A stretch of 60,944 nt of DNA, the filler included, from Dirinaria sp. TL-2023a (Eukaryota), in assembly GCA_051941275.1 (NCBI GenBank). It is 4 parts of 4 records of this genome, joined end to end, with 100 filler letters (N's around TTAATTAATTAA, not from the genome) between each part and the next. Parts side by side here need not be neighbours in the genome. Positions count along the whole stretch, not along the records: positions 1 to 15,176 come from JAVEBF010000560.1; 3 more parts are not named here. The stretch is one strand, 5' to 3'. The notes beneath the pieces were generated by a model. That model was given only the letters and a program-made list of their open reading frames with translations, was not told the DNA's origin and did not search any database. Each line of letters begins with the position of its first letter. The first letter of the stretch is position 1. This document shows positions 1 through 60,944 of the stretch, piece by piece. The position numbers and the translations under genes are program-made.

Positions 1-790
1 TCTCTCTATCGTTAAGTTACTTATTTTCGATATTGGAGGTGGGATGGAGAGGAGTAAAAGGCCAGGGATAAAAGGGGGAGGAAAAGAAGATAAGTAGACA
101 AGTCATTGCATTAGCTTGAATAAGACGTCTCCTTTGTAATAGATACCTAAGGTTCCATGAGAATTTTATATACATGACACTCGAGTGACTAAATAGATTT
201 TCAGCTGGCTCCCTCTGTCCGTTCCTTTAGGTCTATTTCTTCCCTGCGATTGATATAGACATGGTATGAATGAGGTAGGTAGGTATGTCATCTAGGATCT
301 TCCGTATATATATTTTTGAGTAGAAGGCCAGTCTCTTCTGTCTGCATCGGCGGATTGATACCGCTACGCCTCTTTCAAATTTTCTTTTTTGTGGTTGGTG
401 GTTGGTACTTGTAAGTTGAGGGGTTGATTAGTCGTCAAAGCTTCGAATCGTTCTTGTCCGTCGCTGGACGGTAGTTCTGACAATGACAGCGGACAATGGA
501 TCATGTCGTAAGAAGCTTCCTCTCATGGTTCGAAACTTCTACTTTAGTATTTCTTCTTCCCTATTTCGGGCGTCGCTTGTAGGTTTGATGGAATCGTGGC
601 ATTTTCATCATGTCGTCGTTCTCATACCTCCTTGGACAGTACTTCTGACGGCGAATGGGAACTAGAGCCAAGTTGTGAAAAGTTCGTTAAAAGCTCCACC
701 GTCCTTCTCGTCTTGAGCTTTTTGCTCAGCAGAGTGCCCAAACAGTTATATGATTTCTTGCGATGTCTATGCTCGCAAACACCCCTTACT

Positions 791-2786
791 CTAAGTCTTC
801 GAGTCTGACGTCCAAGCTTGGGTGGCCGAGGAAAAGGCTCTAACACGACCAGAGTCTATTTGAGCTTCCTCCAAAACAGCCACGGATCTTGGTCTTTGCG
901 ACGAGAGATGTGGCAAATTGAATGTCTCTCTCGGAGTCTTTTGGCAATTGCTGTCTTCTGTTTCCGGAGCGATGTTTTCAGACAGAGTGGCGAGCACCGA
1001 ATCCAGTTCGAAGTTCGTGCTGTTTTCCAAAGAAATGATTTCCGGATGGACGCTAAGACGGGCCTTGTTCAATCGGCTAAACAGGAGGAGAATGTAATCG
1101 TATGCTGCATCAGCGTTACTGCCACCTTTATAGTCCGGGAAATGGTCCGAGAGCGGGTTTCTGCCAAGGCAGCTCTCGAGCTTTTCGAAGCCGGTGAAGA
1201 AGAGGAAGGTAGTAGCATCTTTGTACGAGCGACAATTGACAACAGCGTCAAATAAGAAAAGAGTCTCCATTAATCTGGTGTATATGGAGCGCCCAGTGCC
1301 GACAAGGTTGAACAAATAAAGGCACTTCATCAGTTTGATGTTGTTAGCACTTGGAGGCAGGATTTGATGATACGAGCACAGGTCGACAACGAAGACGACG
1401 GCATTCATGTCTTTGAAGTAGGGGATCCATTCTTTTGTCTGGCTTTGGAAGTCCCCGCAACAACCTATAAACTGCATGGTAGTATTCTCCATAGTAAGGC
1501 TTGTCTCTTGAATCTTCTCATTCCAGATGTATTCGTATTTGCTGGGGAGGTATAGAATATCAGCTGCGGTTGGAACATAATGTGGATTGGTAATAGCGTG
1601 TATTCGGCTCAAGAAACTGGTCGAATTTAGCTTGAGTCATCTGTTATCAAACAGTACTAATGTGCACTTACTATATAGTAGAATTATCGAGTGAAGGCAA
1701 CGTTTTGCTTTTTCCACGGCTGAGTAAGTGTGAGTGGACTTGAGCCGCGAGATATTCCGTAGCTGCTAGTAGTTCTGGTTCCATCTGCTGTATCGGTAGT
1801 TCTTGCTGAAGTATGAGATTTATGCGGGACTTGTCCTCATCGTCGATGATCCTGAGACCAGCACTTTCACACAATTCTAAAGAATTGCGGACTAGGTCGA
1901 CTAATGCGGACAAGACAGTGAGTCTGTAACAGAGTATCTCAGTGACCCGGTGGCTATTACGGTTTGAGAGTTTGATCTGCTTCATCATTGTCTCTTTGCC
2001 ACCATCACGGGCACCAAGCAACAAGACCCTGCAAGACTTCTTTTGGACAGGCTCCCTAGGACCAGCACTGCGAACGAGCGAACGTATTGCTCTTTGGTAA
2101 ACATGCGAACCAAGCAATTCTGCATCAAACTGAAATTTCATAGACATCTTCGAGGAGTGGCCTGTATCTCTTGTCGGTGTACTTTGAGAAGAGGTCTTAT
2201 CGATGATGACAATCATGGATGACGAGTCATCCTTCACCTGATCGAAGACTTTACGACTTAATGGGTTTTCGAGCAGTGCTTTCTGCTCGAGTGGCGTTTT
2301 ACTACAGCCACATCAGCCGTGCAAGCCAGCGAGTAGCGAAATGCCTCACCAATTGCAAGCCACCAGCAGTAAAGTCAGAGCGCTAGTCTGCCGCTTGATA
2401 TACTTCTGAAAGTCACGGCCAGCCTTGTCAGCGAAGACTACGTGCACTCTGCTCTGCAAATCCAGAGTGTTATGCGCATTGCATTTCAAGGTTGCGAGCT
2501 GATCCTCCATCGATTTGACCAAGATCCTGCAGCACCCAATGGACTCCCCTATGTCCATGACGAGCTGATAGTGGTGTTCCTTGTAGGCCAGTTCTGACGA
2601 CATCCATTCCTCGATCTTGGCCAAAGCAGCTTTGAGAGCGACTAATTGGGTGATCAGATTCATCACCATGAGATCCGCACCCTTCCATCGGTCATGCAGG
2701 TCGCGCAATACCTTGATTGATTTGCAAACGGTATCGATGAGGTTGGCCAGAGCACCGGCTGTACCGAGTACGGTGATGGCGTCCAT
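791..2786 (-). CDS. HeLo-like (fungal N-terminal STAND-associated) domain fused to a degenerate heterotrimeric G-alpha-like domain; 3 exons (2786-2350, 2301-1672, 1616-791)
   Basis: The N-terminus MDAITVLGTAGALANLIDTVCKSIKVLRDLHDRWKGAD is HeLo-like/SesA-type. GT-AG introns 2302-2349 and 1617-1671 join the three ORFs in frame (ACN-C-KTPLEQK; STI-Y-FLSRI). G-alpha-like segments: RVLLLGARDGGKETMMKQIKL, YVPTAADILY, KEWIPYFKDMNAVVFVVDLCSY, PLSDHFPDYKGG. Confidence 0.85.
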
Positions 2787-3044
2787 GACGATCACACCTT
2801 ACCGTCAAATCTAGAGAGCTATTCCTTAGTGTTCAGGTCGCTCTTTCTACGCTGACAGATAGCCAAAGATTGATTGACTCGTGACAATGGTGGAGAGATA
2901 TAAAGTGCCATATTTTCTGCCACCACGATGAGAAATCCTACGTGTCGCGCAACATGCTTGGTTTTGATGCCTGATGGACAGGAAGCACAAGCTAGAAGAT
3001 GTATACTGTAGATCAGAGGTCCTCCGAGTACAGTACGCATTCCG

Positions 3045-3070
3045 CCCTCGCCCTCGCCCTCGCCCTCGCC
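3045..3070. repeat. (CCCTCG)n microsatellite upstream of the G-alpha-like gene
   Basis: About four tandem CCCTCG units are directly visible. Confidence 0.8.
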
Positions 3071-3691
3071 CCCCCCACTCATTTCTCCCCCTCGCCACTC
3101 TGGTGGCCTTCTAGCTTAGGCCGCGGGGCATGTGGGGGCGAAGGGCGGAGTTTAATGCCTTAAAGCCATTATTGTCGACCCAATTAGCTTCAATCAGAAC
3201 AGGTGATGAAGCCTGTGCTAATTATACCGAAGATGCACGCGATAGATATGAATAACAGCACCGGAGACACGATCGACCTTATATGCTTCCCTGGATTATC
3301 TCTTCCATCATACCTCCGTAATGTACCTTGAAGAAGCGAGAAGGGCACTTCTTACAGATGAAACAATCTCGAGCTAAGCCTAATCAGGCCTGCCTCATAT
3401 GAGCAGGACAAATAGCTCATGCCAGGGAACAAGAATGAGACCGTGATATTGATTATATATTCGTAATACAGTATACTATCAAGCTAGCGATAAGGGGTAT
3501 ATCCGACGGTGAAAAATCGGGCTCCAAGATCCAACCCGAGACCGGTATCCCGCCCGAACTCATGAGCCCCTACGCTTTTTTTTTTTCTCTATCTCATGTA
3601 CGCGTGATCGACGTTGTTGCTTACCTCGTAGACGGTGAGAGCCTCCCAACAGATATTTCGCCGCCTGCCAGTTCGAACGTTCAAAAGCCCC

Positions 3692-6080
3692 TCAGGATTG
3701 TACAACAACCCCAGCTCGCCCAGGGTCCTCGCCCTCTTCAACATACCAACCCATGACGAGTCTGAAGAGATCCTTCAACCACACATACTGCCCTCCACTC
3801 ACCATCCACCGCACGCTCCTGCTCACGTCTCGGGCAGTCGCCCTCCTGACCGCACCAGCGTGCCGGAAGCCCGGGTCCGAGCCCACAAGCTTCTTGTACT
3901 GATCCAGCAGCTGCAGCTGCCAAGGCGCGGTCCCAAAGCTATTCGAGGGCATCGATTTGACAAAGGCAGCCAAGGACATCGAAGAATTGCGCTGGTAGCC
4001 GGTTATCAACGCCGCTTTGACGATGAGGAGCTTGAGGCAAGTCAGGTGCGGATCTTCGCTTGGACCGTCGGTGGCGTTCATGATTGTGGAGTTGGAGGAA
4101 GTAGTGCGTTCGGATGGCGGCGAGTGCGAGTAGCCAGATAGCGAGCCTGAGCTTGTAGAGGAAGACCATTGCTGACGCTGGCTATGGTGGGGTTGCTGCA
4201 GCCGTGACTGCTGCTCCGGTCCTAAGACCAAAATATTAGGTACGGGGGCTTCGTCGGGAGAAACCTGCTGGGTGTCTTCGAAGACGGTAGTCGGTGTTTC
4301 GGGGTTCAAACGGCCGAAGTCTTCGTCTTCGCTATCATAAACGTATTGAGCTGGAGGGGTCTGAAAGCTTTGTTTGGTTTGGTTGAAGGCTTGAGTGAAG
4401 GTTGTTTGGCTGGGCCGGGGAGTGCCACGATCAGGGCGGACTTGTGTCCAGCCTTCACGGAAAAGGTCGCAAAGTTCCCAGCATGCTTGGACGGCGGAGC
4501 CGAGAAGCTCCTCGTCTGCAGGCTTGCCTTCACGCCGGTTTTGACGCAGTGAGAAAAGCATTTCTGCGAGCGACCAGCAGGCGCGGAGAAGCGAGTCGGT
4601 TTCCTCGGCTAAGCGGGTGCGCTGTTTCATGAGACGATGGCATAATGTGATGTAGAAATCGAGCGTCCGTTCTCGGAAGGCTTCAGGAAGGGTCCGGTCA
4701 TGGGTGTTGTAGAGATGATTGTTGAGCTCAAAGCTGACTCGTAGCACGGAATCAGCTACCTCGTTCTCCCTTTGCCGTACTTCAAACAACGACTGGCAGA
4801 AATCTCGACAAAGGTTCAGAGTCGGCTGAACTTGGCTCGCGGAGTCCTCGTCTCTCGTTTCGTACAGCTTCTGACACAACTTCCAACACGATTTCCAAGC
4901 CTGTTGCTGTACGTCTCCTTTCCCGGCAAAATTGAAGATTCTTTCCCGGTGGATATAGCTCAGGCCGGCAAGAGTGTTACATAGCGTCCAACATTCGCTC
5001 AAAGCTACCTTCAGCGCTGCGACCTCATCGGCTGTTTCTTGGAACCGCCCAATTGTCTCGTCAAAAAGTGTAGTTTGTTGAAGTGCAGATTGCTCGTCAC
5101 CCTGCTCTGTGTCCTGAGCTTCTGGAATATCTGAGTCACGTCGAATATCAGCTTGAACCCAGAAATTAGGGAATAATTCGTCTGCAAAGTACCTTCTAGA
5201 TTTGTGAGGCGCTGCTGGCTTCGACTTCTTTCCCCCGTTTCTGTTTCTACTTCTGGTCTAGTCTGGGCTCTAGGTGTTGTTGACCAGTCCCTCACAGGCG
5301 CCACAGCCGTCGTTATAGGTGAAGGCAGTACAGGACTCTTTGTTGCTGGCTATTGGACTTGTCAGCAGTTGAGCCTTAATCTGCTAGCGGGCAAATATGT
5401 ACCCTATCCACAGTAATCTCTTTGGGTAGTTCAGGCGATGTAATTGTGGCGTCTGACAATTGGGACGGTGTTGGAGTTGAGCGTCGTATCGAGGGTGGAG
5501 ATTGCCGAGCGTGCTATTTGCTTTTAGCTAGTAGCTCAAGGCGAACGTGACGGGAGGCTTACAAAGGACTCGAAGCCTCTTGGTGCATGTATGACAGAAT
5601 TGGGCTGTTCATCTTCGTCGGACCGCGATTGCAACGCGTTACGTGCTGCCTCTTTTGTCTCGAGCTGAATGGAGCAGTCAGCTTCTTCGTGCCTCCGTCC
5701 ACACAGGGTTCCTGTGTACCTTAAGCTCCGGCTCGGCGGGCTTCCCGGCGGATATAGAGTCTCTCCTCTCCGGCTCTTGTGTCTCGATAGCCGTATCCTC
5801 AATGTCAGTGCCATCGGTGCCAGTGGACGAAGGTGCGATAGGTGAAGGGTCCGGTATGTCACTGGAGGTTGATGCTACTGGAGAAGCTTGGGTCGGCAGA
5901 AGAAATTGAGCAGTAGGATCAGAAGATCTGGAGAATTTAAGCATTTCATGAGACTTGGTAGCAATGAATTGACTTCACGTACCGATTCGAGGTTACTGGG
6001 GATCGAAAAGGTCGAGGGGAAGTCGGAGAGTCAGTGTACGGTGAGAAGGCTGACATGAGGTTCGTGTTTGGTGAAGGCAT
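3692..6080 (-). CDS. Conserved-looking fungal protein of unknown function, multi-exon, with a Cys/Trp-rich helical C-terminal region
   Basis: Long terminal ORF 3692-5002 (ECWTLCNTLAGL, ACWSLAEMLF, ACWELCDLF helical repeats). ATG at 6080 (MPSPNTNLMSAFSPY) splices via GTACGT...TCTCCAG into the 5678-5944 frame. Internal exons not fully resolved. Confidence 0.7.
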
Positions 6081-7330
6081 TAAAGGCGACTTCAAGGCCA
6101 TCATCATAACCAAGCAGGCAGTGAAAGTGGCTCTCGAAAATTGAAGTTGCTACACGAGCGACGAGGTTAGGCTGGCGGAGAGCGCGACGGTGAAGGAGTC
6201 GAGGCTATAGACAGCTGCGGGGCATCATGGCAGGTTCTTTTTCTCCGCAGGATCGAGCTGAGGGTGCTAGTGCTGCAAGTAATGGTACAAAGTACTTTGG
6301 CTTGCGATAGTCCAATGTGTGAGTCTCGTGGCTCGCACTCGATTAGCTACTTTGCGCGCGGAAAGCCTTCAAGATGCAGGCTGGTCGAAAGGGATGTTTA
6401 CTGTGCCGCAGGAGGACGGGTTCAGAACGAATCGAATGCACGACGCCAACACGCGCATCCATGACTCTTCATGCACGAGGGAACAGGCTGCAGCTCGTTC
6501 CCCAATTCCAATTCCCCACTGTTCGGTGTCCAAATCCTTCGATTTATAAAATTTTCCTCTTACGGCTATCAAGCTCGAAACACCTGCCTTTAGTCCCACC
6601 GACAACGGTGTGCATCTTACGCAACAGTAACCGTCGTGCAAACCCCAGCCGTGTCGCTCTATTGGAGGCCATATCGAGAACCTGAGGAGCCGTTGATAGG
6701 CCGAGGACCATCCTAAGCGCCCACAGCGGGAAGCCTAGGTCTGGATGTGGTTTAAGGCTGGCGTTCGCATTTGGAACTTGTATGTAACCTGATCGTTCGA
6801 TGCGATGGCGCTGCCAATGGCAGAGAGGGGACAGGTGTTGGACGGTCGACTTGTCCATGTGCCTTGCCTGCTATAAGTTGGTGCGCGACCTGCTGGTGGG
6901 AAGGATCATCTAGACGGAAGGCGGCCGGCGAGCGATGGGATCCGAATCCATGGCTGTGGAAAACCATCCCGTTCGCCTGCCGCAAAGGGGAAATGGATCT
7001 TGTGATTGGTGTTGGAGGAATTGGAGAGCCCGTGGGGTTCACACCAAGATGCTCCGGGCTTTGAAGCATGTGAAACTGTGAAAAATTTATGAACTAAAAT
7101 ACCTTAGAGACGCACATTTTGAGTCATGCTATCTATTGCCTTCTCTATGAGTCTCCTCCCCTGCTGCACGGTCATCAAAGGCACCAACTCTCCTTCCAAC
7201 AGCAATCGATCCTCCGCCAGCTTCGTTGAATACTTTGCGGCCTTCACCAGTGACTAGACTCCAGACAAAGTTGTAGGTCATAGTTTTCTGAACGTCTTCC
7301 AACGCGATAGGCGGCGTGAGGCTAGTCCCT

Positions 7331-8277
7331 CTACCTATCCTTCTTAGGCGTCCCATCCGCATTCGGAGCGCTGTATTGATCCCCTAGTTTGTTGTACTCG
7401 CGACCTAAACCCTCGCTCTGCTTCTTGAGCGTCTCAAGGTCACGGTCTTTCTGAGCCAGTTGATTTTTGAGGCTTGCAATCTCTCCAGCACCGCCTGCTT
7501 GGGCAAGCTTCTCGGATTGCTTGCCTGAAGCTTTGGGGTCGCCCTCGTAGCGCTTGACTTTCTCTTCAAGGCGAAGAGTGTCAAGAATCATGGTATAGGT
7601 TCGGTTGAGGATCAAAGACAGGAAGAGGGTGAAGCCGCAGAGGTACATGTTGCGTTGAGAATAGAATTTTCGTGCTTGCACTTCCATCCGTTCTGAGCCA
7701 CCCATGACTGCTGCTCTGTGAATGGATTAGCATGCTTCGGCCAGAGGCATTGTAGGCCATTGATACGTACTGTTGGCCGCTCTGTTTGGTCGCGGCCAGC
7801 TCGACTTGGACACGATAGACGCGGTTGACGCTGTCAATGAAGAGGATAAGGATGAAGATGAACGTTATCTGTTTCCGTCAGCGATCTGATGCTCTGTAGA
7901 TGGAGATGTCGAACCTTCATCGCATATTGTAGTTTCGCTACTAAAGGACTCTCGGAGATGAAGGTGAAGAGCGCTCGCTTCCAAGTGTATGGAAGGGGAA
8001 CGATAAGCAGCATAAAGATTGCCATCTCGGCAACGAGCAGAGCAAACACCTGTTCAGCGGGTCTACAGTCAGCACGTAAGCTTGCAATGGGAGCATTGTT
8101 GAGGGGATGGATGAACCGGAGAGTAGATGAGAGACGGCATTGTTGCTGAACGCTGGTCAAGGGCTGAGGGACTGGAACGATCGAACAGCGTTCCACGATC
8201 CAAGGTAGGAAAGTTTACTTTGATAGCTTTAGTGAAGTGAACTCAAGCAAACTTACGAGGCTGTAGTAAAGAGTCAT
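7331..8277 (-). CDS. BAP31: BAP31/BAP29 (Yet-type) ER membrane protein, multi-exon
   Basis: Spliced MTLYYSL|VFALLVAEMAIFMLLIVPLP...ARKFYSQRNMYLCGFTLFLSLILNR, then a coiled coil (DLETLKKQSEGLGREY) and a C-terminal KKDR dilysine ER-retrieval motif. First intron 8050-8256. Confidence 0.93.
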
Positions 8278-8964
8278 GTTGGCAGGTTTTCAGGAACGGG
8301 AAGAGCGGAGGGTGTGACGTGGGTGTCAAGGCAGACGATCAGCAGACTACTATCGAGAAGACCTAGCGAAAGTGCACTTTCGGGCTTGAAGAACGAAGAC
8401 AATTGCAATTTGTAAATAGGTAAGTTCACAATGGCGATCATGCAATCGCAGATGTTGTTCGCGGTAAGAACGAAGAAGTGTGTTTCTGGCAGGCAGCGAC
8501 AGAGAATTCAAGGTGTCGGGGGATTTGCAACGTCATCCGTGCGCTCACTCCAGCCTTGGAATTTTCGGTGCTGAAAACAAGGCTGTGACTTCCATATTAT
8601 TCCATCGTGACTGCCGCAACTTTCGACCTCATGCTTCACGGAATGAATACTAGGTGGCTCTGTGACACCCATCTACCACCAACCTTTATGTGAATAAAAA
8701 GTTCAGCGCTGAATGTATTATGTAAGGTAGGTGGTGTCCATCGCCCTGCGGGTCATGCATTGCAACCAAGTGCACCTTGCACGTCGACTACAAATCGTCA
8801 CAGCCAACAAGCAATTGGTATGCTCGCATGCTAAAGAGTGTCTGAAGCATTCCAAAGGAGCTCATTGAGAGCTCTAACTGTAATGGACAGTATATGCGAA
8901 GCTATGTAAATTAAGAGGAGTAGATCGATCAGCCTTGAACCAGTCAACGAAGCAACAAAGCCTT

Positions 8965-10815
8965 TCAAGGTCCGTCATCACTGTATGTTCCGATGCGTGA
9001 GGAGTCATTAGCGGCGAGCAACAGTTCCGGGTCGATTTGAAGATTACTGTAGTCGAATTGCGGTGGCATCGATGCGGCTCCATGGTTCAAGCTAGGGGCT
9101 AATGAGGCTGCCGGCATCGGCGGTAGAGGAAACGCTGAAGTCGGTGGTGTAAAGGATGCTGATGTGGGCGGTGGAGCAATGGCTTCTGAACTCGCCGCCA
9201 GTGCTCGACTTGCAAGTTTCGTGGCTCCCTTGCTGTTGGTTATGGGGCTAGTTGCAATCTGCTTCGTGATGGACAACCCTTTCCTTGTTTTCTCGTCTCG
9301 ATACCGCTTCATGACATCGCGGCAAAGCAGTTCCATGGCTTTGGCTCTCAGATTGAGATCTGTCTCTGCGGTACCGGGTGCCATCAGCTGCGCGAGATGG
9401 GGCGAAACTGATAGCCATTGTTCTTTGAGCTCGTTCCAATGTTCGGCCCCTGCCTCGAATTTGTTGGTAAAGCTATCGGCACGCAGAATGTTTTCAAATG
9501 ATTTCCTCAGTTGACGTGCTTGTTCCGGGTTGATCTGTAGAATATTCTTACAGTCCTGGATGGTGAGCCTGTTCTCGTGAGTGCGCATACGTTTAGTGAC
9601 ATCGTTGGCGATAACTTCTATGGCTAGCGTGTGATCTTTGTGATCGGTTACATGAGGATCGTGGAAGACGGGACGAAGATGATGATTTTCGTCAGTCATT
9701 CGGTCGAGCATATGCTTCCACTTCTCAGCTCCTGCTTCGACCTTCCTACGCACTCCTTCCTCTCTGCATATCTGTTCGCAATGTTTACGTATCTCGACAT
9801 AGGCATCATGCGTGATACCCAACATTCGCTTAGCCTCGTCAATGGTAGTCTCGGAAGGGAAGCGGGGAGGACCGGGTGGGTCAGCTGGCAGTCCTGCCCA
9901 AGGTCGCGTACGGCGACGACGAGTCTTGTTGTGGTAACGCTCGTCGCTCTCAGCATGAAGGGCTTCACGGCGCCTTTGCCGCTGCTCTGCAACCTCGGGC
10001 GGGAGAAGTTGAGGAGGGTCAGGTTCAGGTTCAGGTTCAATTAGACTCTGATCATACTCCTGCTCATCAACGGTAGCAGTGCTCTCCACCCGATCAGCAA
10101 GTGGTTCGACTTCGGATCGCTTTCGTTTGGCTGGTACGGTACGGTCTTTGGAGCTCGCCGCCCGCATGATCATCCCGTGCTTTTTCCTTACTCGTGCGAG
10201 TTCCTTGTCTCCTAGATTATGGCCTTCACCCTGAAGGATCTCAAGCATCTCTGCTTGCGTGGCGTTCCGTTCCCAAAGCTCGCTAATTCTGGCGATCAAC
10301 TGCTGGTTTTTGAACGCGGCGCTCTGTTTGCTTGGGAAGTTCCAGCGCTTGAATTGGGTCTGAAATGCTCTTTTACTGTAGCAGCTATCAGTCAGAATTT
10401 TATGGAGTGACCTTTCTCCTTTTTCGATAGCATCGAATTCAGATAATAAACTTTTACGCAAGTTCTTCTCGGGCCCTTGAACGTGCTACGCCGGGCACGA
10501 CTGTAAGCGCTGGAACAGAAGGATAGCGACAGAGCTTCTCAGCCCCATGATAATGTTACGATAGTAAGAAGATGTCCAATACTAGTCCTCAGATGCTTGC
10601 ATCTCTCTAGATAAAGTGGAAGGGACTGGATAAGTGTGCCATGAAATAGAAATCGTAACGACGGAGTCGTACAAAGTCCAGGAAACCTCTACTGACCTAG
10701 GTTCAAAATTCCATTTCTCTTTGAAATACTTCATGACCTGCTCAATGGTCTGCCTCTCTATGACGTATTTCTGAAAAGCGACATAGCGCTTCTCGTCCGA
10801 CCAATCGTACACCAT
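8965..10815 (-). CDS. Clr5-domain protein
   Basis: MVYDWSDEKRYVAFQKYVIERQTIEQVMKYFKEKWNFEP|SKRAFQTQFKRWNFPSK is a Clr5-type N-terminus. Intron 10376-10696 joins it to the 498-aa ORF, which contains the RRRRTRPWAGLPADPPGPPRFPSETT motif. Confidence 0.85.
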
Positions 10816-11908
10816 CTTGGGGGAGAGGCAGCAGCGCAGAGCTGAACGCGATCGCTCATTCAAGACAGGCGGAACAGCTGTTCAATGCACACTTTCCTCG
10901 TCCTCGACTTCGAATTGGCCCTTCGCTTGATACCTTAGGGCTTCCCAAGCTTGGCGAGGCATGACCTTCTCTAGTCGAGTACGGAGAGGCAGATGTGTAG
11001 AAGTGAAAAAGAAGTTCGAATGGTGGCATTTTTGGCAGGCAGAAGCTTTGACGCCGAAGACTTTGCCGATGTTTAGCCAAGAACCCAGTCAATCGTGTCT
11101 GTTTCTGTTGAGGATGATGTTGTATTACTCAGCCCGGGTTTTCCCGCAGTACTGTACTATCAAAAATGGTCAAAATGGTGATAGTGGGATGCATTATTGT
11201 TGAGGAGGCGAAGGAGAGAGGGAAATTCAATAGACTTGAATGTCTACACCGCATCATGTGATCACGATATCATGCTGAGTAGTTTGCCCAGAGCAGTCCC
11301 AAAATTACTTAGATCTTGATTATGTCTTTCGGTTCTTATCATTCTGGATTCGTATGGTCACATAGTGTGAAAGCTGCAAAAGCGGGCATGAGTAAAGATG
11401 CGGAAAATCCATCTGTCGCAGCTACAGTGTGATTGTGGACGCTTGAGAGAACTGAAATTACGAAGTGAGACAATTATGTATTGATAGTCAAGGATCTTCT
11501 TTCATCGGACTTCACAGCTCCCGTCCTCTGGGCAAACCGTGCAGCAGTGTTCCATAATGAAGCATTTATGTTCAGCGAATCCATTAAACACATCCGTCGT
11601 ACTTCGGCCATTTGCTGGATGCATCTATACACAAATTATTGAGGAAAGACTTGTCGCGGGCTTCCTCAGATGCAACCGAGCTGGGCCAGATGCCTATGTG
11701 CCCATGGCGAATTCCCTCCCTACCCAAATAACAGACCCTAACTCCTGATGGTATCATTGCCCTTGAAACCCAGAAAGACCACAACACCATTGCTAAATGA
11801 AATGTGTGAATGCGTGTCATGGTGATGGTAATGTCGTAGTAAGTATGATGTCTTTGTGCCAGCAAGTTTTGATCCCCTGCAAAGAACCATAGCACCCTGC
11901 TGTATCCC

Positions 11909-13348
11909 TCATTTCTTGGACATCTTACGCTTCAGCCTAAGCCAAGCGGTCTTAAAACGGAACCAGAAGAGTTGCCAACGGCTATGCACCGCCTTGCCAG
12001 CCGACGCTCCGGTGGCTCCACGACGTCGTTGCTTTGCAGCTCCTTGGATAGGTGGCGCATGGTAGGCTCGGCTGTTGGCTGCATCACACTCGGCCATAGG
12101 AGCAGCTTTCTCGCTGGCGGCGTTGCTCTTTGCCCGCTTACGCTCCTTGGCTTCCGATTTCCTGGTCTCACTTGCCTCACGCTTCTGGCGTTTGGCTTCC
12201 TCCTTTGCTTGAGCACGGGCTTCCGCCTCACGGTATTTGAGATCCTTGGCTCGCTCTTTTTCGTCAAATTGTTGGCGGAGATGAGCAACGGTCGCAGCTT
12301 GAGCGGCTGCTTCTGCTTGGGGGTCAGTAGCAGTGTTGGCGCGGCTTCGTTTGCGGAAGAGGGTGTCAAGCGACGATCGTCCGCTGGGTAGCATGGTGTC
12401 TGGTGGTTTGATGTCGCTGTGTTGCCGGAGTGAGGAGGGTGTACCAGGGAGATTGGTTTGGGATGAGCTTGTGAGTCGTGAGGATGAATGAGTGCGGATG
12501 TGTAATGGCGGTGGCATGCGACGTGATGAAGGAAGTGGGGCGTAAGCGGTAGGGTTCACTGTTTGATGGTGATATGAGTCCAGGTCCGGCGGTTCACTCG
12601 CTGCAGAAACCGGACCGTCGGTCAAGGCCTCGTTCACAGGTGAGGAGGTGTGATAGGCAGTTTCTATTGGTGGTGTATAGGGTCGTGGGGTTTGTCGAAA
12701 GGGATGGATATATTGAGCGCCGTGCCTGTGGGTGCTGGCAGTGGTGGTGGTTGACACTTGAGAGTTACTGCGGTGGTGATAGCCTCTTTTAACCGAAATG
12801 TCTGCGCTGGTCTTCACTTCACCTGTGAAGTCTGACGCGCCATATAAGCCTAGTCCGACGTTCTCGGCTGCCGACCTCGACAAATCGATTGAATTCGTGT
12901 CCGAGGAAAATTTGCGCAACAACGGCTTTATTTTGACCCGACTTTTCCCAACAACCGGAGGCGACGCCTGGTCCGAGTATACACTCGGCGGAGTCATCAA
13001 GTCTTGAAACTCGAAACTGGTGTCGAATGTCGATGACACCGGACTCTGTGATGCCGAAGCAGAAGTCCCGCGTTTGTGCAGTCTACCATGGCCTGCTGAT
13101 GACCGCGCAGCAGCCAAAGCTCCGTTGCTGGGCGATGACTTAATCTTCGCCAGCCTGGTACCTGCGCCCGCTGGGTTCGGTTTTGGCGTACTCTTGTACT
13201 TCCAAATACTCCCACCTTCCCCATATATGGTCGATGGTGGATACGCAGCGTCTGTTGACGCCGTCCATGCTCGATTGGCCGCAAGCGACGTTTGCGATGA
13301 TGCGCTGCTCCCCATGTATTGCGACGAGTCGTCAAACGGCCTCGCCAT
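11909..13348 (-). CDS. Hypothetical Ser/Pro-rich fungal protein with C-terminal coiled coil and amphipathic basic helix
   Basis: Single long ORF from ATG 13348, with motifs YIHPFRQTPRPYTPP and C-terminal WQLFWFRFKTAWLRLKRKM. Confidence 0.75.
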   Translation of the reverse strand: MARPFDDSSQYMGSSASSQTSLAANRAWTASTDAAYPPSTIYGEGGSIWKYKSTPKPNPAGAGTRLAKIKSSPSNGALAAARSSAGHGRLHKRGTSASASQSPVSSTFDTSFEFQDLMTPPSVYSDQASPPVVGKSRVKIKPLLRKFSSDTNSIDLSRSAAENVGLGLYGASDFTGEVKTSADISVKRGYHHRSNSQVSTTTTASTHRHGAQYIHPFRQTPRPYTPPIETAYHTSSPVNEALTDGPVSAASEPPDLDSYHHQTVNPTAYAPLPSSRRMPPPLHIRTHSSSRLTSSSQTNLPGTPSSLRQHSDIKPPDTMLPSGRSSLDTLFRKRSRANTATDPQAEAAAQAATVAHLRQQFDEKERAKDLKYREAEARAQAKEEAKRQKREASETRKSEAKERKRAKSNAASEKAAPMAECDAANSRAYHAPPIQGAAKQRRRGATGASAGKAVHSRWQLFWFRFKTAWLRLKRKMSKK

Positions 13349-15176
13349 TTCCTCGTGCTTCTTTCCCGCTTGCGTCAACGGTTGGTATTGGATCCAAGGG
13401 TCACTGTCGCCACGACGGGGTCATGGCTGCCGGCAAATTCTCGCGATCTTCATCAACAAACTGAAGAGGCAGGCCTGATGGAAAAGAGCGTGTGTGCTGC
13501 GAGCGAGGCGTATTCGTCAGCTAGATGCTCACCACTCAGACTTCAGACGTTGTTGGATCAACCCCCCACACGGTGACAGGCTGGATGAAACACGAACCCC
13601 TTTCCGGCAACGTGTGATCAGGCGGCTGAGCCGATTGACCTTCGGCCTTGCAACATTCAAACGACTGACCCACCACTGACTACTCTCCGCATCTACAAAA
13701 GGCTGACTCGACGACCCATGGGACGGCGTCGAGCTGGGCGTCGGGATACTCGACAACAAGGCTTCGGGATGGCAGCTTTGTTGATTTAATGCAGTCGGGA
13801 CTTTAGTCAGACTCGCGGGCGGCCGTGCAGCATGGCCCAGAACACCCTATCACTCGTAGCCCACCAATTATGGCGAATTTAGCCTGCACTCCAACTGCAG
13901 CCATTCGGCTAGGCCCAAGGTTCCCATACCAGTCGCGCAAGACAATATGGAGCTTTCTACGAAGTCAAGATACGCACCCATCACCTAGAACTTATGGGCT
14001 ATCCTGGTCTTTGCTTGGCTCTCTTATCTGTGTTTTTCACTGGACTGTAGTTCGCACTCAAATCCAGACGATGACTCTCGCTACGCGTGCATCGTCTTGG
14101 CTATGCGAAATGCTTTAATGTTGTCTGGTCCTGGTATTGCAAGGTATCATTTTGTTATTTACTTACTTTTTCTACGCAACAGTTACATTCCCCATCGTTG
14201 CAGGGGTATTACACTACGACTACTTTATGGCTTCAAGCTTGATGCTCTGGAGAACACACGCTTCCTAAATCCATCAATCTTGAAATGAAGACAGTCTAAG
14301 GTTGACGAGCACATAGAACTAAAACATCTATCAACAATGGCTCATCGGATTTCTGCAAGAAGAAATTTAGGAGGAAACGCAGGAGGCTGACAGCTGTGGA
14401 TCCGGAGACAACGATTACATTGGTATCGCTACCATTTGGATTCATGATCTATCCCGGGTTATTGCTCGAGACCGATGTCGTATTGTGCCAGGGTTCGGCA
14501 GCGGAATATTCCTCAAAAGAACTATTGGTTATACTACCTGAGTATCTGTCCACGGGGGAAAACAGCTTGCATCGGGAAGCCGCCAGTCGTCTGTTTAATC
14601 GCATTCTCCGGAGTTGCTAAAGTTATTCAGACCCCCAGATACCAAGGAATATCAGTCATGAAGTCTGCAAACAAGTTAGCTGTCGAGGTATATGATCGTC
14701 CTGCTCCGACGGTCAGAGTCCCACCAGACGTCGGCAACTTGTGACTGCAGTTGAATGCAGCGCCTCCTCCACAAGGAAAAGAAAGATCGCTGATATCTTC
14801 GCATCAGCGGTGCACTGCTATGGTTGTGCAATTCTCCCTGTGGTAACCGTTGGCCCCATCACAAACCGCGCGTATTTGTATAAAGTCAACTGTCTATGCT
14901 CAGAAACCCGTTCCACATTGTAAGCAGTCCAACATTTGAGTGCACTTCCGCTCAATTGCTGAAGTACTAACTTTAATCTCGTCACCTCAGCATATACTAT
15001 GATATCTAAGCCTCATGTCTATCTGATACGTTACCATACATTTACGAGAGTCGTCAAAGAATCAGGTCCTGGCGATCACGGAGAAAATACTGTCTTTCTA
15101 TCATATTTCTACCTCATTACTGATACTGACATTAATAACATACATACACCAACTAAGATCTCTCCTTCATTGTAAA

Positions 15177-15276
15177 NNNNNNNNNNNNNNNNNNNNNNNN
15201 NNNNNNNNNNNNNNNNNNNNTTAATTAATTAANNNNNNNNNNNNNNNNNNNNNNNNNNNNNNNNNNNNNNNNNNNN
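15177..15276. other. Artificial contig spacer (N44-TTAATTAATTAA-N44)
   Basis: 100-nt N linker carrying a core with stops in all six frames. Confidence 0.98.
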
Positions 15277-15994
15277 AAGAAGCACAAAAAATCCATGGAT
15301 TCTAAAAAAGCGAATGTGGGAAAAGTAGGTAAAGACAGAACTTAAAGGCAGCGAAATGGACCAGATCAAATCTCGGTGCTGTAAAATGCTTGTACAGGAT
15401 ACATAAAGACACCCAAGACCTACAGAGCTCGACTATATTTCAAGCAGATATTCAAAGAGAGAAATGAAAGGTAGCTCCTGCCATGGCATTGCATCGACAT
15501 ATGAGAGACATACTGTTGTAGCTTGATACTTCTGTTTCCCTACCTTAATCTACGGCCGCCTCCTGCTGTGTTCAGAAAATTGGTTCTCAGCACGGCAAAC
15601 TTTAGGCAAACAAATTCTCCGTTGCTGGATTCATCGTTGAGATTTGTAGACTCTGATTGCAAAGCCAGGACTATCTTTCCAAGATCAGAAACAATCGTCT
15701 GATGTCGTCTCAGCAATAGCATTTGCTGGCTTACATAAATCCTTGGCACGCGTCACCCACGAGAATCAAACGCGCTTGGCGTGTCGAAGCCGGTTTCTCT
15801 ATTCCAGCTCCAAACAAACCCTTCCCTCTCCTCTTCCTCCTCACCAAATCATCTCTCAACCTCCAATTCCAGTCTCCAGATCCCTCTCCCATCCTACACT
15901 GCTCCACAGGACCAATTCACTCCGGCCTCTGGGAACCCTCACCAAACCTTCAAGCTCTAAAATCATCACACACCCGGCCTAACTTCTTATCAAG

Positions 15995-16213
15995 ATGGGC
16001 CAATTCCATGTAAATCACAAGGTAAACCTTTAACTCCATCCCTCGGTCCCTCGCCAGCTCATGCCCATGTCCCTCCTTTCTCGAATTCAAGACATGGCTA
16101 ATACTCCCTTACAGATGCACCAATACACCGTGATCCCAAAAGTCCTCTACGTCCGGCGGTGGGGCAAACGCTTCAGCCTATCTTTTTGCGACGGGAGGGT
16201 TAGCTATAGCTAG
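15995..16213 (+). CDS. Candidate spliced 41-aa micro-protein (exons 15995-16021, 16115-16213)
   Basis: CAAGATGG start context, GTAAAC donor, GCTAAT branch point, TACAG acceptor, in-frame join giving MGQFHVNHK|MHQYTVIPKVLYVRRWGKRFSLSFCDGRVSYS; pyrimidine-rich upstream region. Confidence 0.4.
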
Positions 16214-16893
16214 AAGATCCCTACTTCCACATCTCCACAGCTAAGTTCGACATCAAGAGGGTCGGGAGATGATGGTCTGGCTACTTGATGAAGAAAAGGG
16301 GTTTTAGTAGGGTCATAAAGGGGGGCGGGTTGGTTTTCACATGAGAATGCAAGCATGGCGTTCCGGGAGGAGTTGCGCAAGATACCTTTATGCCATGCGT
16401 GGGCTGTCCTTTTTTTGAGCTTGGGTTTGCGTGGTTACCTTAGATCAATGACTAGCGATCGGATAGTCGCAATAGCAGTATCGTTCTTCATGCTGAATTA
16501 CCGGTCGTTGATCCCTTGATTGTTGTTGCAGTGATTGGCTTCTGAGTCCAAGAACAAGGATGAGAAAGACTATCTGGCCGCTTCCGTCATTCGTTTTTCT
16601 CAGCTAGAAGCAGAATAAGGACAATGTAACTATGAGATGATTCAGTGTTCCCGTACCAGTCCATTAGTATTATACGCTATCCCTCAAATACTATACCTTC
16701 CCATACTTCTTAGCCTGACCCGTTGTGCGAAGACATTGAAAATTTTCCTACACCGCCTTCCAGCCTAGTAGTTCGCGAAGCTTTGCCTTAATCCGGTCGG
16801 TATACTTGTTTTAACAAGCAGCTTCGATCCACAGAACAAGCACTCGCCCACCGCACTTTGCATGCTTGCCCAGTGTTCAAATATCGACTTCCG

Positions 16894-19594
16894 TCAGTCG
16901 AACTCCGGGGATTCCTGAGCGACCGAGGTGTATGCCGGTGAGTCCTGGTGCCCCCGAGCAGATTTCTCTTTATCCAAGGAGCTATTGGCGGCATCTTTCA
17001 CTGGTCCTGATGCCTTATCACACTCGATGTACACATGCTGGTCATCAGAGGTCTTCATAGACCACTTGTTGCGGTACTGCTCTTTGTTTAGCCCTCTTTC
17101 AAGGGCTCCATCGAGGCTCTTGCTGGGTGGCGAGTTCACAGCTAGGGTGAACATGTTCTGAAACTCGGTCATATCAGTTACGAACCTTCCTTTTATCGCT
17201 AGGTAGAAAAGACAGTAACAATTCAGAGCAAAAGTCGCAAACAGTATGACAAAGAATCCGAGCTGCCATAAGTGATCTCCATAGCCGGATTGGTACTCAT
17301 ACATCTGCAAGCAAGCATGAAAGCCCTGGTATACTGGCGTTGTTAAGCTCGGCGTAGAAAAGTTCCAATCGGTTGTGAGCTGGCTGTCGACTGCGCTGAG
17401 TAGAAGTGTAGTGCCTGCTAAAGCTGCCAGCGCTTCTGCAATCGACGGGATTGCGGGGTCCAGTGAAGCATTCTTCGGGATTAGATACGTAAGGGTTGAA
17501 GCCAAAGAAGCGTTGCCGTTATTGATGCCCTCGTTGAGGCCCAGAGCAAGAATCCAAGCAGTAGCAACGCTAGCCCAGTCCTTGGACGGGACGAAGCTTG
17601 GGGTATCCGGTGCGTCTTTGCAGTTGGAAGACAGGTCGCCTCCAGTCATACTAGCTCGATAGTGTGTCGAGCAGTTCCCGATTAGTGAAGCCCGGAAGGA
17701 ACACATCATGTAAGAAGAATCTAGAGAAGTTGCAAGAATGTATACAGAGTCCGTAAATGCCGCAGAATGGTTCACAACAGTGTTACTCCCCGCCGGTACT
17801 TTGGGAAATATTGGGGTGCTTCGATTATAGTACTCTCCCAAGCCGAAGATGTCGTCAACCGCTGTGCGATTTCCCCACCGCTCATGCAGTGCCTTGTCCG
17901 TTTTATTTGGCCAATTCGAAGATGTAATAAGCGATTCATTGCGCCCCGGCCAAAGAGAATAGACCAAAGGTTTTAACTCATCGTGCAGCATGCTAGCACA
18001 GAGTACATTAATAGCCGGCGACGGTATTTCCGCTTTGAGAGTGAACTGTCCCATTCCCTAGAAAGCGCTTCAGCTGGGCTCATCACAACACACCATGATT
18101 TCCATACACTAAGATCCGACGGCTGAAGTATTCTGTTTTTGGCATCTTGGGAGGCGGCTACAATACCAGAATGTGGGAAGGCCAGAGTCACGTTATTGAT
18201 GATGCGGCCGTGTTGCCTTGATACTTTTACCATGTCATGACCAGCTATCCAGCTGCCGTTTACTGTGGTGTTATCATACAGAATTGCCGGCACACTTGGT
18301 CTTTGCTCTATAAGAGAAGGTTGTACTTTCTTTGTGGTCATATTCTTCCAATTCGACATGAATTGGATGAAGTTGTGGTTGCTTTCTGCGAGTCAGTGGA
18401 TAGGAATTGAATCTGACACTAATCGAAAACGTACGCTTGACCAGAAAATTGAATGTCCATGCAATCGGTTTGATTCTGTGGTCCTGTAAATACTGTCGGG
18501 CAGTTGGATTCCATGTACGGATAATTGGCAAACGAACTCCTGACAGCGCCATGCAAGACAGGCGTCTTCCAAGGGCCAGCACGATTCTTGGGGAGGACTA
18601 GCGAAAGTTAGTAGTCTGACTGCATCGGTAGGAATAATTTTAAAGCGCGTCTGAAGCAGCATGTATTGGATGTTTGAAAGGGGGATTTACCAAGCGCATC
18701 GGACGATGATGTGTACAGCATCGTTGACCAAGCAGCAAAAAAAGCTACCAAGCCGAGCTTTGACAACAGAACGCATCGAACGCCTGTCGGATGTGTTACC
18801 ATAGATCCGGGCTGCAAAACCCACGTTCTCATTGACATCTCAGCGATACTGACTCCTTTGTACGTCCTGGAGCTCGCTCTTCGACTTAACTCCTGCCCCA
18901 GAAATGCAAGGAATGTGGTTACGAACGACAGTTCTATACTTTTAGCAAGCAATGCAAAGACCGTAGGTGCACTGGATGGAGTCAAGAAGCCAGTTGAAGA
19001 AATATAGTGGCCCCATCCGGGTTTGCTTACAGCTATTGCAGACCAGAGACCGGACATCACGGTGGAGTAGATTGCGGCCGTGATCAAGAGTAGACGGGGC
19101 CATTTATTGTGACTTTGCAGGATCGTATTTGCGGTGCTGCAACGCAAAGTTGTATCAACTGGGGCTGCAGAGTCTTTATCCCGCATTAAGTTCTTGTCGT
19201 CGAAAATCTTGAGAGTGGAATCCATTGATAGTCTCGAAGTATGCTTCAATGGCCATGTTGTGGGACGGTATTTCTGTGATGGAAGCATTCCACTTTTAGT
19301 TTGTTTGGGGTCCTGCTTCCGAAGGCAATGTTCGTAGCACCAGTCGTCATAGTGAGCTTCATCAGAAGTATCTGGTGGGGATCCGGTAAAGACACCTAGG
19401 GGGTTCGGTGCCAATAGCCCAGATAGATTGCTACTGCTTTGTGTTGCGGAGCTGAGAATTGGTGTAGAACCAGGCTCTTGACCAGAGTTCCGAGGGACAG
19501 ACGAATCCACGACAGTATCTGCTGACCCATGGGAATGGTCAGAGTGGACAGAAAGTGATTGATGCAGCGTGTGCCTGTGGTATGTTTCCTCCAT
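16894..19594 (-). CDS. Fungal multi-pass membrane glycoprotein of unknown function, 4 exons
   Basis: TM segments (AKSIELSFVTTFLAFLGQELSRRA; WQLGFFVILFATFALNCYCLFYL) and many N-x-S/T sites. Three GT-AG introns join the ORFs in frame (DAL|VLPKN, SGQ|ASNHN, SDLS|GMGQF). Confidence 0.8.
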
Positions 19595-21059
19595 GTCTGC
19601 AATCAATTTCTTATCAAAAAGCAGTATGTTCGAAGGCTCGAAGAGAAATATCAACGATTTGGTAACCCTCCAATTGAGTCTGTTTCCCAGTTGGAAAGGC
19701 GGACGCGTTCGGCAGCATTTATGTTTAGAGGCTATGCACGAAGGAGATTTTCAGCGGGAGGAAGCGTTTATTTACGAAGCAAAGCCGGCTTCGAGAGACA
19801 CGGCAACTACATCCAAGTCTTCTGCGAGTCATATGATGGGGAAATGTCTCAACCAAACCTATCAGAGCTCACCTGTTCCGAGATCTGCAGGGATCCGAAC
19901 TCCGTTTCTGCAATGCGTGTTTGCTCGACTTAGGCCCGTGATACAGCCTACGATGAGCTCTTCTGGCCGATCAGCACGGCTTGTCAGCTGCTGCGTCAGG
20001 GGCGATTTGTGTCTCTTCTGGTCTCAGCTATAAGCTTCCTCATGTTCATTAGTCGACGGCCTAAGCTAGTAGCTCTAGCGGTTGATTGCAGTATTCCAGA
20101 CTTGAGCAGGCTTCGATGCAGGCTCCCGGAAAGCCTAGCGAGCATTACATTGTGTTTCGCATTTCGCGGGTGCCGTCCTGCTCGCAATCTCCATGCTCCA
20201 GCTCTTCGCTCCAGTATTCGGAGAAAGCTGGAAGACTTTTGTTTCTCCTAAAAAGGTAGGCTATATACCACAAGATCATAGTGCATCCTTGTTGTGAAAC
20301 TAGACCGTTACCCATAAAATGGGCATTTCCGATGAATATTTAGGAAATGACCAATCAGAATTCTCTTACCGCCAAGATTTCAAGACACAGGAGTTAAATG
20401 GATCAGTCTAGACAGACAGCGGAGTCTGATGACATCGTTGTTCTTCATATTTGCATCATCTACTTGCCATCAATTTGTCACTTGTTTGATGTCATCACAA
20501 AGCTCTCATCTTCCCTGCTCATTGGCAAACATGAAGTGGTATCTTTCTGCAGTTCCATAATAGGCTCCATGTCTCACTGATGCTTCGGCAATTGATTTTG
20601 CTTTCCGGTCAATTTGATTCATCTTGTCACTAATTGTTTATCTAACTCTCGGGTCGTACTCACAATCACAATCTCCAGCCTCATACCTTTTCGTCTCTTG
20701 ATGGTCGAGTGTCTGCTGCTAGCTGGTGCAGGATGCGTAAGGGCCACTGAGATAGTTGTAAGCACTCTCATCCATCGACTGACGTTCTTCTGTCAACAAC
20801 ATGTGATCAGTGTCAACTTGGCAAATCACCACTAGCATCCCGATCCAGTTCGCCAAAGCAACATCCAATTTCACCGACATCCTAAAACACCCTTGTGCCG
20901 TCGCATCAGTGGCCTCGTTGTTGACGAACTAAATTCTGATGTGGCAAAGAATCAGAGTTCACGGTTTCACGTGTTCCCGTATTGGCGATCTTCGTGCCCT
21001 TACGACTTGCAACTCTATTACGGACACAACTTACAGTATCACATTCCCAGTCTCACGTC

Positions 21060-22328
21060 ATGCAGAATCACAGTCCAGCAAATATCAGGCGAGCAGAGGG
21101 CTCCTCTCCTCTGTCTAGCCTAGTCAGCTGCGACGTTAAAGAATCCGAGCTGAGTATCGTTAAGAATACGAATAAGATTCTTATCGGCGGCACATCATGC
21201 AATATCTCTTCCAGCGAACTCAGTTATAGAAGCGTCGGGGCCGGCTTATTGCAGGCCATGATCAGGCGACATTCCCCTACTCGAAAGAGTCGACGAAATG
21301 AGCGTCCATACGGCGATACACGCAGCACGCGATTTCTAAATGCGGTCGACAAGAAGTTTGATGGGCAAGATTCCGAAGAGAGCGATTCTAGCCCCATCTG
21401 TGGCCGCGGCGGTGTAGCTGCGAGCGTACAAGGACGTGCTGACAGCCAGACAGTCCATCGTCAGCCTTCTGATGCTATTAGCAATAGCACCTTATATAGC
21501 AAGAAGCGAAAACGGGTCGAGGACGAAAAGCGAGACGTCAAATTGTACCATAACGAGGGTAAACGTCGTAACATTGCCCCAAGAGTTCTATACGAAGCAG
21601 AACGTCAGGCAGTTGAGATCCTGCAATACAAACCCTGGCTAAAAGCAGGCCAAAGGTTTCCAGACCCTCGTACTAGATCACCAAGCGGCAGCTTTGTTCA
21701 TTCGTCTTCACCATCATCCCAAATGTCGCAAATAGCGGCAGATATGATGTCTGTCAAGGATCGCAAGCGCTTCTTCATTTACACGCCGACTGAAGAAATG
21801 AAGAAGGCGATGCAGGCCCATGTATCGAAGATTCACAGAATTTTCTCTCCCACGCGCAAAATCGGCGACTGCATGCTCCATCCCAACCCGGGTGGTCTCC
21901 TAAAGAGCGGTAATTATAACCAAGTTATCTCTTGTCGCTACAAATGGAGAGATACTGAAGGGATTCACGCAATCAGTGTGAATTTCGGTTTGGTCGCTCT
22001 CATTGTCAATTCCCACCTTACAGCAGCTCAGAAAGAAGGATACATTGGACATGCATGGCATCTAAGCCACCTCTGCGGCAACTGGATCTGCTGCAACTGG
22101 CGTCATCACACTGTCGAGCCGGGACCTGTAAATATCGGTCGCAACGCCTGCTTCATCTCTCCAGAGCAGTGTACTCACAAACCAACTTGCATGAAGGACA
22201 AAAAGCAACTGCTGTCTCTTCCTAGCACACCTGCTGGCCCGAGTAGCCGGCTGATTGCAGTTGGTGCAGAGGCCGACTTGACCATGCGTATTCAAGACGG
22301 GCAGGAGGATGATGAGGAGCCAGAGTGA
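21060..22328 (+). CDS. His-Cys box (His-Me finger, zinc-binding loop of homing endonuclease) domain protein
   Basis: SHLCGNWICCNWRHHTVEPGPVNIGRNACFISPEQCTHKPTC (22065-22190) has the I-PpoI motif spacing. N-terminal half is low complexity with an NLS-like SKKRKR. Confidence 0.85.
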   Translation: MQNHSPANIRRAEGSSPLSSLVSCDVKESELSIVKNTNKILIGGTSCNISSSELSYRSVGAGLLQAMIRRHSPTRKSRRNERPYGDTRSTRFLNAVDKKFDGQDSEESDSSPICGRGGVAASVQGRADSQTVHRQPSDAISNSTLYSKKRKRVEDEKRDVKLYHNEGKRRNIAPRVLYEAERQAVEILQYKPWLKAGQRFPDPRTRSPSGSFVHSSSPSSQMSQIAADMMSVKDRKRFFIYTPTEEMKKAMQAHVSKIHRIFSPTRKIGDCMLHPNPGGLLKSGNYNQVISCRYKWRDTEGIHAISVNFGLVALIVNSHLTAAQKEGYIGHAWHLSHLCGNWICCNWRHHTVEPGPVNIGRNACFISPEQCTHKPTCMKDKKQLLSLPSTPAGPSSRLIAVGAEADLTMRIQDGQEDDEEPE

Positions 22329-22757
22329 TCCCAGAGCGACAGTACCTTCGGTCCAAACACTGATAGCGAGGATGTGGAGTTGAGACATTTATCGAGTGAA
22401 GAAGACGCGGACGCAGAATATTCAACTATGAATGAGGATGAAGAAAGAGTACTGTTTTGTCCCCTTTCCAATCGCTATGCGTAATAAAGCGTTGAATGTG
22501 AAGACCAACGACTCCTCTTAAGGGATTCCCCTAAATTTCTAGCATTTCAAGCGTTGATACATTGGTTGAGAAAAATTTTACCGATTTGCACCTTTTTTCA
22601 CTGCACACATTACTCACAAGAGCCACTCATTCGAAATGCCAGAGCGTCAAGCCATGGATTTTGCTTTTTCAGGATCAGCGACCTGCTTTCATATCCATGT
22701 ACCAATAGAAAAGTTGAGTGTTAGTCTCCGTTCAAATCGATGACTTCAACAAGTGAT

Positions 22758-25552
22758 TTAGTCCCACCACCCTGCATCACTGATACCGGGGCTTGCGTGA
22801 CGGCTAGTTGTCTGCGAGAAGTTCCTAGCGAACCTTTCTTCGGGCAAGACACACCGCAATTGCGTCAGCTCGGAGTATCTATCAGCTAGTAGCTGTCTTA
22901 GAGTTTCGACTCTTATGGAGCCTATCAAACTTTTAGCTTCGTTGCATCGCTGGGCCCATGCTTTCAGGGCTTGATTGTATCCATCTCTCGTCTTATCGAG
23001 GACTAGTGTGTGTGGCGCGATGCCGTTGTTTCTCGTGATCTTACGAACCGAAGATTCACCCGCAAGCCGCTGCGAAAGGTGATCTCTCCGTTCGCGGGTA
23101 ACTATATATTCAAAATGTTGGCTATTAGGGTCACCCAGGAACCAGTCCAATTGCTCCCAACAATCTTTACATTTGCAGCCCCTGGGAGGCATCGACCAGT
23201 CCCTCGGACATTGCGGTGGTGGCGTTACGTATTTGGCGATAAAGAGGGAGACACTTTGTTGAAAGAAATCTTGATTTTCTTTTGAAGTGAGCAAAATGTC
23301 ACGCTTTTCCATCGCAGCTGCCAAATCTATCATGAATGGCATCAGGATCCATCGTAGCCACCACGAATCGCCAATCGTCAGTCTTTCTTTCACAGAGTCG
23401 ATTAGCGGTTGAGCGTCGTTAATGAGGCCCAAGGTCCTGCAAAACTCAACTACCGATGCCATACGATTGCCATCATCGGGAATGCTAGAATACGGTGAGC
23501 TAGACTTTGGCTGGAGCTTCTGCCGCTTGACCGAGGGTCTTGTGAAATGCAATCCGAAGTATGAAACCACCCCAGGTAAGATGTCCCGGACAAGCACCGC
23601 TGCAGCCTGTGCCTCGACCGCTGCATCTGCAACATGATCGCGAAGAATCTGCAGGAAACCACAAACGAAATCGAAATCGGGATTTCGTGTTTTGACAGCT
23701 CTCACAAAAAATTCCTTATCTTGCAGAAGAATGGACGCTCGGATAAGCATCGAGATGCCCTGTTCGAAGTGCTTTTGAGGGTTCATCGGCGGATCACTGC
23801 CACGAAGACTGTGGTCAGATAAATAACTAGCATGAGGTCTACTTTCTGGCTTCTTGATGGTAGTAGCGTAGCTCGCGGCAACGACGGCCAATTCCTCTTT
23901 AATTTCTTTTTTTCACGTCACTAGACTGCATTTTGTTCATGAGACGTGAGATCCAAGCACGCATATCTTTCTCGCTACTGTTACAGATCAAAAACTCCAC
24001 ACAATAGTCTCCGGGGACCAGGACAAACACCTGCCGCTTCGTCAACCACAGGATCTTGTACATACATAGAGGACCCCACGGGGCATTACCGAGTCAACGT
24101 AATGATGTGCACAGGTCTCTACTCCGCGGCCCTGATCGTAATCTGAATGTTGAGGCTCTCTGTCATCGAATATATTGTCCCGAATTAGGTTTTCGAAGTC
24201 GATAATCACAGAACCCTCAAGAACGTCAAAGTCATCAAAATCTACGAGGTTCTGGAGCACCAGCGAGGCTTCGCCCTCTTCACCGCACTCGTCGATTGTA
24301 CTCGTATACTTCATTGTACTCATATATGAATAGACTCCTTCTGCAAGGCATCTTTCGCGAAGGTAGTTCGCCTTGAGCTTGTCCTCTTTTCCTAGCGCCG
24401 AGAACCGATATCCATGACCGCGAAACTCATCTAGCACGTAGACAAGAATCGAAGGCGCCCGTGAAGTGTTGCGCAAACGTTTCCAAACGGCAAGCTCCTT
24501 CTCAAAGTCTTTAGCATAACTCGTTAGCTTGCTGGCTATCTCCATCCCAAAAGCAGTCTCGAAAACAATATTATACGTTAGTAGAAGTCTAATGCCGGAT
24601 TCGATCGGCTTTGACTCTCGATGCACATCCGAATAGCTGTTTTCATATCAGTAAGGCAATCGCAGATGCAGTAGAGCACCCGAGAAGTTTTTAGATCACG
24701 CACGCTGCAATGTAGGAGTTTTCGAATTCCGAAGTAGCAGAGGTAGAAAAGCTTTTACTTTTGGTTCCAACGCTGCACAGAATGTCTCCTCCAGTATGAG
24801 CCGAGGGCTGAAGCCGTTGTGAGTAGATTTATTTGTCGCTTCAGCGGCAAGTCGTTCAACTTACAAGGCAGATACTTAATACCAAGCAATGACCCGTTTG
24901 TCTCCCGGAAGACCTGTGATACTTTGAGATTTAGCAGATTCGAAACAAGAACATCAACGTACAGGGGCGGTCTTCCATCATCTGCGGAAGGTGCATGAAG
25001 GCTTAAATTGATAAGCTCCGCTCGTACTTCGTCGGCTGTCTTTCCGAGTATTCCAGCTCCAATATTCAAGACGGATTGATTCCAAAGCGGATTACGCAAT
25101 GCAAACTTGTCACAGCTCAGATCACAATGGCAGCTTGATGTATCCTTCGAGAAGAGGTCCTGACTGTCCAACCCTGCTTATTTTGCGATCCTTAATGCAT
25201 CATTGTCCGATAAAGGAAGCCTCACTATGCCACTGCTCTTCAGCGTTAGGCTTGGGTTAGCGGATAGGGTGACAGTGGCATCAAAAGCCCATTCTTGATC
25301 TGCAGTGGAGCGGACCCTATCCAGGGTGCTCTGTATCACTTCGCGGATATCATTCATCCTTTGATCTATATCCATACCGTGATTCCTATCATCATCGTCC
25401 TCCGAGAATCCAGCTTCTGAACGATCCTTAGAGGAGCTTGTTTCTGTATCCCTACCCTCAGGTGATAGCATTCCGTTGTTTCTATTTGGACGAGCGGCTA
25501 CTTCGGCATCCCATGGACGCTTGGAGCCAGTGTAATACTGTTTCGTTGCCAT
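22758..25552 (-). pseudogene. Disrupted fungal 2OG-Fe(II) oxygenase-like large protein
   Basis: Family-like segments LPLSDNDA, FALRNPLW, VRAEL, ICL|PSAHTGGD, YSDVHRESKPIESGIRLLLTYN and C-terminal GCKCKDC...FLGDP. In-frame TAA at 25178-25180 and further in-frame stops between 24044 and 23892. Confidence 0.7.
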
Positions 25553-26290
25553 AGTTGTGGTAATCAAAGATGTCTGTTGTGTGAATACCTCAAGAATACG
25601 GAGTAATATAGAAGATTTTTTGTGAGCTTTGTTGACAGGACGCGCTCATATGCAGTCGCGTCAGTAGCGTTCTACTGGAAGCACTAATGCAGTTCTTCCT
25701 AGTAAGCGCTTCCATTCGTGTGCGATACCTAGGTGAGGTCTGACCTACGGAGACGATCAACTTACGGAGTATGATCAGGGAAAGCTGTTCCCGATTCTAA
25801 GATTCTGCCGGGCAACGCTAGCACTAATCCTCTGTATAAAGAGTACTGGAGGGGAAGGTATGCAGTAGAGGTAGAGCTAAGAGCTCTCTCGAGTCCTAGC
25901 TAGCGTAGAGCACGCCAAGACTGCGTCGTCCAGGCCATTCCAGGTGACTTTCGGGGAGCTCTGGCATGTTATAGACAGCATATGGCTGTTTCCGGGTAAC
26001 GCCTTTGCCCAGTACTGTGAGCGACATCCAGCTGGCCCCGCCAGTGAAAATGACGGCGCCAGAAAGCTAGAACTTACCTATAGCGTCAAGCTCAGTAAGG
26101 TACTGGAAGGAATATGCGATAATGCGAGTACGGAACACTATGTCCTCGACGTACATAACCGAGCAACGACTTACCTAAGACCTGATTATTACCTTAATAT
26201 TGTTTTTCTGATGTCGCAGTAATCAAGTCTCGATTGTTGACCCCGCTTCCTGCGCTGTTCCTTGTCGAACATTTTGTTCCAATTTCCATC

Positions 26291-26844
26291 ATGGCCACAG
26301 ATCAGTCTACCGAAAATCCAAAGCATTTCAACATTACAGCCATTACCGCCAAAGACGGTACGTCAAGGATCGAATGCTGGCGATTGACCGCTCCATTCGA
26401 GCACAGCCATTCGCCAGGTTCGTCGGGTCCTACGTTTCAGCGAATAAGTCTCGGTAAAGTCCAAAATGCAAGCTACGCCATCATACCACCGAAACACGAC
26501 AGCGGGTTGCACAACGCGCCCCATGTGCAGTGAGCCTACCCTAAGGTACCCTTTCCGAAATTGTAACTCAGCTAAGGGTGTTTTCATTGTTGGCGTCTGG
26601 ATATAGATACGTAGCATTTATCTCAGGTCAAGCAGAGGTCTCCCTTCCAAACTCCAATGAAACAGCAACCATACATGGCGGGAAGGATGGACTTATCTTC
26701 GCCGCTGATACTGCCGACGTTAGTAAACAAGGGCATTCAACAAAGTACCCTGGCGACCAGGAAACTATCGCCATCTCAATCCCAACGACAAACGGCGACG
26801 TTCCGCCGCACACTGTATTGCACAGCGGACCTTGTCGTCGATGA
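26291..26844 (+). CDS. Small cupin-like fungal protein, 2 exons (intron 26530-26606)
   Basis: FNITAITAKDGTSRIECW...GLHNAPHVQ|YVAFISG...GLIFAADT...GHSTKYPG...PHTVLHSGPC; GTGAGC...TAG intron joins the two ORFs in frame. Confidence 0.8.
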
Positions 26845-27375
26845 GGAAGTATGGTTAAGCATTGAGCGCGACGAGAGGTTTAGAACCAGTGCAGCTCATC
26901 TTTAATGCAATGCTCTCGCATGGGACCGTTCTATGAACTTGATTCATATGAGTGAATTGAGGATCCATCCAAAAATCCTACATAGAATGCACGAGACTGC
27001 CACTGCAGGACGGCTTAAATAGGTCAATACAGACAACGTACTTGGCTCGAATCAATGATAATGAGGGGTCAAGCAGAAAAGGTGTATAGAAACCCTCAAG
27101 AACCCACTTTAAGTGTCCTACCGAGATCCCCAGTGCTTAAGCACATTATCACAGAGCATCCATACCAGAAATAAAAATATTAGCAGAGCTGCATGGCATA
27201 TCCTAGCCACAAGGCTTGGGCTAGAATTACAAGACTTCGACTTGGCGTTTGATATGGTTCCGAAACAGGCTAGCGCGTGAACGCTGCTTTGAATCAGTCT
27301 CGGTGATCCGCCTGAACCATCATCATCCATCTTCCGATCCACGATCGAGCTCCTGCTGCGACACGAACAGCTGCC

Positions 27376-27902
27376 ATGGCGCAATTCAGGGCGAAGAAGC
27401 TTGACATCAGTTGCTTCATTAATATCAAAATCATTCGAGATCACACAAAGCGGTAAGCTCGAAGCGCCACTGTTCAGTAGTGGTACTGACTTCCACAGAA
27501 AAGTCTTCGAGAAACACGAGACCGAGCGGTACGGAATTCCTCTGCAAATTGTTCTTTCACCTACTTCGGCCTCTACGCGATTGCGTTATGATGATCTTGC
27601 TAAAAATCATCGATGCGGCAGACAAGCCCTCCGCTACATCATCCGCAACACAACACTACCTCCGCGAGCGCGGGCTCAAGCTCAGCTGAAGCTATCGCAG
27701 ATGCATTGCTACACTAGACCTACACAGATCCGAAACCGATGTATAGAAGGAGGCAAAGGGCGAGGGGTACTCAGTGATTTTAGGATGGCAAGAGTAAGTG
27801 GCGATCGATGGAGCCGCGCGCACCGCTTACAGGATACAGTTTCCATTCCGAATGGCGGCATTGGAGGGAAGTATACCGGGCCTTAGAAAAGCCAGTTGGT
27901 GA
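27376..27902 (+). CDS. MRP2: Mitochondrial ribosomal protein uS14m, 4 exons
   Basis: Spliced MAQFRAKKLDISCFINIKIIRDHTKR|KVFEKHETER|QALRYIIRNTTLP...TQIRNRCIEGGKGRGVLSDFRMAR|FPFRMAALEGSIPGLRKASW, with the canonical S14 C-terminus KASW. Confidence 0.95.
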
Positions 27903-28410
27903 TTGACCGTCGGATCTGGAAAATGATGGTCTGAGCATGGGAGGGAGAGGCCCGCAATTTTGTACAGCAAGACAGCATAGGGTGGCGTTTTAGGTACGAG
28001 ACCTATGGGACGGTAGGGTCGCAAGAGAATCCTAGTTGGCGACGTGACAAATACAAATGCTATAAAGATCCACCCATTCAGATTACAACCTCGTAGTTGT
28101 TGAGGGACTGCACTTATTACTCGTGCACCTGCTAAATGCATACGGGTACCGACACCCCACACAAAACTCGCTTCACTCGGCTGCAAACACAACCTTAGCC
28201 TCCTGGATGGAAAGCTGCTCCTTCATCTTGGCCGGCGGCTTTTCAAATACCCGATCATTCACCTCAGTCCTTTGACACCTTACTGCTGAAATTATGCCCC
28301 CTTCTTCGTCTTTTTTACCAGTCAACCTACCGACCTTCTCGAGCTAGAAACCTTTAGATATCCACTTACAGAACTCCAAAGAAGGTTTGCTTTTAGGTTC
28401 ACGCCTCAAA

Positions 28411-29770
28411 ATGTTTCGACGTCTTAGCCATACGCTTCCCAAAGATCCCGAGTTTCCTGCTGATCTCGCAGGTCTGGGGTAAGTATCATCCCTATTCCTT
28501 GCAACGAACAAAGATGTCACTGCTAACATCAATTCAGCTATTACATCAACGAGAATGATCAAATCCGCTCCATCGCCCGTCCAGACCAAGAATTCAACTA
28601 CTTCATCTCTAGAAACGAGCGTGTCTTGGAGAAACAACGAGAAGCCATGAACAGTGGGTGTTCGGAGACGCCTCCTCCCTTCCAGCCCAACTTGATAGGA
28701 TCTGACACCGATACAGCCTGCATTCGCGAGAAACTTCGCCCTCGTTTCCAACATCTAGGCCTCAACACCATTGCCCTCCCTTCCCCCGCACCCACACCTA
28801 ACATTCCCATTCTCGTTTCTTCCTCATTCTCTACCCTCCCACGCATCATCATTTATTTTGGCGAGTCAGTCCAAGACCTTGGCATCTTCGCCTACCGCAC
28901 CATCGGGCAAGTTTCGCTCGCCGCCGGCAGCTGCATCGATTTCGTCTGCTCTGTACAAGCTCACCAATGGCGCTCTCCCCAGTCTCCTGGCTTCCTCATT
29001 GCCAACTGCGGTCAGTTGATCTGGTGGCGGAGGGGCGCCAGAGCAGTGACACAGCCGACATGGAATGCTCTGCCGCAGAAGACGGGCGTGGCTCCCGTTA
29101 CAAGGCTGGATTCTGAAAAGAATCGGGTAGAGGGGCACAGAGATGTGGCAGAGCATATTGCGAGCGTGATGGCGTGGGTGGAGACTCATGCTAGAAAGGA
29201 CGCGAAGATTGACGTGATTGGAATGGGTGATGCAAGCGAAGAGGTGGTGAACTGGATGAACAGCAATTGGAGCAAGTGGCAGAAAAAGCTCGACGCGGTG
29301 GCTGTTGGTATGGCGTGGATGTGGGGAAAGGAGGATCTGGAGGCGTGGGGTGAGGGTTTTCGCGACTTCTGGGGACGGGTAAGATGGCTCTACTCTCGAC
29401 TTTCTCCATTTCTTCCTCCTTCTTGTTCGCCCCTAGTCCACATTCTAAAGTTTAGATTCTAACATTAAATTCCGTGCAGCGTGGCCGCGTCTACCTTCTC
29501 TCCGACGAGCCCGTCGATACGCCTCTCATGGGCCGCGAAAATTTTGGCTGCAACTGCTACTCATCTGGCGAGCCCAGCTATACCGAATGCATCATGCCCA
29601 AAGCCTATTCCAGCATCCTAGCCTTCTTCAGCCTGGTAGCCACCGTGCCCGGCTATGCGGAGATCGAGGCGCCGGAAACACTCGTTGACAGTGGTCGGGA
29701 TAGTCGCAGCCGGCTTAACGAGATTTTACAAGATGCCCAGTGGCGAGGTGCGCGCGTAGAAGAGGTCTGA
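28411..29770 (+). CDS. arb2: Arb2-domain protein (Arb2/FAM172 family), 4 exons
   Basis: MFRR...PEFPADLAGLG|YYINENDQIRSI...EFNYFISRNERVLEKQREAMN; IIIYFGESVQDLGIFAYR; IANCGQLIW; FGCNCYSSGEPSYTECIMP. Confidence 0.85.
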
Positions 29771-30449
29771 TCGATGCCTTGGTATGCAAGGAGCGCGAGT
29801 AGAGAAGCTTTTGGGCCGCGGAAGCAGTTGCTGATAGATCGGCATAAGCTGGCAGCAGGGCTTTCATGATGACTTTCGATCCTTTCGTAAATCGAGCATT
29901 GAGGGCTCCGCTGAGTACATGAGCTACCAATACTTAGGCGATGAATTTCTTTCTCTCCAAAATTCCACCTCAGCTAAAGCAAGCCCCTCACTTCCCTTCA
30001 GACTCTCACTTCAAATTCAAAAGCCTGTTTGCCATTTGACTCGGCATTCACCTTTCTTTTTTCACTGGTCTGGTCACATCACATTCCTTCTCTCATCAGC
30101 TACCCGTAGAAATCCACTTTTTAACCCCCCTCTTCTGCCACTCAACCTATGCTTGCCCGCTAACCCCTCGTCATTCAACAATTAATTTATGTAGCTTCAT
30201 TTGATCACTACTATATAGCTTCTACATTCATAGCAAGTCTCTAATCTCTATTTCTACTTTAACGCGTCGCAGCAATTTTCGATTTTGGATTTTATTTTGG
30301 TTCTCAGTCATTTAGCAACTTTTACAAACGATTTTTATCTTATAAAATCTGAAGGAAAAGATATGCATTGAGACGATTTCACGGCTTCCCGACTTGGCAT
30401 GGGATAGACTGTCGTGATATGAGCGTGGATTAAATTTTTTTTTTGCAGG

Positions 30450-30549
30450 NNNNNNNNNNNNNNNNNNNNNNNNNNNNNNNNNNNNNNNNNNNNTTAATTA
30501 ATTAANNNNNNNNNNNNNNNNNNNNNNNNNNNNNNNNNNNNNNNNNNNN
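30450..30549. other. Artificial contig spacer (N44-TTAATTAATTAA-N44)
   Basis: Identical 100-nt linker. Confidence 0.98.
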
Positions 30550-30694
30550 GTCGTTAAATGATTAATAGACATGTAAATGAAAAGAATACAACAGGTCGTT
30601 TTGTACAGATGCTTTTTCTTCCGGGGGAATGGGTATATCGTAGGGGAGTGAGACCGTCCATGAAGAAGTTTGAAAAGGTATATCGGAAGGCTGC

Positions 30695-33600
30695 TCAGTG
30701 GTGGTTGATGTATTCGTCCATAAGTCTGCTTCCCTCGCCTTCTCTATCCTCGCCATCATCGTATTCCCGCCGCCTGTCGTCCAACTGCTCCGCAGCTTCG
30801 TTCCTCTCTTCGCCAGGATCGGCTACAAAGTCGGCAAAGGCTTGGTCTAGTCCCGAAGGCTGGCCGGTCCTTGGGCTAAAACTCTGGCCGCTGAATTGGC
30901 TCTTTGCAGGGCTGTAGAGGATGGGATCGATAGGTGGTCCGGAGGAATGACCTAATGGTGAGCGAGGGCCAAAGTCGGGGGAACCAAGGAGGGTAGGGTG
31001 ATGACGAGACCGGCCGGGTTGGTAGTAAGGTCCGGTGAGCCCAGGTGATTCAGGATGACGTGACTGCCTATGGCCTCCTCCAGGCATGTAGGCTGTGTAG
31101 GTTGGATCGACATGGGTAGTGGTGATGGCACAAGGAAGGCGGTGGGAGTGAGTGCTGCTGTCTCCGCCGTGGCCGGTAGACGATGAATGTGGTGTGTCCG
31201 AGCGATTGCGACGCTGGGGTGCAGGTTGTAGGGGCTGTTGGCTTTTGCTAGAGTGCGCATCACTGGATTTCCGCGGTTTGGGAAAGGTATGCTGCTTGGT
31301 GCGAAATTGTGGCGGAAGATCTGCTGGATCGCTGACCCCGTGTTCAGCCATGAGCTTTTGCTGCTTTGTTGGACGAGGCTTCCGAGTAGAAAGTGACTGC
31401 TCGAGAACAGGTGGTGGTCTGTCTGCAATAGGAGCCCACTTGTGTAATTCTTGACGGAGGAAATTTGTCTCAAAGGAAAGCAAGACTTCTGCGCCTTCAA
31501 TCTTTCTTAAGTAGAACCTTTGCGTAGTAATTTCCTCAGGTGTTGTCATGACTGGGTTCGTGTACGGGCGCATGAAATCCCGAAACGTTTGCGCAGTGCC
31601 GATGATTTCTTCGAGCGTGTCTTCTTCCTCTGGTTGAAATGGTAACTGATTGATCTCGGCTTGCCACTCTATAAGTTCCTCGAGCTTAGGGCGAGCAGCA
31701 TCGCGAGGTATCTTAACGCGCCAGTCGCAGATGGGGCACGTGAAGCGGTCGTCCTCCTTGATCTTGCCTCGGGCGATTTTAAGACACCGGCTATGATACC
31801 TGTCTCTGAGCGTTAGTCGAGAACCTCAACGAACAACTTCGTCTTGACTCACCACTCATGACAAACCTCGCACTCGATCATCTGCCCAGCTTCTGGACGA
31901 CGACACATGCAGAATGTTTCCCGCGCTGGCCTCTCTTCCGTCAAGGACTCGTCGGGTGTATTACTCCTTGACGCAGGCTCTACTGGCATCCTTGGCTTGT
32001 CTGCAAGATCGAAGCAGAAGCTGTTTTGGTCCATCACATGGCTCATGTGGGCTAGCAAGATGTGAAGTGGTGCGTTTGCCTTCCCAAATAATTTCTTTCC
32101 CTTACGCATCCAATCTTCATGGCGCTTTAATTCCTTTTCCAGGTCAATGGTACCCGCCGGTTTACTGTTGAGCTCCGACAGTGATTCCAGAACCTCACGC
32201 ACATCCTTATATTTGGGCCTCTTTCGAAGGTCAGGATCTTTACAACTGTCGTACATGGACACAATCCGCTTGTGCGCCTCTCGTTGCTTGGTGAGGATTG
32301 CGTCGACTGCATTCAGCGTCTCGCGCGTTACAGGCAAAGTGTTCGCTCGCGACGACAAAGCTTCCAGTTGTTGGTAATGTACGGTTTCGGCAGCCATTAA
32401 CTCTTTCGCTTTGGACTCCCACAGCTCACCTTGAGTCTGTTGTTCTTGGAGGTACACCATCAGATCGTCATAGTCAGGGATCCCTATTTCCAACCCCTTG
32501 TTGATGATATCGACGACCTCGTCCAAGCTGTGGAACTTGTTTCGCCAATCGCGAGCTTCATCCTCCCACTTCATCTTTTGGGCTACTTTGTCTAGCTCTT
32601 CCACTTCGGGTATGTCAACATTGAATCCTTTGCCCAGCTCGACAAGCTCCTCGATCTCCGCTGTTGATCGCAGCCTCTCGTTCCTCAAAGCGAGTTTGGC
32701 ATCGTGCTGGAATCCTGCTATGGCTTCAGACCGCTCAGACAACGTTGTTATTTCTGGACAATCAAACGATAACTCCTCGGCCGCCTTCAAGAGCCGGTTA
32801 ATGTTCTCGATCTTTCTCAACTCCCGATCCCGCTCTTCTTGTTCAGCAGCCTTGGTAGCATTGCTTCTACGCCAGGAACGCTCGTTTTTCCGTCTGTTTT
32901 GTTGCTTTCGAGTGATGTAATTCGTCGCTTCGTCAACCCACTCGTTGCACTTGACCACAAAAGACTTCAGATCAGCCAAACTTGGGAGTTCCCACGGGAT
33001 CCGCTCTCCTTCATTCATTAGGGATCGCAACACTTTGAGCGAAGGTCGCGGCTCGTCTTCGAGTGCTTTGCGTAATTTCTCTTCCCAGGCTTCAGGCGCA
33101 TTGGCGCGATCAACGACCTTTTGAACCACACCCTTAAGTCCATCATCTGAAAGGCGGTATCTGACCGAGTGGCTAGGACTATGAAGGCGTTGCTCTTCGC
33201 TGCCCTCACAGCACTCATGACTACCAGCATGCAACAAGCACATTATTTTTCCTGACTTGTGGCAACGGAAGCGAGATAGATACGCGTATGCCTTGCAATA
33301 ACTGCATTGGTATTCGGCTTCTGGCACGTCGCTGTCATCGATCTCGAAATTGAGCTCGCATGAGTGCTCATTGGCGGCCCCTGACGCCTGGATTTGGCAA
33401 GCATGTGGTTTCGGAACCTGGTGTCGCTGTAGGAATGCCGCACGCTGTGAAAGCTCTCGATCGCACACCCGGACCAGTGCGGGACCGAGCCATCTGCCGG
33501 TCTTAATGGTGGTATCTCGTGCAGCTGCAGTCATCAAGAGTTCGTCGTGCGAGAAACACGGCTGCTTCCTGAAATCCTGCAAACGCTCAACCCCTGCAGC

Positions 33601-36070
33601 ACCGAAAGGTTCCCAGTCCGCCGGAGCGAAATTGACGGCTTCATTGAAATTGAATCCGTGGTTGAAGCCAGCGTGATAAGCTTGGGGGAACGTTATGACG
33701 AACTGTCCAGCACGCTGGTCCAACGCATAGACATTGACTCCTGCCTTTTTGAGCTGGTCAGGTGGTAACAGGGTGACTAATTGAAATAACAAGTCAGGCT
33801 GCGTCTCGAACAACTCTGGTACAGCTGCCTTCATTGCCTCTTCGAATCGTTCGGCATCTGCTCCCGGGATGCAGTACCAGGTCTTTGTTGCACCAAAATG
33901 CTGATAATTCACAGAGTACCCATAGTGATCTTCGTTGTGCCAACAGAAGGTTGAGAAGCACATACCCACATACAGCCAGGGTACTGTCATTCCCGAAATG
34001 TCAGATTTGATGTGGCGGAAAAGAGAGTCAGGATGCAGCGGGAGGATGTTGAGATTCCACAGATCGTGGGAATAAGCGTCAAGAGGTTGTTTTTCCATCG
34101 AAGGAAAGCCACTTCCATGGGTAGTTGAATGTATGTCGGCTCCGTACTCAACTTCAACGACCCCGTTGACGCTCTCAACCAAACGCCAGAACTCTCTTTC
34201 CACGTCGTCTTCTGTGATAGCACGATTTCCATTCGTCACCGGATCGTATTGCATTTTCAGCGCAAAGTGACTCTCTTTGAAGAGCCTTGCCTTTTCTTGG
34301 AATTGTTTTAGAGAATATATGCCCCCTTCCTCAAACCCAAATTCGCCAGTGCCGACAAGGCAACGTGGACAATGCCAATCATGGATGAGGGGGCCTTTCA
34401 CTGGTGGGTCCAGACAATATCTATGGTAGCCGTAATCACAGCTATCACAGACTAAGATGGACGGCCGGTCATCGTTTTTACCACATGCTTCGCACATCTC
34501 GCCCGGCTTCAAGTTGCCACGCTCAGCGGCAGTCCTTGGTGTGAAAGGGCGAAATGTGCTCATGTGCGAGCCGGCAACCGTTGGCGGAGCTTTCTTAACC
34601 CGTTTGCTCTTACGTCCGTTCTCGTCGCTGCCTTCCCCAGCTGCATCATTTCCGGAAACACCGTTTGGGGTGTCATGGCTTATGGTGCGCTTCAGAGGGT
34701 TTGCATGGTGGCCGTTAGAGGGGATTGTGGGGGTATAAGCCCGTCCTCGTGCATCATTCGAGTCGTTCGCGTGGACCGAACTTGACCTGGGGGCTTGTGT
34801 TGGTATGTTGACTGGGGTGTTGCTCTCCTGTTCTCGTTTGGTGGCAAGGTTTGGTGCGTTGACGGCCTGAAATGATGCAGCAGTCATATTGACAGCGGTG
34901 AAGCCACTTGGATTGACAGGTGTGAAGCCTGAAGAGACTGCTGGAGGTGGTAGGTCAGCAGGCATAGAACCGCTATTGGGGCCAGAATGGCCATTCGGAG
35001 CTTCTTGAGGGCTTTGGAGTGATGCATTGAGCGCTGCAGAAGCGCGCACTGCGGGAGAATTATCTCGGGCCCCAGGAGGTGTCTCCTGCTGAGGCCTCCG
35101 CATGGGAGAATTGACTGAAGAAGGAGTGAACGGGCCGCCGTATTCGTATTCGAGTTGTTGTTGGACTGCAGGTTTTGCGACCCGCAGATAGTCTTCGTAG
35201 GGAGAAAGCCATTTATGAAAAGAATTCTTGAGAGAGGTTGAGAGTGAGGACATTATCTTTCCACTGTATCCGAGGTCGCGTCCAATCTCGGCCCATTTCT
35301 TTAATTTGCACACTTTCTCGAAACCTCCTCTTGTCTCAACAGCCTTTTTCAACTTGTAGAGATCGAGTGGACGCTTGTCAACGCTTGGAAAGCGGTTGAG
35401 GTTGATGCCGCGTTGCTTATGGAACTTTTGTAGCTGATCCATATAATTCAGATTGGTCCTGGTCCCTAATAAATGTGTATCAGCGCTGCCGCTGGTCTAT
35501 CTGGAGTGGATCTTCCTGCTTTGATTGAAAGCTTACCTCCTTCGACCGAGTTCAGCTCCTGACGCCGAGTACGGAAGTGGAATTTCTAGCGAGAAATTAG
35601 CTTCCTTTGAAGGGGCGATGGACACAGTGACCGATCTCTTCCATTGGGGCATAGCTGTTCATCTGTAATGTACGTACTTCGGTATCGATGGAGAATGGGG
35701 GATTCCAATTGTCAGGTGGGATAATCTTCACCGCTCCATATTTCCGTCCCTCATTTTGAATCTTTTTGATGTACTGGAGCGGGTCCGCAAATTCCTCTTC
35801 TGTCGGTCTGAATGTGGGTGCATCTTGGAGACCGTGCGGCCGGATTCTTTTCTTATGTTCCCTAGCAGCCAGCGGGTGCCCCTTGCGTTCTACAGTCGAC
35901 ATGTCCAAGGGCGGAGCCCTCCGAGCACTGAAGGGGATGTGGGGTGCATAGACAGGGTATTTGCCATTGCCTCCAGCAGTGGAGAGATTGACTTGGAAGC
36001 TGCCTGTAGAAGGCATTGTTTGGGTGGTGGCCGTGGAAGCGTAGGCTCCGCTGACCGGAGGAATGGCCAT
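30695..36070 (-). CDS. kdmB: JARID1/KDM5-family histone H3K4 demethylase (JmjN-ARID-PHD-JmjC-C5HC2-PLU1-PHD), multi-exon
   Basis: JmjN APTFRPTEEEFADP; ARID LDLYKLKKAVETRGGF; PHD CEACGK...CDSCDYGYHRYC; JmjC WHNEDH and PQAYHAGFNHG; C5HC2; C-terminal PHD FCMCRRPEAGQMIECEVCHEW. Confidence 0.96.
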
Positions 36071-36450
36071 CTTATGTCGCAGTGACGAAGGAAGCGCGAC
36101 CCGCGAAAAGGCCTGAAGGTTCTATGAGCTTCATGCGGTCGAGAACAAGGTTGCAGTGGAGGTGGAGGTGCTTGGCTATAGTCGAGAGTGGTAAGATCGA
36201 GTGTGGCGGTTGGGGGATCGAATGTTGAGGCAGCTTGGAATGAATGGCCCGCTACTTGCATGCGAGTGGGATGCTTGGCATAATCAATTCGAAGTGAGTG
36301 AATGAGTGACTGAAGCCAACAGGGCACATCTCCAGTTCGGTGAAGACACTGCAGACACGGAAGACGTCGAGATGGAGGTGAGGGGGATTGGAGCGGTGAC
36401 AAAGAAAGAAATGGGGAGAGAAAGGTTCTGGGTGACAAGAGCGTGGGGAG

Positions 36451-36475
36451 GAGTGAGTGAGTGAGTGAGTGAGTG
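36451..36475. repeat. (GAGT)n microsatellite in the KDM5/SLX1 divergent intergenic region
   Basis: About six tandem GAGT units. Confidence 0.85.
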
Positions 36476-37030
36476 GATTGGGATCGGGCGGGTCTGGTGG
36501 GAAGGCGATACGTTACTTTAGTACAAAGTCCAAAGTACCTTAATGTAAGGTAAAGTAAGTTAAGCCAAGCGAGACCAGATCGATTTTGCCCTTGACGTTT
36601 CCCTGCAGAGGCGCTCTGGGCGCAAAAAACATCCCGGTCGGATGTAAAAAAGAAAGTCGGCTTATGTCAGCGGGGAACCGGTACCTGCCTTTACCTGCCT
36701 GGACCTGAACAGCAATGGCCGTCAAACCCGCTTGTCCCATGATGGCAATGCGAAGGTAATACAAGGCTTTGCGCTTGTCCCTGCTGTGATATGGTACCTC
36801 AGTATGTATGTCATGATCGGATGAAAATAGGCTAAGCTTTCCATTCGATACCTACATGTACCTTACAGTACTCCACGTAAGTAGTACTGGGGGACTGTGT
36901 TTCCCAAGCACTGCTAAGGTCATGTAAGTACCATCAGTCAGGACGCCATGATGACATTTGGGATGTAAATGTATATGCAACTACCCACATTATTCATGAC
37001 CCCTGGTGCGGACGATCAAATCACCTCACA

Positions 37031-38489
37031 ATGGAACCACGACCTATGCCAGCATTCTACTGCTGCTATCTACTCCAATCAATAGAGCGTCGCTCATCGC
37101 TCTACGTTGGCTCCACTCCCAATCCACGGAGGCGGCTGGCCCAGCACAATGGTAGGGTGAAAGGCGGTGCAGTCAGAACATCGAGGAAGTCTTTACGGCC
37201 TTGGGAGATGACTTGCATAGTGACAGGCTTCCCGTCTAATATCGCAGCTCTGCAGTTTGAGTGAGCTTCTCCCAGATTTTCCTTCGTTTATTCGAAAGCT
37301 TTGCGCAGTTGTTTCATTCCTATTTCTATTTCAGACGATCATTGGGTGCGCCTACTAGCCTCGACCTCTCTTCCATCTCTCATGGCGCCCTGCTTTCTGT
37401 CACGCCGTATCTGACAACGCTTGCAGGTGGGCATGGCAAAACCCACACCGGACAAAGAAAATACCCAAACCAGAGCGAATCAGTTCGCCTGAAAACAGCC
37501 CCAAGAGAGCGCGACGAACAGGCAAGAGTCCAAAGCGCCCCGCTCGTCCGCATTTGTCACTGACTGAACAAATAAAAAATTTACATCGATTGCTTCTGTC
37601 ACCAAGTTTCACGAGGTGGCCGTTGCAAGTGCGGTTTTTTAGAGAAGATCTACACGTCTTTTGGTGTAGTTGGTGCGAACGGTCCAGCGGCGAGATCAGA
37701 AGCGACATTGATATTATCCTGGATCCAAGCCCCCCAGAACCACTACCATTTCCTGGACGGGGCGAGAATGGGACCCACCCGCTGCCAGGAGCGGAGCGAG
37801 AAGAAGTATTTCAAAAGGCGGTTGAATTACTTGATGTCGGCTATCGAGGGCTTAGACCTTGGATCAGAACAAGCCTTGAGCTCATTGAGACTGGCTCTAA
37901 TTATTGCTCTGTGTGCTCGCAACGCATCGTAGGCCGAGGCGACACAATGCTGGTGTGCCCCCAAGCAGACTGTTCTGCTACTACTCACGTGGCCTGTTTG
38001 GCGCGCAAATTCCTTGGCGGGCAAGACGGAAACCGAGTGATTCCTATATCTGGACCTTGCCCGCGGTGCACCGCAAAGCTTCAGTGGGTGGACTTGATCA
38101 AGGAGCTCAGTTTACGCGCTCGAGGGAATAAAGAAATGACCATACTTCTCAAGGAGCGGCGAGTGCGCAAAGCAAAGGCGAAGAGACTCGACCGAGACTT
38201 ATCATCGGATATTCTGGCAGAGAATACTGACGATGCCGGCGACGAAGAGCCTGAGGAGGGTCTCGATACTGCAATTGTACGGGCAGGAAGTGTGGGCAAC
38301 GGATCCTTGGATGGCGATTTGCCCTACTTTGCCGAGCCTGGCGATGATATGATGTCTGTTACTAGTGCAGATTCTGGGATGTTAAGTGGTATCGAAAGCG
38401 TTAATGCAACCGAGAGAAAGTCAGCTCTGTCTCGGCTAGAGGTGGTGATTGAAGACAGCGAGTGGGATGATGCTGAAGCACTTGATTGA
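37031..38489 (+). CDS. SLX1: Structure-specific endonuclease subunit SLX1 (GIY-YIG + RING), 2 exons
   Basis: FYCCYLLQS...[18 protein letters not shown]...[31 protein letters not shown]-like CSVC...CPQADC...HVAC...CPRC. Intron about 37261-37427. Confidence 0.95.
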
Positions 38490-38566
38490 AGAGCTCATGG
38501 CCATAGGACCGCAAGTTTTGAATCCCCAGTTGGGGAAGGTACCTCACCAGTCGGCATCGTAGCCCG

Positions 38567-39288
38567 TCAATCATAGGGCAAAACCTTTCGGAGAGGCTGA
38601 CTCATCTTCTTGTCTTGGAAAATCCTTTCTATCAGAGTACGCATGTCTTGTTGCACATCTTCTAGCGAACGAGCGGCATCAACCAGCACCATGTCTTCTC
38701 CATCAGATTGTTTCAACAACCGATGGAAGTATTGTCTGACCAGTTTCTGCATCTGCCTCGTCTCGTATTTCTCGTCTCCGAAGCCTCCTCTTTGAGAAGC
38801 TACATCGGGTTCGATATCTAAGAAAAGGCATATGTCGGGCCGAGGCAAGCCCACTTCGGGCTCTCGCGCCCATTGCAGAGTCAGATCTGCTTTGCCTTTG
38901 GCGGCAGAATACACGATTCCGGAGTAATAGTAGCGGTCAATGACAACAGAAATTCCCGCTTCGATATCGGCTCGCATGTGTGCAGCAGCCTCCCATCTGT
39001 TGGCTGAGAAAAGCAGATGGATAGCATGATCGTCTTGGTGCGCATCGCCTTTGAGATAGGCATCGATTGATTTGCCAATTGACGTTGTCCTATCTGGAGA
39101 TGCAGATCGTTCACTCAGCTTCGATTTGAAAACCAAAAGAATCAGGACTTGGTACCAGGGAACCTCATGCGTTTGACACGACGGCCTTGAGCTTCTAGAT
39201 GCTCGGACAGAAGTCTGCATTGGGTAGATTTACCAGCTCTGTCAAGGCCTTCGACGACGATAAGTGCGCCTCGATTGCTATGCGACAT
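38567..39288 (-). CDS. CDC8: Thymidylate kinase, 2 exons
   Basis: [20 protein letters not shown]-loop; [40 protein letters not shown]. Confidence 0.95.
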
Positions 39289-39818
39289 GGCTGGGCCTTT
39301 CTATAGAAGTAGAGTATTTTAATTTGGTGGAAAGGTTCGAACTTTCGGAGGCTTGAGGTTGGCTTTGGTAGATCTGCAGATTGGGCCATTTAGCGTGTAG
39401 CTCATGTTTTTGCTTGAGGTGCGCATAAGCTTGAGCTAAGCCTATTAAGGCGAAGCCGCTCGGGGTTAGCACGGAAGATGGATTCACCGATATCCAACGT
39501 CTCTGCTTTATGCAGTCTGTGCCCTGTTAAGGTATTGACCTTTACACTTGGTGAAATATTTGGTGGAGAGTGTTTACAGACGCTACTTCATAGGGTACCT
39601 CTAGCGTCAATGCTCCTGGCGTCAATGCTGCTGACCGGGAAGGAAGAGTCATACGGAGATTAAAGGTTTAGAATGCTCAGAGTCTGGACTTTTTAATGCA
39701 GTACCACTATTCGTTTCTTAAATGTGACCGAACACTTATGGTAAGTGGTCCTGAATCTTGCTTATGTGCAGTCCCAGCGCTCTTGAACGATAAGCTTTCC
39801 CCTCGGGAATGAGCTGAA

Positions 39819-41026
39819 ATGTCGGCATCTAAACCTCCTCTCGATGGAGTTCGTGTGATAGAGTTGGCCGGCCTTGCTCCAGGTATCAGCTCCAGTCATG
39901 AGCCAGAAGGGCCAGACCTCAGACTAAAAAATCCTGCAAAGCTCCTTTTGCTGGCTTACTCCTCTCCGACTATGGTGCCACGGTACTGCGCATTGATCGC
40001 CCGCAACCAGATATACAGAGTGCACCTACAGCCGATTCGTTGGCTAGACGGAAATCGTCTGTCGCGGTCGATCTCAAACTGCCAGCCGCTGTTGCCCTTC
40101 TTAAAGACATTCTCAAACACGCAGATGTCTTGATCGATCCGTTCAGACCCGGAGTCATCGAAGGCTTGGGCCTGATCCCGAAGCAGCTACTCGCGGCCAA
40201 TCCACGGCTGATCATTGCAAGTCTGACAGGATTCAGAAGAGATGGCAAATATAAGGATATGGCAGGGCACGATATCAACTATCTTGCAGTCTCTGGCGTA
40301 CTGAGCCAACTTGGTAGGAGAAGCGAGCTGCCGTATGCGCCTGCGAACATTCTTGCCGATTTTGCTGGCGGTGGCCTGATGTGCGCCTATGGTATCCTCA
40401 TGGCGTTGCTCAGCCGGGAAAGGACTGGCCTAGGCCAAGTGGTCGAGAATAATATGGTCGATGGCGCGGCATACCTGGCCACTTTCCTACGCTATGGTCT
40501 TAAAACCCCATTGTGGAACCAGCCGCGAGGGGAGAACATGCTCGATGGCGGATGTCCGTTCTACGATACATACGAATGCAAGGATGGAGGTTACATGGCT
40601 GTGGGTGCGCTAGAACCACATTTCTTTCAGGAGCTAGTCTGCTCTCTAAAGCTCGAGAATACCTACCGTCCTGAAGATCAATTCGACCGTGCGAAGTGGC
40701 CCGCAATGAAGAAAGCCCTCGAGCGAAAGTTCGCGCAGAATACGAGAAGTGAATGGGAAACACTATTTAATGGTGCAGACGCTTGCTGCACACCTGTCTT
40801 GGGACAGGCAGAGCTACAAAAAGCAGGATATGGGCAGAGACTCCCGATATCTTTAACCAATACTCCTGGCTTGGAAATCCCGGAGCCTGACGCTTGGGAC
40901 AGCTCAGGTCTCGCGCCAGGATATTGTGGCGAACAGATCCTGAATACGTGGTTTAATTGGCGAAGAGGAAAGCATTACGAGATCGACAATGGAAGCCTAG
41001 TCAAGATCGACACACCTAAGCTGTGA
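39819..41026 (+). CDS. Alpha-methylacyl-CoA racemase / CoA-transferase family III, 2 exons, with PTS1-like C-terminus
   Basis: [58 protein letters not shown]; ends in PKL. Confidence 0.93.
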
Positions 41027-41389
41027 GGCGATCAGTGTAATCGAACAAGCAAGCGACGGGAGAATGCTTCTCAGCATCGTCTAGCATGCCCCCTGACCCT
41101 ATTTTTCCAACCTAACCCTCGGCGAGACATGATTTGACATGCTAATAGCCACTTTATCAGTTCAAAAAAAAAAAAAACTGGAAGATTGGCTGTCTAGGTC
41201 CACGTACGCGGAATTTGGTAGTAGGGAGCGCACCAAATGCTGTTTCCCCCAGAATGCGTTGCTTGCCTCACTGTTCTGAAGTCTGCGAGCTTTTTGGTCA
41301 GCTCCAAACCTCTTTCTATGCTAGACAAGGGTCAAGGTACGAGTACTTCACACTCTATACTATACGCTGGCCAACAAGATTCTCAACGG

Positions 41390-42382
41390 TCACGCCTCAT
41401 CTACACCAACCATCTTACAGCTATCTGCCCACAGCTTCTTCTCATCCTGTTCATTATATGCCCACTTAGCATATCCAGCCACGTTCCCAGGCTCATTTTC
41501 TGACGCTTCATCGCAGTCCTCCAAGTATCGACCTCCCTTCCCTTCCCAATCTTTACTCACGGCCGCATACACTGTCGTGGCCGCACCTTGTACTGGACTT
41601 TTCATATAATTCCTTGTTTTCTCGTCTTTCTGGAACTGTGCTTTCCTCTCCTCCGACATGTGCACTTGCAGCCCTGTTGCTATGCCGCCAGGATGCAGAC
41701 TCAAGGCATGAAGCCCACGGTCACCGTACCGTCGCTCGATCTCATTGGCCATGTATATGTTCGCGGTCTTGGACTGTCCGTACGCGACCCATTCGTTGTA
41801 GCCACCTTTCTCAAAGCTGTAATTGCCAAATTGGATACCTCCTGAACGATGACCCATTGATGAGAGAGCAACAACGCGAGAATTGAACCCCCGGTCCGAA
41901 GAAGCCAGGAGCGTAGGCTTGAGAAGCTGGAAAAGCAGGAAGTGGGCAAGGTGATTCGTTCCAAATTGCCCCTCAAATCCATCTTTCGTTTTCTCGAGCG
42001 TAGGAGTGGCCATAATGCCGGCATTGTTGATCAGAATATTCAACCTACCGCTCTTGGCCAGGAAATCCTTCGCGCATGCCCTCACGCTCTCCAGGGAATT
42101 GAGATCGAGGATAAGTAACTCGACACGGCCGGGCTCAAGGATACCCTCCAACGCCTTTTCTCCTTTGGCCACGTTGCGCACACAGCAGAAAACTTTGGCG
42201 CCGGTCGCGGACATGGCACGGGCAGTCTCAATGCCTAGGCCGGAGGAGCAGCCGGTGATGAGGACCACCTTGTCGGCGAGCTTGCCTTCAAGGCCTTCGT
42301 CTTTAATGATTTGCAATGCTGAGGGACGTGCATCATCGGGGCCTTTGGGGGAGACGTGAGCTTGGCTGTAGCGGGATGGCAT
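41390..42382 (-). CDS. Short-chain dehydrogenase/reductase (retinol dehydrogenase/WWOX-like); alternative in-frame ATG at 42586
   Basis: TGCSSGLG Rossmann motif, INNAG, FGTNHLAHF, catalytic YGQSK, QGAATTV. Confidence 0.93.
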   Translation of the reverse strand: MPSRYSQAHVSPKGPDDARPSALQIIKDEGLEGKLADKVVLITGCSSGLGIETARAMSATGAKVFCCVRNVAKGEKALEGILEPGRVELLILDLNSLESVRACAKDFLAKSGRLNILINNAGIMATPTLEKTKDGFEGQFGTNHLAHFLLFQLLKPTLLASSDRGFNSRVVALSSMGHRSGGIQFGNYSFEKGGYNEWVAYGQSKTANIYMANEIERRYGDRGLHALSLHPGGIATGLQVHMSEERKAQFQKDEKTRNYMKSPVQGAATTVYAAVSKDWEGKGGRYLEDCDEASENEPGNVAGYAKWAYNEQDEKKLWADSCKMVGVDEA

Positions 42383-43270
42383 TGTAGCCGAGGTTGTAAA
42401 TGTCCTCACTACTCTGGGAATGCAATACGGAAAGTCGTTACTTGGGATTGGTTTGGCTCTGTAACGGGACGTAGAATGGATTCCAGGAGCTACTGTCCTA
42501 GAGAGCGTACGTGTATAAGGGCACTGGGGATACACGAGACGAGGTACAAAAGGCGAACAATGTATACCTCTCCGTCTAATGAGCATGCGTGCCCGCAAAA
42601 TAATGCCGAGGTGTCGAACGGGATGAATACAGGGAACTGTTACTACGACCCGGTTGACTCTCCTTCAAGCAATAAAATGATGTTCAAGCCGAACGCTGTT
42701 AGTATTACTAAGGTAATGCAGGATGAGCGCCTGAGCGTCGCCCTCTCGGCAGTCGGACGAGATCGTACCTGCAGATCGCGGGATGGCAGGATCTTTTCTT
42801 ATCTAGGAAGGTACGAGTTACGAATACCGCCAAACATACTTTACACTGCCTGCTGGTTGAGTGAATTGATGGGTTGATGATGGCTTCTTACTTTTGAATA
42901 TTGGAGGACTCACTGAGTTTTTAAAGTCGTCAAGTCGTCAAGTGAAGTCGTCAACTCAGGTACTCAAGACTACCTTACTGATAGTGTTAGTGGCTCGACA
43001 CAGGGACCTCGGTACGACTACAGTGTAGATTGAGGGGCGGAATTGCTTTCCTTATCGATAAAGCTCTCCTTGCGGTAATTTCGGGCCGGGATCACTAGCT
43101 CCTTTTCAACTATTTAAGATGTAAACAGACCCGTCGCGCTTTCTTCTCTCCATCAAAAATCTCCACATCTCCAGCGCTTCCACTGCCTCTAGTAATTCAA
43201 TCGCGAGACTATACCCAAATTCAAGCACAGACTGTTCTTTAGAGACACTGAAGTTTCACGTGATCACGAG

Positions 43271-44884
43271 ATGTCGGAGTCCGAATTCGGAGGACCCGAG
43301 GATTTCACCCTCAATATGGAGAAATACATGCGCCAAACACCTCCACCTACACCAAAGCACCGTCACCAGGCCACAGTTGAGAACGCCGAAGACGTCGAAA
43401 GCCCCATACGGCTGCCAGCGAAAGATTTAGAGATTCGTGAGCTCAAAGCTGAGCTTGAGGCAACTGAAGCCGGCAATGCTAGCATTCGCAAAGCCCTCGA
43501 GACAGAAAGGAAGGAGAATGAAATACTACGCCGAAAGCTTGAAGACGCAACTTCCTTTCAAGATGTTCTTCGCCTCATTAAAACCGTCGAAAAAGAGAAC
43601 AGTCGTCTCACGGCCAGCAACGAACGCCTGCAAGGGGACAACAGCGAACTGAGCCAGAAGCTTCAGGAAGCGGCGTCCAACCATGAGATGCTGGAAACCG
43701 AAGTAGTAACCCTGCGTGACTCCCTCGCTGCTTATGATAATGACCACTCTTCCCACCAATCCACACTAGCATCTCTCAAAGCATCGCACCAGTGCACTAT
43801 TACTGCATTGAAAGCCAGTCATAAAGAGCAGCTTCAGGACATCGAGTGTAGATACACGGAGAAACTTGAGGATCTCAAGTCTCAACACGCCGAAGAACGT
43901 GACGACCTTACGTCACGCCAAACACATCAGCTTGTTGATCTGGAGGAGAGGCACGAGAACGAAGCTACCTTGATCAAAGCAGATCTTGGGAAGAAGCACG
44001 AAAGCGAGTTTTCCTTACTCAAAACCAGCCACGCTGAGCAAATCAATAACATGAAGGAAAACATCGCAAAGGCCGATCGATTGATGCGAGATCATGACGC
44101 AAAGCGCGAGGTTCTGGTGCAGAGTCTTCGTACCCGTGGAGACACCCTCGAAAAAGACCTTAAGAACGCCAAAGCCGATCACGAAACCGCCATCAACAAG
44201 AGTGTTACCAACATGAAAGCTACCCTTGCCAAAGCCGACCATTTGATGCGAGAACACGATGCCAAGCGCGATCGTCAAGCTCAACGCCTCCAAGAACGCA
44301 TAAGGGACCTCGAGAAAGGCTCCGCTGCCGCCTCGGTCAAGGCTACTACAAACTCTTCTGTCACCAAACTTCAATCCAAGCTCGCTGCTCTCACCAAGGA
44401 GTACGACACCATGAAAACCAACCTCGACACCGCGAACACCAGAATTGCCACCCTCACCAAAGAGCACGACATAACCAAAACCCAGCTCGACATCGCGCAC
44501 ACCAGAATCGCCAACCTCATGAGGGAGCAGAACTACTTCAAGGATGAACTAGCAGCCAGGAACACCGTCATCGCCGACTGCTCCCGCTTCTGTGACAAAA
44601 TCGAGGCTGAACAAGACGCGGAAATCCAGACCCTCAAGGATGCCCACCGAGAGGAACTTACGACCCTGGAGCAACACTGGTCGAGGAAATACGCCAAGTT
44701 AAGCAAGTCGATGGACATATGCGACAACGAGCTGCGCCGGCTATGGGGTCGGGAGGAACTCGGAGATACCACGGAGGGAGGCACCAAACCCCAGCGGTAC
44801 CGGTACAAGTACGTCAACAAGCACGGCGAACTGAATGCCGCAGGTCGGGAATTGCTGGCGCGCAGAGCGTCGAGGCAGGAATGA
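43271..44884 (+). CDS. Coiled-coil protein resembling the spindle-pole-body-associated SnaD family
   Basis: Extensive heptad coiled coil; N-terminal GGPEDFTLNMEKY and C-terminal LWGREELG...QRYRYKY motifs that I recall from SnaD-like proteins. Confidence 0.65.
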   Translation: MSESEFGGPEDFTLNMEKYMRQTPPPTPKHRHQATVENAEDVESPIRLPAKDLEIRELKAELEATEAGNASIRKALETERKENEILRRKLEDATSFQDVLRLIKTVEKENSRLTASNERLQGDNSELSQKLQEAASNHEMLETEVVTLRDSLAAYDNDHSSHQSTLASLKASHQCTITALKASHKEQLQDIECRYTEKLEDLKSQHAEERDDLTSRQTHQLVDLEERHENEATLIKADLGKKHESEFSLLKTSHAEQINNMKENIAKADRLMRDHDAKREVLVQSLRTRGDTLEKDLKNAKADHETAINKSVTNMKATLAKADHLMREHDAKRDRQAQRLQERIRDLEKGSAAASVKATTNSSVTKLQSKLAALTKEYDTMKTNLDTANTRIATLTKEHDITKTQLDIAHTRIANLMREQNYFKDELAARNTVIADCSRFCDKIEAEQDAEIQTLKDAHREELTTLEQHWSRKYAKLSKSMDICDNELRRLWGREELGDTTEGGTKPQRYRYKYVNKHGELNAAGRELLARRASRQE

Positions 44885-45150
44885 TGATGATGATGATCAT
44901 TAAGCGGTTGATGAGGGAGTTTCCGGACGGCTTAGCGTGATGAATCGACGACACACACTTGACACCACCACTGTTTAGCATGGCGTTTTTCTTTCATGGG
45001 ACAGGTATATTTGGGATAAAAGGAACGACTGGTTCCAAGCATTCAGAGCATGGCATGGGCATGGGCATGGCGTTGGTACGATATTGGGTTCAGGTTTTTA
45101 TTTTTATTTTTTCCTTTCTTCCCCTTCTTATTCTTACTCCTCGACACCGT

Positions 45151-45494
45151 CCTCGCTTCGACTTCCCCCAGTTCTTCAGGAGGTACGTTGGCTGATGGAA
45201 GGTTTATTTGGATCGTCCCATCCTTCGAGATTTCTATTTCTAGTTAGTCTTCTTGCATACTGACCTCGCTTTGACTCCCCTCTTCAAGGGGGTACGTTGG
45301 CTGATGGAAGGTTTACATTACATTATTCTTATATTGGTGGGGTCCTGATCGGTCATTGGTTTGGCCGTTATTCATTATTAGTCATTATTCATTAGCATTT
45401 GCTTCGGGTACCGGGACTCCTGCTCCTCCTCGGAAACCTTCCTCGCGTTTGACTACCCCCTTTCGAAGGTTCGGGGGTTACGTCCGCTTGATGG
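45151..45494. repeat. Three imperfect ~52-56 nt direct repeats near an AT-rich contig end
   Basis: Exact 25-mer GGTACGTTGGCTGATGGAAGGTTTA at 45182-45206 and 45291-45315; a third diverged copy at 45441-45494. Confidence 0.75.
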
Positions 45495-45708
45495 GTTTCT
45501 GAGGAGGCGTTATTCCAGGGCCTTAGTAGTATTGCTGTGGAGGTTCTCTATATACCTGAAGGATTGCCCGGGAAATAAAAACCGACTAATTAATTATTAA
45601 GGTAATTGGTATTATCTGAGCTGGTGAAAAATATAGAGAGCGGGAGATATATATAAAATATCTATATATCAATTCACAAGCGACCACAACCCTGACCTTA
45701 TCCAAACC

Positions 45709-45808
45709 NNNNNNNNNNNNNNNNNNNNNNNNNNNNNNNNNNNNNNNNNNNNTTAATTAATTAANNNNNNNNNNNNNNNNNNNNNNNNNNNNNNNNNNNN
45801 NNNNNNNN
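45709..45808. other. Artificial contig spacer (N44-TTAATTAATTAA-N44)
   Basis: Identical 100-nt linker. Confidence 0.98.
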
Positions 45809-46201
45809 GGTGGGGGGCGGCAGGCGCGATGCAATCCACAGGGGTTGAGAGGGGAAAAAAAAAAGCTCGAGAACAGAGATGCCATTTTCGCTGAGAGAAA
45901 AAAATATATATGTATGCACTCGTATCATTATGCATGTTGGTTGTGTACAGGGGTTGGGTATTCCGGGGGAACTCGGCTTTCAGGGGAGGGATGCTTCTTC
46001 TTGCAACGCGCTTTCCTACAGGGTATGCATGCTGAAGTTGAGGAAAGTTTTTGGGGTGGGAGGGACGCGCGGTTTTGTTCGTTGCGTAGTTTGTAGGGGA
46101 TACTGTAGTTAGGTGGGTTTTTTTTGTGGCCTGGAATAGATGCGGCGTGGGGAATTTTTGTAGGTGAGTGGGTAGTTTTGAAGGCGGAAACCGAGGATGT
46201 C

Positions 46202-48876
46202 TTACGAGTATCCTGAGTGTTTGCCGATTCCATTGACAAGCTTGCTTTTGTTCAAGCGCTTTGCAGGCGGTTCGTCTTCTGGCTCGCTCGATGTCGAGGC
46301 ATCTATGGATTCGGCATCTTCGTAATCAACTTCTTCATCAGCTGATATTTCGCCCTCTGACTCTCCGTCCGTGGATTCTGCCTCCTCGTCGAAAAGTGCA
46401 TCGTCTTCGCTCTCCGAGCCCGAGCCTTCTGACTCTTGAATGACACCATTTATCGTCGTTGGCATCTCGTCCTCTTCGTCCTCTCCATCTTCTTCGTCCT
46501 CTTCATCCTCTTCATCCTCCTCGTCGCCACTTCCCCCAGAATCACCCTCACTTTCCGCGTCCACAATAGTTTTGAGCCCTTCTTCAGCTGTTCCCTTTGA
46601 ATGTGCGGCATTCTCCAATCCATCTTCAGAGTCTGATTCTTCTTGACCCTCAACGTAGATAACGCCTTCCTCGTCATCTTCGTCAAGGGCATTGGCTGCT
46701 CTTGAGCTTGCTCGCATGCTTTTCCTAAGGTTGATCTGTGCTTCCAGCATGTCTAGCTTTCCCTTCAGCGATAGCAATGGTTGTAGACTGTTCGCGCGTT
46801 CGCCAACAACACGATACAGTGATACAAGCTTTTTCATGACTTCCGGTTGGCTGGCTAGATATCCACCATGGGAAACGAGGGTCCACTGGATCCATACCAT
46901 CAGGTTCCCCGCTCGGCCTGGTCGGCTGTGTAAGCGTTCTGCTAGTTTTTCCATCAACGAGCCTGCGAGCGATGACTCGATACGCTCAATCGTCGCCCGC
47001 ACAGTACGAAGATCCCGCCGGAGAAAACACGATTCAAGTAGATCGGCGTCGTTTGTTCGGAGCGCTTGCGTTAATACGGTGCCAAGAGACGTGCTGGACT
47101 GTAGATGAAGATCCCGCCCGCCTGTTGCGGTAAGGGTTTGTGGATTTTGGGATGGGAAAGAAGCTTGGACATCAATAGCTTCGGCCGCATTGGCTCTGAT
47201 TATCTCACCGAACGATGGTTCAGCTGCCTCTTGACCATGTCCTAGTCCTTTCTCATCGCTGCCCGTGATGGCGTCCTCAGCTTCCATGTCCTCCATTGTG
47301 ACATCCGCATCATCTTGGCTTTGCTGTTGAGATGTGGGTTCGGACCGTGTGCTCTTCTCGTCCTGTGCTTCCACATCATCGTCCTCTTCTTCGCTGTACT
47401 GACTTTCCTCTTCGGCACTGGTGATATCGATAGCCGATGATGGATCTACACCCACCGACACGTCTCCACCATTTGTGATCACAGTATGCGACTCGTCCAC
47501 ATGGCTTTTGCCCATATCCTTTACTCCGTTTAACATTGCTCCGCTTATGCCAGCGTTGCTTTTAGCTTTGACTAGCTCATTCATCCCCTGTAAGATAAAC
47601 TTGGCCGTCGTTTCATCCCGCCATCGGATGCGATCAAAGACGAGGTTCACACCACCTTCTGTCCACGCCATTACGATATCGTTGCCCTCAAAAGCCACGT
47701 TGAGCAATGGAACGCTCGTTAACGATCCCTCAGGCCGGACGATCTTGATCGCCGCAGTTGCTTTCCTAGTCATCCGCTTTCTGCGAGCTTTCAGACTTTC
47801 TTCATGGTTTCCTTTAGAGGGCTTCTCAAAATCGAATGGTGACGGGAAAAGCTCGACGACACCGTCCTTGTTGATTGCTGCCAGTATCTGATCCGGTAAT
47901 TGCTCATTTATAGGGTTTTCGCCGTGCGACTGGGCATGCGCATTGTGACTAATTGTGGATGAGAGCGCGAGACATGTTGTTTCGACTGCAGGCACGAGGT
48001 TCCCAATCAACTCGCGCGAAGCGACGTCAAATACATTGATCGCGTGTTCAGACTCAGAGGCTGTCAAGAAAGACAAGCGCCGGCTAAGGTAAGAATCAGA
48101 AGCCAATAGGGTGTGAATGGAGTGACTAGAAGCTGAAAAGGACGGCGGCGGCGCTTCCGAATCTGGGTCGAGCAAATAGGCAGTGTGCGAGGCGCATAGA
48201 ATCGATCTTCCAACTGGGCATAACGTTGCAACAGAAGAGGCAGGTGCTCTCAAGGATCTAGGTATTGTCAATTACAGTGATCTCCATGCGAAGCCACAAT
48301 GCCAGACCGTATGCTTTTCCGCTTCCGTAGATCCCATTGTAATATCTTGCCGTCGCCTCCAATGCTCCAACCAGTATCTTTCAGTTCACCATGCGAAAAA
48401 CGAAAATCTCGGATACCCTGCGTATGTTCACCCTGCAGCACAGCGACCATCTTCGACTCGCTTGGAGAGAACAGCCGTATCTCCGAATCGCTCATGCCCA
48501 AGGCGACGACAACGTCTTTGGGATCAAGTACTGTGCCATTGAGCTTGTCCGACCGCTTCCTCTTGTTCTTTGATCCTTGCAGGTGACCATCGCTGCGATG
48601 TTCACCACTGACACCCCAGTCCAAGCAACTGACAGTAGCTCTGGAAGTGATTGTATGCTCACACCGTAGCCGGCCAGTAGTGGTATCGTGGATGCGAAGA
48701 TGCTGACCATCAAGACCTTGAATCACTGAAGCGAACAACGATAGCTGAAAATGGGAGGGCGAGAAGCGTGAGTGTAGTATTGAAGCTTTCTGAGCAGTCT
48801 GAGCGGTGGTCTGTGCCGGCGCTGCTGAGGACGATATTATCGGCGCCCGTGTTCGGGAGGTTTTGCTGATACCCAT
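46202..48876 (-). CDS. UTP5: U3 snoRNP/SSU processome protein Utp5 (WD40 + Dip2/Utp12 domain + acidic tail), 2 exons
   Basis: FASVIQGLDGQHLRIHDT; WSIGGDGKILQWDL; SLGTVLTQALRTNDADLLESC; RPGRAGNLMVWIQWTLVSHG; LLSLKGKLDML; D/E-rich C-terminus. Confidence 0.9.
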
Positions 48877-50390
48877 CTTGCTTGTTTGGCATTCAGAAGA
48901 TGAGGAGATTACTTCTGAGCAAGAATGGTGCCTTTCAGCCCAAGATAGAATGATATTATATTGATATGCTTCAATTCTGTGTGAAAATAACAATTTTATC
49001 TTAGCGAACTTTTTTTTCCTGATACCGAGCCAGGCTAGGCTTAGCGGCGGCTTAAGGCTTAGCGGGCAATCATCATTTTAAGTCGCGAAGTCGCCTCGGT
49101 CCAAAGCTTTTCAATTTGCGCTTCGTCGCTTCCCATCCTATCAGTAATATTCATATCACGAAGTCCTCAGCGTAAGGCATCGGGTCACACTTCTTCTACA
49201 TCTCGAGCCTTGTATTGAGCCTCTCTTTGTGCCTCTGTACTGCTTACACTGCGTTACCTATTATGTCCAAAAACCACATGGCATCTTCACGCGGCGTTGT
49301 TAATCTTACATTTTTGATCATTTTATGGACAGACAATCTCAAGCGAACGGATCTGGCTGTCGCTTCGGCACTACATGCCCAGTATACCCTACCCGAGTTA
49401 AGAATCCTTCCCTACAGGCTACTTGCTACTGTTGCATGCAGAGTATTGACGTTCAAGCTTTGACATCATTCCCTCAACCTCAAGAAGTATATTTGAGCAC
49501 TGTACATTCCAGCCGGGTGTCGCTGGCGACAAGCATACCTGTCACCTATCATCTCCGCAGCCTAAGCGCAGACAGCCTTATTGATTTCTTCAGCAGGCAG
49601 TCGCGTGATCAGCAAGCGACGATACTGTTGGCGGAGCAAATGGCGAGAAAAGGGGAGTCAAAGCTGAGTCATTCTTCTCAGCGGGGTTGTCGGATCGGAG
49701 GAAGCGGAACATTGCTGCCTACTTTACGGAAACAAAGATGCTTTGTTGGCTGCGGGGCAGCGATGGATAAAGTAAGGTAATATAGTCTGAGGCCAACGAC
49801 TCCACGATGGCTTTCGGTCCATCACTGGAGATGATGGGCAACTGAGATGGAAAAAGGGCGGATGTTGTTGTAACTGTACTTGTGTACTGAAGTGACCGGG
49901 ATGATGGATGTTGATGGCGGCGAATAATGGTGCCTCAGATGGCTCAGGGTGCTTTCGGGGTTCCTTGGATAGAGGACAAATGATACGCGGATACCTAAGG
50001 TAAGGTAAGGTAATACTAAGGGTTAAAGGGGTTCGCTACCTGGTGTCCTGGTCGGTGCAGAATCCAGCTAGCTGCATGCAGGTGAGGCAGGCTACCTCGA
50101 TGCAGCTAGTGCGGCGTCTGCGCCAATCAGGAGACGTGTCTTGTGTAATCTCAGTGGGGAGCGGGACATGCCACAGCCGACCTAAAAGTCTGTGCTGGGT
50201 CCATTTAAAGACTGGACTTCCTTCTGTCGCGTTTTCCGGCGAAAAGTGATGATTCACGTCTTTAAATACCTCGGCCCTCCTGCCCCTCACGATAAACAAA
50301 CCGCTCTCTGAAGCAACTGCCGACTGCGGAATTTTCGCCAGTGCACTCTGACCTTATTTTACCCTAAGCCACCGCCCACAACGCTCCTGC

Positions 50391-50457
50391 CCTCACCTGA
50401 CCTCTCTCACCTGACCTCACCTAACTCACCTAGTCCCGTGACTCCCTTGACTCCCTT
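50391..50457. repeat. Short CTCACCTGAC/GACTCCCTT tandem repeats upstream of BDF1
   Basis: CTCACCTRA occurs about four times, followed by GACTCCCTT twice. Confidence 0.6.
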
Positions 50458-50998
50458 ATCTTCAAGCTCTCGCTTATCTCGAACCGGTCGCTTTCGTTAG
50501 CCACACCGGTCGCCTTGTCCCACACACACAGACACACACACCAACACCACTCTCCCAATGCGCACAACACTTGAAGCTATTCCCACATTTTGCCACCTCG
50601 AATTTTTTCTAGAAGGAAAGTCGTATTAATAAGCCAAGCATTCACGACTTATTGTTCTTTTACCTTTAATTGTGCGCGTGACTCATTGTTGAGCCAATAC
50701 TTATTCACTTCTCATTACCTCGACGATCTCCACGATTGTTGTGTTTGAACTTTCCGAGAGCGCTCGAGTATCTTCAATCTCTCTTTCTAATCGAACACTT
50801 CCACATTCAAACATCAATAACCACTACGGCGCAAAAGCAACAGTGCGCCATCCTGACTGAAGTTTGATCAGTCAAGCCTCTGTCTCTCAAATGTTGATGT
50901 TCCGTTTATCGGTCGCTGGAGCGCCTTAGTACCATACGTGTAATCCATCAACACTAGAATCTTGGGCACGCGGCTGGTGTGTTGAACGTTGTTCAGTC

Positions 50999-53995
50999 AT
51001 GGCTATGGCCGATTCAGAAGGTCGTACTATCGAGAATAATGGGCCGCTAACGCCTCCTTCTGATGAGCGCATGGATCTGGAGTTGGACCAACAGCATGGG
51101 TAAGCTCCAAATTCTCTTTGTGTGATTTCCCTATCAAACTGCATTGTGTATTTATGGTTATGTGCCACACAGGGCGTTGCTTCAAAACGGCCATCCTTTG
51201 AAGCAGTCTCCGCTAGACAAACCTTCATCGGTAGATCACCCGGCACGCGTCTCGCCTGTGGAGAACTCCAAATCATATCTACAAAATAGTGAGTTGCCTT
51301 TGGAAGGCGCGGTTGAGACCAGTCAGGAAACGATCACTACATCACAACTACCAGCCTCAAGTCAGATGGACGGAGCTTCTACAGCCTTCACTTCATCTGC
51401 ACCTGAAGAAAACGTTGAGCACCAAATATCACTGGAAAATCATAGTGCTGGAGCTGATCCCGGTTTTGATCACATGTCATCCGCGGTGCAAGCGCCAACC
51501 TCAGATTTAAGCGAGGATCACCATCCGACCACTTCACAGCAGGCTGCCAGCACCGAGGAGAAGAATATGGAGCAGGATTCCATTCGCGATTCTAAAATTA
51601 CCAACGGCTTAAATGGCGGTGAAACCAGCGCAGACGATGGAACCTCGCTGCCTATAACGCCAGGCCATCACAAGACTTCATCAGAGCCAATCGAAGGTGG
51701 CAGCGAACCTTCTGCTCCTAACGAAACGGCCACTGTAACTACAATCGAGATTCCTCACCATCCTCCGGTACCAAGTACAGAAGGAGTGAGTGGAGAGAAG
51801 CCTATTGAACCAGCACCTTCGCCTGCGGCACCCTCTGAGGCACAGTCGGTAGGCTCTACAGACGCCCAGTTACCACCAGCGCCCGTATCCCATGATCCTT
51901 CCAACGACCAGGTGATGCAGGACGCGTCTCAAATTCCTGCCAAGATGGCCCGACCTCGTGAAGAAGAAGAAGACGTCGAGAACGAGCCGGCTCTGAAGCG
52001 CCCCAAGACCAATGTCGAAGGGCAAACCTCAACCGACTTCAAGAAGCCAGATTTACCAGAAGTAGCATCGACCGTCAATGGAGTGCAATCTTCCCACACA
52101 CAGACTGACCAGGTCAAACCCCCCACAGGCCCTCAGTATAAACATATGTTACGCGTTCTAGCAAACGTGAAGCGCGCAAAGGATTCGGCTTTGTTCGTTT
52201 TCCCCGTGGATGCGGTAAAAGCGAATGTACCAAACTACTACAATATTATTGATCATCCGATGGATCTGACTACAATTGAGACAAAACTAAAAGACCGCCA
52301 GTATGCGTCAATCGATGCGGTGGTGTCGGATTTCAACCAAATTGTACAAAATACCTTTCAATTCAATGGCGAGCAGCACGCTGTTACTCAGTCAGCCTTC
52401 AAAATGAGAACCAGCTTTGAGAACCAAATGAAGAAGATGCCAGGGCCAGAAGTTCCAGAAAATGCCCCTGCGGAGAAAAAGAAGAGACCCTCGGTTTCTA
52501 CGACCGACAAGCCCATGCCCCCTCGGCGGGAGTCAAGATCTTCTCTGCCGAGCTCCGCGCGCTCTCCCTTAGCACCAGCTTCTCCGCAAACTTTTGCTCT
52601 CACCCCGCAAGGGATGCCTCTCATTCGTCGAGACTCAGCGGCGGACGGACGACCAAAGCGTGAAATCCACCCGCCAGCGCCTCGCGATCTTCCCTATGCG
52701 AACCAGAAACCAAAGAAGAAGAAATACTACTGGGAGCTGAAATTCGCGGAATCTGTGCTGTCAGAGCTCAAGAAGCCGAGGTTCGCCGCCTCGGCGCATT
52801 TTTTCCTCGCTCCTGTAGATCCAGTCGCTCTGAACATCCCCGATTATCACAAGATCATCAAAAAACCCATGGATCTAGGCACTGTGGATTCGAAACTTAA
52901 GCAAGGAGAGTACGAAAACTTGAAGGAGTTTGAGGCCGATGTCCGTCTCGTTTTTTCGAATTGCTATAAATTCAATCCACCGAATAACCTTGTCCACCAA
53001 GCTGGCAAGGAGATCGAGCGTGTCTTTGACGGTAAAATGGAAGGCAAAGAAGCCTGGATCAAGACCAACACGCCAGCTTCTGAACCCCCATCGCCCGGTA
53101 CCTCTCCAGAAGGCAGCGACGAGGAAGATGAGGATGACGAAGAGGAGGATGAGCAGGCGTCCGACGAGGTCCGTAAACTTCAGGAGCAGATCGCGGCAAT
53201 GGCGAAGAAGGTCGAGCTCATCACCCAGAAGAAAAAGTCTCCTCCAGCGACGAGTAAGAAGGCTGCAAAACCTACAGTCAAGTCGGACAAGAAAGCCCCA
53301 AAGAAGGCAGCTCCAGCACCTGCAGCCAAGGCCAAGTCCACTGGAAAGCCAGGGCAGAAGAAAGCCCGCTATGTTACCTACGAAGAGAAGCAGGATATTT
53401 CGAACCGAATCAATGACTTGAATGAGACGAAGATGGGCCAGGCTCTGAAAATCATCCGTGACAACATGCCGAGCCTCAAGGTAAGCCCTAACATCTACCG
53501 TAAATTTTCTTTGAGATTTAAATTGCGAACTATCCTTGATCTACAGCTTGATATATGTGTGAGCGAATGCTTATCATCAACGTCCGCTGTAAAGGACTCA
53601 CAGGGCGAAGAGCTTGAGCTTGACATCGACGAGCTCCCAAACGAGGTTCTGCTAGAGCTTCATAAGTTCGTCAAACGGCATGTCCCAAGAGACACGGATC
53701 AGCCCGAAAAGGCTTCGCCGCCAGTAGCTCCTGCTGTTCCTTCTCGCAAGAAGAACAGGCCGATGGGCAAAACGGAACAGGAATCCACCATCAAGCAGCT
53801 TGAGAGTACGATTTCCAAGTTCGACAACCCCGCATCTGTGCAACGCTCTGTCGAGCAGCCGGCGGCTGCACCTGGTACGTATTATTCTTGGCTTGCTAGG
53901 TTGTGGATGATGCTCACTGATTGCCAGTTCCAAGTGTGGCCCAAGACAACGATACAAGTGGAGATGAAGTCAGTGAGGAGAGTGAGGAGGAGTAG
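50999..53995 (+). CDS. BDF1: BET-family double bromodomain + ET protein, 4 exons
   Basis: BD1 FVFPVDAVKANVPNYYNIIDHPMDL; BD2 FLAPVDPVALNIPDYHKIIKKPMDL...NCYKFN; ET YVTYEEKQDISNRI...ELDIDEL; spliced acidic tail ending SEESEEE at TAG 53993-53995. Confidence 0.95.
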
Positions 53996-54414
53996 AGGCA
54001 CCTTCACCATCTGCGGGCTAAGGTGTTTCGGTAGCAGGCTTGCTGCAGCACTTAATAATGAAGACAAGGCGGCAGTGATACCACAGAATGTAATTGTAAG
54101 TCCGATGTGCGGCATTAGTAGCTGCTTTAGCGAGCGTGTTTTTTTTTTTTAAACTCTCGGCATCAAAGCGAGCGGAGCTGCAAGCAAGATGCAGGAGCTC
54201 TCCAAGGGCTGAGGGAGTGGTAGCTAGAGGCAAGCTCGGTTATGGCGAAAATGTACAGACCAGAGGCAAGCATAGTAGCATACGAAACATAGCATCTGGC
54301 AGCAACATAGCAAAGACTGCTGTCACTACTTTAGCTGTTTTTTCCTTGTGCGGGTCTCTGCTGCATAACGCACATCGTGAGACAATGCTTTTGCTTCCGC
54401 ATGAGCGTAATCCT

Positions 54415-55200
54415 CTATTGCCCAGCTTGAAGCTTTTCCCTCAAAAGCCTGACAATCCATGCTAAGGTATCTGGCAGACTCTGTTGTCCCATCCCAGGCA
54501 CGACGTCTATACCTGCCCGGGCAGCGACATCATCATTCACCTTGCCCTGCACATCCTGACCTTGAAATAAGAAGCCATGCTCCTTGACATAATTCGGCCA
54601 CACGATCCGATCGAAATAGGCTGGCGGATCTTCCCACCACCCTTCGATCGTTGTGTACCCGCTTCGGGCCTCTCGCCGTCTCTTGGAATCCTCGTACCGA
54701 GAGCGAAGTAGGATCCGAACATCAAACAGCGTGCGAAGAGAACGAACGCTGGGCCCCAAGAGGAGGAAGCCATCAACAATCACCAGTCTCCTCGGCTGCT
54801 TCCATGCTTCTCCTACGCATGCGCGGAGGGCATCCTCCCACTGCTTTATCTCGGCTTTCAGCCTTTCAACCACCTCGTCGTACTGTGCGGCCTCCCCCTC
54901 TGCTTCGGGTATTTCCATGCTAGCGACAGCATTCGTCATCCCATTGAGGTCCTCTCCGTTCTTGATCCGTCTCAAGGTGGCCTCCAGTTTGGGCAGATTG
55001 ATGGCTTCCGCACAGTCCCAGTCTTGGACGCCATCGTGGACCGGGATCGCGGAATCGGTATGGTAATAATCGTCCGCGTGGAGGATGGAGGTGGAAGGGA
55101 ATATACGTGCGAGGAGACGTGCCAGCGTCGTCTTCCCTGAAGAGGTAGGGCCGGACAGGGCGACGAGCAGCGGGCGGGAAGTCGAAGGGGTGAAGGCCAT
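54415..55200 (-). CDS. NRK1: Nicotinamide riboside kinase
   Basis: VALSGPTSSGKTT P-loop, ILHADDYY, QDWDC, IVDGFLL, RREARSGYTTIEGWWEDPPAYFDRIVWPNY. Confidence 0.9.
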   Translation of the reverse strand: MAFTPSTSRPLLVALSGPTSSGKTTLARLLARIFPSTSILHADDYYHTDSAIPVHDGVQDWDCAEAINLPKLEATLRRIKNGEDLNGMTNAVASMEIPEAEGEAAQYDEVVERLKAEIKQWEDALRACVGEAWKQPRRLVIVDGFLLLGPSVRSLRTLFDVRILLRSRYEDSKRRREARSGYTTIEGWWEDPPAYFDRIVWPNYVKEHGFLFQGQDVQGKVNDDVAARAGIDVVPGMGQQSLPDTLAWIVRLLREKLQAGQ

Positions 55201-56216
55201 GGGTAGAGAACCTTACTTAGGTCCAGCCACCACTAATTAATTAAGGTACCTTAGAATGTGAAGGTAGCCCGCGAAAGCCATTCCACTGATTTCAGTGAAG
55301 GACGAAGTCGGTAGCGGGCTACCTACTACTCCAGCGACAAGTATACCTTACCTTAGATATATAGAGCCTCCCAACGCTACATTGTGATTATCATATAAAT
55401 TGCGTCGCTTCGAGAAGCCGGCAGCTGTTTCGTGTGGGACGACGAAACGAAAGCTTGATGGCGCCTTATGAAGAATAATCCATGTCGGATCAGCCGGGGA
55501 TTCTCAGCTCATGCATGCAGCGAGAAATGCCTGCACGTGTTGCCGCTGCAGCTTCCCCCTTCTTTTTTCGGTCGGTCAATGGCCATGCTCTGTTCGGGCT
55601 ACTAGCCTACTGTACTGGACTGTACAGAGGGGCTACTGTGCGGAGCAGCTACCGTGCGAGAAAGAGCGAACCAACCGATTCACCCCTTTTACGTGTGGAA
55701 ATGACGAGTCCAGTCAAGGGAATTGGGGGGTTGAGCCTCACCTGGGTACATCTTATCGCCTGCACACTACTCCTACTCTATTCTAGTCCTCTACCCAGAG
55801 CCAACCCCCTCGAACCCCTCGAACCCCCTTCTTATTGCTACCGCTTACAGGGGGCCTTATACGGCAAAGCAACCATCCTGCGACTCAGCCCGCCAACGGT
55901 GTCCTTCTGCCTCCGACGCAATAATAATAATAATCGTTCATGTTTCTCTATATCTGTTACCTGTCTCCGTACTCTTCTCTGCTCATATGATTTTTGCGAC
56001 TGCAATGGCACATACTTCTGGCGACTGAATGGTGTGTCCGGCTCGTTCTACCGCTTCTTGACCGCGCGGCCTGTCTCCGACCGCTTGGTGCTTGAATACC
56101 TGCCTATACCTGTACATGTCGTTCCTGCCACATAGCCAATAATATATTTGGCGAGGATTTTTGGGAGGGGAGCGCTCGCTTGCTAAGCTTCCGCTCTTGC
56201 AAAAAAGCGTGGCTCG

Positions 56217-57516
56217 ATGAGATTCTTTACTCGATTCACCGCCATCGTCGGCGTTAGCTTGATCAGTATTCTTTACCTGGCTTGGGTGCTACCGAGTTTC
56301 AGCGTCAAGAACGAGCTAAAAAATGCATGGAGCAAATCGCCTCGGCGGCTAATCGTGTTCGGCGACTCGTGGAGTGACAACGGCGAATACCCGATAGATC
56401 CCCCTTCAAAAGAACTATCGCCTCCGAAAGACCTGGCACAAGGCAAGGTGTGGACGGAGTGGTTATGCACAGCTGTATGTCGACTGGAAAGGTTCGTAAG
56501 GAGCAGCTGCTAACGGCGGACAGATCTCGTGCACCCACCACGACAACTTTGCAAGATCACTACCGTATTCGTGGATTGAAGGATATAAGGGAGCCGTGGT
56601 AGATAGCGAACTTCTAAACAAGACCTTCAACCATGGGAAAGAAGCAGAAGAGCCTCTGGCCGATTTGAAAACTCAAATACAGCAATGGATCAAGTTCGAG
56701 AAGAAGCAATACATGAGCAGCCGGATACGCGAGAGTGAGAGGAAAGGTACTATATTCACCGTGTGGTTCTCGTTATGGGATCTGTGGTACTACTCAAGGA
56801 AGACCAAAGACGAGGCCTCCAAGGCCGTCGAACAGACCGTAGATAAGTTGTTCGAGCAACTTAACGAGGTCGCGAAAAACTGGGAGGGGAATCTCAAGGT
56901 TGTCATGCCAGAGGCGATTGACCCAACCTTCTTGCCCGGCTGGGTGGCAATGCGAACCGGCCCGAACGGCAACGATCAGAATGCGGACGATCAGCGAACC
57001 GCCGTAAGCCTGGTCCAGCAGTGGAACGCTGCCCTCGATCACAAAGCCAGCAGTTGGGACCGAGGTCAGCTGTATATATACAACACAAACGAGTGGTTAC
57101 TGGACCAGGTTCGGGAGCAGCAGCTGGTCGTGAACGACATGGCCGACCACAACGGGCTCGGCCAAGCTGGCTCGCCCTGGGACAATGTGGTCGACGGCTG
57201 TTTAGGTAGTAATGTGAAGGGCAACACTTCTTCAAGCCTGCCGGAGACTAACACCGGGGTTGCGAGATGCAAAAACCCGAGCAAGTATCTATTCTGGTAA
57301 GCTGATTTCCACGGGCCAGCACCACCCTTGCTAACTGGTGGTAGGGACGATATGCACTTGGGGCCGGCAGCGATGAAGATGATCGGCGAGATGATCGCCA
57401 AAGACATTGCAGAGACACGGGGAAACGTTTGGTTTGCTCATGAGAAGTCGAATGACGGCGGATCGGCCTCGTCGAAGGTCTCGGCTGAAGCGAAACCGAC
57501 TCCAGCATCCCAGTAA
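56217..57516 (+). CDS. SGNH/GDSL-like hydrolase with N-terminal signal anchor, 3 exons
   Basis: Block I LIVFGDSWSD; block V YLF-W-DDMH formed across the GTAAGC...GGTAG intron; hydrophobic N-terminus. Confidence 0.85.
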
Positions 57517-58215
57517 TCCGAACGGCACAATTTCGATCCAGGCCGATGCTTTTGGTTACGTGAAATGTGGGGCCTTTGGAGTGCCTTTGGAGGCATGTTG
57601 AGTATACGGAATCGAAGAGTGCGACAATCTATCGTCATATAGAAGATACCCTTTTCATCCCCCAGCATATGTAAACTATCACGCATTTTTCTCATATATC
57701 AAGCTACAAGCTACAAACTACAAACCCGGGGCGGGCCAATGGATGTTTGTACGGCGCGGCTTGCTTACATTCCTGGCCTGTTCGCATTCTTGCATCCGGG
57801 ATTTCCTTGATAGTGATGTCTCACTCGCAGCCTACTGGCAGCCTACTCGCAGCCTTTCCGCGTTCGGTTGAAGGAGGCTCAAACAATGAACAAAGAGAAA
57901 GCTTGACGCCCCTCAGATCTCCACTCTTGCTAACAGCTCAGCTCCTTCCGCAACCGAATTACCCACACCGGCCACACCGGCCCATCTCCTGCCTGGCCTC
58001 TGGCCTGGTCAGGGCAGAGAACAAAGAAACCCCCTAACACACACAACTTCCCGGCGCGATGACCTCTTCGCTGGGATGGAGGAGCAGTACAAAGAAACTG
58101 CTCTCTCGTCCCATTCCCCGGCCATCTAACAATACTGGTATATGCTTACGCTTTGAGTATCAAAGCCTTCCTTCATATTTGAATTGTTCCTCCGATCAAT
58201 GTGTTTTCTTCTTCA

Positions 58216-60511
58216 ATGTCCTACCATCGAGTACTGCCTTTGCCTGAACCCCTTCAACTCAACCTGAGACCTGGCCACACCGAGCCAGAGTCATTTTCCC
58301 AACACCGCAGAGTCAGCATGGCGAGCGAGAAAGCTGTTGCTACTTCGAAACGGGACCGTAGTCCTGTCTCTCCCCAGCGAAGCTCCTCTCCCGCTGCAGA
58401 CAGAGCGCAGGTTTCGCCAAGTTCAGCCTCCCTGGAGGATTACGTCGATTCACCCAAAGATCGCCCTAGAGATGGCTCGCTGGTGTCGCATGGGGGCAGA
58501 CCACGGTTGCCATCAATCTCCAAGGCCTGGCCAGCAGAATCCCCCAGTGACATATGTCTCTGTCAGCCGGACCCTAAGGTCCCGAGACCAAGGAATGGTA
58601 TGGCGATTCTACCCAGTACTGGGAATCCCAGACTCTGTTTCGGATCCTTTGAATCTACGCATCTCTTGGTCTGATTGCGGTTGAACGTGCCCAGCTAACA
58701 TGATCACGCAGCTTTCATCCTTTACCGCCAGCATTATCAAGCCGCCGTCGTCGCCCAAAACCCTGGTCTCGCCAACCCAGAGATCTCAAAAGTGATTGGC
58801 GAACAGTGGCGAGATTCTTCTATAGAAGTCAAGAACCACTGGAGATCGCTTGCTGATGTACGCTGCCCTTGCCTGGATAGCTCTTCCCCTCTCCGTTCCC
58901 CTCGGAGCTCAGATCATCCCGTGCTGATAGCCAGCCCAGGAAGAAAAGCTCCGTCACCAGAAGCAACATCCCAACTACCGCTACCAGCCCCGGCGCTCTG
59001 GCCGCAATAATAGTCTGAGCTCTCCCCCAGCCAGCGGTGGCGAGATCCCACGCTGCACCAAATGCGGCCGCAAGGCCATCACTCCGGGCATCCCCACCTC
59101 ATCGCCCTTCTTGTCCAACCCAGGAACACCCTACACGCCTTCCCTTTCCCATCAAAGTCCCCATTCCTCTGCCCCTTCATCTGCTCCGCATCGGCCCAGG
59201 CAACTCCAATTGACGAGCTCACCACACGTCAACGGCCCGCCAAGCGCAGGATTCAGACCCGCTCCTGGAATGGGAAGCCCGAGAGGCAAGAGGCCATCTT
59301 TAGGTGGTCCGCTGTCCCCAGATCCAAAGCGTCGACGGCCGAATCCTGTTCCTGGCTATGGCCTCGGTATTCGGAACGCCAATGGTCCTCGAACACCCTT
59401 CTACCCTCCGCCATCACCATCTGGACGACGTGACTCCCTTCCCTTTCCTCATCCAGGCGCGGTCTATCTGCCTCATCCTCAAACGGGGAATCGTGGAGCA
59501 GACTTTGCCATGGGACCGCCACCTCGGCCAATGCACGCGCATTCTCACAGTTTTCAGGATGAGAATTTGAGACTGCCGCCTATACAAACACATATTGCGC
59601 ATCTCAAGGAACATGAAGCGAGTGCCAGTCAGAGCCAGGCCAAAAGTGTCAAGGCAATGGTGATGAGCATTAACGCTATCAACAAGATCAGGGTTTTAGC
59701 AAAGATAGCACCGCCAGCGGACACGGCGGAGCGAAGAGGTGTAGTCATTGCTGTGGAAGCACAGGATGCTAAAGTCGTGCAGCAAGTGACGGATTCTTTG
59801 CGCGATACCCTCGCCGAAGCGGGAAGGATACAAACCTTCAGCTTGTCAGAAGCGAAAAGTGGTCTGGGAGAGAAGGACGGTGATGGCGAAGCAACTTACC
59901 CTGAATACTTGAGCGCGATTCAGTGCGGCCACCATCTGTCTGGCGTGCTCCGCGATTTCATCAATGGCGTCCCTTCCCCCACCACTTCCGAAGCTGCCGA
60001 GAGGGCCCACCGCTACTCCAGCCCCGTCAGCCCGAAGACTGTCCCGGCGCCTAAGACCAGATCCTCCCAGAGGGCCGCCAACGAAGCTGCAGAGGCCGAG
60101 TGGAAAAAGTCGGGCAAAGGCATCCCCATCGCCATCCTGCCTCGTTACCAGCTTTCTCTCTCCGACACATACGCCTGCTCTGTCCCTATCACCGATGCAT
60201 ACTCTCCGGCCGACCACTGGCAGTGGATGGCTACGCTGTGGCGGGGAAGCGTGGGCCCCGATATTACCATCGCTGTGCGATCTGCAGTACCTGAGACCCC
60301 TACGAGCTCCGACATGGGGAAGAGTGGCGGGAAGAACGGGAAAAGCGGAGTGACTGGAACGGTACCTTCGGTGGAGGTCAGGATCGACGATGCTCGGACG
60401 ATCTTGGTGAGGGTTGGCGAGGATGGAGAAGTGACGGAGGGCAGCTTGAGGAGAGTGGGTTTTGAGGTGGGCGAGTGGGTGCGGAGTTTCAGTAAAGTAG
60501 GGGAGGAGTAG
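58216..60511 (+). CDS. Sequence-specific HMG-box transcription factor (Rox1/Rfg1-like), 3 exons
   Basis: CLCQPDPKVPRPRN|AFILYRQHYQAAVVAQNPGLANPEISKVIGEQWR...WRSLAD|EEKLRHQKQHPNYRYQPRR; C-terminal DAYSPADHWQWMATLWRG...LRRVGFEVGEW. Confidence 0.9.
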
Positions 60512-60646
60512 ATTAGGGAGAGTTTCCTTTTTTTTTTTTTTTTTTTTTTGGCATTGGCGACAAAGGATGAGATTCCATGTTTCGAGTTGCCTAGAGTGTA
60601 GAATCTACTGTCTCAAATCTAGATCAGCTTTGGATATATTAATTCA

Positions 60647-60839
60647 TCACAATATCTTTCGCAGATCCTCTAAAACTTCTTCAAAATCTTCCAAATCCAC
60701 CTTCCCGCTCGTGATCTGATCGACCCACCGAGATCGATCTTCGGAAAGCCCGACTCTTCGATCCTGCATCGCTACATACAGGCAGCCGAGCGCAACAGCC
60801 CTGGCAGGGAAGAGGTTCGCAAGCCGGTATTCCTGGCAT
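60647..60839 (-). CDS. Last exon of a cyclin-like protein (5' part outside the contig)
   Basis: After a TAG acceptor: CQEYRLANLFPARAVALGCLYVAM, resembling a cyclin C-terminal box. Confidence 0.55.
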
Positions 60840-60944
60840 CTACATCCAAAGTGCCAAAGAATCTCGTCAGACATGAAATATATTGCAACTATGTGCAGCA
60901 AACAAAAAGCGAAAAAAAAGGGGGGGGCGGGTTCAATATATAGG

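Follow-up and report, generated by a model that had tools for sequence, protein, structure and literature searches.

HeLo-like and MLKL-like N-terminal heads have so far been understood as the outputs of NOD receptors, amyloid templating and pseudokinases, and MLKL itself consists of a four-helix bundle, a brace and a pseudokinase. HeLo-like domains are described as having a four-helix core with a short helix preceding helix 4 (PMC9815663), and the plant XLGs as proteins in which a long N-terminal domain is joined to a Gα-like domain that has lost nucleotide cycling, binds Gβγ independently of nucleotide and has a role in immunity (PMC8584482). A HeLo-like plus Gα protein as such is one for which we found no description in the literature. 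Here we analyse a gene of this kind in a 60,944-nucleotide stretch of DNA, filler included, from the lichen fungus Dirinaria sp. TL-2023a (GCA_051941275.1), hereafter the window, whose positions 1 to 15,176 come from JAVEBF010000560.1.

Gene structure and expression

The gene lies on the minus strand, as do all features given below, and in the open reading frame occupies positions 791–2786 exactly from stop to start, with its ATG at 2786–2784 and its TAG at 793–791. The spliced coding sequence has 1893 nt, three exons, 630 codons (and as many amino acids) and no internal stop. Exon 1 (2786–2350) encodes residues 1–145 plus 2 nt and corresponds to the head, with four long predicted helices; exon 2 (2301–1672) carries the linker, β1, a degenerate P-loop and the Gα helical domain; and exon 3 (1616–791) carries the Ras-like half of the Gα fold, a disordered tail and the stop codon. 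The two introns, of 48 nt (2349–2302, GTGAGG...CTGTAG) and 55 nt (1671–1617, GTAAGT...ACCAG), are both of the GT..AG type and in phase 2. Three runs of a single lichen metatranscriptome sample yielded RNA contigs of a close relative, about 93–97% identical to the window, that omit exactly positions 1617–1671 and 2302–2349, as predicted, and one of these contigs bridges both introns, which bears out the claim of the initial annotation that the exons are joined in one gene. The residues at the junctions, N-C-K at intron 1 and I-Y-F at intron 2, also match those of the database homologue P0001, a protein of 630 residues that is 81% identical overall to the one encoded here. The gene is an intact, expressed member of the family described below.

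Database "proteins" of the same family often end in ...ACNW, which corresponds to reading through the donor of intron 1. Around the gene, the neighbours are housekeeping genes, and among the scanned ORFs of at least 200 residues no NLR, HET or amyloid-motif partner was found. The GC content at positions 1–2000 is 0.448, below that of the rest of the window.

The Gα fold and its motifs

The initial annotation had recognised a Gα fold in the C-terminal part, and both profile and structure comparisons agree. Against the Pfam Gα family (PF00503; gathering score 48.8), exon 3 reaches 106.7 bits and exon 2 reaches 36.9 bits, and P0001 scores 150.1 bits over residues 232–544. When the model of P0001 (pLDDT 82.1), which comprises a Ras-like and an all-helical domain as in Gα, is searched with Foldseek, the top matches are all Gi, Gq and Gt chains (E about 1e-14, TM 0.70–0.74 on the target), with an identity of about 21% between the Gα-like domain and Gi. 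The structure models used throughout are those of relatives, P0001 and P0017; by these scores and the predicted structure, the C-terminal 400 residues of the Dirinaria protein are a Gα fold.

The motifs of that fold are heavily altered, and the four degenerate forms quoted previously are all present in the translation. The P-loop (G1) reads GARDGGKE (residues 242–249, positions 1992–2015), with the Lys kept and the Ser/Thr replaced by Glu; P0001 is identical at this position and P0152 reads GARESGKE. Switch I reads LPSKYEY (residues 379–385, 1529–1549), in which Arg and Thr are absent, and G3/switch II, the main Gβ contact in canonical Gα, reads GCCGDFQSQ (residues 407–415, 1439–1465) and lacks DxxGQ. 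TGFE (residues 497–500, 1184–1195) stands in place of the N/TKxD of G4, and SLENST (1016–1033) in place of a TCATDT-like G5, next to a short α5 of about 12 residues (560–571) that is followed, in the P0001 model and the alignment, by a disordered, unrelated tail. Among the G1–G5 consensus residues, the P-loop Lys and glycines alone are retained. P0001 has the same degenerate motifs, and between the two proteins the Gα part is as conserved as the head (83–84% identity versus 87%). A 21-residue insert (1277–1339), which is specific in the alignment to the lineage of the Dirinaria protein, P0001 and P0152, has a lower pLDDT of 72 in the P0001 model.

We predict from these residues that the Gα fold of the subfamily is a pseudo-GTPase, having lost what is needed for Mg-GTP binding, guanine recognition and GTP hydrolysis. 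The protein begins with MDAIT and has no Gly2/Cys3 lipidation site, the missing Gly2 having been noted before. Because G1–G5 are degenerate and both Gly2 and the long α5 tail are missing, a role as a canonical GPCR transducer appears unlikely, as the initial annotation had held; its proposal of a non-NLR architecture is likewise in keeping with the Pfam results, in which neither P0001 nor any of the three exon translations matched a NACHT, NB-ARC or repeat domain.

Linker and C-terminal tail

Between head and Gα fold lies a conserved linker (residues 147–225, positions 2064–2300) with two helices, a Ser-rich loop of low confidence (pLDDT <50 at 183–200 in the P0001 model) and an F-x-F-D..S..Y....R motif. 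Its residues S174, S183, F202, F204, D205 and Y214 are each identical in 94–99% of the 94–100 relatives aligned. The C-terminal tail (residues 576–630, 794–958) is predicted to be disordered (pLDDT 32–36 in the P0001 model) and evolves fast: in the tail region 48 of 84 residues are identical to P0001, versus 83–87% elsewhere, and 21 of the 28 RNA-contig differences listed there are non-synonymous (40 of the 109 differences being listed). Small indels close to the stop further distinguish the RNA contigs from the window gene.

The N-terminal head

The family PF17111, formerly Helo_like_N and at present named PigL_N, has a gathering score of 27.2 bits, and exon 1 of the window gene matches it weakly, below that cut-off (E 0.0017, 18.2 bits). 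P0001 and the Podospora protein discussed below have no match to PF17111, even with the threshold relaxed to E≤1 or E≤10. Among homologous heads of the exon 1 type, 24 of 32 match at E≤0.01, the best at 8.9e-9, and in the set of 62 long relatives 11 match at E≤0.001 and two exceed the gathering cut-off; the nearest ESM-Atlas clusters to the head carry PF17111 or SesA. We assign the head to PF17111 because of the matches of its relatives, its own score being weak, and a probable membership of this family is supported in this way by sequence comparison. The HeLo-like N-terminus of the initial annotation is upheld through these relatives but not through the head's own match.

In the P0001 model, head helices span residues 3–33, 39–64, 73–98 and 110–144, and the core forms a bundle of four helices in which a short helix precedes helix 4. 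In two VIA-align runs the head aligned with the four-helix bundle of MLKL at Z 9.7–10.3, not above unrelated bundles, in a method where Z under about 13 is common among helical bundles; the match of the P0017 head model to MLKL 4btf_A (Z 10.3, rmsd 2.3 Å, 100 residues) ranked 9 of 48,161. The same model also aligns with 6ux8, Rx-CC, NRG1 CC-R and AtMLKL3 at Z 8.2–9.8, and unrelated proteins, namely designed bundles, IncA, dynactin and CAMP factor, score equal to or above MLKL, at Z 11.2–13.7. The HeLo domain of HET-S is absent among the VIA-align matches listed (two runs, 50 rows each). Foldseek with the head model against the PDB returned nothing at E≤0.001, its best matches being generic helical proteins (best E 0.018), and a profile of the 32 heads searched against all PDB chains returned KIF9 alone, at a chance-level E of 0.72, and no match to MLKL. 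The head is 87% identical to that of P0001, and among the 11 RNA-contig differences listed in it (of 40 listed from 109), nine are synonymous.

Family and phylogeny

The window gene belongs to a large family of the Pezizomycotina, in which a PF17111-type head is followed by a conserved linker of ~80 residues and a Gα fold. The head is present in 128 of 144 aligned matches. No fewer than 128 clusters at 50% identity have it, mostly together with a Gα domain, and 54 of the 62 long relatives scanned have a Gα match at E≤0.001. Members were found in Sordariomycetes, Dothideomycetes and lichen fungi. An NLR architecture was seen in none of the 62 scanned relatives, and one member, P0067, has a HET domain in front of the family architecture. 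The P-loop, DxxG and TKxD boxes are retained in many members and lost in the subfamily of the window protein, 23 of whose 29 tree rows have none of the three G motifs. In the tree this subfamily sits on a long branch, within a well-supported grouping shared with canonical Gα proteins of the MGxCLSS type, and two of its members, P0088 and P0137, keep a canonical-looking α5 end. Databases label the genes "G-protein alpha subunit" or "alpha-2 subunit", as the initial annotation had said of similar architectures, and split other genes of the family into two models.

A member of the family from Podospora anserina, Pa_5_11500, is tabulated under "HeLo" with a "P-loop" and with a 6.15-fold induction in incompatibility, in a 2013 listing (PMC3689799, Table 5) that did not treat the protein as a Gα fusion. 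The earlier statement that no function is known agrees with the literature searched, although this member had already been tabulated as an incompatibility-induced HeLo/"P-loop" protein. In sister Podospora species Pa_5_11500 and Pa_5_11490 are one gene of 603 residues (P0016), and the model is split in strain S. The Podospora protein has the same architecture as the window protein from end to end (BLASTP E 3e-55, 28% identity, about 40% in the head), retains GAGGSGKST, DVGGS and TKRD, scores 247 bits on Gα and falls in the half of the tree that does not contain the window's subfamily; Podospora relatives show NACHT matches that are limited to the P-loop, over about 26 residues. The induction figure belongs to a P-loop-keeping relative that is 28% identical to the window protein.

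A candidate switch and its alternatives

The reading we prefer, at roughly even odds and by analogy, is an MLKL-like switch in which the (pseudo-)Gα is the regulatory module. The pseudo-Gα and linker, as regulatory or sensing module, would hold the head back; a partner, oligomerisation or a modification of the Ser-rich linker might release it, and the released head would act at a membrane, possibly during responses to non-self or stress. Where sister members have kept the G motifs but are without the catalytic Gln, bound nucleotide could set this switch. Counted for this switch were the intact, spliced gene, the Gα fold with its lost motifs, the size and layout of the family, the induction of the Podospora member in incompatibility, the HET domain of P0067, the PF17111 head and its alignment with MLKL; counted against it were the head score below the Pfam cut-off, the missing PF17111 matches of P0001 and the Podospora protein, the absence of a Foldseek match for the head at E≤0.001, the MLKL Z-score shared with unrelated bundles, the use of relatives' structures and of induction data from a distant, P-loop-keeping member, the housekeeping neighbours and the absence of an NLR architecture from the 62 scanned relatives. 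A tentative and somewhat doubtful extension of this reading is that the filamentous ascomycetes have an entire class of MLKL-like executioners or switches outside the NLRs, in which a Gα fold controls a HeLo-like, membrane-acting head, the fold being nucleotide-loaded but hydrolysis-poor in one subfamily and a pseudo-GTPase in the other.

A protein that joins an inactive version of a signalling hub to a head with a putative executioner role could also suggest an integrated decoy, as the initial annotation proposed. The dead Gα would then bait pathogen effectors that target the real Gα, and their attack would trigger the head, a logic for which the integrated decoys of plant NLRs are a precedent. 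The results do not support it and we regard it as very improbable. The fusion is old and widely distributed, with G motifs retained in many members; the Gα is therefore the ancestral core module of the family and not a late-captured bait. The domain has moreover diverged far from the canonical Gα proteins that such a decoy must imitate (it lies on a long branch and is about 21% identical to Gi), and nothing here points to an effector, partner or pathogen target. A decaying or functionless copy is less probable still, to the point of being hardly credible: the loss of four of the five G boxes, the fast-evolving tail, the RNA-contig indels near the stop and the GC content of 0.448 at positions 1–2000 would fit decay, but the 630-codon frame is open over two correctly spliced introns, transcripts exist, P0001 has the same "dead" motifs at 81% identity, head changes are mostly synonymous among the differences listed, and the motif-less state is common to the subfamily (23 of 29 rows). 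We reject the pseudogene reading on the open spliced frame, the transcripts and the conserved motif-less state.

A non-canonical signalling Gα of the XLG type is possible, if rather unlikely. The head would then serve localisation or assembly, and the Gα half would pair with Gβγ or RGS proteins independently of nucleotide, without any cell death. The placement of the subfamily with canonical MGxCLSS-type Gα proteins in a well-supported set and the canonical-looking α5 ends of P0088 and P0137 are consistent with this, and plant XLGs offer the same general layout, nucleotide-independent Gβγ binding and a link to immunity (PMC8584482). Against it, switch II is unrecognisable in the window protein, the head family is tied to cell-death proteins, and the Podospora member appears in the incompatibility listing as induced alongside other HeLo proteins (PMC3689799).

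If the MLKL-like switch is correct, control of such a head by a Gα fold would be a new regulatory logic in fungal regulated cell death. The heterotrimeric G-protein fold would for the first time be connected with fungal regulated cell death or non-self responses, and fungi, like plants with their XLGs, would have made a nucleotide-independent scaffold of Gα. The motif-keeping and motif-less members form a natural series from GTPase to pseudo-GTPase for comparison, and Podospora, a tractable model with an incompatibility-induced member, makes the hypothesis directly testable. Mislabelled or split genes of the family also inflate counts of canonical Gα proteins.

Comparison with known systems

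With canonical fungal Gα proteins (groups I–III) the window protein shares the Pfam Gα match and the Ras-like and helical domains, and it differs from them in an N-terminal addition of 230 residues, the 21-residue insert, the shortened α5, the absence of Gly2/Cys3 and the degenerate G1–G5. It resembles proteins with HeLo-like (HELL, PF17111) heads in that its helical domain is likewise at the extreme N-terminus and has PF17111 matches in its relatives; unlike in HeLo-like NLRs and amyloid-controlled effectors, the partner of this domain is a Gα, and no NOD, repeats or C-terminal amyloid motif were detected. The likeness to XLG1–3, an N-terminal extension ahead of a degenerate Gα-like half, is one of analogy, as the N-terminus of the plant proteins is Cys-rich and NLS-bearing, whereas that of the window protein is a predicted helical bundle of the PF17111 type, and the plant proteins are of independent origin. 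The predicted order of parts, finally, is reminiscent of MLKL, with a four-helix head, two linker helices and a catalytically dead enzyme fold at the C-terminal end, but the dead enzyme here would be a GTPase fold where that of MLKL is a kinase fold, and the two have no match at the sequence level.

Gene Structure, Transcript and Genomic Context

The fusion gene occupies 791–2786 on the minus strand and reads, from the sequence, as a single gene in which two short introns separate three open stretches. Both introns carry standard fungal signals; the first lies at 2349..2302 (minus strand, 48 nt, GTGAGG...CTGTAG), the second at 1671..1617 (minus strand, 55 nt, GTAAGT...ACCAG). For intron 2, the obvious first acceptor, at 1641, was rejected because its use would introduce a stop; acceptor 1617 gives ...NSTI-Y-FLSRI..., as G-alpha proteins read at that place. 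The spliced coding sequence comprises 1893 nt (630 codons) with no internal stops, and the residues at both junctions are identical in P0001, a database homologue (630 residues, overall identity 81%). Both 1617–1671 and 2302–2349 are exactly absent from RNA contigs 93–97% identical to the window, which derive from three runs of one sample in one lichen metatranscriptome study and represent a close relative, possibly of a different strain; one contig (X2, record 6) bridges both introns by itself. The joined form of the gene thus exists as RNA, in the sense of presence and not of level, and the exon joining proposed in the initial annotation is borne out by contigs that skip both introns precisely.

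The neighbours are ordinary, encoding among others a DUF7624 protein immediately upstream (ORF at 3692–5257, minus strand, 521 aa, a strong match of 149 bits), a KDM5-type demethylase, SLX1, a thymidylate kinase, Utp12 and a BET bromodomain protein, and no NLR or HET gene was found among the neighbouring window ORFs of at least 200 aa that were scanned. Unusual beside these otherwise housekeeping genes is a 462-aa ORF at 20940–22328 (plus strand) matching the His-Me homing endonuclease zinc-binding loop with 30.6 bits (PF05551, cut-off 27). The intergenic stretch upstream of the fusion gene contains a short GCCCTC hexamer repeat (3040–3075), and GC content is 0.448 at 1–2000 versus 0.47–0.56 over most of the remaining window.

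The N-Terminal Head

Exon 1 alone matches PF17111, the HeLo-like N-terminal family (formerly Helo_like_N, as named in PMC9815663, currently PigL_N), weakly and below the cut-off (E 0.0017, 18.2 versus 27.2 bits), and a Pfam scan of P0001 found no PF17111 match. PF17111 is the one recurring family in the Pfam scan of 32 homologous exon-1-type sequences, 24 of which match it at E ≤ 0.01 (best 8.9e-9); 11 of 62 picked long relatives match it at E ≤ 0.001, two of them exceeding the cut-off, and the nearest ESM-Atlas clusters bear PF17111 or SesA, a lead only. Models of P0001 and of the relative P0017 both show four long helices (∼3–33, 39–64, 73–98 and 110–144), a short one preceding the fourth, and two additional helices behind the head, to ∼178. 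Foldseek returned no match for the head model at E ≤ 0.001. VIA-align against 48,161 representative chains placed MLKL, a four-helix-bundle executioner with a pseudokinase, at rank 9 (4btf_A, Z 10.3, rmsd 2.3 Å over 100 residues), and further matched the MLKL executioner domain (Z 9.8), Rx-CC (8.9), NRG1 CC-R (8.3) and AtMLKL3 (8.2). Values of 11.2–13.7 were reached by designed bundles, IncA, dynactin and CAMP factor, and VIA-align itself cautions that helical bundles often give Z values of this size. The modelled fold thus appears compatible with a HeLo-like head without being discriminating. Because its relatives match PF17111, the head is nevertheless likely a HeLo-like family member, as initially proposed, even though its own match is weak. 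The HeLo/HeLo-like/MLKL superfamily comprises four-helix bundles in which oligomerisation frees the N-terminal helix and membranes are targeted (PMC9815663).

Two cysteine pairs are conserved in the family, a CC in helix 3 (2520–2537, aa 84–89) and a CNC ending helix 4 (2298–2360, aa 143–147). C86 is retained in 106 and C85 in 85 of 122 rows; the counts are 66 of 120 for C144 and 55 of 113 for C146. They could form a metal site or a disulfide, or be acylation sites.

The Pseudo-G-Alpha Domain

Exons 3 and 2 score 106.7 and 36.9 bits, respectively, against Pfam G-alpha (gathering score 48.8), and P0001 scores 150.1. The AlphaFold2 model of P0001 (144 aligned sequences, mean pLDDT 82.1, pTM 0.67) has solely G-alpha i, q and t chains as top PDB matches (E ∼1e-14, TM 0.70–0.74 on the target). 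In this homologue's model and the alignment, alpha5 spans only ∼12 residues, and the 55 residues behind it form a disordered tail; a 21-residue insert is common only to the window protein, P0001 and P0152.

All degenerate motifs described initially were recovered, namely GARDGGKE at G1, LPSKYEY at switch I, GCCGDFQSQ at G3/switch II and TGFE at G4, and G5 reads SLENST. The lipidation site was likewise correctly noted as missing: as the protein begins MDAIT, it has neither Gly2 nor Cys3. In G-alpha proteins, two residues hold Mg (Ser/Thr of the P-loop and Thr of switch I), two catalyse hydrolysis (Arg of switch I and Gln of G3), and NKxD recognises guanine; by this chemistry, a protein with these motifs lost would be expected neither to bind Mg-GTP, nor to recognise guanine, nor to hydrolyse GTP.

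A Large Fungal Family

Searching 1.84 billion representative proteins with P0001 returned 3138 matches at E ≤ 0.001 (the weaker of which will take in ordinary G-alphas); tightening the threshold to 1e-10 leaves 834, and to 1e-30, 74. We aligned P0001 with 143 of the 150 matches listed (7 left out); among these 144 rows, the head is present in 128, and head plus all three G regions in 58. G-alpha is matched at E ≤ 0.001 by 54 of the 62 picked long matches, 48 reaching the cut-off. Many short database 'proteins' are exon-1 ORFs ending ...ACNW, the product of read-through at the intron-1 donor, so this intron keeps its position throughout the family. The genera with named members are Podospora, Xylaria, Whalleya, Monosporascus, Diaporthe, Fusarium, Cercophora, Corynespora, Periconia, Xylographa and Heterodermia, and the annotations read 'hypothetical', 'G-alpha-domain-containing' or 'alpha-2 subunit'.

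The 58 complete rows retain GxxxxGKS/T in 21 cases, TKxD in 22 and NKxD in one, and 26 lack all three boxes (G1, DxxG, N/TKxD). As DxxG occurs in 27 but DxxGQ in one, the typical motif-keeping member is, judged from its sequence, without the catalytic Gln. The linker (aa 147–225) is as conserved as the head, with S174, S183, F202, F204, D205 and Y214 each 94–99% identical. Among variants, P0067 (Fusarium longipes, 1050 aa) carries a HET domain (104 bits) before head, linker and G-alpha remnant, which ties the family to heterokaryon-incompatibility-type architectures, and in P0033 a PH-like region replaces the G-alpha. The apparent absence of the head in P0063, P0088 and P0137 was discounted, as their starts fall within the linker and mark truncated gene models. 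P0148 (352 aa; with boxes such as GTEDSGKDE and DMGTQ) and P0111 (334 aa) are head-less, of G-alpha length and partly degenerate in their G boxes; they may be pseudo-G-alphas that really lack the head, or gene models cut short.

In a quick maximum-likelihood tree covering 71 G domains (LG+G4, midpoint-rooted, with SH-aLRT as the sole support measure and many long branches), the window protein groups with P0001 (support 100) within a 29-row set (support 99), 23 rows of which have none of the three motifs; this set also includes canonical-looking G-alphas with MGxCLSS starts (P0138, P0105). Most of the other 39 rows are TKxD proteins that keep the motifs, the Podospora member among them.

One relative is linked to a non-self response. 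Pa_5_11500 of Podospora anserina (354 aa) appears under 'HeLo, pore-forming toxin' with the associated domain 'P-loop' (Bidard et al., 2013; PMC3689799, Table 5) and is induced up to 6.15-fold in incompatibility (PMC3689799). By sequence comparison, it and Pa_5_11490 are two halves of one 603-aa family member, the first holding head and P-loop and the second scoring 175 bits on G-alpha; a supplement of PMC4835503 lists the pair as 'alpha-2 subunit' and 'unknown function'. Table 5 also contains Pa_7_900, a Podospora HeLo protein whose associated domain is 'Rho' (up 14-fold), and several HeLo proteins associated with 'Pkc-like' domains; HeLo heads fused to GTPase or kinase folds may be a wider theme. 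The literature searched offered no description as a G-alpha fusion and no functional study of this architecture; the earlier record of the HeLo-like plus G-alpha variant of HeLo/MLKL-type head proteins consists of a table entry and automatic annotation.

Interpretation

That the gene is a decaying copy is hardly credible: P0001 has exactly the same 'dead' motifs, the G domain (83–84% identity to P0001) is about as conserved as the head (87%), and 9 of 11 head differences from the RNA contigs are synonymous. Only the tail is loosely conserved (57% identity to P0001; 21 of 28 differences non-synonymous). The counts for head and tail come from the 40 of 109 differences listed. The initial view of a HeLo-like head joined to a pseudo-G-alpha in a non-NLR architecture stands, in observation and in interpretation; its further reading of the pseudo-G-alpha as an integrated decoy does not, and we regard it as improbable.

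The main rival to the reading that we favour is a scaffold role with G-beta-gamma, for which the plant extra-large G proteins (XLG) offer a precedent (PMC8584482) and which we consider possible, if somewhat doubtful. Our favoured reading, itself evenly balanced, is that the pseudo-G-alpha and linker would restrain or position the head, which, once released, would act at a membrane, by analogy with MLKL.
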